Assembly: GCF_033153115.1 (NCBI RefSeq)
Contig: NW_026889803.1
Location: 32,612,001 to 32,676,000, forward strand
Length of the DNA: 64,000 nucleotides
Source of the DNA: Saccostrea echinata
Taxonomy: Eukaryota
Reading direction: 5' to 3'
Made by a program: the position numbers and the translations under genes. Positions 1-64,000 of the stretch are shown here, piece after piece; within the stretch, counting starts at the first letter, position 1; every line of letters begins with the position of its first letter. The notes under the pieces are model-generated. The model was not told where the DNA came from. It saw nothing but the letters and a program-made list of their open reading frames with translations, and did not search any database.

Positions 1-25
1 GTGCTAGCATATGAGAGAAGTATAT

Positions 26-518
26 TACATTTATTTAAAGTTTAAATCTTAATTTAAACTTATCTATATCTAACAAAATCGCATCTTCTTGTGCCTTTCC
101 GGTAAGCTCGGAAAAACAAGTCATATGCCTATTTACACGCGGTGAGCAAATTTTTATACGTATATGCAAATTTTCACCTGGGTGTATTTTAGTGCTATGA
201 ACGAGGGGTAATCAAGATTTGCACATGATGTATTTTTACTCCTAATGCAAAATTTACATATTAAACCAGACCAGGTGCAAATTATCTTTTACATACGAGT
301 TACTTCTGGTGTATTTCCAGACATGCAACGCATAGCAAAATTAAAACAAGGCTAGAAATATTGAAATTGTCTATAAAATTTAGCATCATCGATTTCGTTA
401 AAAAATGCATCTTTTTCATAATAGTTTAAATCTAAAGTTTAAACTTACCTATTAGTTATAGAAACTATCTAGATAGTAACAGATAAGTTTAAACTTAAGA
501 TTTAAACTTTTAATGTAA
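26..518. mobile_element. Degenerate MITE-like element with ~40-bp terminal inverted repeats
   Basis: ttacatttatttaaagtttaaatcttaatttaaacttatct (26-66) is the near reverse complement of agataagtttaaacttaagatttaaacttttaatgtaa (481-518). Confidence 0.45.
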
Positions 519-858
519 CAGTAGAGTAAACATTGACCTTCTATTGTATTATTAAGAACAGTTATTATTTTAAGTAGCATTTAATCAAGAAATGGCAATG
601 TTCTTCTTTGTACATGGGAGAAATATTGAGTCGAGGAGCAACTAGAAAGCCCAAACAAGTATTTACAAAATATTTTGAAATTGACAACTTAATACTAATT
701 TACATACAGTTTGAGAATGCATGTGAACGCATCGCAATAATTACGTGTACACACACCAAGAGCATGTAAAATTTACACCCATAATAATAAATGAGGGTAT
801 GTGAATGAGGCTTTAAATAAGGGAAGTTAATAAAACAAATAAGTAAATGTCACATTAC

Positions 859-1447
859 CTCTACAGCGTTCCACCTAGCACAGAATTGCTTCTTTGGGTG
901 CCGAGGACAGTCCTTCCCGGGGGTGGCTTTAGGGTCGGTGGGTTGTGTAGTCAACGATTCTAAAGATTCTAGTACGATTGACTGTAAAGAAATTTTCATA
1001 ATAACTGATAATAAACTTTAAGAATTTGAACAAACATTTAATAGACGAAGGGGGATGTTTTCAGACTAGAATATAGATGTCAATTTTGACCATACCTCCC
1101 ACATACCCTACTGAATTACTTACGTATTCCTTCTCAGTCCTGAGAAAGGAAGAAATCTGGCGCTCAAGATCTGTGAAAATGCTTGCATCCTGAAATTATG
1201 AACTTTAAGAATCAGCAACTTTATAAACATTCATATAAAACGGCATATCAAAATCTAAATCTATTATTTCTAGTATTTAAAAATTTTAGATAATGACAAT
1301 AAGATCCAAAAATGGATGGACGGACATCCTCGCAACTTCTGAGGTCCCGAGTCCAAATCAAGGCTCTTGGACGTGTGGACTCTGGAACCCTGACGATTTG
1401 AAGATGGCAGATGGGATACTCACTATACACTTTTTAGTTGACTCCAT
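859..1447 (-). CDS. 5' coding exons of an unidentified gene with a DH/RhoGEF-like first helix; continues leftward
   Basis: Three phase-0 exons with GT/AG sites (1447-1424, 1189-1124, 981-859) join as MESTKKCI|DASIFTDLERQISSFLRTEKEY|SIVLESLESLTTQPTDPKATPGKDCPRHPKKQFCARWNAVE. FLRTEKEYxxxLExL resembles DH-domain CR1 (LLxTExxYVxxL). Product call is tentative. Confidence 0.5.
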
Positions 1448-3751
1448 GAGGACGTGATTTACATTTCAAAGCTAAATCATAAATGTTTTCCCCAAATACA
1501 TGTATACTACCAAAACACACACACACAAATGAGATGGACGTCCATCCCAGTTTCTTACATATGTAGATCAGTGAGCTACAGATCTGCAGCTTTTGGGACA
1601 TGAATACGGAGACAGGGATTGTTGAAGTCGTATAAGCAATATAAGTGTATAATTTGATAAATAACATGTTCATCGACTTTTAGTGCACATGTAAAAAGTA
1701 AGTCTTTAAAAGCAAAATTATTTTTGACAGTGTGTTCAGTAGTTTTAGTATAATCAGTATATATGCATTACACCCCCAACCCACCCTTCATTTTATTTTA
1801 TTTTGAGTCATAGGAATCTCGTATTCCAGTTTTCAAATAAATTTACATTCTCTTTATTCTTGATATAATGTTTACAGCTAAACGTAATAATATGTCTACA
1901 GACATCTTAGGTTTTGATTGACGGAACAGTTTATCTTTCTGAACGCCTACATACAAACATTGCCTAAAATTTAAAATTGTTAATCGATGCTTTACCGTCT
2001 TATCCATGATTTCATGCATCGCTTTTTCTGTTTAGGTTGTTCAGAAAACACTTGTTTCCAAAATTTGTTAGGAGCAAGATAAGCACATCTGCTTACTTCG
2101 CCTTTCTAACAAGGAATGAAGTGTAATTATAACGTAACTATATTGAGCTAAGCAACAGCGACGTCATCAACCAATCAACCAATAAAAAATCAAGATCTAA
2201 AAATAGGTTGCTATACTGAATGTTTGTTCATTTGGAAAAGAGAAATTATTGAAAAAGAAGTCCGAATACTTACCGACACTTTAAAAATGACTGTTGATCA
2301 ATGTTTATTTTGTGTGTATATTATGACTTAATAAGAATATTGAAAGTGGATACTTTGGCGGATTTTTCCGACTTTGACAGGAAAAAGAAATAGGCTATAC
2401 TCTTGCTGCACCGTTTTTTTCCCCCTAATTTATTTATTTATATATTTTCTCATTTGTGTATGGAAAGGCCATTACTACATAACCTTCATCCGAATATACC
2501 TAGAGATATTTAAAAAATTAATCAGACCCACCAACTTTAAACCATTTCATTTGACTTTTCAGTCGTTCTAAATCAGAACAAACTTCTTGTTTTAGAAAGA
2601 ACTGAATTAATCGGAATTCCTAAAAAGTCTATAAAGTGTGATTTACCATCTTATTTTCACTTTCAGGCATTTCCTTGACTTGATAGTCAGTTCAGTTAGT
2701 AGCTAATGCAGAAGTTTTCGAGTTATCGTGAAACACGTCCGATCGCTTCTAGTTGTCCGCTAGAAATGAGCCGTTACCAACAACAAAAACACGATTCTAA
2801 AGTCACGATGACGTCATAATGGAGTAACGCAAGCCAATAAAAAGAAAGGTTTCAAGCTCCAATATTTTGTTTTCGTAAAAATTGAAAACCTCTCAACTCT
2901 TTAAGGTATGTATATGTAGTATGCGGATCTACTACACGAAAATCATTACGAGAAAAGGTTTGTTCTGAAAATTTGCCATAATCTTCATAAATATTTACAA
3001 GATGTCATCTGAATAATTTAGAAGTTTGCGTATGTAGAATGCAAAACATGTATCGCTAAACAGTACAGTATCGCATTTACACTGTACATACTTGTATAAA
3101 AACTAATATTAAAGAAAATGCATTTAGGGTGGCAGGGGATTGCTGGATCTGCTTTTCAAGTATTCGAATTTCCCACTCTAATATATCGTTTTCTCACAAA
3201 GTAGCAATTTCTATACATGAAATTCTTTTAGCGCTCAACATTATTGTTGTATCTGAGAGACCAGATTTTTTATAGACCAGAAGAAAAAAAACTCATTAAT
3301 GAATAGTCATTAGATATCAAAAAGTTTTTAGAATGAAAATTTACCAACATGCCCACGGCATCGCTGTGATCAAACCACTGAGATTTCACTTGGGCGTCGA
3401 ATTAATTACTATCCGTGTAATATCTGATATGTAATATTGCAACAATTGATATGGAAAATATTTCCAAGATCAAGAAGATAAATACGAATTCTTTGGTTTG
3501 TTGCAAAAGGTTTGTCAATGCTTTATGGATATAACTCTGCTTTATCGATACTTTTTAAGCTGTTTTAGTCTGCATGGATAAATAAATTTGTTATTCATTT
3601 CAAATTCCTAAATACCTATGGCTAGGAAGAAAATTAATCACAACTGAAATTTAAACTCTCTCTCTCTCTCTCTCTCTCTGAGAGCGAGATGTTAAACATT
3701 TTTTGTTGTTGCCCCCCCCCTTTTTTGTAATGATATATAAAACAGTGTTTT

Positions 3752-4664
3752 TTAGCTCTACTGGTCAGAGACCAGAAGAGCTTATGCGATAGTAAGGTGT
3801 CCGTCGTCCGTCCGTCTGTCTGTCTGTCTGTCTGTCCGTCTGTCTGTAAACAATTTTTCAAAACGCTACTCCTCCTACAGTTTTAGTCCGATTTCAATAT
3901 AACTTGGCACACAAGTAGACTACACTAAGATACATAATTTAGTGCATCGGTTTTTGATTTCCATGGACGGTGTTGCCATGGTTACTAAAAATAGAAATTT
4001 CTGTGAAATTCCTTTAAAACGCTACTCCTCCTACAGTTTTGGTCCGATTTCAATATAACTTGGCACACAAGTAGACTACACTAAGATACATAATTTAGTG
4101 CATCGGTTTTTGATTTCCATGGACGGTGTTGCCATGGTTACTAAAAATAGAAATTTCTGTGAAATTCCTTTAAAACACTACTCCTGCTACAGTTTAAGTC
4201 TGCTTCTAATTTAATTAGGCATACAAGAAGACTATACTAAGATACATAATTTATTGCATCGGTTTTTGAATTCGATGAACAGTGTTGCCATGGTTACTTA
4301 AAATAGAAATTTCTTTGAAATTCCTTTAAAACGTTACTCCTCCTACAATTTTGGTCTGATTTCAATCTAATTTGGCACACAGTTAGAATACACTACGATA
4401 CATAATATGTATTTCTGTTTTTTTTTTAATTTGGGTGAATGGTGTTGTCATGGTTACTAAAAATAGAAATTTCCGTGAAATACTTTCAAAACGCTACTAC
4501 TCCTAGTTTTCATTTGATTTCAATATAACTTGTCACAAAAGTAGACTACATTAAGATACATAATTCTATTTATTGTTGCATGTTGCAATGTTTCAAATCC
4601 AAGTGCTACTTTTCTTTTGTTATACAGACCAGTAGAGCTACAGTCTCATCAGAGACTTCTGGTT
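3752..4664 (+). mobile_element. Non-autonomous Helentron (HINE/DINE-1-like) with central 156-bp tandem array
   Basis: Subterminal IR tagctctactggt / accagtagagcta; (gtct/gtcc)n microsatellite; ~4.6 copies of a 156-bp unit (starts 3863, 4019, 4175, 4331, 4491); 3' hairpin agtctc-atca-gagact; T-rich flanks. Confidence 0.85.
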
Positions 4665-4844
4665 TTTTGTTTGTTTGTTTGTTTGTTTTTTTTTTTTTAC
4701 AAATGTAAGGCATATGTAACACAGAGGAGAACTGAATGACGAATGAATGAACCAAAACAAACAGTACAGTGTATCCTTCCTCGGAAATTGTAATTATCTA
4801 CTTAACTTAGAAACCTGGAATTAGATCCTCCTCTTTATATCCTG

Positions 4845-4942
4845 AGGCCTGTTCAACAGAGCGAACGTTCGAGAGCGCTCGCCAAAATTCCTTATCGTTC
4901 CAACAGAAATGTTCGCGAGCGCTCGCTGTGTTGAACATGCCT
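4845..4942. mobile_element. 98-bp PIF/Harbinger-type MITE
   Basis: TIR aggcctgttcaacagagcga / tcgctgtgttgaacatgcct (18/20), CTG 3-bp TSD on both sides. Confidence 0.7.
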
Positions 4943-5322
4943 CTGGTGTAAACGGTTTTAATTAAGATGCATGCATGCAATATCTTAGTATTTTATGAAA
5001 TGATAAACACACATGTAATAGTAAGTAGATTGAACTTCATTTCACATATTAACTCGTTACACAATAATGAAAACAATCTACTTGTACCATTTTAGAGGAA
5101 TTTTTTGAGAGATTTATTGAAAGCAATGCTCGGAAATATGAAATCTGTGATATTAGGCCAGTTAAACCCAGGACGTAATTTATACCAGATATTATACCAG
5201 AGATATCTATATTCTGTTATTTATGCCTCCGTGTTATACCAAAATGAATTGAAAACAAAATTACATTAATTGTTTAGTTTTCTACGGAGGCCTCAAAAGA
5301 TTGCCTAGACATCATATACAAC

Positions 5323-5420
5323 TGTCTTTCACTAATTAACAATTTTCAATTGCCAATGAGTACATGACTAATTAGTCATGTACTCGTTGGCAATTGAAAA
5401 TTGTTTAATAGTGAAAGACA
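5323..5420. repeat. 98-bp spacerless palindrome
   Basis: 49-bp arms centred on actaa|ttagt (5371/5372), ~3 mismatches. Confidence 0.9.
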
Positions 5421-5521
5421 CAGCAGTGATCTACGACTTTGTCATGGTTACCAGCAGTAAGCACATGATGGACAGATACGCTAACGTTCACTACTTACGA
5501 GGTATAACAAACACATCTTCA

Positions 5522-5559
<38 letters not shown>

Positions 5560-5887
5560 AGAAAATGTGACATGTGCACGTGACTGTCTCCAATAGTAGT
5601 TGTCGATAAAGAAAAAATAAATAGCAGACTTGACCAGCAAATAAGGAAGTATTTTATTTAGAGAAGATTTAAGTTTTAAATTTTTTCGACAAAAAATTCA
5701 CATTTACGTATCAGATTGTATAAGGAATATGCTAATTTATGTTCAGTTGTTATTTTTAAAGATTCACAGAAAATAATCAGTCATGCGAATATGAATGTCA
5801 GCTTGTCGAAAACATGACAAGTCGAATCATATAAAAAAAATGAGATAATACAAAATATACATATGCCTTGTTAAAAAATGATTAAAG

Positions 5888-5930
<43 letters not shown>

Positions 5931-6129
5931 ACCAAACAACAAACAAACATGATTATTTAATCCAAGTCCATCTAAATGAATGCCTTACAAATAGAACAAA
6001 ATTAACACTTTTTCACAGACTGGTGTAGTTTTTATTCTGACGATAGTATACAGAATGAAATCTTGAGTTTTTTAGTCCGAGGAGGGATTGTCACATTGCT
6101 TGTATCTTTGTTCTTTGTAGCCCATCGTA

Positions 6130-6492
6130 ATTTTTTTTCCAAGAAAATGCATTTTACTTCCATTCATAATATGTCATATTATGTCGATTCGATATATCCC
6201 AGTTAGCTTGAAATAAAAAAAAAATACCACAGAGTCTGACCCATCTGTTTCATATTTGGATATTTAACTAGAAAAAGACGTTAATGGTAACCAAACAACC
6301 AAGGTGATGACTTCAACTTTTCAACCGTCAACTTCCCTTACTTACGCAGCAATCACCTGCATATGGGGTTTATGTCTCTCAGTTGATTCGATACACAAGA
6401 GCATGCTCTACGTATGAACAATTTTTAAAATGAGGCAAGCTATTGACAAACAAGTTTATGAAACAAGAATATCAACAGTCTCATTTAAAGTC
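6130..6492 (+). mobile_element. Degenerate Penelope-like retroelement RT fragment
   Basis: Decayed reading IYPSxLEIK..TTESDPSVSYLDI..DDFNFSxVNFPYL..PAYGVYVSQLIRYxRACS, typical of the C-terminal RT region of Penelope-like elements; stops and deletions present. Confidence 0.7.
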
Positions 6493-6925
6493 AGTGTGAT
6501 AAATGTAGCGACAGTGCTAGTATAATCACAATGTTTCTTTAATACATTTTTTTTAAAAATAAATTTGTGCTTTGATATGGTCCCCGATTGTTGTAAGACG
6601 ATGTTTAGTGCCGTATACAAGTTATTTTCTTCGCTGTTTAAGACTTTAGTGTTGTTATAATGTTAAACTAACTGTTACCGATAGTTTACTTTGGTGCATG
6701 TATACAGGATCATATAATTAAAACTCTGAATATTTATCTATTAAATTGTTACCTGGCATGTTTTCGCCACATGGTTGTTTTTCCGGAAGTGTGATTTCCC
6801 ATAATGCAATTTTTTAAGATGTGAAAAGTTGTAAGCGGCGATTTATTTAAATTGTATGCCAATATTTCTTTAATTATTTCATTATGTTGTTTTACTTGTT
6901 TATATTTTCTTGTGAAACATTGGCA

Positions 6926-6961
<36 letters not shown>

Positions 6962-7442
6962 CTTGGGATTTGGGGTACCTCTATCGTGTATCGCCTGTGA
7001 TTGGTTGATGATCAGTGGGCGATGTATCTGATTGGTTAGCTTATTTTGTGTCATTTCATAGTATCTGTAGTAAGAACGCGGACTTGCAGCAGTTGAATAG
7101 TAGACTACACCACTGTATCAAGGTGTGTTTAATTTAGTTCTTTTGGGTTAAGTTTGATAATATTAAGTGGTGTAGGGGAAAACTTTATTCAGAGATTGAA
7201 TTATGTCTATTTACAAGTATAATACTGGTTTAAATAGATTCTCAAGTTTACTGGTTTATTACCTGTTGGGAAATATATTTCCCAGAATTAAGGAATTTTC
7301 CCCAGAATATTTATTAGGTCTAAGGTACAGGTGTAGTTAGACTTGCACATGGAATATTCATTACTGCATGGATGAGGCACCAGTTATAGATGTTTTTATT
7401 AGTATAGAAAACACCAGCGATTTTGTGAAAATTAAACGGTAT

Positions 7443-8990
7443 TGTTTCCCAAGGTTCTGTTCTTGGGTCTTTACTTTTTTTTAGTATATATAAATGACCT
7501 ACCATGTGGACTCTCAGGTCTCTCTAGACTATTTGCTGATGACACATCTGTGTCAAACACATCTAAAAACTTCAAGGACTTAGAAAAACTTACTAACCAT
7601 GATCTAGGAAAAATTAATCAATGGTCAAAAAACTGGCTTGTAAAATTTATTTCTGAAAAAAACTCCCAAAATATTAATATTTGGCTGTAGTGAAGATGAA
7701 GTATCCAAACTAAGCTATAAGTTTGACAGTCAAGAAATCATTCCATCTTCTACTCACTGTCAAGTTGAACTTGCGTTTTCGAATTCTGGGAAATGGACAA
7801 ACCACATTGATAATATTATTAAAAAGGCTTCAAAAGAAATTGCAGTTCTTAGAAAATTGAAATTATCATTAAATCGTGATTTTTTTTTAAACAAAGACGT
7901 ATATTACATTTATTAAGCCCTTATTTGAATATGCATCAGAAGTATGGGATGATATTTCCGCAGCTGACTGTGAAAGGCTAGAGAAAATTTAATGAGAAGC
8001 TGCACGTATTGTAACTGGACTTCCTATTTACTCTCCCCGTAGTCTGATTAAAACCAGCCCCCGTTCTCCTTTCACTCGCCTGACGAGTGAAAGAGAAGGG
8101 GGGGGGGGTGGTTTTAATCAGACTGCTCTCCCCGTAACTCTTTATATTATGAAACAGGATGGGAAACACTTGCTTATAGACGAGAAAAGAAAAAGTTATG
8201 TTTAATCTTTAAAATAAAACATGGTCTCGCCTCAGAGTATTTTTCGAATCTATTACCTCCTGAAGTCTCACAAACAACCCAGTATGATTTACGAAATTGT
8301 AATAATATTGTTATACCCAAATGTAGAACGAACTTATTAAAAAAAACTCCTTCTTTCCATCTTCAATATCATTATGGAACGCCTTGCCTTCTGAAATCAG
8401 AAACTTTGAAACTGTAAATGCTTTCAAAAATAAGACTTCTTAAATGTGAATCTCCCCCAAATTATTTTTCTTATGGTGATAAAAAAACAAACTCAATTTT
8501 AACTAGAATGAGACACAATGTAAGCATCCTTAAGTCAGATTTATTTAAGGTTAGGCTTTCAGATAACACTCAGTGTTCTTGTGGATATACCAATGAACAC
8601 ACTGAACACTTTTTTTTGTATTGTAAAAATTATGCTGAAATAAGAGCAGAACTATTTCACACTATAAGAAATAACAAAGAAACAATAGACCTTGACACAA
8701 TTCTATTTGGGGACCCAAACTTGGGACAACAAAATAATATGAACAATGTTAAAGAGGTACACAAATATATTAAAAAAATCGAAAAGATTTTTATGAATAA
8801 CCAGCGTAACAATTCTGTGTCTATTACAACCCCTTTCCTTTCTTTCTTTGCACCCCCCTTTTCTTATTTCCCTGCACTTTTTTTGTATTGTACATTTGTT
8901 TGTTGTACATCACGTGTATATGTATATGTCATTTTGTTTGTGTTGGAGAGGACAATTCTAAGTTGGTAAAACTTGTGTCCAATCCTTTTG
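7443..8990 (+). mobile_element. Decayed 5'-truncated CR1/L2-group LINE (RT C-terminal half)
   Basis: Frameshifted QGSVLG..LFLVYINDLP..LFADDT motifs; later YASEVWD and CSCG..EHTEHFFLYC Zn-knuckle; multiple stops. Confidence 0.8.
8040..8125. mobile_element. 86-bp Academ-like non-autonomous DNA transposon inside the LINE
   Basis: TIR (t)agtctgattaaaacca / tggttttaatcagact(g); perfect 9-bp TSD ctctccccg (8031-8039, 8126-8134); YAG..CTR ends. Confidence 0.7.
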
Positions 8991-8996
8991 ATTATG

Positions 8997-9040
8997 CATG
9001 GCCGTAGGAACCGGGGGGGGGGGGCAGGGCAGGGGGGTCC
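8997..9040 (+). mobile_element. Solo left end of the hAT5-like MITE family
   Basis: catggccgtaggaaccgggg matches the left ends at 34024 and 55790; no right TIR seen. Confidence 0.6.
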
Positions 9041-10058
9041 AGAGAGTCCAGAAATAGGTGCTGAAGTGGGTGACAGTTTTCTTCTCATTGTAGAATTTAT
9101 GTATATAGGTGTATTACGTTTTTTTAAACATGGTTATCTCCATGTTTCGTCTTAAATATATGCTCACTAACTCGCATTTTATTTATCTCCCGTAAGAGTT
9201 ATCTCTTCTTATCAGTGGGTCAATGAACCTTAATTATTTAGCCGAATTAATTAATAATTTAACATTATGATAATAATTCTATTTTGAAACTGCAAGCCTT
9301 TCCCCTTTCTATCAAGAAGAATTAATATTGTTTGATTTTAAACATTAAATTATTTGGAAATTAAGTTTTATGAGTCTTACATATGCCTACGCATTTTTTT
9401 TTTTTTATCATTGTCGATTTTTCAGATTTTATGTTATTTATTATAAAGTACAGAGGACACTGAAATTCCGATACGACAATACCTCAAAATTGAAGTAAAT
9501 GTATATAGAGAGGGTTTTGTGAACGATGAGGTCACAGCACATTTTTACTTATATTTATGAAGCATAAGCATTGTAAAGAGTGGAAGTCATTTTATGTGTG
9601 TGTGTTGTTGTTTTTTTTAACTTGATGATTCAGTGAGAATTGATGTTAATGTCACTTGACAGCAATTAGCGTCTCTGTTTTCTTTACCTTAGATTCCACC
9701 ATTATATTTTTAAAGGGCCTTCATTTTTGCGTAACCATGTTCTCAATTTAAATCTAAATTGTAACCTCACAGAGACAGTGACTGAACTTAAATCTCATAG
9801 AATTTGATAGTAAGCCATTGTAATCAAAAAGTATACAATAATATTTATCGTTGTGCACCTTATTTAGGTCATCTGAATCTTTATGAACAAACTTATTGCT
9901 GATATCCAGTGTGTATTGTTTACAAAACATTCAAGAAATCAACAGATACCTGTCGAATTGTATAATTTTGCAACGTGATCGCGCTCTGCTTAAAGTACGC
10001 ATTGACAATTGAAGGTTAATCTTTGAACTTTGAGCCCTTGAAAGGTGACTCCGAATGC

Positions 10059-10066
10059 TATAAAAG
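10059..10066 (+). promoter_or_regulatory. TATA box, ferritin copy 1
   Basis: TATAAAAG followed by cagacgacagacat, conserved in copy 2 (31365); ~30 nt upstream of the IRE. Confidence 0.8.
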
Positions 10067-10094
10067 CAGACGACAGACATATTCACGCCATACC

Positions 10095-10126
10095 TTGTCT
10101 TGCTGCGTCAGTGAACGTACGGACAA
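10095..10126 (+). promoter_or_regulatory. Iron-responsive element (IRE), ferritin copy 1 5' UTR
   Basis: ttgtct-tgc-tgcgt-CAGTGA-acgta-c-ggacaa: CAGUGN loop, 5-bp upper stem, UGC/C bulge, lower stem. Confidence 0.96.
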
Positions 10127-10201
10127 ACCAAAAATTCTTAAATCCATCTTAATACAAGATATTTTTATTTTACCATCAACAAAAGGAAATTAACACCAAC
10201 A

Positions 10202-11317
10202 ATGGCAGAGGCACAGTGTCGTCAAAATTTCCACCAAGAGAGCGAAGCTGGCATCAACCGCCAGATCAACATGGAGCTGTATGCCTCCTATACCTACCAA
10301 TCCATGGTAAGTCTATCTGCTTCAATAACCTGATTTCAAATACTCATTTTTGCTTTTTTTTAACTTGAAAGTTCAAGAAAATGTTTTGAATTTTCTATTG
10401 ACGTAGAAATGTAGTTTGTAAAAATGTAGGAATTCCACTCAAGGAATCAACACAACTTTAGATAACGTATATAGGTTTTTTTTTATCTCCTCTCATATCA
10501 CCGTCCAAATTACGATTTAAAAATTTGTCGTCTGCTTGTTGTAGTCCTTCTACTTCGATCGTGATGATGTGGCTCTCCCTGGATTCAGCAAGTTCTTCAA
10601 GAAAGCTTCTGACGAGGAGCGAGAACACGCCGAGAGGCTGATGAAGTACCAGAATAAGAGAGGGGGACGCATCGTCCTCCAGGACATCAAGGTCAGTAGT
10701 ACGGGTATACTCAAAGTCAAATGAAATTTATAAAGTGGGACACAGAACGTGTATTGTATCACAGTATACAATCAAGGAATATTTACGAAAATATAGATTG
10801 GCATTGTAGCCGAAAATAGCTGCAGATTTCTAGCTCGTGGTCTGAAAAAAAATGTGATGGACGACCAGATCCAGTTTTTTCATACCAGCGAGCAACATAT
10901 CTGCAGCTAAGCCAAAAATTGATACTAGTATAGTGTTTTAATTTTTTGCTATGATGCTTTATAGAAACCCGACCGTGATGAGTGGGGTACTGGCCTGGAT
11001 GCCATGCAGGTGGCGCTTCAGCTGGAGAAGACTGTGAACCAGTCTCTTCTTGACCTTCACAAGGTCGCCGACTCCCACAAGGATGCACAGGTAAAATAAA
11101 TACGTAGTTTACACGCTTGACAATGTAATAGCTTTTAAAAGTTTACATTGCTTTTAAACATAAATCCGATGAATTACAGATGACTGACTTCATCGAAACG
11201 CATTACTTGGAGGAGCAAGTGGACGCCATCAAAGAGATTTCAGACCACATCACGCAGCTGAAGAGAGTCGGAAGTGGATTGGGAGAGTATGAATACGACC
11301 GCCGTCTTGACTCTTAA
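10202..11317 (+). CDS. Ferritin, cytosolic H-type (soma ferritin), copy 1, 171 aa
   Basis: Exons 10202-10306, 10545-10691, 10965-11090, 11180-11317, all phase 0, [34 protein letters not shown]...EYDRRLDS. Ferroxidase residues E25, Y32, E59, E60, H63, E105, Q139 intact. AATAAA at 11492. Confidence 0.97.
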
Positions 11318-12313
11318 AGGTCAAAGTTCAAAAGGACACTCAGTTATACACCCTTTAAAATTAAAAAAAAAAACTTTTTTGGGACATTGAAAGCTGGAAA
11401 ATGTAAACAATTTTGTTATTTTTTAATAGATTAGTGGGAAAAAAGAAAATATAAGAATATGGGTGTAAAAAATGTTTGAAAAAAAAAAACAAATAAAAAT
11501 TGTAAAAATTTACTTTGTGCTTCATTATTTTATATATAGCACAGAAAATGTGATGTTCTGTTCTAAATAGTCAATACTTAAGAGCAAAAATACACATCAA
11601 CACTCTCATACAGTTGCGGTAACCTATATAATTATTGAAACTATTGATAAATAGATTGCAGCAGGTGTTTTACGTCGTATGTTCCAGCTTCAGGGCCTTG
11701 CACACTAATACCTTTTATATGACAGAAGTGCAAATATTTTAAAAAAAATCGATTTCACTTGCACTTTAAAACTGACTAAATATAATACTTTGTTAAAACT
11801 TCGATGTTTTGCCCATTAGACAGGAGGACTAGGATCATCAAGTCTTGAAAGTTACTGCATCTGCGGCCTTAGGGTGCAAACAATTCCAAAAATAGGCCAT
11901 TGCGATATACTTTTGTAAATCTGCAGCGATATTTATATATGAAGGCTAGAATTATCAAACTTTTTAAAGCCATATATATGGCGTATCTGAGCTATTATAA
12001 TTAAAACAATAATACGAAATTGAGTGTATATAATGATATTTGTTATATACGCTGAAATTAAAACTCTCACCGATTTTGAACTGGAAAAGCTGATATTTCT
12101 ATGGTTAAATTGGCTTTAAATGTTGTTGTAATTGTGTTGAATATCTGGAATTTTACTTTTTCATTTTTTTTTAGATAGATGTCTTTGATACATACTACAT
12201 GTATGAGGTCAAGGATCTCTATAACTTGCACCTTTGAATGTAATGTAGTACAAGGATACTTCTGATTTTTTGCTTGTTCTACAATTTACCTGAGGAACGT
12301 TTCTAGGCCCCTG

Positions 12314-24593: not shown

Positions 24594-25805
24594 TTATTCA
24601 TCCCTGTTGAAATTTACAGAACAAAGAAGTAGAAGTCGGGGGGGGGGGGGTCACTTTCTTTTATCTTAAGGAGGAGAAGGACCTTGAGCTGAAAAAATAC
24701 TTGTCATTCAATTTTTTTCATATTTTGTTTATTTCTAATTAAGTATGTCCCACATATCTTAAAGCAGTTATATCATTAGGTTTCTAACCTTATTTTGGAG
24801 ATATTGATTGACAAATACTATGCCCTACAGTATCTAAGTGAAGTTTTAATTCTCAATGTTTCCGGGCGCATTACTCTGTCCATAATGGGATTTTTTGAGC
24901 ATACATAAAAAATATCAAAGTGGACATGTATCTTTTAAAAAATTTCAGAGTAGCAAGTTTTGTCTATCACACTGCATCTGGATAGGGAAAATTATGCACT
25001 TTTTAAGACAACTTAAACAATAAAAAACGTAATTTACAAAAAATTCTATCATTCAATATTTTTTAATTTACGTTGAAATGCATATCCTTCAAATTATTGA
25101 TTAACTGTAAAAGTTTCGAATGATGAAGCTGACCTCATTATTTCACAGGACATCGTTAAAGAGGACATAAGCGTGACAAAAACCTTCTCGAGTACGGGAA
25201 AAAACAACTATGACGTCACACGTAAGCTAAATAAGCGAAATAAGATATACCTACATAAGATTTCCGTCATCAGCCATCCAAAAATAACTTTTGTGTTCCC
25301 CGTTTCTCAAAATATTTCATCATATACTGATTATGACCTGTTTTACATAATAATACCGCCCCTCTGTTCACCGAGTATGATCTTCTGTACTAACAGATCG
25401 TGTATGACGTCACCGACTTGTTGGACGCGCAGTTTAGAGAAACAGAGGAGTGGATCAATCTTTTTCATAATTTGTTAATGTTTACAAGAATGTTAATTTT
25501 TTTTTAATTTTTCTTATATAAGATCAGAGGCGTAGTCACAAACTTAAAAGTGGGGGGGGGGGGGGCTCAAATCCAAGAAAGATGTAAAATGTGTAATATA
25601 AAGAAATTAAGATGTAAAACATGTAATATCAAGCCCCTGTCTAAGTTGAATGAGAGGACTTCAAATAGTGCACTTAAAAGTTGATCGACATTCATCACAG
25701 GTATACCGAAATCAGAATCCAATACTTGCAGCTATCTTGTAGAAATTACTAATCTTGGTGAGATTCGGATTGGCTAGGATATATTCTAAAGTACATAGCT
25801 ATTAG

Positions 25806-28280
25806 TTAATAGTTTCCAAAGTACAGTTTCAGACTTGGAATCTTCTGGATGAATAACTTTGCTATTTCTTTGATGTTGACTTGGTCAGTTCTCTCTTTGT
25901 GAACAAAACAAGTCATACAGTGATTCAATCTTGCCTGCGTCATTGTACTTCGGAGGTAGGTTTTAATCCTCCTTAAGGACGAAAAAGATCTTTCTGCATG
26001 GTGTGGCAGTTTTGACTGGAACACTAAGATAAATTTGTACAAGCTTCGTAACTTCTGACAGAAGTTTCTTTGTGATAGGCTCCTTCATGTGTTGACAAAT
26101 TGTATCTATCAAGGTAACTTTTTTGATTTTATTTTCACTGTCAACTTTGAAAATATCAGGCAACATTTTGAGCTGCTGTTCAAGCCTCGGAAAAGAAATA
26201 TCATCTTTGTAAAGCATGGCAATTTCTTCAGACACAGAATAAAACTCTCCATTTGCTGCATTTAACAAAAGTGATTCGATTTCCTTGACAATGGTCATGT
26301 TCTTTTGTTCAAATCTGTTTTCAAGAGTACCTACAGCTTGTTCTAATGCTTCAAAGAACTGCTGTTTAAAGTAACCCTTGGTATTATCATATCTATGGGG
26401 ATTGGATCCATCATCTAATCTTTTGGGAGCACGCCTATATCTTGGCAGTGATGGTTCGTGTGTCAGGTCTTTTGTCTCTGCACAAACTGCATCATAAAAG
26501 TCAGAAAACACAGAGTCATTTCTTTGGCGCTCAAAGTAGGATACAGTGGCTTTTGATGCCCTGATAGCATCCTGTGCTGAAGTATTTTTCCCCTTGATTG
26601 AAATGGATAACTGCTCAGATGCAGCAAATATTAAGTGTGATAGCTTCAATCCAAAATATGTTGAAAACTTTTCCATCATAGCCAGTTGTCCACCTGCTCG
26701 TCTGGAGTATTCATCATTTGTATTAGTATGTATGTCATCTAAAAAGTCTTGTAGAACTTTGTAGTTCTGTATTACAGATTCTATAGCATATGTTCTAACA
26801 GTCCATCGAGTTGGACAAATTGGTCTGAGGTTTGGTGAACTAAGATTTGTTTCTTGCAATTTCTTTTGCATGAAGAGATGTTTTCTCTTTGGAGATAGAC
26901 AAATAAGTTTTTCAATTTCAGTGACCAAGTCCATTGAATCACGTATTGCGGAACATGTTTTGGTAACATCTTGAACACTAAGATTAATACAATGAGCAAG
27001 ACAGTGGACGCTTATGGCAGATGGATACTGGTTCTGGATTTGTTTTGCTACACCTGTTAAGTGTCCCGACATATTTGGCGCACCATCATATGCCTGACCC
27101 CGACATAATTCTAAGGGCAAACCACTTCTAATAAGAACATCTTTCACTGCCAAAGCTATATAGTCACTTGTTTACGAATGAATTTCAAAAAGACCTAACA
27201 TATCTTCATGAATATTGAAACTGTCATCAACCCATCTGACACATACAACTAACTGTTCTTTGTATGCAACATCCATAGTCTCGTCTGCCATAATAGAAAA
27301 CCATTTTGCCTGTCTTACATCATCAAGCACTGATCTCAAAATTTCCAGTCCAATCAGAGAAATTTGTTCATTCACAATTTCTGGAGAAATATATCTCCCT
27401 TTTTCAATCCATGACAAGATTGTTGGGTTATCTTCAGCTCGCAATTTAAGTAGCTGAATGAGGTGACCTTCAGATTCACTGTGTCCTCTGACTGCAAGTC
27501 CCTGTCGTAATAGAAATTTCAAGGAAGACAACTGACAGGAGAGTGCTAATCGTCTTTTCTTCTGGTCTTCCTTTTCCTTTTTATCTATCTGCTCATTTAC
27601 AGCCATGGCACCACTTTGCAATCGCCTAATATTTGATTCTGCTTCTTTATGAGCTGATGAATTTTCATGTGTCTTGAAACGATTAATGGCTTTTTTCCAG
27701 TTTGAAAAGCCATTTTTAGAAAAGGCCAATTCCGCATTTTTACTCAGCATCAAAAGTTTTTTCTTAGCAGCATCTCGGCAGAAAAAGCAGAAGACATTTT
27801 TTCTGGTTGTGCAAAGTGTAAGCCAAGGAAAATCATCAAACCAATTTCCTTGAACAGCTCTTGTTATGGTTTTATTCTTTCTCTTTATTGTGACTTTTGT
27901 TTGTTGAAGTGTGTCTTTATCACGTGGTTGAAATGGAGTGGGTAAAGTACAGCATATGTCTCCACAATCATCTCTGAGTGCTGTTTTTTTAGAGCAACTT
28001 TTGTCAGCCAATGATTCGATAAACTCTGCATTTTCTGTGTCAACTAAATTCTGTTTTTCTTCTTGTAATACTTCCCCTTCCATAATTTTTTGTGCACTTT
28101 CCTTGTTGCTGTTCTCTTTGGCAGAATCCTTATCGTCTATGACTTGACATTTCTTTTCTTCATACAGCGTGCTTGGTTTGTCACTCTGATTGGATTTAAT
28201 GTCCATTTTTTCTGTCTCATTATGTATGATCAAAATTGATTTTTCTTTATATGCTGTAAATGTTGATGGTTTCGTATACC
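25806..28280 (-). pseudogene. hAT transposase (ZMYM1/TTF-Zn-finger type), disrupted
   Basis: TTF finger WFDDFPWL..FCFFC..GFSNWKK..HENSSAH; catalytic ADET, YDGA, CLAH, TRW, AERSFS; in-frame TAA at 27174-27172 and a frameshift near 26000. Confidence 0.92.
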
Positions 28281-28382
28281 TTCAGTTTGTTTCTCGGATG
28301 TTTTATTCTTTTTCTGAAAGAAAGATTTCTGTTGCTTAACTTTTTTTCTTGATTTCTGTGGACTTTCTGACAGTTTTCTTTT

Positions 28383-29129
28383 TTAATGAACTGATGTTTG
28401 TTTCTTTACGAGTGGTACAAAATGATTTGGTTCAAACAGAGCACCATCACGTGTATCAAAATTGCCATCTCTAGTCCACATGATATACATAATCTCAATG
28501 TGCCTTTCATTTACTTCATTTGAACGTAGTGGGTAAAATAAATTGTTGAAAAGTGGCCTGATTCCCATATTAACCTCAGGATAAACAGAGTATATAGGGC
28601 GTTGGAGAACTGTGGCCAATGCCATGATATGTATTAAACCAGACCATGCCTTATCTGTACATGTAGAATGTGCAACATTTCTCACATTGGTTTCATTTTC
28701 ACTGCTAATCTCAGCTGTAGGAAATATCATTGCTCTGGCATCACTTAAATTCCTAGACATAAATTCTGGGTTCTTGATGACAGTTTCCAGAGCAGGATGA
28801 TCTGTGTACAATTGTCCATTGCTGAAGAGTTCGCAAGCAGTTAAAATTCGTAGACTTGTGGACAAGTGCTCATCTCCACAGAGCACAAGTGATGCACTAT
28901 TATATAAGCAATTTCCATTCCCCGTGCATTTCAGGGCTTGTTGGCCACCTTCATCTACTTTTATTTCCGATGGAATTAACACTGACGCTAATTTATCTGA
29001 TTGGAGTCTTTCATAATCAGATTGACAAGATTCATCCTGGACTCTTCGCAAATGTTTTAAACGTATGCTTACCACAGAGTCCTCATCGTTTATCTTCATT
29101 GCTGACAATAAATTGTCAAGTTCATTCAT
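28383..29129 (-). CDS. OTU-like (vertnin-type) cysteine protease domain inside the hAT element
   Basis: TGNGNCLYNSASL (Cys box), WSGLIHIMALATVLQRPIYSVYP, IMW..PNHFVPLV (His box); tttattttag acceptor just 5' of the ATG. Confidence 0.8.
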   Translation of the reverse strand: MNELDNLLSAMKINDEDSVVSIRLKHLRRVQDESCQSDYERLQSDKLASVLIPSEIKVDEGGQQALKCTGNGNCLYNSASLVLCGDEHLSTSLRILTACELFSNGQLYTDHPALETVIKNPEFMSRNLSDARAMIFPTAEISSENETNVRNVAHSTCTDKAWSGLIHIMALATVLQRPIYSVYPEVNMGIRPLFNNLFYPLRSNEVNERHIEIMYIMWTRDGNFDTRDGALFEPNHFVPLVKKQTSVH

Positions 29130-29994
29130 TGTTCTAAAATAAAATTCCAGGTGTTCAAATAAATTTAGCTTGATTTTTGTTTTAGTTACAGTAACATTAA
29201 TATTTTAATTTGTTAACTCCAGAATAGCTTGAATGAGTGGTCTTATACAACAGTTTCATCTATGACTGTATTAATTCTACATCAATTTAATCCTTTTGCT
29301 AATAACACAAAACAAAATAATCATAAAAACTTACTGATTGAAAGAGATGGTCAGACTGCAAGCATATAATCACTAATGATTGAATTAGCAAATAATTAAA
29401 AAATCCAGAGGTTTGACAAATCTTACTGCAAGGCCAATGTGTTAAACAAGAAATGAGATACAGCAAATAAATAATGGTTTTTAGATGTCAGCACAAGGGG
29501 CAGTTTGTGCTTCTCATTTAATTTTGTTAGATAACAGATGCTGACTGAAACAGAAACGTCTAAACTTAGGTCAGATTTATGGCCCGTACTCCCTATTCCA
29601 AACATGTGAACACAAGAGGTCTTGACAGATTTAATTATTATATTACATTACTATTACTAGCTTACTCAGTTGTTGCTGAAAATAAAATAAATTTGCCATA
29701 AAATGAGGTTTAATATGATTTCAACATAGCTGTGATTTTGTTCTACATTAAGTGGGGAGGGGGGGCACAGACATACTCTTGCCCCCCCCATATCTGAAAG
29801 TGTGGGGGGGCTAGTGCCCCCGCGGCCCCCCCCCCCCCACCTTGTGACTACGTCACTGAAGATGGTAATTAAAGTTAAAAAATTGTCAAAAAATTATACA
29901 AGAACTGATACTTTACACGTTTTGCACTTATATAAACGGAGACTATGACGTAGTTAAACAGAGTCATGTGACCATGTGTCCTTCATCCCCTTAA

Positions 29995-30451
29995 GGTCAA
30001 GATCTAGTAAATGACTTTAGACTGTCTTTTTGGTGCTAGATCCATTATGACGTCATAATCAATTTTAACTTTATTTTTCCCGTACTTTACGGCGTAATAG
30101 AATTATGTAGAAAATAAATTACTTTCATGAAATTCAATTTGAAATCATGTGAAAATTAATCCCGATACCTATATTTAATTGGATTTTATTTTAAAGAAGA
30201 GGCTAAGAACACACAAATTACCATTTTCTGAGAGACTGTAGGCAATCTGGATACCTTCCATTTGTCTGATATGGAAAAAACTCCCATATTCGTGACTGGT
30301 TTTTCTTAATTTTTCATTGAAAATGACAGTTTAAAATATGATTCTTCGTCTCGTTTATTTGACCAAGCTATAGTTATAAAATATCATTAAAGGAATTTAT
30401 TTCTCAAATTTGAGAAATCTGTAGGCTCCTTTCATTTACTAGATCTTGACC
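29995..30451. mobile_element. Kolobok-type MITE (457 bp)
   Basis: Perfect 20-bp TIR ggtcaagatctagtaaatga; TTAA on both sides, the left one shared with the neighbouring element. Confidence 0.85.
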
Positions 30452-31364
30452 TTAAGATAAGATTTTGGTTTTTGTAATTACTAGACCGAACTCTGAACGC
30501 TTTTAAAACTCTAACCTGCTCTCTTTGTATACAAATGTACATTATATATGCATGAGTATGTTTGACCTATTTCGGATAAATACATATACTTTTGTATCAT
30601 GACTGTTAGTTCGAATTCATAAGGAAGTACATTTCATAGACAATAAAGAACTTTTAAAAATTTAACATAGTTCCTCAAAAGGAGAAACTCAGTTAAGTTA
30701 TATTTAATCAGAGACCACAGTCACATTTACAACGATCAATCAAAATGGTGATCGATGGTTTACTGAGGAATGGAGACTTTTTTTTCTTACCTTTATAATA
30801 TTTATTGTGATTTTTCAGTATAGTTTTATTCATTCTGATTTTTTTTGTTTTGTCAAGTCATTTGATTTATTAAAATAGCCCACAATGGTTTAACGTCACC
30901 AGACAGCAGTAATAAGGATAAACGGGGAGTATCATTCAACTTTCTCACTCCTCCCCCCTTTTCTCCTCTATATCTACTTCCTTCTTTTTTTTTCTCCTCT
31001 CTCACCTTCGTCTCATTTCCCCCTTTTTGCTGTTCCCCACATTGTAGGGTCCGATATTTCCTTTTAACTTTACATTAAACGAGGGGCATGTATGTATTCA
31101 TAAACCTTGTTCTAATTTTAAGTCTAGATTGTATCCTCAGCACGTGAGGCTGAACATCAGATATGATTTGATAGCGAGAATGGCAACAGGCCATTGGCAG
31201 TTTCAAATATCTATTTACTTCATTATCCATATTCAGGTCACAAAAACCCCACTAGTCACGTATATGTTTTCAAAACAACTTTTTTTACTGCATCGTGATG
31301 GCGTTCAGCGTAGCTAAATTTCAAACTTCGGCCCTCTTGAAAGGTCAAGAGCACATACGCAAAA

Positions 31365-31372
31365 TATAAAAG
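31365..31372 (+). promoter_or_regulatory. TATA box, ferritin copy 2
   Basis: TATAAAAG-cagacgacagacat as in copy 1. Confidence 0.8.
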
Positions 31373-31400
31373 CAGACGACAGACATACTCACAACATATC

Positions 31401-31432
31401 TTGTCTTGCTGCGTCAGTGAACGTACGGGCAA
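31401..31432 (+). promoter_or_regulatory. Iron-responsive element (IRE), ferritin copy 2 5' UTR
   Basis: ttgtcttgctgcgtCAGTGAacgtacgggcaa; one A>G relative to copy 1 turns a lower-stem U-A into U-G. Confidence 0.96.
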
Positions 31433-31504
31433 ATCAAAACACAAATCCACCCTTTTACAAAAGATTCTTACTTCAACATCAGCCACAGGAAATAAACACC
31501 AACA

Positions 31505-32586
31505 ATGGCAGAATCACAGTGCCGTCAAAATTTCCACCAAGAGAGCGAAGCTGGCATCAACCGCCAGATTAACTTGGAGCTGTATGCCAGCTATACCTAC
31601 CAATCCATGGTAAGCCAATTTAAATTAACTCCAAGCTCACCGTTGCTTTTTATTGTATGATAACCCAGTTTATATAAATATTCTAATTTCCTTCATCTGT
31701 TCCTTGCTGTTTTTTTCTTAAATCTCAAAAAAAAAAACCATTACTAGAGATTTACTTAGTAAATTTTCTATAACGCAGAAGTACAAAGTATCCGTATTTG
31801 TCTGCTTGTTGTAGTCCTTCTACTTCGATCGTGATGATGTGGCTCTCCCTGGATTCAGCAAGTACTTCAAGAAAGCTTCTGACGAGGAGCGAGAACACGC
31901 CGAGAGGCTGATGAAGTACCAGAATAAGAGAGGGGGACGCATTGTCCTCCAGGACATCAAGGTCAGTGGTCTAGACGAAAGTGCAAAGAAATCTAAAGTA
32001 CATGTAAATCCAAATTCATACACGTGTGCATTCTATCGTAGCACAGTCAAGGAAATATTAAGTAGAATTAGAATTGGCGGTTATAGCCAAAACAATTAAT
32101 CTTTTTGTAGGGAAAGGACAGAAACAGTCTGTGCCTTCTGGCAAATCCCATTCACATAAGTGAATACAATTTCATTTTAATTAAATTGGCCTAATGAATT
32201 TATTTAATATTTTACGTCGACAATTTTCAGAAACCCGACCGTGATGAGTGGGGTACTGGCCTGGATGCCATGCAGGTGGCGCTTCAGCTGGAGAAGACTG
32301 TGAACCAGTCTCTCCTTGACCTTCACAAGGTCGCCGATTCCCACGGAGATCCACAGGTAAGAAAAAAATATACCTTTTATGCAAATATCTGTATGGATTA
32401 TCCTTAAAAATTTAGGCTACTTTTAAAACATTATATTATCAATTATAGATGACTGACTTCATCGAGAGACATTTCCTGGAGGAGCAAGTGGACGCCATCA
32501 AAGAGATTTCTGACCACATCACGCAGCTGAAGAGAGTCGGAAGTGGATTGGGAGAGTATGAATACGACCGTCGTCTTGACTCCTAA
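31505..32586 (+). CDS. Ferritin, cytosolic H-type, copy 2, 171 aa
   Basis: Exons 31505-31609, 31815-31961, 32231-32356, 32449-32586; 164/171 aa identical to copy 1; ferroxidase residues intact; AATAAA at 32740. Confidence 0.97.
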
Positions 32587-33649
32587 AGGTCAAAGTTCAA
32601 AAGGACACTTCGTAACACCCTTTAAAATTTGTTTTGACCTTTTTCAAGACGTATAAGTGAAAATTTGAGCATTTTTATTAGACACTGGGAAAAAAAAACG
32701 GAAAAAAAGATTATGGGTGTACAAAAAAATTGATAAACAAATAAAAATTGCAAAATGTTATGCGAGATTTGTTTCTATGTTGATATATACTAGTACATAT
32801 ATGTCTACTATGTATAAAAAGGTGATATGTGTGTGTTTTTAATTTCCTATACAGTACATGTGTATAAGGTCATATGACATGTCCCTCAATAATATATTAA
32901 TTTTCCTAAGTGGTTAAAGTATTGCTACTTTAACATGTTTCCCGCCAAATAATAAGGTATTGCCAGGCATTCGTGCAACGAGGCATTTCCAAAATCCCTT
33001 GAATTGCCGATATCACAATTTTTGGTATAACTATGTATTTTAAACATATTGAAAACAGTTTAGAATTCAGAAGATAATAAATTATGAGTGTTTTATTGGA
33101 TATTACAAAGATGGAGATACAGAAAAATATGAAGGAATTAACATGTCGTTATACCTTAAATTCAATGCAGGACTCATATACTACAAGTATATAATATAGC
33201 GAGGTTGTCGTTTGGTTCAAATACATTTCCCATTTCCTACAAGTACATTGTATGAGCAGTCTAGACTTGTCTATCATCCCCGCTAATAAGGTAATTTATA
33301 TCCTTCCATCAATGTACGAGAGCCTGACCAACGTTTGTTATTGTAGATTGTAGAGATCTATAGATATACAGGAAAATATATACATAACCTTAACAGCTTA
33401 ACTTACGCAGTAAGTATCTTGCATAATTTAATCACCATCTACATACACAACATTTTTTTCCCAGCGGGATCTGCTCTCTACCAAAACTATCACTTTTACT
33501 GTGCAGTGTTATAAATCGAGGGAACAATAATAATATTATTTATTTATAAATAGTAAATAAGCTAAAATGTCTTTATATAAATATGCCCTTCAATGGATAG
33601 CCTTGTATTTACTTCTGCAAATAAAACCAGTGTTTTATTAGTTAGAGTT

Positions 33650-33874
33650 CTGGTTCACTCTCCAGCTGTCAAAGCGCCACCTACATGGCATCCAGTACCC
33701 CACTCATCACGGTCGGGTTTCTGAAAATTGTCGAATGTAAAAGATTAAAATAAATAAACCAATTTAATTAAAATGACTCTTTATTCACTAGTATGAATGG
33801 TATTGGTCAGAAGGCACAGCCTGTTTCAGCCCTTTCCCTAAAAAAAATTGTTTTGGCTATAACAGCCAATTCTA
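33650..33874 (-). pseudogene. Inverted degenerate fragment of ferritin copy 2 (intron 2 3' part + exon 3 5' part)
   Basis: Reverse complement reads tcgacaattttcag|aaacccgaccgtgatgagtggggtactggatgccatgtag..., matching 32069-32308 with indels and a CAG>TAG change. Confidence 0.9.
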
Positions 33875-34023
33875 CAGTAATTCTATCCATTCCTATAGGA
33901 ATTACTGCACTGCTTTGTTTTTATATTCTTTAAGGTATAAGCTTGAAATTTTTTTCATCCTTTTCTCGTTTTTTTTAAAAAATATTTAATATATATACTA
34001 AAAAAAATAAATACTTGTATATG

Positions 34024-34281
34024 CATGGCCGTAGGAACCCGGGGGCACGGGGGGGGGGGCGTGCCCCCCAATAATTTTACTGATATATAGTTTACTATAG
34101 AAATACTTTAGAAAACATAGCTACTACTAGTATATGCTTGTGCCCCCTCAATAAAAACGTCTGATGACCTTTTTTTTTTCGCTTGTCAAGGAATTTTTGG
34201 TAGTTGATAGTGCCCCCTCAACTGAAAATGTATAGCTGTGCCCCCCCCCCCCCCAAACTGAAATTGCTTCCTACGGGCCTG
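34024..34281. mobile_element. hAT5-like MITE (258 bp)
   Basis: catggccgtaggaa / ttcctacgggcctg ends; 5-bp TSD ATATG; close copy at 55790. Confidence 0.85.
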
Positions 34282-34661
34282 ATATGTACATGTAAACGAA
34301 TTATAATTTATATGTATTTTCTAAAATTTGTGTTTCATGAAAGTAATAAGATCTTTTTGACTTAAGATTATTACGATCAATAATAATGTCAAACGACTAC
34401 CGGTAGGGTGAAGTTACGCATGCAGTGTTGATTTTTTTTTTTCATTAAACGACCAAGTCCGAGTTGATCAAGGGTTACAGAGCTTTTTTGTTTGTTTGTT
34501 TTATCTTTTGGCAATAATACCTAGCTCTGATTTCTTATCAAATAACAATGCTGGATCAGGAATGGTTTCTAGTAATACAACTGCAAAGTATTGCAAAGAA
34601 GCTTTAGTGGTATTGAATGATGAACCACAATGCTGTATACATATTGCTAGCATAATTTGCT

Positions 34662-35694
34662 ACCAGAAGTCTCTGAAGAGACTGTAGCTCTACTGGTCTG
34701 TACGTATAACAAAGTAGCACTTGGATTTGAAACTTTAAAATATGCAACATAAATAGAATTATGTATCTTAATGTAGTCTACTTCTGTGCCAAGTTATATT
34801 GAAATCAAATAAAAACTGTAGGAGGAGTAACGTTTTAAAGGAATTTCACAGAAATTTCTATTTTTAGTAACCATGGCAACACTATTCATCGAAATCAAAA
34901 ACCGATGCATTAAATTGTGTATCTTAGTATAGTCTTCTTGCATGCCAAATTATATTAAAATCAGAGCAAAACTGTAGCAGGAGTAGCATTTTAAAGTAAT
35001 TTCACAGAAATTTCTATTTTTAGTAACCATGGCAACACCGTTCATCAAAATCAAAAACCGATGCACTAAATTATGTATCTTAGTGTAGGAGTGTGCCAAG
35101 TTATATTGAAATCAGAACAGAACTGTAAGAGGAGTAGCGTTTTAAAGGAATTTCACAGAAATTTCTATTTTTAGTAACCACGGCAACACCGTTCATTGAA
35201 ATCAAAAACCGATGCACTAAATTATGTATCTTAGTGTAGGAGTGTGCCAAGTTATATTGAAATCAGAGCAAAACTGTAGCAGGAGTAGCATTTTAAAGTA
35301 ATTTCACAGAAATTTCTATTTTTAGTAACCATGGCAACACCGTTTATTGAAATCAAAAACCGATGCACTAAATTATGTACCTTAGTGTAGTCTACTTGTA
35401 TGCCAAGTTATATTGAAATCAGAGCAAAACTGAAGGAGGAGTAGCGTTTTAAAGGAATTTCACAGAAATATCTATTTTTAGTAACCATGGTAACACCGTT
35501 CATTGAAATCAAAAACCGATGCATTAAATTATGTATCTTAGTGTAGTTTACTTGTGTGCCAAGTTACATTGAAATCAGACCAAAACTGTAGGAGGAGTAG
35601 CGTTTTGAAAAATTGTTTACAGACAGACAGACAGACGGACGACGGTCACCTTACTATCGCATAAGCTCTTCTGGTCTCTGACCAGTAGAGCTAA
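34662..35694 (-). mobile_element. HINE, same family as 3752-4664, opposite orientation
   Basis: Reverse complement of the 3.7-kb element, with ~5.6 units of the ~156-bp array. Confidence 0.88.
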
Positions 35695-36917
35695 AAAATA
35701 AAGTGTATCTGGTGTTTTTTACTTTTGGATCTTCAGGAACTTGAGCATAAGGTTGATTTGTGAGCTGGGGCATTGTCATGCAGAATGTTCTTAATTCAAG
35801 TGGTTGCACGAGTAGTTATGGTTTTTTCTAAAGATACTTATAACAATTTAATATGTTCTTGTGATGCTTTGACAACATTCAGTAATCACTGGTAATCGCC
35901 ATGGTTTGCCATTCATTGATGCTTTCACAACAGTCAGTAATTTCTCGATATCAGTTCAATGGTTTGCCATTCATGTACCTTATGTGCATTAACAATGTCT
36001 AAGAAAAGTCAGTTTCTTCACATATAATTGGTAGATATTTCAATAAAAAAAAGAAATAATTGTACCAATTTTTATTTAACAGTTTTCCTTTAATCCTTGA
36101 AAAGGTTATCTTTTAAGGTATTTAGTTTATTTTCTGCTTTCTTCTATTTTTTAAATGAACAAATACCAGAAACATATATTCAGGATATGCACATATTTAT
36201 TAAACAGCCACTGTTCTCAAATACATCTTGAACATATTGCACTAGTGCCATTAACAAGTACTTAAACATAAATATCTATACATGACTTATCACTATAATT
36301 ATCACCTTAACAACATTAAGTGTATACGTACCCAACAATCAAAGGGAAAAAAATAAAAACAGTTACACATAACTTACAATTGGCATGGCTATATTAACAA
36401 ATCAATGCCAATTAAAGAACAAGGTTAATATAAACAAAGAAAAGCCTTCCTTATATTGAGTTCATTTTGAATAATTATTTTGTCTTAAGCACATTCTTTT
36501 CAATATTTAAAAAATTGCAATCATTCAAATTCATTTAAAAAAAATATATCACAATTTGTGCCTTATATACAAATTTAATTCAATATTATTTATCAAGAAT
36601 TAATCAATTTCTAACAAATTAATGATATAAATTGATTAAGGAATGTTCAACATCATATGACAATTATACGTTTTAAGACATGTAAGAGTCAGCAAATTGT
36701 TTACTCTTGTTTAAGCTTTTTGAAAAATAAATTAAAATCTTCCGGCAGATTTCTTTAAATAGAGTAACATTTGAGTAACATTATTTTCATTTAAAAAAAA
36801 AAAGCATAAAAAAAAACACATTTGTAATCCCACTTTTGATAGTGAAATCCTATTTTGGTTAACTTTTAACCTGTTAATGGCCAGTCTTGACTCCACACTA
36901 CAGAGTTAATCCCATTA

Positions 36918-37093
36918 CTGTAGATTCCTAAATACACTCGCGAAATAAAATTACTCGCTTTTATTTTTATGGTGTTGAAATTAATGTTAAATCTCATTAT
37001 AAACCGTCCAATCGCGAATAATTGTTCTCGCGATTTGGCGTCTAAGAGCCCTTTCGCGACATTAAGTACTCGCATAAAATAAGGAATTTACAG
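36918..37093. mobile_element. Tc1/mariner-type MITE (probably in the SYNRG 3' UTR)
   Basis: ta|ctgtagattcct ... aggaatttacag|ta. Confidence 0.65.
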
Positions 37094-38435
37094 TATTCTC
37101 GGATAAATGTGGATTAACTCTTCTTGCATCCACACTGGGTTACCATACTGAGAATGAACTCAATCAAGTATCTAATGTGACATCATTAATTCACAGTAGC
37201 ATTACGTATGGTAAAATTACTCCACAATCAGAACTGTTGTGTGGTCTGTGGATATGACCAAGATTTTGGATAAAGTTAATCTGGATTAACTTGATCAAGT
37301 GTGGACTGGAACTTTTGATGAAACTTTATGAGCATCTTGACATAAAACTTGCAAAAATAACAATCATTTATTTTGTATAATAATAAATATGGCAAATATT
37401 AAAGTATGGACAGACCCTACAGATATGGCTCTTGTTACAGAATATACCTAAGTCCCGGTTTATTTACAGTGTATATCTCTGTAAGTTCAAAGAAAATCAA
37501 TGATTTTTTTTTAATGTTTTGTAAATATAGCATTACATATACAAAAACAGTACCACCAACTTATGCTTAAAATATCAATGGTACACTGTAAAAGTGATCA
37601 TTCATACTTATTCAGAACTAATAACCAATATAGTTGTTCACATTTAGAGCATTCAAATTCTCAAGAAACATCCCTCACATACAGATAAATTCTAATCCAA
37701 GATCTAGACCTTTTCTGCTTTACAATCATCTACACTGACTATGTGCACTTGGCAATTGAACAATGCATAAAAACATGTACATGAAACTAACATAGAGGGG
37801 GTTCCATAAGGGGTATTTTAAACTAACACCAACATAGGCTCAAAAGGGATAACTGACACTGAGATTTCTATGATATGGAATGTTGAGAAGCAAGTTTAGT
37901 ATTATTAAATACTCATTCACAAAATTTTACTAAATTTCTTTTGACTACAACACAAAATTTTTGCAAAGCAGAAATGTTCTTTAAAGCATTTTTTTTTTTA
38001 TGTAATGAGGGAATGAAAAAGTCAGTTATGAAAGAAAATAAGATGAATTCATCACAGCTGATCTTTGTGATCAGAACATACAAACTTTACAAAATACCCA
38101 GAAATTACTAATAATATGGCATTTCCCCCCAACCTTTGCAATGCCATCAATTGTAAGTAAAACTAGCTTCTATTTTTTCCCCCATAAATAGTTTTTTTTT
38201 TTGCCAAGCAAAATTGTTCTTTAATTAAAACCCTACATTTACTTCACATTAAAAAAAACATGAAAAAGGTAAATATTAGATTTGTTTCACTACTTTGTTT
38301 ATAATGTGGGAGTTCAATCTCTGAACTATCAACAATACTGCCTGAATGGATAACACTGTTAAACCTTTATAATAAAAAATCATTTTTGATAAAAAAGAAA
38401 AGTCTATTGTGCACCGAGTGCAATTCTTTTTTAAA

Positions 38436-41400
38436 TCATAACAATTCTGGCAACCTAAGAGCGGGTAACATACTGTCCACAAGATTGACCCACAAATTCG
38501 CACACACCGCGTGATACTGTCGCCCACCATAGGTAAGTTTGGCACACTGCTCTTCACTGCCGAAGTCTTTACACGTGGCGTCTACGTCTAATAAACACAC
38601 ACCACAGGCTCGGAACTGGGCTACCTGATCGTCAGATTTCAAGATGCCGTTTTTGCAATCTAGATCTTTATCCTCTGGCTGTAATTATGCATCAATTAAA
38701 GGTAAAATTTCAATTTGAAACAACTGGCAGTTTCTATAATTTTAGCATTTTATACATTATTTTTATGACTAAGTTTTTTTTTTACTGCACATTCTTTCAA
38801 GCTTTCAGAAGGATACAGGAAAATATGAAGTTTTAAGTGTTGATTTAAACATGCCAAATATATGACATATACGATTTTTTTTAAATATACATATTACAAA
38901 CACATGTATTTTCTCAAGGACAAAATTAAAATTTACTATACAAACCATCATATTTCCTCCAACAAGAAAGGCTGCCAAATTATTCCAGGCCAGATCTATG
39001 TCTTTCAAGAGTTGTTTTAATTTTTCATTTGTTAGCCCTACAAAGAGGAAAATTGTGCATGATTTTGTTTACAGCTGTATAATTACACCAATATAAGCCT
39101 TATCATACCCTAATGCCACCAGAAAATATCCCCATTCTTTGTATTTTATCATATTTCAATATGATTCATACTATTTTATATGTAAAGTTTTTGTCAAGTT
39201 ACCACTCAAAATGCAACAGATTCACTTAGGTGTGTAAAATGCATATCCTGACTTTGAGGTGTATTTCTTAGGGATGTGTATGTATTTGAAAATCTGTCAT
39301 GTACATGTAATTCAAACCTTCAAAAGGAAATGAAATGTGAAGTGAAATTACATAATTTACCAGTATATGTATGTATACTTTTATTTCAGGTAAGCATATA
39401 CCGGTAGGTGTAAATGTGTATATATTTTAAATGTATTTTGAAAAAAATAAAGCGATCATTGTTCACCTGTAGACTCTATAGACACATTAATTCTGCATAC
39501 AACTCTGTAGATTTCAACAACACCTGAAAAACAGATTTATTTTTAGTATTAAATTCACGCCTTGAAAGCAAAGACAAAAGTTGCAGGAGAATCCCTTTGA
39601 ACATACATGTACATGTATCAAATGAAAAAAAAAGTCACGAAGGAAAATAGGCACAAAGAAAAGATGGTTTACAGTAATCTAAATATTTTAAAAGCATTGC
39701 CTCTGGGAGACTGACCTGTGAACTGAGAACTTAGATTTCCTCACCTTTGACCTGGAAACTGGGAACTTTTAGATTTCCTCACCTTTGACCTGGAAACTGA
39801 GAACTTAGATTTCTTCACCTTTGACCTGGGAGCTGAGAACTTAGATTTCCTCACCTTTGACAAACTCTGAGCCCTGCTCTGAAGTGATGACCTCGTTACA
39901 CACAGCTGAGCTACTGATTGAGTTAAAGACTGTGTTGGCATCTTTTACCACCTTGTAACAACTCTCCAGACATTTCTGCCATTCATGTACATGTTTGTCA
40001 CTTCCCTTATAGAAATAAGCACATTACATGAAATAACTGCATCACAAAATGACCAAAAAATAATGAATTCAACGTTGAGTGAAGTTCAGTGACTTCCTTA
40101 CAAAATTCTCAGATATTTACATGTAGGTAATGTTCCCCAGTTACAACCCATGACCATGATTTTTTTTTAATTTCTGATCAAAACAGGATCTAGAGACTTT
40201 ACTGGAAACACCTATAAGATAATTGATACTGACTGGAATATCCTCCATCAAACAGCTGTATCTGTCTCCCAGAACAGGAAGTGGCTCGGAAACTTTACTG
40301 ACAAATGGCAAAACTGGTTCTGTATCAAAATAAATTTACATAATACAATTTTAATTTTTTTTAAAATTGTTAAAAAGAGAGACAGATATAAAGGGTTCAA
40401 TTCTGAATAAATTCAAATATGAAGACACAATAAGAGGTGGGGTTTCTTTTACCTGAAAATTGTGAAAAATTCTCCTTTTGTTCAGGTACATTTTCATCTT
40501 TGACTTCATTTTCAGGCATTTCCAAATTTTCAACAGACTCCACCTCTTCTTTCTTCAAATCCAGACTGTCCAGAGACTTTGATTCTGGATTGAAAGTCTT
40601 TTTCTGATGAGTCTCGAAATTACCAAACTCATTGCTGGATATAGACTGAGAGTCCATGTCTTTGACAACAGGAATCCGGCCTTTCAATCCAGGTAATTCT
40701 AAACTAGAAGTAGACATGGAATCCTCAGAAATAGCTGGATTACTAGGAAATCCAGATACATTTCCAGACACACTTGAAGAATCTGTCTCTGTAGGATCCA
40801 ACACAGATGTCTGTGCTTTGTTGGTTAAGCCTTGTGATATGGATTTACTGGATGGAGCATCCATTCCATAGAAATTGTACAAATTCTTTTTCTTTTCATC
40901 CTGAGCAGCAGGTTTATTCACAACCTCATCCAAGTCATAACCTCGGCTAAAGTCACCGAAGGCATCATCCTCTTCATCCACATAATCCATGGGTGGAGGA
41001 GCCCTGAAATGATCATCATCCATATCGGAGTCCGAAGACAACTTTTTAGATTTTTGTGAAGGAATGTTTGTTGGAGCTGGGGGTATTTTTTCTCTTTCAG
41101 GTTCCACAAAATCATCCCTTGATACAACACTAACTGGATTTTCCTTCACTTTGAACAACCCCAGTATGTCTTTAGTCTGTAAATGTTGCTTTTTCACCTC
41201 TACAAGCTGAGGTGCCTCATTTGTATCTTTTATTGTATCATTACTTGCTGTTGAAGAGTGAAATGAAGCCCATTCATCTTTTGCTTCATCTTTAGTTACT
41301 TCTCCTTGAGAAAAATTTGACCAGTCATCTTTCTGTTGATCACTTACTACCTCTCCTTGTGAAAAACTAGACCAATCATCTTTTGGAATGTTTGTTACCT

Positions 41401-44400
41401 CAGTTCCATTTCCAAAAGCTGACCAGTCAGAATCATCCTTGGATGTGACATTGGCTGAACTTGAAAATGAAGACCAATCATTTTGTGTGTTACTTGTAAA
41501 GTTAGTTTGCAGCACATCAGATTGATCATTAATCTGCTTTAGTTCATCAACTTTAGCATCTGTGGACACTGCCTGAAAATCTGCCCAGGAATCCTCTTCA
41601 CTTTCTGCAGTGGCTTTATTATCAAATATGGAAGGTGCTACAGTAACAGAGGTGTCCTCGCTGACCTCAAAAGCCCTCAGAGCAGCATATTTGTCCTCAT
41701 CTCCAATTAAACAAGTGTCACTCTGTGAGGCCTTCAAAAGGTCAGCACCTTGTGGCTGTGAAGGGGCAGGTGGCTGTTCACTTGGTGCACCTTGAAAATC
41801 CGCAAAATCTGAATCCGATGATTCTGGAGGTGATAATCCAAAGTGGGCCCTTGGCAAATCCGACTGAGGCTTAGCAGCCTCTTTCTTAACTGTAGGTGGT
41901 TTAGACCAGAGATTTCTAGCTGCTGGTATGGCAGAGAGTGTTGCATTGCTGGGTAGCTGAGAGGACTGGGGGCTTGTAAATTTTGGGAGGGGTCGGTGAA
42001 GGGGGCTCTCTTGTTGTTTCTCCTGCTCTGATTTTTTTCTGTTGAAGTCATCCAAATAAGACTCCAGCACCTTGAAATCCTCATTTTCTGACTGCTCAGA
42101 TGAAGTAAACTGACTGCTGTCACTGGGTTTGCTGTCTGCCGATTTGAAATCATCAAAGTCTTCATCCATGCTATTTGGGGTTGAAGCACCTAACAAAAAC
42201 ATTGTGTAATGTAATGTTATTGTGCAAGAAGGTCATGACATTCAAAAATTCAGTATTATGCAAAAGAAAAAAATTGGTGAATTGAAAGTATAAGTTGAGG
42301 TGTATACATGTATAAGGATGACAATTTTTGTGTAATAAATAGTATAAATTATGATTTGTGTCAAAAAAAAAAGAAGAAGAAGAGATATATTAACTATCCA
42401 TCCTAAAAAAAATTATACATTTGTTCCAAATCATAAAGAATGTTCACATTTCTTACAATTAGGAAATCACTTTAAAATTTCTTACAAATAGAAATCACTT
42501 TAAAATTAAAGGATTTTTGTGTTTGTGTACTATAAAATGATTAAAAATTAGTCCTATCAGCTACTTCTAGCATTTATTTATTAATGTTCAAATGATTAAA
42601 TTTAATTAGTTTGATGATTTTAATCTAGCAAACAAACAAACAAACAAACAAAAAATGCTTAAAAATTAGAATTCACTGATGTTGCTTTCATGTGTTGCAT
42701 ATTTATTTTAACTTTTAGTTAAATATGCTACAGCATCAGTCGTAATAATAATCAATACATTGTTAAGTATCACATAATTCAATCTTTAAAACAAGTCAGT
42801 TAACACTAACAAATTCCCTTTAAATATAATATTCATTGTTGCTTAGATTGTCCCGTTTACATCTGAAGGTCTGCAGATATCATAAATCATCCTAATATTT
42901 ATCAGGGCTGGAAACATTATCTGGTTATGCTAAATATTTAGCTGTTAAACTCATTATTATAAAAATTAGGCAAAGGTATGGGTGACTAGTACAATTGATG
43001 TTTATTGGAGGAGGGAAAGAGGGCATAAAAGTATGTTGCTCAAATTTAATTTCCTGTAAAATACCCACAAAGTACCAATAGCTAATATGTTTATTGTTTG
43101 TATATTGATATAATCAATTGCTTCTATACTTTTTGTATGCATATGAAAAAAAAAGCAAACCATACAAATATGTATGATAATAATAATTAAATTGTACCTT
43201 TGGTTAAGTGATGTACTTCTATTACTAAAAATATGCTAAAACATTTCTATTCTTTTTCTTTATATTAAAAGATGTCATGCCAGAGTTTGAAGAATGAATA
43301 CAGTAATGAAGTAAAGAGATAACCTACACGTACATACATAATACGTTTGCTATAAAGATAACACAAATGAATGATTTAATAATTTCTTCATGCACCCATC
43401 ATATCATCACTGCATTGCCAAAAATTGCTGAAAAAAGAGCTGTTAAAATGTTGGCATTTGTATGTTTACTCCTCATCACTCAAATGCAGCAAAAGAGCGA
43501 ATTTCAGCCAAGCAGAGTACAGAGTGAGTCAAAAAGTGCATGCTAGAGGAGGAAATTTTAGTGCTACGCTGTAAAAGTACCTTTCTTGCCAGTAACAATT
43601 TTTCGTTGTGGAGAAGCTGAAACTTTATGAAAAAATGACAGAAATTCAAAAAATAGGTCTACAAACAACATTCCCATACCAATGTAAGAATCTATTTATT
43701 ATTTGTTAAAGAAAATGATGTGGAAAACGGAAGTCATTCATCAAACTTTCAGTCCATCAACAGTTGAATTTTTGATAATTTTGTTGACCATAAAGAAAAA
43801 AGATAAACCATGCATGGATATCAAATGCTTGTATACACATCTTGCAAAACTAAAACTTCTATTCAACTAAAATTCAAACTTCATCAGAAGCAGTTCAAAA
43901 CTATCAAAACAAGTCATCCAATGCCAGCTGGTGTAGATCAACCTACCACTGTAGGACCTCCAAGGTCTACCATTACTCAACAAGTCTTCCTCTATGATAA
44001 AGTTCAATACTGTATCAATTTTTCTAAAGGAAATCTATTTCCATTCAAACATTCATTCAGATAATTTTTTTATGGTTGCATAAATTTAAAAATACAGTCA
44101 TTTATTCTAAAATTCATTCAGCCTGAGACTTTCACTCAGATAAATCATGTGAATGACTTAAACTAACTCGTTCAACTATTCCACAAGTTTTCTTTATGTC
44201 TGACATCAATTCAATGGTGCTTTACATACTGGTATATTTTGTACTTCTAAGGGCAACATGGATTTTACAGACAAAAATATATTAAGTCAAGTTCACAACT
44301 CATTTTGACATTCCACACTAAATAACACACTGTTGCATTAAAGTCCTCCATCAAAGTACACATGGTATTTATGTCACTGAAAGTGAAAAATTTGCCAAAA

Positions 44401-47400
44401 TTTGTTGACTGTTACTTATTTCTAATCTTTGCAATGATACATCAAATACTTTTTGTGGCACTCTGCAACACCCATAATTTTTTTTAACAGACTAGCAAAA
44501 GTGAAAGCATTTCCACTGCAATATAGCAAATCTAATCTAACAGCAACACAGAGTATAATCATCCTATTACTGAACTAGCATGTTGTGTTTTCTAATGCTC
44601 GATATTCATGTCAGTCAGAAACTTTGTTACAGTATCATTAATTCCATTTCATGAATTATGATTTGTTTTACATCTAAACTTCTTTTTTCATAAAGTACAA
44701 TACACTGACTCTTTGCTAATCTGGATATCAATAAGACGTTCCTTTCATTTTGCTGATTATACATGAACAGTATTATTTTCTGGAACAGGTTATTCATAAC
44801 ATTACTCAAAATCTTTATAGAAGAGATTCAGTGATTTGGATAAAGACAGACCCATCCAGATTATCATGGCATCAGTTTATTTACAAAAGGTCTTTTTATT
44901 TCGTTTTAAAATAAAGATTTTTGTATCAAAACTAGCCAAATCTATTATATCTATTGACAATAAAAATTGTATTAAAAAGTGGGAGGGATAGAGCATTAAT
45001 ACTACAGATCTAGAAATTCTGATTTACCTGAGGAATCATCACTGCCAAAAAAGTTTGAAATGTTAGAGTGATTCATGTCTGGTGACATCTGAATTTGCAG
45101 GTCTTCTGGCTTAGGAACGCTGTACAAATATCTAAGACCAGAAAAAAATAAAGGACTTTAACTTGGTCAGCTACATATATATGGTACATGTATTTCACCA
45201 ATACAGCTAGAACTGGCATGATAAATTATTGTATGCTCTAGATTAACTGATTATTTTAGTCATTTCATGTTCAATAACATATAAAAAAAATTTCTCAAGG
45301 TAACTGCAGATATCTTTAGATATCTAATACAAGTACATTTAAGCTTGGATATCAGATATACTGGATACTTATAAACTTACTCAGGTTCTTTTTTAAGTTT
45401 ATTTGATTTCTTTTGTGAAGTTGCTATGGCTGAAAAAAATGTAACCAATTACTAAATTTGTTTAGTATATATAGACAGTGTATATAAACCTATAGATGCA
45501 TTTACATAAATTGCAATCAGCTTTCAAATATAGAGCAAAAATGTGGAATATTTGCACTAAGAAATAAAAAACCAAATGTAAACATAATGAAGTTAAAATA
45601 ATACAAAGTATTCTTCAGCACCTGTAGAAGTAAAGGCTGGTGCTTCCTGAAAATCTGCAAAATCATCATCCTCTGTTTTACCAGCCCGACTTCCCTCTAA
45701 ACCAGAAAATCCTGGCATTCCTACCCCAGGAACTCCTTGACTAGACACTGGCTGACTTCCAGGTGAAGATGGACTCCCAGTTACCATGGATGTCTGGATA
45801 CCTGTCACTGTTGGCAAAGTTCCAACTGTCCCAGAATTCCCTGCTGTGAGAGGTGTCTGAGATCCCTGAATCATTGGCAGGGTGCCAGATATCCCTGAAT
45901 TCACAACTGCTGCATTGTTCTGGGGTGGGAGCTCTGAGGAGCTGGCAGGCTGAGGGGGAGGGGTAGCTTGCTGGCCCAGGAAAGGAACAGGAGGCTGGGG
46001 ACACTTCCTCAACATCTCAGGTGATAGTGATGTTATGTTATTCTGTTCAGAGAAAATGAAAGACATGTAGTAAATGAAACAACAAGAGCATATAACCTGG
46101 CTCTTGAAAATGCAAATCTTTCAAAAGAATACATACTAAACCGATTTTGTTTTATGCATTCTATGGTTAATAGTAATGAAAGAAATACCTTATGATACAT
46201 TAAATTTCAAGCACATCATGTTTTAATTAGAAAGTTTTTCAAAATCTAGCACTATTTGGAAGATCATTACTTCCAAGACCTGGAAAGGAAACATTGCAAC
46301 TATATGGAAAATATACTTCAGCTTAGTTATGCAAAAATAGTATTGTTCATACAAATAGCATACATCTTTACTTAAAAATATGAAAACTTCTTATTACAAA
46401 CCTGAGCAAAAGCAATAAGAGCCAGTATGAGGTACAGTTCTGGTTTTATTAGCTGTCCTGGAGTACTCTGGTTGGCCAGCGACCAGATCTGCCCTAAGGT
46501 CTCCTTAGGTAGACCACTCAAAACCAGAATGGGGTACAGTCTGTCTGTGGATATCTTACCATCACTAAAACACACCATAATCAAAACAATTCAGAGATGA
46601 TAATCCACATTAAAATCAAGGCAAGGGATCCAAATGTCAGTATGTTCATGTGTATTTTATTTTAGTATCAAATGAAGACTTAGTATCCCCATTTCTTAAA
46701 TTTACACATAACACTGACATATACAATTATAGACTACATAACACTGACATAGATAATTATAGACTACATACACAGTTGCTGCCTCCAGGACTTGTCTATA
46801 TAAATGTGGAACCTTGTCATCTTCATGACACCAGGCTGGAACCTCGAATTTGACAGGTGTGGGTGGGGCCTGGGCAGTCGGGGGTGGAGAAGTAGGTGGA
46901 GCTGATACTGTAGCTGGTTCTGTGATGGTAAAGTCATATGAATTAATAAATTTTTTATCATCAATGTGAAGTTCTTTTACAATTTAACCTTGTGCAACTG
47001 GATACATTCTTAAGAAGAATGAATAATGATGACAAACAGTACATTTCAAAATTAGGCAGTTGTGAAACTAAAGATATTTGTTTTAAGCTATGAGAAGTCG
47101 ATTACCTTTAAGGATCTGAAATACATATACAGTCAAACCTCGTTATCTCGAACTCGATGGGACTGAGAAAAAACTTCGAGATATCCAAGAGTTCGAGATA
47201 TTGAGGGTAAAATATTTAAGAAATATGTGGTTATGACTTCCCAATCACTTCGACATATACATGGTATTCGAGATATCCATGTTCAAGATACCGAAGTTCA
47301 ACTGTAAATTAATGATGATTTTAATCGTCATAAATTTACATTAACTGTAAATTAATACCATTAAAATAATGAGATTGTCAAATGAAAATACCATTAAAAT

Positions 47401-48977
47401 AATGAGATTGTCAAATGAAAATTAGCATTCTAATCTAAATCATTTTCATCTTTAAAATATTACACAGATTTGGTGATCTCCCATCAGACCTTGGACCATA
47501 AAAAGCCCCAAAATAATGAGATTGTCAAATGAAAATTAGCATTCTAATCTAAATCATTTTCATCTTTAAAATATTATACAGATTTGGCGATCTCCCATCA
47601 GACCTTGGACTATAAAAAGCCCCGTAAGATCCTCTTCCTGTTTCCACTGGTGGGCGTGGCGACTCTGCTGGAATGTATGGTGGTGGTGGTGAGTGGGAGG
47701 TAACTCCTTCAGGGATGGCTTGTGGAATGTCTTTGCTTTATTAGGAGCTGAGAGATCAGAACACTCAAACATCATAGCCATGAGATCTAAAAGAAGTACA
47801 AACAGATTTACAATGTAAAAGTCAAACTAGGGAAAATAGCATCTTGAAAAATACCCTTGGCAAATTTGTTTTCAGATTTCTGAAGAGATTTTCATATATT
47901 AGAACATCCACTAAAAGTCTTAAAAAATAAATATTTTTTTTATATTCAGATTAGAATTCAATATCCTCTTGTGTACACATTAAGTTGGATTGAATTCATA
48001 TTTTTTGTAAGCTTAATAAACTGAATCCTTAGGAGAAACATTTAACCTTTCTTTTCTTCTTTTGGGGGAATGTTCTCAGTAGGTGGTGCTGATAATTGCT
48101 CATTAGTGGTGGGAGTGGCCTCTAAGTTATTTACATTCTGGTTATCATTGGAACCTTCCTGTCCAGCAGGAGTTGAGGGGCCACCAAGAAAATCACCAAA
48201 TCCATCATCTGTTTGCTGTGCATTTGTTGCTAAATGTGATTAAAAAAAAGTATGATCTGAAATCTTCAAAATCAACATTTTTTTTTTCTGTTTATTTCCA
48301 TTCTTGTTAGTTTAGGTTCATATCCCCCCTTTTCATTTAAGTAAAATTTGGCTTCCATGATAATGAATTTCCAAAAGAAATTCAAACTGTAATAGAAATG
48401 CCAGTAACTTCAGCTTGCCATACAATGCAGATTTAACTTGTCAATTCTTTAAGGGGAAAATGATAGTCATTAATGTCAGTGAGAGTTATCTCTCTTTCCA
48501 CTTGGAGGTTGGGGAGCAACATTTCTTAGTCACATTTTTTTTGTGTGTGTATCTATGGAAAGAAACTTAAGCAGCTTTACAGAAATAGACATTTTAACAA
48601 GAACTTACCTTCTTTAGCTGTAGGAGGGGCAGGAGTGTTTTTTGGTGTAGGTTTCTCTGATTTACCAAACATGGACTCTATCAATGAATCAGCATCCACC
48701 TTACTTCCTCCTCTAAAGTTCTTCAGCCTCTGTTGCTGTTCCTGGAACTGCCTTGCTCTTTTCTCCTGTTCTAGGGCTCGTCTTTGACTCTCTGGGGATA
48801 AAGGTGCCCTATTTCTTGCAGGAGTTGGCCCTCTGGATGGGGTTGGCCCCCTAATGAAAAGAATTACCAAAGAAATCAGACCTAATGGAAAGATTATTTG
48901 CATTCAATGTTTTCTTTATTCTTAGTTGCAAGATGGTAGGGAGGTGTTTTGTTTTTAGTTTTCTTTTTTCTTTTTTT

Positions 48978-49009
<32 letters not shown>

Positions 49010-52000
49010 GATAAATAAAATTTCTTCAATTAAATACATTTAACAACAATAAAACAAACCTTTGTCTGTAACTGTCTGTCAAGGCTTGATTGTATGATGG
49101 TGGACCTACCCCTGGTCTCATTCCCATCTGTAATGACAAGAAAATACTTACACTGATATTTATTCAAAATTCCTATTGAAACCACTGTATACAGGGAGGT
49201 TGTTATACCATGTTATTTCCATCCAATTGCAACAGAAAAAAAGATTTGACTGTATTTCAAATTTTGCTGTTTTAGAGCTAAAAGTTTTGTTTTGTTTTTT
49301 TTCCAACTTAGTCCATTTTGGATGAGAACAACTGGAAGAAAATTAAATAGGGGGAAAATTCATACTTTTCCATACATGTATTTTCCTTTGATCATTTTAT
49401 TTAATAAGTCAATAAAATACTTTAACAGTCGGTTATATTGCTAACAACAGTCACTGACTTTTCCAGACATATGAAATGTAAAATGAAGCTCTTCTTCATT
49501 TATAGAGAACACATGGTGTTTCAAAATAATCATGGACAAACCTGCATTGGAAACATATTTCCCTGAATCATTGGACCCCTGTTAGACATCAACATTTGTT
49601 GCTGCATCATGGGGGTTTGTGGTCCCATCATTCTCTGTTGTTGCATCATGGGAAATCCTGTCATTCCAGGTTGAACATATCCTGGATGACTACTCATCAT
49701 TCCAAAGTTACCTAAGTTACAAAGATAATGTAATGTTCTTAATTCAAGGAAAAATTACATGCATATTAAATGAAAGTTATTGGAATTTTTTTTATTTTGG
49801 TATAGAAAATGATTGTAAAGCATTTTGTAGGAATTAAATATTTATAAATTTATGGCAAAGATAAAACTGGGGTGTAGAATGCTTTTAAAACTGCAAAAGT
49901 TATCTTACCTGGTGGCTGCCCTGGAAATTGGGCATTTCTGTAACATAATCAGTTATAAATAAGAATATAAAGATGAAAAATTATCTAGGCATTTTATAAT
50001 CATTTCTTAAGGATTCTAAAGAAATTAAGGGTGCAGCCTAGTGACACATGCATTTACTTAAGACACATGCACATGTAATAATGAAGTGTTATATTAGTGA
50101 CAATAGTTGTTTAGACAGATGGAGTCTTACGAGCATGAGCACATTGCATTATTCATGTTACATGTATTTCTTTTGAATCCTATTAAATTATGTTATTATT
50201 GCTCTTTATTACTTTGTTTCTGAGTTTATAAAATGTTAAACTTAAATACTTGAAGAAACAAGCAAATTCAAAGAATTCCAGTCCCCCGCTTAGTGGTTGG
50301 GATGCAATTATCTATGGCATATTGTAACTGTCTTGTTTGTGTGTCTTGTCTTGACTTATCTGTCCATCATACGCCTCTAGAACTTGAATCAAACTTCATG
50401 ATCAAGGAAATGTAAGAGGTCAAATATCAAAATATGAATCAATCCAAAAGGTCTTGTCACAAGGAATGCACATGTGAAAAAAAAAATATGAAAAACCCTG
50501 TCTCATCTGGAGCAAAAGTAATGACCAGAGTTAAAATTTTTGTTAAGTAGGTCAAACTTCTAGGTCAAGATCATGAAGTCAAAATGATAGTTCTTTCTGA
50601 AAGGTGTTATCATAAATAATCTACATGTAAAATATGAAAGCCCTGTCTTCTCTCATTTAAAAGTTATTACCAATGTAAAAATTTTTTTAAAAAGACTGTA
50701 GGTTAAACTATAAGGATAAAGTCATGAGGTCAAAAACCAGAGTACATTCGGAAAGGTCTTGAAACAGTTAATGCACATGTCAAATATAAAACCCCTATCT
50801 TCTCTCATTCAAAAGTTATCAGCAATGTCAAAATTTTTGAAATTTAGGTCAAACTTCAAGGTGAAGGTGATGGGTTTAAAAATCATAGTATATTTGGAAA
50901 TATCTTGTCACAGGTAATGCACATGTCAAATATAAACATTCTATCTACTCTCTTTCAAAAGTAATGACCAAGGTTAAAGAACAGGGGAAAAAATTCTTAT
51001 TAAAAATATTAAATGTAAAATATTGGGTACATATCATGATACAGTCTCTGTGTATAATGGTATATTATGAAACTCTTCAGTCCTAACATTTCAGCCCTAG
51101 CATATAGTAATGGCATTTTTCGACTGACCATAGTACATATAATATACTGCTAGGGCTGTCACAGTTCCAAAATTTTCGGGTCAGGTCAGTTCTGTAAATT
51201 TTTGGTTCAGTTTCAGGTTTTTCGGTTTGGTTATTTACATCTATTTTAAACCTTAATTTCATGAATTTAACTTGAAAATTTTTTATTTGTTATGTTAAAT
51301 TCACATTGCAAACAAGTCTCAACCATGTTAACGTCTAGATATTGGTGTTTAGGACTACTAGGCCTACTATTAGCCACAACCTGACCATTCTTGCTCGTTT
51401 TGAAAATTATCTTATCCTTTCCTGACAAGTGTTTTGTCATGGAATGAAGTAGATTTCAGTTGTGATGTTTATTTATCACTGTTATCGTCATCATTCTTTT
51501 GATTTCGATGCCATTTTTTGTATTAAAAAGATTCTAATATACATACCAACCCGAACCGAAATCTGGAAAAATGGAACCGAACAACTAGGACCGCGGTTTT
51601 CAGTTGTTTCGGGTAACCTTGACAGCCCTGTATTCTGCAGATATCTAATTTTCATAATTTTATCAACATTTACACCTTTAGAGATATAACATCTTACCCT
51701 AAAAACAATCCTACCCTTTATCGACATATATAAAACACAATGTGCAAAGTCATTTTGACCCCCTCTTCGATTCCAGCTTCAATTAACATTAGAAATTGGA
51801 CATGCCTACAAGTTTGCATGTATTTATGTGTTCAAATATGATAATCATTACTATCCATTGCTTCAAAACATTTAATTCCACCACATTACTTGAACCCATT
51901 GATATATGCAAACCAGTAGGCATGTCTAAGTTTTATAATTCATGGAAGCCAGGATCCAGGAAGGGATCAAAATAGTACTGCACAGTGTACACTTTGTGTT

Positions 52001-52496
52001 TTTATGTATAAAAGGGGTAATATTTTTTTAAACTGTGGATTTATTTGAAACTTAAATAAAATTTCAAGTGTCTTTGACATATGCTACATCAGAGGCATAA
52101 ATGATATGTTATTTGGCTACATAATCAGTACATAGGCTACAGTACGCTGTTTTTTCCCACAAAATAAGAAATTGAAGTTCAACAACTGATAAACTGATAA
52201 CTGTTTCATCATTTGTATGTGTGTGTCTACACCAACAGCAATCAGACTCAAAACTACATGTTCTTCAGTTATAGAAATCATTACAGTAAACATAAATTTA
52301 TCACTGTCACTAGTGACAGTCTCACCACTTGTAGATTTCGGTTAATTTTGCTACAATATTCAACATAAGAATACTATTGCCTCAAATACAACATGTTGTA
52401 GTTCATTTTTACTACTCTGTAAGTCTATAAAATGGGAAAGGAAAGGACCAAAAAGATGACATTTAGAAATAAAAGGTGGTACCTGTTTTCGTTCAT
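38436..52496 (-). CDS. SYNRG: Synergin gamma (AP-1 gamma-adaptin-binding EH-domain protein)
   Basis: Phase-consistent exons: 52496-52483, 49937-49909, 49711-49542, 49127-49060, 48850-48609, 48229-48047, 47786-47604, 46919-46772, 46564-46402, 46042-45622, 45429-45381, 45131-45028, (43616-43581), 42189-40453, 40319-40234, 40005-39855, 39523-39467, 39037-38946, 38678-38436. Motifs: coiled coil EQEKRARQFQEQQQRL; EH domain LYPILVLSGLPKETLGQIWSLAN; many DDF[AG]DF GAE-binding motifs; C-terminus ACGVCLL..YGGRQYHAVCANLWVN..LPELL. Confidence 0.93.
39713..39860. repeat. 36-38-bp minisatellite (x4) containing a SYNRG splice donor
   Basis: gagaacttagatttcctcacctttgacctggaaact units; tcacc at 39745, 39783, 39819, 39855. 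Confidence 0.9.
47130..47304. mobile_element. Tc1/mariner (pogo-like) MITE, intronic
   Basis: ta|cagtcaaacctcgttatctcgaac ... gttcaagataccgaagttcaactg|ta; a related degenerate copy lies near 16290-16385. Confidence 0.75.
47396..47623. repeat. 114-bp tandem duplication spanning a SYNRG exon end and donor
   Basis: 47396-47509 matches 47510-47623 with ~3 substitutions; an adjacent 33-bp duplication starts near 47355. Confidence 0.9.
50257..50980 (-). mobile_element. Degenerate HINE-like element with ~145-bp units
   Basis: Repeated aggtcttgtcaca..atgcacatgt..aaatat..aaaagtaatgacc..aggtcaaact units; related to 61358-61915. Confidence 0.55.
51151..51630. mobile_element. hAT-type MITE with 8-bp TSD
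   Basis: tagggctgtca / tgacagccctg TIR; flanks tatactgc / tattctgc (7/8). Confidence 0.75.
51712..52020. repeat. Old imperfect foldback / MITE
   Basis: Arms include aaaacacaa..ttttgacccc..ggacatgcctac versus gtaggcatgtct..gggatcaaaa..ttgtgtttt. Confidence 0.55.
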
Positions 52497-52741
52497 CTTT
52501 GGAACTCTTTTGCATTTGAAAATAAGAAAAGTGCATGTAACGGTTAGTAAAAGGAATGATGATAAGATGAACTATTTCCGGAAATTGTCTATTTCATCTT
52601 AAAATAAATATGCACCAATCACTTTAACAGTGTTTAATCAGACCTAGAAATATGAATATCTAAGGGAACGAACCCCATAAATTAATTATTTCTTGATATA
52701 TTTTCGTACATGCAATCATTGACATTTATGAAGATAGTTAA

Positions 52742-53792
52742 AGCGACAGTACGGCTGCAAAATATGTGCTTTTTCATCCAAATTTACCCAATATGTCATT
52801 AAGAAATAAGGTATAAAGTTGATGTAAGCAGTTTGAGAAACAGAAATATTCTCTACTCAAACAAAATTAACGTAATTAGAATCTGCCGGAAAATCAAGGG
52901 TCGTACGAACTGGAGCAATCTTAGATCTGTTTATTTGTACCACGTGAATTCTAAAACGGCACGTGCCTACACTGTAGCGTTTACATTTATAATGAATATT
53001 AGGTGAAAGCAATTTTCAAAAACAAAAAATTATCATAACTATCTGATAAAATAATCTAAAATAATAATCGAAAAGATTTTAGTCTGCATTCAGGCGAATT
53101 TAACAGAAATTAAAAGTACAAATGTTTACGTTTTGTGTATTGGGGTCCGAGAAAGGAAAAACCAACTAATCATACGTTATCGCGGCAAATGTCAAACAAA
53201 ATATGTTTCTGCACAGTTAAAAAAAATTAGCATTTCAAATGGCAACAATGTTTATAAGTCAAAGATGTATTTTTTATGTTGAGATTACACTATTTTTTTT
53301 TCTTTGAAAGCGACGGAAAAATGAGGAAATGATAACAAGTATCAACAAACCTGTCGAATAGAACCTTCGAGAGCCCTGCGTGAGTGTCGCCGAGTTCCCG
53401 TTTCTTCCTTATCCAGCGATTATATTAATCCCCAAACTAAATTTTAGTCAGGAAAGTTGCTTTTTCAAGTTCTGTTTTCAGTTTCTTTTTCTTTTTGGTC
53501 GACTTTGTCAATGTAGCAGGCCTACCGGGATTCCCTCTCTAACCATGCTGTTTTGTTTATGAAAACTACGCATGCGTGCATAGCATGGAATGTGGAACCC
53601 CGAACACGTTGCGATGTATATATTTACGTCCCATGAATAACTATTAATTTTAATGAAATAATCCAAATTATTTAATTGTAAAAGTTGTAATTTTCTGAAA
53701 GTTTATATATTTATGAGTAGTAAAAAAATTCCAAATCTTGTCGGAAAATTTTATCTAGTCAGTTTTTTGATGAGACGCGCCGTACTGTCACT
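52742..53792. mobile_element. Kolobok-type MITE just upstream of SYNRG
   Basis: TTAA|agcgacagtacggc ... gccgtactgtcact|TTAA (13/14). Confidence 0.8.
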
Positions 53793-53796
53793 TTAA

Positions 53797-54724
53797 GGTA
53801 TGTCACTCGTGAAATTTGTTATATCAAGGATTTTTTGAGAAGTATATTTTGGATAAGTACTCATATAGTATGACTCAAAATCGCAGAGAAAATGGGGGGT
53901 CAGTGTGCATCTAACTGAGCTACGGTACAATTAAGTTGACCTTTTTGCACTTAAATTGTAACTCTTTGGTTAATCACTTTAACCGTTATCATATTTTATC
54001 AGATGTAACCATGGCAATAAACATATTCTTATTTTACGTAAAATAGTTTGAATAATATTTATCATTGAACAAATCATGCAAATTAATGCGCGTAAATTAT
54101 TGTGTGACCTTTTTGCACTAAAAAAGTCTCATATTTGGGGTATTAAAAATCTAAATAAGCAATAGAATATTTTCTTGTATCAAACTTTTTACGACTTAAG
54201 TGCTGATCGGTCAAAAGTATCGAGTAGTTTAAAATAATGAAAGAAAAAGTTGGGGTCAGTGATGTAAATTTTGAAATATTGGTCAAAATATGCGATTTTC
54301 TGGCAAATAAGTGTTTAAATTTTATCTTGACTTCTTTAAATATATCTTCATTTCTTGGCAAAATTTGTTGAGTGAAGGTGTAAATTTTGTTATAAAAATA
54401 TAAATTGAGACCTATATTTAATATTCCAGGCATATCATAACGGAAAATATTCTCTGAGTAAAAGTATGTGAGGCTAAAGTCCAAAGATATTAAATTTAAT
54501 AAATGCGTAGATTTGCAGAAATTTCTACTAAATATCCTTCCACCACAAGAAATAGTCCCTTATAAATCTTGCTTCTTTATGAATTTTTGAGCAGTTTTTT
54601 AATTGAATGTTGAACATTTTACATTGTTTAATTTAAATATGTTATAAAGATTGAATTGTAATAAATAGTTTTTAAGTAAGAGGTTCTGACTGAACTTTTC
54701 TAAAAGGCTGACGAGTGACATACC
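53797..54724. mobile_element. Kolobok-type MITE sharing its TTAA with the previous element
   Basis: Perfect 14-bp TIR ggtatgtcactcgt; TTAA on both sides. Confidence 0.82.
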
Positions 54725-55194
54725 TTAAATTGTGCCAGCACTCAAATTCTTTTGATTGTTTGGTGGGCGTGGACAGCGGAATGCCATTCTCCGTCCCCTC
54801 TTCTCCCTTAACTTCTCTCACCTTATCTTCTCTACTCAAGATTTGGAGTAAACTTAATAAATGCGCAATTAGCTGTAATCGGTGATTTTCCTCAGAGGGT
54901 GTGGATGCATTGTAGGGCTTCTAGATGAAAAGGAGAGCTAGGGTATGAAAAAATATATAATTTAAATTAATTTTGTTTTTAAATGTGTAATAGAAAGTAA
55001 GAGGCCTGTGATTACATTTTTCTCGAAAGGAAAGTGAAATATGCAGGATATGGTTGATTGAGATGTCAAAGCAGGACATGCAGACTATGAATTTCTGGAG
55101 AGTTCAGACAAAAATTTTATTTTTAATTATCTATTATAAATGAAATTCATTTATGTATGCAATGTAATAAAACAAAACAGGGCAATGAAAGCAT

Positions 55195-55491
55195 GTTTTT
55201 TTTTTTGTTTGTCTGTTTGTTGTTTAAAGTGCCTCTCGAGAATATTTCACCCATATGAAGACGCCACCACTTGCCAGTGGAGAGCTGCAGATATTTGAAA
55301 TATACTCGGCACTCAGGGTCATTGAGCAATGAGGGATCTTTTTCATGCCAACACCTTCTACGACACGGGACCTCGGTTTATACGGTCTCATCCGAAGGAC
55401 CGGTCTCTACGTCCTAGAGTGGGATTCGAACCCGCGACGTAAGGATCAATTCCTTACTTCGCGAGAGCAGACGCTCTAACCACTGCCCCAC
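55195..55491 (-). mobile_element. tRNA-derived SINE
   Basis: A box tggggcagtggttag, B box ggttcgaatcc, (aaac)n/poly-A tail, 9-bp TSD tgaaagcat (55186-55194, 55492-55500). Confidence 0.88.
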
Positions 55492-55789
55492 TGAAAGCAT
55501 ACATGTACTCTATTTGATACCGAAATCGCTATATTTTAAGATAATCAATTCTAGATAAAATGAAAATAAATTCAACAAGCAAAATAGAAGAAGAACGCCT
55601 GTCAGCAAAATGATAAATCAAAGGCGATTAATGACATCTGAGAAATTCCCGGTAAAAATTGTATATTTTGTTTCTCCGTTAATCTGCTCATAAAGTACCA
55701 AAGTTGTTTTTGCCTATTAAGTTTATAATTTCAACGAAAATGAAACAATAGCAATGAAACTTTCCTGAAAGTTTCAGAGGGGTTCTTGA

Positions 55790-56040
55790 CATGGCCATAG
55801 GAACCGGGGAGGGGGATACAGGGGGGGGACGTGCCCCCCCCCCCCAATAATTTTGCCGATATATAGATTACTATAGAAAACATAGATACTATATGCTTGT
55901 GCCCCCTCAATAAAAACGTCTAATGACCTTTTTTTTCTTTTGCTTGTCAGGGAATTTTTGGTAGTTGATAGTGCCCCCTCAACTGAAGATGTATGGCTGT
56001 GCCTCCCCCCCCCCCACTGAAATTGCTTCCTACGGGCCTG
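55790..56040. mobile_element. hAT5-like MITE (251 bp)
   Basis: Same family as 34024; 5-bp TSD CTTGA. Confidence 0.85.
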
Positions 56041-56237
56041 CTTGACTACTCACTATACCCTAAAATATCGTGCCGATCCGAAGCCAGGTTTAAAATTAAG
56101 ATAAATATTCTACGTCGTATTGCGCTGGGAAGGGAGAGGGGTTAAAAGCAAGCAAAGTAAGAAGAAAGATATATAATGAGGAATATTAAAAGCTAACATG
56201 AAGATATCATGAAACCTGGAGGTCAAAGGTCACGGTA

Positions 56238-56531
56238 ATGTCTTCAGCAATTTTCTTTATGCTTACAATGACCTTGACTTTGACCCAATGTTTCGGCCAA
56301 GTTTCAAGAGTTTCATCACAGGTACTCCATGTTTCTACGACTTTTCGCTTAGAGGTTTTAGGTTTTGATGGAAAAAACGGAAGATTTTTGGATCCATCCC
56401 CCAAAGCTGCTATAATTATGTCTCGCCACTCTTATATAGGGATATTTATTGTGTTCACCTCTGTCGAAACTGAACGGGAAATTTCTTCCCATGTCTGTAA
56501 CTTAGCGCATAGGTACCATGGGTACGCATAA
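56238..56531 (+). CDS. Possible small secreted protein (97 aa) or decayed gene
   Basis: Signal-peptide-like MSSAIFFMLTMTLTLTQCFG-Q; same strand as the two downstream secreted genes; no recognisable domain. Confidence 0.3.
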   Translation: MSSAIFFMLTMTLTLTQCFGQVSRVSSQVLHVSTTFRLEVLGFDGKNGRFLDPSPKAAIIMSRHSYIGIFIVFTSVETEREISSHVCNLAHRYHGYA

Positions 56532-57433
56532 GATTTTGCTGGTGAAGACACCGTTGATCAGAAACAGCAAGAAATGTCCTTTTTAAACCCACATTTACGT
56601 ATTAGGCCATCATTTTTTAAAAACCTTTATGCAACACATGAATAGAAACAGATTAACTTGTTAAGAAAAAATAATATAAAACCACTAAAAAATAAATACA
56701 TGTAGATAAATAAGCAAGCAAAATATCGAGGCACTGATCAATGTACTACTTAGTACTTGGTATGCAAATCTCATACACATCAGTATATGGTGAGTCATAC
56801 ATTTATACATGTTCCAGATTTCACCTAATCTGTTCCCCTTGTTTTTCTTATCCATCAAAATAACACCTCTTGTATCTGTATGCCTAGAAAAGGAAATCCC
56901 AAAAGTACGAGTAGGAATATATATTAATTATTTGTTTGAAAAAATCACAATGGAAGTAAAGGGCAACCTTGCGCTGGACCTACCAAAATAAATAAATAAA
57001 AATAACTGTAAAAGTTGTATTTTTGTACTATTATTACAGATTTACATGGGATATACATGTATATTTATAGTCTTTAATTTGCTACCTACAATGTATTAAT
57101 GAAAGAGGCCTTCATGGTCTCGAAAAACACCGTCTATAATTTGTTAATGATTTCATCAAGCCAAGCAAAAATAAGAATGCGGTGAATGTCCTCTCTTTGT
57201 AATATTTGTTGTTTAGCCTGTGTAGAAAAATTCAGGATAATAAGAATCAAAATATCTATCGACCAACCAGTTATCACCTGTAAATATTAATTATACATCT
57301 TGGCACTCCTACACGTATTAATGACCATAGAGATCCCATTGATCATTTGACCAAAGAAATTGATCAAAATGTTTTACGCATCAGTTAAACCCGTGTAGGA
57401 CACATTCACTTCACCTGTCCAAGGAGCAATAGA

Positions 57434-58519
57434 ATGGACAAACAAACTTCCATTGTTTATATATTAATGGCATTGACGGTTTTCAATCCGGACGTGCAAG
57501 CCCAGAAGAATTCAAAAAATAATCAACCTATCGTCAGGAGGAGAACAGTGATTCCAAGGTGGGACAGAGACCGTCTTACGAGTGTCAATGGCTTTCCATT
57601 CAGAGAAAACTCAGGATCCCTTTCATACGCCTTAAATGATCAACTGAGAGCGAAAAATCCAGTTTTGCTAAATTCTCGTCAAGTGTTTTTGGATGAAAAA
57701 CTGAACTTTCCAAGATCTTCCGTGTATCAAAATGCCTTCAACCTGCAAACTCCACCTGGCAGGCTTAAGCTTAATGATCAGGACGTATTAACAAATGTGT
57801 ACGGTTTGTTTGATCCGCCAAATTTTTCAAAGATATTTTCAAAAGGCCGCAAAAGGACTCCGCAAATTCTGCGACTTCAGCCAAATTTGGGATCAAGAGC
57901 TAGACTAAGCCAAGCAATTCAAAACATTCCATTCATCAGCAAAGAAACGCTTCAAAGAGATACTTCTTTCCACTTTCCATATATTGTTGGAACTTTTGAG
58001 AATCCAGAAAATTTTATCCGCATTCCTTTTCAAAGAGATTTTCTTATCAATAATGCCAAAAGTCAAAGACAACCAACTATACTGAACACTCGTAATCGAC
58101 CCATCAGCTCTATGTTCCGACCAGTGGAACCTAATTTTGGCTTTATGGAACCAACCAGTAACAGTCTTTATCTTCAACCCACAATAGGCAATTTTCCCTT
58201 GGATAATGGTATCGTTTTTGAAAAGAGTTTTAAGAAGCAAAGACCTTTAAGACCAGGTGAGAAAGAGGGCATTTATTATGATGGAAAAGTTTACAGGAAG
58301 ACGCGGAAAAGGGTTAACACGGGGTTAAACAATAGAAACCTGAGGTTTCTTAAACAAGACTTCCACAGATTTCTGTTCACACCACGGTATGATCACCGTG
58401 ATGGAATGAGATTTAGAAACAGACTCACACCCCTCTTTCCGGTAATACCCGACACACTGGTCCTTGGAATGCCTGAAGGATTAAATTACAGATTATTTAG
58501 GATGCCTTTCTTTGCATAG
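57434..58519 (+). CDS. Orphan secreted basic protein (361 aa; R/N/F/P/L-rich, Cys-free), candidate shell-matrix/adhesive protein
   Basis: Long single-exon ORF in AT-rich DNA; signal peptide MDKQTSIVYILMALTVFNPDVQA-Q; multibasic sites RRR, GRKR, RKTRKR. Confidence 0.8.
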   Translation: MDKQTSIVYILMALTVFNPDVQAQKNSKNNQPIVRRRTVIPRWDRDRLTSVNGFPFRENSGSLSYALNDQLRAKNPVLLNSRQVFLDEKLNFPRSSVYQNAFNLQTPPGRLKLNDQDVLTNVYGLFDPPNFSKIFSKGRKRTPQILRLQPNLGSRARLSQAIQNIPFISKETLQRDTSFHFPYIVGTFENPENFIRIPFQRDFLINNAKSQRQPTILNTRNRPISSMFRPVEPNFGFMEPTSNSLYLQPTIGNFPLDNGIVFEKSFKKQRPLRPGEKEGIYYDGKVYRKTRKRVNTGLNNRNLRFLKQDFHRFLFTPRYDHRDGMRFRNRLTPLFPVIPDTLVLGMPEGLNYRLFRMPFFA

Positions 58520-58995
58520 TCCTTGTTTTGTAACCGTTTTCTGGACGAAGTGTGTAAACTGGTAGGTACAATAAATATTAGAGAAAAGGTGTATTTATCC
58601 AATTTGGTTACTAGTATTACAACCCCCCTGCTCCTTCCTATTTTTTTTCTCTTGAAAACAATATAAACTGGAAATATTATTTTTGAATAAATATTTTGAG
58701 GACAGTTATAAAAGCATGAACACACAAGTGCATCTGCCTCATCAGGAGACGACAGACACTAGATTTACGCGTTACTGTCAATAAATATTGTCCATACAAC
58801 ACCTTTGCTAGTCTAACCAACCACAGTAATTTGCATTGGTGTTGGACTTTGAGCATTAGTATTTGCAAGTCTACCCAGAAGGAAAATATCTGCCGAGGAA
58901 AGAGGGACCTCTATCTATTGGCTGGTAGAGCTGAATACCCGTCAGAAAGAAAGTCAGTCATCCCGAGTAATTAGGTGCAAGTTGTCGTGACATCG

Positions 58996-59002
58996 TATAT
59001 AA
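58996..59002 (+). promoter_or_regulatory. TATA box of the 59050 gene
   Basis: TATATAA ~50 nt upstream of the ATG. Confidence 0.6.
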
Positions 59003-59049
59003 GAAGGTTGCAATAAACATTTCTGCATATTCTTAAATAAACGGCTGAC

Positions 59050-59934
59050 ATGTTACGTAGCACTTTGTACATCACATTTTTAGCTGGATTCTTAACCATC
59101 ATAAATGGTCAGAGAACGTCACTGAATGGCGCTCCAGAGCTTCCTTCAACTTTGAATCTTGATTTCCCTCCGCCAGTTCCAAATGCACCAGACCTTCAAA
59201 GAGCAGGTATCTATGATAACAACAGTGGCAGGAGATTAAATGGCCGTCTTTCCGGCGCTCTTGCAAATCAGAACATGATCATGGATACCTCTGGTGGCCT
59301 TGGAACATCTTTTAACGACGTGAACCAGGACACTGCTTTTGGTCAGCAAACCGGACTAGGTATGGATTCCGGATTTAGCCAGAGCACTGGAGCAAATATG
59401 GGACTCTCTTCTATGGGATCAATGGGCATAAACTCTGACTTAGGAACACCCTCGGGATCAATGATGTTCGGCGAGCATCCCACTGCTCTGGATTCCATGG
59501 GCGTCAACTCTGGCTTCGGAGATGTCTCCAGTACGGGTCTGGGACAAACCGGCTTCGGACTTGGTGGATCAGCAGGCGGACAAGGTTCCCTCGGAGACGT
59601 CACTTACACTAATTTTGGAGATTCAGATCTAGACCTTCCCTCCAATGCTGGATTGACGCTCGGCCAAGGCACCATGTCCACAAGGAGACGGGGTCAACCT
59701 GCTTACAACGCTTACATGCCAAGCCTAGTCCCTGGAGCCCGTGGCGAAATGAGAAGAAACCTCAGTGGACGACGCCCTGTACCACTGCCAATTATAAGAC
59801 CACCACCCATAATTCTTCTCCCTCCTAAACGTAACATGTTCTCGCTGTTTAATCGTCGTCCTAGAGTCATTACAATCCCCCTTGTTCCAGTAGGTCAACC
59901 AGTACCTGTTCCAATTGCTCCAAGACCATTTTAG
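59050..59934 (+). CDS. Orphan secreted low-complexity protein (294 aa): acidic G/S/M-rich middle, cationic P/R-rich tail
   Basis: Signal peptide MLRSTLYITFLAGFLTIING-Q; GC-elevated ORF; putative 3'-UTR intron 59943-60310 and AATAAA at 60481. Confidence 0.85.
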   Translation: MLRSTLYITFLAGFLTIINGQRTSLNGAPELPSTLNLDFPPPVPNAPDLQRAGIYDNNSGRRLNGRLSGALANQNMIMDTSGGLGTSFNDVNQDTAFGQQTGLGMDSGFSQSTGANMGLSSMGSMGINSDLGTPSGSMMFGEHPTALDSMGVNSGFGDVSSTGLGQTGFGLGGSAGGQGSLGDVTYTNFGDSDLDLPSNAGLTLGQGTMSTRRRGQPAYNAYMPSLVPGARGEMRRNLSGRRPVPLPIIRPPPIILLPPKRNMFSLFNRRPRVITIPLVPVGQPVPVPIAPRPF

Positions 59935-61357
59935 ACATCATGGTATGTTTTCATGTATTTAAAGGTCCGAGTAGCAATAGACTGAAGTACACTTTAAAAA
60001 GGCAAAACCTGATGCCTTTCCGTCGGTCCTCAAGTTAAATATAAAGATACGAAAAATTCTAAACTTATATCAAACCATCCTAAAGCTAAAGGTCTGCCAC
60101 TAATAAAGGCACAAATTGGCTCTGAATTATCACGAGTATGAACATGGGGGTTGTAAATCATCGCAGGACTTAAAAAAAAAGAATAATGATACAATGTAGC
60201 AACATAATAAACCCCTTTTATCAACTTCAAACATTATTTTGTTACATAGAATTGTAACTCTTTGCAATATTAAATTTAGTTGACCATATTTTACCTTTTT
60301 TTAATTTCAGCGTTTTGGGAGTACTACTAGGATGACGTCATCGAAATCAGTCTGTTGTGCCCAATGTCAGCATTAAACTTCAGTGTAAAAAAAAGCCTTT
60401 GTCGTGTGGCTATTTTGTCCATCGGTACTCAACCTTAGATGATTTTATATGCGTTTTTTTACTTTTTTATTTTGTTGAAAAATAAAGGTGATGAATTAAG
60501 GAAGCTTTGTTGACATAGTTTCCAACTTTTACACCCCCAAGGTGTCTTTGAGACCCTTACACCTTGTAGGAATTTTATTCATAACTTGAGTTCACCTACC
60601 AAAAAGTACTTATATGGTTCCCTAAAAAGTTTGAGTACATTAACTTTAAGTTCTTGTTGATGAAGATGAAGCTTTTACAACAAAACAATTGTTGTTCTTT
60701 ATGCTAAAAATTGTAGAAAATTCATGGCTGTCAAATAGCCCTCTATAGTTAAATATGGTGTTGATTTGCACTGTTGCGTTGGATATAACAGACCCTGTTT
60801 ACCTGTTAAATGTAAATCAATTAAGGAACAATAGATTTCCTAAAATTCAAAATCTATTAAAATTCATCCTGTTCACAAAGGTTTTCATATGAATGGCATA
60901 ATAGTAATTAAATCTGTCCATGCTGGAAACCCAAATTAATTCCTGGGTTCAGGCCTAGGAAACATGCATTTTGTCTGACCCAAGAACCAAACTAAATTTT
61001 CTGAAGTTGTAAAGCCAAAAATAACAGGTTTGTGCAAATTGCATTTTCCCCAGGAACCCAGTCAATAATTTTTTTGTATTCTTTTAAAAATTTGTACCGA
61101 CTTTCATGTTAACGTTTGCAATGCAGATAACAAAGGACTATAAATGAATATATGACAACATACAATTTTGGTCCCCATAAATCAACATTTTCAAAAGAGT
61201 TAAGGAAGGTTAGACTGTTCTGTAATTTTGTAAAAAAAAGTTTACATAAGATACTTCTTCCATCTATTTTTCTCATTTAAATGTACTCACTGGAAGTATA
61301 TGACGTCTGAAATGGTGCTATTTTTAGAATCTAATCAAAATGAGACAAAAATATGCA

Positions 61358-61915
61358 TTTTCATGCCCCTGTAATCAAAGATTTGGGAGCATATAGTTTT
61401 TGGTCTATCTGTCTCTTTGTGCATAAAAACTTTAACCTAGTCCATAACTTTTGAACAGTTAGTGGTAGGGCTTTTATATTTCACATTTGTATTCCATGTG
61501 ACCAGACCTTTCTTTTAGTACCAATATTTTTCACCTTGTAGTTTGACTTACATGTACTTAAACCTTTGCCATAACTTTTTAACGGTTGGTGCTACAGCTT
61601 TCATATTTCATTTATTTATTCCTTGAGACAAGACATTTCTTTTGGTACCAATATTTTTGACCTCATGACTTGACCTTGATTGGAGTATGACCTACTTTTG
61701 AAAAAACTTCTAACATTTTCATATTTTCTGAATGGTAGGTACTATGACTGTCATATTTCACATGTGTATTCCTTGTAACATGAACTTTCTCTGGGTACCA
61801 ACAATTTTTTAACCCTTGACTTTGACCTTGGAGTTTGACATACATTTGAAAAACTTAAACCTTGGCCTTGACCTGCCATACAGGGACCATCAGTGTTTCA
61901 TAAACACATCTTGTT
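61358..61915 (+). mobile_element. Degenerate HINE-like element
   Basis: atgcccc..ggagcatatag 5' end, tgtctc microsatellite, repeated ccataactttt..tcatatttcaca..ttcctt..tggtaccaa units, 3' hairpin gtgttt-cat-aaacac then cttgtt. Confidence 0.6.
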
Positions 61916-62405
61916 TCTGATGTTTTGTTCTAAGTGAAACATAGAGTGCAGCTTGAACAAGCAGAAATTTTTTTTGTATGTACTAATTAGTTTTTGATAT
62001 ATACAGCTTTGATGAATATATAATGTTTGTTCCAATCTGTACTTAATATTTTCTGGAAGAAAAATTACTTTAGAATGAGCAATTTTACACAAAATATGCC
62101 AAAATTGTTGGAAAAGGTGATGCTATTTTTTCTAAATTAAGGGCATTTGGATCAAATTGAAAAACATGAATAAATGTCAGCTGTATAGCTGTGTAAACCT
62201 ATACATAAAGTAAAATTAAGATGTTCATATTTGGGGGCCACTTGAGACCCTTATCACATAACAGTCCTTTCATTTACCAGATTCAACTCATTCAATTCTT
62301 TTACTGACCACCAACAAATGCAAACTACATGTAAGTTGTCATATGTCATAACAGTCCAACATCTCACCAAGCGGTCCAAGATCATATTTTTTGGACCCAT
62401 GTTCA

Positions 62406-62561
62406 GTAAAAACATTGGTAATGTTAGACCTATTAAAGTACAGATTTATATTGGAAACAATTTTTTAAGGATGTAACAATGAGGTAAAAACATTGGTAAT
62501 GTTAGACCTATTAAAGTACAGATTTATATTGGAAACAATTTTTTAAGGATGTAACAATGAG
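62406..62561. repeat. Perfect 78-bp tandem duplication
   Basis: 62406-62483 is identical to 62484-62561. Confidence 0.9.
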
Positions 62562-64000
62562 GAATACAGGTGAGATGGCACCCAGAATTACATTTAGCAA
62601 TGAAATACTGATATACTTGCAAAAAATAATTTATTCTGAAATCACATCACATATGGTCCTATTTCATACAAAAACTTAACAATAAATACATTGGATGTTG
62701 TACAATACCATACACATTTCTACATGAATAAATAAGATCTGCCCCAACAACATACGAGGCCCTGTATATAATATCAAGTACGTCTGAATAACAAAGTACT
62801 TAAGATTGTTTTAATCAGTAATTTACGGGAATCATAGAAAATGATCGTGTTCAGCGTTATATAATAACATGAGATTCTATTTCATCAAAGGGTGTACTAA
62901 ATATTTTCTTCACATTTTCATTCTCCACAATAATTTCTCTGCAAATTAAAAGTTAATGATCCTTAAAAAATAACACCAATAAGCATTAACTCATGCTCAT
63001 TTACTGACTGTTGTCTGGAGTATTAAATCTACCTTTTCGCTGGCTGCTGACTACAAATAATGAAAAAACATTGTTTTGAAACAGAAAAGAGCATTTAATG
63101 ACTTAACTGACATAGTGAATTTTCTCCTCATCAACTTCATAGTATGATACCTAGATAGGCACAGATTGGATTACTCAAATATATCACAACACACAATAGC
63201 ACCTAGTATACATAGTATGGGAACAATTCCATTATCAGAGTTTTTTCATGTCTGGCATTAAACATAATTTGTACACCTTAACATTAAATACAATCAAAGA
63301 TAAACTTTGATTACCTTTTTTTAAAACATAAACCTGGAATGGACTTCCTCTATTAAGTATTGCATTTAAAATTTATAAAAGCATGGAATTCTATTTTTCT
63401 TGGAATATACAGTCAATATCTGATTTTGGAATGTGGTACATATTTCTGAGAATACAGTACCTGTACAAGTCAATAACTGGTTTATCACAGACATTTCACA
63501 TGGTAACAAAGCACTGTAAAATAAAGTCCATTACTTTCTAACATCATTAAACATAAAAAATGCAGCATACACCTTCCTTGTAGTAAAAATATTATGGCAG
63601 CATTTTTTGATTACATGTACCACATGCTAACATTTACACACATCAAGAACTGGCAAGAAACTCAAGATTTTTCTCCCCTTATACATTTCTCTCACTCTTT
63701 GGCTTTACAAAAACAAACATTCTTTATTCTCTATTATCATAACTCACAAATAAAAATTCACAACCAGTCACATGATTCAAGACAGCTACTTCCTGTCACA
63801 TGACAGAAGAAGTATAAATGATGTTCAAATTGTACAACACAAAATGCAAGAAAATGTGTAGGTAATATCAGTGTCCTAGAGACATTGGATTAAAGCATAT
63901 GACTGGCATATAAACTACTGGCAGAAAAAGAGGGAGAAGTTCAAATACCTGAGACAAGTTCTTTCCAAAATGATTCTTTTTTCCTAGTCTATATGTCACA

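What the first reader, a model, noticed from the sequence alone, without database searches (positions are those of the whole stretch)
25525..29858. hAT transposon with an OTU/vertnin-like protease apparently fused N-terminally to the transposase
Seen: inside the TIRs, a 248-aa ORF with an OTU-type Cys box (GNGNCLY) and His box (PNHFVPL) lies directly upstream of the transposase on the same strand. Past its TAA (28385-28383) the same frame stays open and reads KRKLSESPQKSRKKVKQQKSFFQKK, an NLS-like/QxxxFF segment typical of transposase N-termini. One frameshift near 28280 then joins it to the TTF-finger/DDE frame. The transposase has two more lesions of the same kinds. Inference: the ancestral product was a single ~1,100-aa OTU-NLS-ZnF-hAT protein. 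Established: OTU domains occur in Helentrons and some LINEs, and Ulp1 proteases in Mutator/CACTA/Zisupton; I do not recall an OTU-hAT fusion being a standard architecture. It could protect the transposase from ubiquitin-mediated turnover or act on ubiquitylated chromatin, and may bear on the origin of vertnin-like genes.
Basis: partly seen in the sequence, partly recalled or inferred. Interest (0 to 1): 0.82.

Follow-up and report, generated by a model that had tools for sequence, protein, structure and literature searches.

The report
Decayed OTU-protease–hAT5 fusion transposon
This is a broken copy of an oyster cut-and-paste (hAT-type) transposon whose transposase originally carried an OTU cysteine protease (probable deubiquitinase) fused to its front end, an architecture that turns out to be a real, recurrent lineage in marine invertebrates and not an accident of this copy.

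Summary
Window 25525-29858 is a 4,334-bp element with 15-bp TIRs (CAGAGGCGTAGTCAC type) and a 5-bp TSD (AAGAT), which makes it hAT5-like, not a classic 8-bp hAT. On the minus strand it carries a 248-aa OTU ORF with intact Cys and His boxes. Downstream lie a basic linker, a TTF/C17orf113-type zinc finger, DUF4371, a DDE core and a hAT dimerisation domain. Four lesions break the frame: two in-frame stops and two frameshifts.

The single-ORF inference is supported:
- The other long copy in this genome lacks both junction lesions.
- Magallana gigas relatives 87-95% identical read without interruption from the OTU into the zinc finger.
- A divergent sister family in the same genome (Saccostrea echinata) has a 998-aa OTU-ZnF-DUF4371-hAT ORF inside TIRs with a 5-bp TSD.
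- Public assemblies hold intact 958-1,086-aa proteins of this architecture.

On a transposase tree the OTU-bearing forms cluster outside a large OTU-less "ZMYM1-like" clade.

The OTU models as an A20/Cezanne-like fold and is homologous to the OTU of vertebrate vertnin, which has lost the catalytic Cys. The rest of vertnin is not hAT-like. Deubiquitinase activity is inferred, not shown. I rate it a new variant of a known kind, of moderate interest.

The parts
25520..25524 (.). Target-site duplication AAGAT (left)
   Evidence: Identical 5 bp at 29859-29863. 5-bp TSDs are also seen in MITE copies L012, L013, L015 and L025 and in the L043 element.
25525..25539 (.). Terminal inverted repeat CAGAGGCGTAGTCAC (3' end in coding orientation), followed by a subterminal G-run at 25547-25566
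   Evidence: The same terminus is found on more than 20 MITE-like copies.
25806..26042 (-). C-terminal piece of the transposase: second half of the hAT dimerisation domain and the natural stop (25808-25806)
   Evidence: Pfam Dimer_Tnp_hAT E 0.0017 on this fragment. The 91-95% identical P0018/P0046 score E 1.4e-10.
25985..25997 (-). Lesion 4: frameshift inside the ...TATP|ERSFSS... block
   Evidence: TpB and TpC are in different frames. The relatives P0018/P0046 read straight through.
25963..27171 (-). Transposase core, second part (RNase H-like DDE region with YDGAPNMSG and HCLAHCINL motifs, plus the insertion domain)
   Evidence: It is homologous to P0153, P0194 and P0111 and to ZMYM1-like hAT transposases.
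27172..27174 (-). Lesion 3: in-frame stop codon
   Evidence: TpA and TpB share a frame (28233-27153 = 1080 nt). L002 reads ...EIHSQTSDFIALAVKD... across this point.
27175..28233 (-). Acidic spacer, TTF/C17orf113-type zinc finger (about 27831-27631) and DUF4371 with the first catalytic-Asp motif (MADETMD)
   Evidence: Pfam DUF4371 E 1.7e-13 and zf-C17orf113 E 5e-4. 34% identity to the L043 ORF over 358 aa, E 4e-52.
28273..28280 (-). Lesion 2: GGTATACG, two extra bases (a TA repeat) relative to L002 (GGTACG). This shifts the OTU frame out of the transposase frame.
   Evidence: M. gigas-cluster proteins read ...TEGMKPSTFTAYKEKSILIIHNETEKMDIKS... across this point.
28234..28382 (-). Basic NLS-like linker with a damaged PIP-box-like motif. 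The window reads QKSFF, whereas relatives read QKSISSFF; nine bases are missing at about 28322/28323.
28383..28385 (-). Lesion 1: TAA stop after the OTU domain
   Evidence: L002 has CAA here. P0001, P0032 and P0041 have Gln.
28386..29129 (-). OTU cysteine-protease domain (248 aa; Cys74 codon 28910-28908, His236 codon 28424-28422)
   Evidence: Pfam OTU E 1.2e-7. AF2 pLDDT 84.6 and pTM 0.87. Foldseek top hits are Cezanne, A20, VCPIP1 and TRABID OTU domains, E 6e-6, probability 1.0.
29844..29858 (.). Terminal inverted repeat (5' end in coding orientation: CAGTGACGTAGTCAC), with a subterminal C-run at 29826-29843
29859..29863 (.). Target-site duplication AAGAT (right)

Best explanation
Window 25525-29858 is a dead copy of an autonomous hAT5-type (5-bp TSD) DNA transposon of the oyster Saccostrea echinata. 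Its single gene originally encoded one protein of about 1,100 aa. In order, the domains are:

- an N-terminal OTU cysteine protease with the active-site Cys and His retained;
- a basic NLS-like linker carrying a PIP-box-like Qxx[I/L/M]xxFF motif;
- an acidic spacer;
- a TTF/C17orf113-type zinc finger;
- DUF4371 and an RNase H-like DDE catalytic core;
- a C-terminal hAT dimerisation domain.

Shown: the anatomy, the four lesions, the continuous ORF in close and distant natural relatives, the OTU fold, and the clustering of OTU-bearing transposases.

Inferred: the transposase part does ordinary hAT cut-and-paste, with the zinc finger binding the element ends, and it also mobilises the abundant roughly 0.7-kb MITE-like derivatives that share the termini. 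The OTU part most likely acts as a deubiquitinase in cis or in trans, removing ubiquitin or a ubiquitin-like modifier from the transposase or from proteins at the transposition site and so protecting them from turnover. The same role has been proposed for the biochemically active DUB domains of Helentrons (PMC9741609). I put the structural statement at about 0.9 and the DUB function at about 0.5-0.6.
For: - Ends: TIRs and the 5-bp TSD. The same termini and 5-bp TSDs occur on MITE-like copies.
- Domains: Pfam OTU, DUF4371, zf-C17orf113 and Dimer_Tnp_hAT on the pieces.
- Junction: L002 lacks the TAA and the 2-nt insertion. P0001, P0032 and P0041, in the Magallana gigas cluster at 87-95% aa identity, read OTU, linker and zinc finger in one frame. 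The internal-deletion derivatives P0017/P0018 start at the OTU ATG; P0018 runs in frame to the transposase stop.
- Sister family in the same genome, L043: a 5,096-bp element with TIR CAGTGGCGTAT, TSD CTTTC and one 998-aa ORF scoring OTU, DUF4371 and Dimer_Tnp_hAT. That ORF is broken only by a single in-frame TAG.
- Intact OTU-ZnF-DUF4371-hAT proteins: P0223 (1,015 aa, three copies), P0225 (1,055 aa, two copies), P0385/P0390 (1,086 aa), P0231 and P0282.
- Transposase tree: all 11 OTU-bearing rows fall in one 17-row set (support 97), outside a 109-row OTU-less clade (support 97). The label clusters as tightly in 0 of 500 shuffles.
- Active site: the Cys box [DN]G[ND]C[LF][FY] and the His box PNHFV are present in every OTU-hAT relative examined whose OTU domain is complete.
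- Fold: A20/Cezanne-like.
Against: - No copy of the window's own family in this genome is intact. Polarity at the junction rests on one paralogue plus relatives from another oyster genus.
- Most database proteins are automatic ORF or gene calls without taxon names.
- Catalytic activity, the substrate and any benefit to transposition are untested. The third catalytic residue was not identified.
- On the OTU-domain tree the hAT-linked OTUs are not monophyletic: starred branches force at least 2 changes. The OTU may therefore have been acquired or swapped more than once.
- Repbase and Dfam could not be consulted, so the architecture may already be catalogued there.
Confidence: 0.85

Rival explanations
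1. Two-gene element: the OTU ORF is a separate accessory gene with its own stop, and the transposase is translated independently from an internal start such as the ATG at ...EKMDIKS. The TAA would then be native.
For: In the window the OTU ORF is a clean ATG-to-TAA ORF of 248 aa. Many database relatives are stand-alone proteins of about 250 aa.
Against: The paralogue L002 and the M. gigas relatives have Gln at the stop position and a continuous frame into the zinc finger. The linker is conserved as coding sequence. Divergent families have single ORFs of 958-1,086 aa. Many short database entries are truncated members of clusters that also hold long ones.
Confidence: 0.04
2. One-off capture: this hAT family recently picked up a fragment of a host vertnin-like or OTU gene, and the fragment has no role in transposition.
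For: hATs and other DNA transposons do transduce host fragments. NCBI names the product 'vertnin-like'.
Against: The OTU is present in both long copies here and in the Magallana copies. It is also present in at least six further families whose transposases are only about 35-50% identical. The active-site motifs are conserved throughout. OTU and transposase diverge to a similar extent between the window and L043 families, 31% against 34%.
Confidence: 0.03
3. Mechanistic rival, same anatomy: the OTU is mainly a self-processing protease that cleaves the fusion protein in the linker, as the OTU-like PRO of tymoviruses does. It would release a free transposase, perhaps in addition to any DUB activity.
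For: Papain-like and OTU proteases of RNA viruses combine polyprotein processing with DUB activity (established knowledge). The long, poorly conserved linker between OTU and zinc finger would be accessible. OTU-less relatives work with a transposase that starts about 55-65 aa before the zinc finger.
Against: I saw no conserved ubiquitin-like ...GG cleavage motif in the linkers examined. The nearest structural neighbours are cellular DUBs of the A20/Cezanne type.
Confidence: 0.15
4. Domesticated host gene: the OTU-hAT ORF is an exapted 'vertnin-like'/'ZMYM1-like' gene, not a transposon.
For: RefSeq annotates parts of such loci as genes (P0032 'vertnin-like', P0222 'ZMYM1-like').
Against: TIRs and a TSD flank the ORF. 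MITE derivatives are numerous, and deletion derivatives and decayed copies exist. There are four lesions in this copy and many in L002.
Confidence: 0.02

Closest known systems
hAT5 subgroup of the hAT superfamily (5-bp TSD; first noted in Nematostella, Putnam 2007, as cited in PMC9004415)
   Same: Short TIRs, a 5-bp TSD, an RNase H-like DDE core with DUF4371, and a C-terminal hAT dimerisation domain.
   Different: An N-terminal OTU protease with a PIP-like linker is fused to the transposase. None of the texts I could search describes hAT5 or any hAT with an OTU. Placement among the Repbase hAT5 proteins could not be tested.
ZMYM1-like (TTF zinc finger + DUF4371 + hAT) transposases of invertebrates
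   Same: Same zinc finger, DUF4371, core and dimerisation domain, at 38-50% identity.
   Different: Those proteins are about 700-750 aa and start about 55-65 aa before the zinc finger, with no OTU. They form a separate 109-row clade.
Helentron (Helitron2) Rep/Hel proteins with an N-terminal OTU
   Same: They carry the same OTU sequence family, with the same Cys and His boxes, at the N-terminus of the mobility protein (P0141, P0172, P0188, P0125). OTU in Helentrons is established (PMC5148889, PMC9741609).
   Different: A rolling-circle Rep/helicase enzyme instead of a DDE transposase, with no TIRs or TSD.
Ulp1/C48 and OTU protease domains in MULE, CACTA and Zisupton elements
   Same: An accessory cysteine protease of the ubiquitin or ubiquitin-like system carried by a cut-and-paste transposon. 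This genome also has an OTU-MULE ORF (L044), and P0187 is OTU+FLYWCH+MULE.
   Different: A different transposase superfamily, and in plant MULEs the protease is usually a separate or C-terminal module. Here it is an N-terminal in-frame fusion to a hAT.
Vertebrate vertnin (VRTN)
   Same: The OTU-like domain is homologous: 29% identity over 209 aa, E 3e-23, with the His box PNHFV kept.
   Different: Vertnin has Met in place of the catalytic Cys (GEGNM) and is classed as an inactive OTU (PMC10318531). The rest of vertnin carries repeated HTH-like FKxxFPxISRSxYY motifs, which are shared with the Helentron protein P0141 and not with any hAT. It has no zinc finger, DUF4371 or hAT domain.
A20/Cezanne/TRABID/VCPIP1 cellular OTU deubiquitinases
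   Same: Best structural matches of the model (Foldseek E 6e-6 to 1e-4, probability 1.0, TM about 0.45-0.5).
   Different: 15-20% sequence identity. The specificity and the third catalytic residue are unknown.

Membership tests
hAT superfamily | C-terminal hAT dimerisation domain (PF05699) | tested here: met
   The window fragment 25809-26042 scores E 0.0017 at 18.5 bits. It is split by a frameshift and falls below the 21.4-bit cut-off. The 91-95% identical P0018 scores E 1.4e-10 at 41.2 bits.
hAT superfamily | RNase H-like DDE core with hAT-type motifs (DUF4371 region) | tested here: met
   PF14291 E 1.7e-13. The motifs MADETMD, YDGAPNMSG, HCLAHCINL and ERSFSS are read directly. Strong homology to hAT transposases.
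hAT superfamily | Short terminal inverted repeats | tested here: met
   15-bp TIR with 2 mismatches, shared with many non-autonomous copies.
hAT superfamily | 8-bp target-site duplication | tested here: not met
   The TSD is 5 bp: the window, L012, L013, L015 and L025 match exactly, L018 and L028 have 1 mismatch, and the L043 element has CTTTC. This is the known exception that defines hAT5 (PMC9004415).
hAT5 subgroup | 5-bp TSD | tested here: met
hAT5 subgroup | Transposase groups with reference hAT5 transposases (Repbase/Dfam) | not testable with these tools
   No Repbase or Dfam library was available.
OTU cysteine proteases (PF02338) | Profile match above the curated threshold | tested here: met
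   32.7 bits against a 23.3-bit cut-off, E 1.2e-7.
OTU cysteine proteases (PF02338) | Catalytic Cys box and His box | tested here: met
   GNGNC74LY and PNH236FV are present, and both boxes are kept in every TE-borne relative examined whose OTU domain is complete. The acidic third residue was not identified.
OTU cysteine proteases (PF02338) | OTU fold | tested here: met
   AF2 model pLDDT 84.6 and pTM 0.87. Among the Foldseek hits with E <= 0.001 (41 in all), every listed one is an OTU domain.
OTU cysteine proteases (PF02338) | Deubiquitinase (or Ubl-protease) activity | not testable with these tools
   This needs biochemistry. According to PMC9741609, transposon OTU domains have never been assayed.
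Vertnin (VRTN) | Homology to the vertnin OTU-like domain | tested here: met
   BLASTP E 3e-23 to fish vertnin P0184. The profile hit scores E 7e-41.
Vertnin (VRTN) | Inactive OTU (catalytic Cys lost) | tested here: not met
   The window has Cys, while vertnin has Met at that position. PMC10318531 lists vertnin as inactive.
Vertnin (VRTN) | C-terminal region with repeated HTH-like motifs | tested here: not met
   No similarity beyond the OTU between vertnin and any OTU-hAT protein.
Helentron | Rep (HUH) and PIF1-type helicase domains | tested here: not met
   Pfam finds none on the window pieces. They are present in other carriers of this OTU family.

The most novel reading that the evidence does not exclude
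OTU-hAT5 is an old, still partly intact lineage of cut-and-paste transposons in marine invertebrates (molluscs and cnidarians at least) that has not yet been described. Its N-terminal module would be an active deubiquitinase followed by a canonical PCNA-interacting PIP box (QKSISSFF, QSTVLSFF and QSTMDSFF in three divergent families). That module would tether the transposase to the replication fork and edit ubiquitin marks there, for example on PCNA, on the transposase itself or on chromatin. This would be a new way for a DDE transposon to couple to replication and escape ubiquitin-dependent control. The same transposon-borne OTU family, carried on Helentrons, would be the source of vertebrate vertnin.
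Probability: 0.2. Interest if true: 0.8.

Novelty: new variant of a known kind. Interest (0 to 1): 0.55.

Why it matters
Accessory proteases of the ubiquitin system are known on Helentrons (OTU, VTD) and on MULE, CACTA and Zisupton elements (Ulp1). What they do for a transposon is still unknown, and no transposon OTU has been assayed (PMC9741609).

An in-frame OTU-transposase fusion in a small, simple cut-and-paste element is a much more tractable system than a 2,000-3,000-aa Helentron protein. One could ask directly whether deubiquitination helps transposition. Natural intact ORFs of about 1,000-1,090 aa exist, and OTU-less sister transposases provide built-in controls.

It also explains two recurrent annotation artefacts in mollusc genomes: 'vertnin-like' and 'ZMYM1-like' gene models that are two halves of one transposon gene. 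Finally, it shows that the OTU of vertnin, a gene affecting vertebral number in livestock, belongs to a transposon-borne OTU family.

Tried and rejected
I could not read the contigs behind P0001, P0223 and the others, nor their TIRs, TSDs or taxa.
Splicing is no longer needed to explain the junction, because relatives have a continuous ORF.
- Complex prediction of the OTU domain with this genome's ubiquitin (L047:1495-1722) returned 'no answer', score 0.00. This is no evidence for or against binding.
- Pfam alone under-detects this OTU. Precomputed annotations of the long proteins list no PF02338, so I used a family-specific profile (A2).
- I looked for similarity between the non-OTU part of vertnin and any OTU-carrying protein. 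phmmer found nothing even at E 10. Only a repeated short motif links vertnin to one Helentron protein.
- I considered a short GT...AG intron at 28279-28254. I rejected it because it is only 26 nt and relatives translate straight through it.
- The literature searches found no description of an OTU-hAT fusion or of a transposon origin for vertnin. This covers only the open-access library held here.
- The search of earlier findings returned nothing.
Natural copies answered the question.

Full report
**1. What is in the sequence**

The element runs from 25525 to 29858 and codes on the minus strand. Its ends are imperfect 15-bp inverted repeats: CAGAGGCGTAGTCAC at 25525, and the reverse complement of CAGTGACGTAGTCAC at 29858. 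Each is followed by a G/C homopolymer run, and the element is flanked by a direct AAGAT at 25520-25524 and 29859-29863.

A whole-genome DNA search finds one other long copy (L002, contig C36, 91% identical). It also finds dozens of MITE-like derivatives that keep roughly the first 220 bp and the last 270 bp. Projecting the termini onto these copies gives the same ends. It also gives exact 5-bp duplications in L012 (TTAAC), L013 (CCAGT), L015 (ATGTA) and L025 (ATATT), and one-mismatch duplications in L018 and L028.

The TSD is therefore 5 bp, not the 8 bp of classic hATs. This is the signature of the hAT5 subgroup, described as 'unusual in having 5 bp TSDs' (PMC9004415).

**2. Coding anatomy and lesions**

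- The 248-aa ORF at 29129-28383 scores Pfam OTU above threshold (E 1.2e-7). It has the Cys box GNGNCLY and the His box PNHFVPL.
- After the TAA (28385-28383) the frame stays open through a basic stretch ending in KSFFQKK.
- The next ORF (28233-27172) is in another frame. It carries an acidic spacer, a zf-C17orf113/TTF-type zinc finger and DUF4371.
- An in-frame stop at 27174-27172 separates it from the 396-aa core piece, which is in the same frame.
- A frameshift at about 25985-25997 separates that piece from the last 63 residues of the hAT dimerisation domain.

From the ATG to the final stop is 3,324 nt, or about 1,100 codons.

**3. Was it one ORF?**

Three independent lines say yes.

(a) The paralogue L002 has CAA where the window has TAA. 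It has GGTACG where the window has GGTATACG, and those two extra bases are what puts the window's OTU frame out of register with the transposase frame. L002 carries its own lesions elsewhere, among them a 10-nt insertion.

(b) The word search returned P0001 (331 aa, 95% identical over the OTU). Its 90% cluster includes Magallana gigas XP_019918573.1 'vertnin-like' (P0032) and UniRef 'Vertnin' entries. P0001, P0032 and P0041 read ...PNHFVPLVKKQTSVH-Q-KRKLSES...QKSISSFFQKK...TEGMKPSTFTAYKEKSILIIHNETEKMDIKS... and, in P0041, on into the zinc finger. That is one frame from OTU to transposase. Both the paralogue and the relatives from the other genus carry the open state at each junction lesion, so the window's stop and shift are derived. 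The internal-deletion derivatives P0017/P0018 start at the OTU ATG; P0018 runs in frame to the transposase stop.

(c) A protein search of this genome with the OTU found a divergent homologue (31% identity) inside a long open frame on contig C9. The locus L043 holds a 5,096-bp element with TIR CAGTGGCGTAT and TSD CTTTC. It has one 998-aa ORF that scores OTU, DUF4371 and Dimer_Tnp_hAT. That ORF is interrupted only by a single in-frame TAG, after which 55 more codons of the dimerisation domain follow. Its transposase is 34% identical to the window's (E 4e-52).

**4. How widespread is it?**

An HMMER profile of the OTU family (alignment A2) against 1.84 billion representative proteins gave 6,722 hits at E <= 0.001. 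Among the long hits:

- P0153 (948 aa), P0194 (704 aa), P0066, P0111 (Mytilus edulis) and P0135 combine this OTU with the zinc finger, DUF4371 or core of the window's transposase.
- Cnidarian proteins, including Porites lobata P0010 (named 'Vertnin' by UniRef), have OTU, an FF linker and zf-C17orf113.

Searching with the L043 ORF over its whole length found 465 relatives. Most are 'ZMYM1-like' transposases of 700-750 aa without an OTU. P0223 (1,015 aa), P0225 (1,055 aa), P0231 (1,082 aa), P0282 (958 aa) and the cluster members P0385/P0390 (1,086 aa) carry the OTU. P0223 scores all four Pfam domains in order.

On a tree of 126 transposases, the 11 OTU-bearing rows all lie in one 17-row set (support 97). 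That set sits outside a 109-row OTU-less clade (support 97), and no label shuffle out of 500 clusters as tightly. Of the six rows in the set without an OTU, two (P0337 and P0224) represent clusters that also hold longer, OTU-bearing members such as P0385 and P0371; the other four (P0252, P0298, P0341, P0339) showed no OTU.

So the fusion characterises a lineage and is not peculiar to one copy. The tree was made with FastTree, and the window's branch is long, so its exact position is uncertain.

**5. The OTU domain**

The AlphaFold2 model, built with the 23-sequence alignment, has pLDDT 84.6 and pTM 0.87. The best Foldseek matches in the PDB are the OTU domains of Cezanne/OTUD7B, VCPIP1, A20 and TRABID (E 6e-6 to 1e-4, probability 1.0). 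OTUD1, OTUD3, OTUD5 and the nairovirus OTUs follow.

The Cys and His boxes are conserved in every transposon-borne member I looked at that has a complete domain, whatever the carrier. This argues for a selected, catalytically competent protease. Activity itself is not shown, and according to PMC9741609 transposon OTU domains have never been assayed.

**6. The linker**

Directly after the OTU, three divergent OTU-hAT families carry a canonical PIP-box pattern inside a basic stretch: QKSISSFF (the window's family), QSTVLSFF (P0225) and QSTMDSFF (P0385). Other families keep at least an ...xFF motif. None of the OTU-less relatives has the pattern upstream of its zinc finger. In the window a 9-nt deletion has collapsed it to QKSFF.

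It belongs to the OTU module, however, and is not a general feature of transposase N-termini in this group. PCNA binding is a hypothesis only.

**7. Other carriers of this OTU family, and vertnin**

The same OTU family sits at the N-terminus of Helentron Rep/Hel proteins (P0141, P0172, P0188, P0125). It is also found on MULE transposases (L044 in this genome, and P0187) and on a DUF7869 protein of Mytilus coruscus (P0073).

Fish vertnin (P0184 and its cluster) matches the window's OTU at E 3e-23 with 29% identity. It has Met in place of the catalytic Cys, in line with its published classification as an inactive OTU (PMC10318531).

Beyond the OTU, vertnin shows no similarity to any hAT. Instead it shares a thrice-repeated FKxxFPxISRSxYY motif with the region that follows the OTU in the Helentron protein P0141.

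On the OTU-domain tree, vertnin groups with the Helentron, MULE and L043-type OTUs and not with the window's type. The hAT-linked OTUs are not monophyletic there (weak resolution). The finding thus bears on the origin of vertnin only in that vertnin's OTU comes from this transposon-borne family. A hAT origin is not supported.

**8. Mechanism**

Shown: the anatomy, the decay, the single-ORF ancestry, the fold and the lineage.

Inferred from established hAT biology: the zinc finger and DDE core excise and insert the element, making 5-bp TSDs, and mobilise the MITEs in trans.

Inferred by analogy with Helentron VTD deubiquitinases, which are active on K48/K63/K11 chains and are proposed to prevent proteasomal degradation of proteins needed for transposition (PMC9741609): the OTU removes ubiquitin or a ubiquitin-like modifier from the transposase or from nearby proteins. 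Self-processing of the fusion is a live alternative.

**9. Novelty and verdict**

The open-access library held here contains no description of an OTU-hAT fusion. Three things limit the novelty:

- OTU is a known accessory domain of Helentrons, and a fungal transposon survey (PMC5751038) lists OTU among the accessory domains its TE-detection filter accepts.
- Automatic annotation already calls these proteins 'vertnin-like'.
- Repbase and Dfam could not be checked.

I class it as a new variant of a known kind: a hAT5 lineage with an N-terminal OTU/PIP module.

Noticed in passing
L043:1875-6970 (G000 C9:48418874-48423969): A nearly intact element of a sister OTU-hAT5 family: 5,096 bp, TIR CAGTGGCGTAT, TSD CTTTC. 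It has a 998-aa ORF with OTU, zinc finger, DUF4371 and the start of the hAT dimerisation domain, then one in-frame TAG and 55 more in-frame codons. NCBI annotates only part of it, as a 586-aa 'zinc finger MYM-type protein 1-like [Saccostrea echinata]' (P0222). That annotation also identifies the genome. A decayed second copy is at L045.
   Followed up: yes
L044:2300-5275 (-) (G000 C27:7777799-7780774): A 991-aa ORF with an N-terminal OTU of the same family fused to a Mutator/MULE transposase (Pfam Transposase_mut, MULE). P0187 from the database is OTU+FLYWCH+MULE. This OTU family is evidently shared among several transposon superfamilies.
   Followed up: partly
P0184 (fish vertnin) versus P0141 (2,005-aa Helentron protein): Vertnin's OTU has Met for the catalytic Cys. 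After the OTU, vertnin and the Helentron protein each carry three copies of an FKxxFPxISRSxYY HTH-like motif, which none of the other OTU carriers checked has. This suggests that vertnin is a domesticated Helentron N-terminus. I found no paper saying so.
   Followed up: partly
window 28300-28345 (-); P0001 267-274, P0225 266-273, P0385 263-270: A canonical PIP-box pattern Qxx[ILM]xxFF within a basic stretch lies just after the OTU in three divergent OTU-hAT families. OTU-less relatives lack it, and a 9-nt deletion has destroyed it in the window.
   Followed up: partly
window 25525-29858 versus P0032/P0041/P0046 (Magallana gigas): This dead Saccostrea copy is 87-95% identical at the protein level to Magallana gigas copies. 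That is about as close as it is to its own paralogue L002 (91% nt). This looks too similar for vertical descent of neutral DNA between two oyster genera, so horizontal transfer is possible. I had no nucleotide data to test it.
   Followed up: partly
window 17966-21316 (-): An uninterrupted 1,116-aa ORF of a non-LTR retrotransposon (endonuclease and reverse transcriptase) lies 4 kb from the element.
   Followed up: no
P0383/P0384 (NCBI MCS5550442.1 and MCS5550443.1, 'MAG: Gammaproteobacteria bacterium', 4,963-bp contig): These proteins sit in the same 90% cluster as the 1,086-aa eukaryotic OTU-hAT proteins P0385/P0390. The contig is almost certainly an animal transposon mis-binned into a bacterial MAG.
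   Followed up: no
G000, many loci (e.g. L009, L012, L013, L015, L025): An abundant MITE-like family of about 0.7 kb shares about 220 bp of the 5' end and about 270 bp of the 3' end of this element. These copies have 5-bp TSDs, and some sit in tandem or nested arrays (for example C1:25076584-25077712).
   Followed up: partly
OTU-domain tree: The hAT-linked OTUs fall into two parts of the OTU tree. The window/P0225/P0385/cnidarian type is in one part. The L043/P0223 type groups with the Helentron, MULE and vertnin OTUs. On the transposase tree, by contrast, all of them are neighbours. This hints at replacement or repeated acquisition of the OTU, but resolution is weak.
   Followed up: partly
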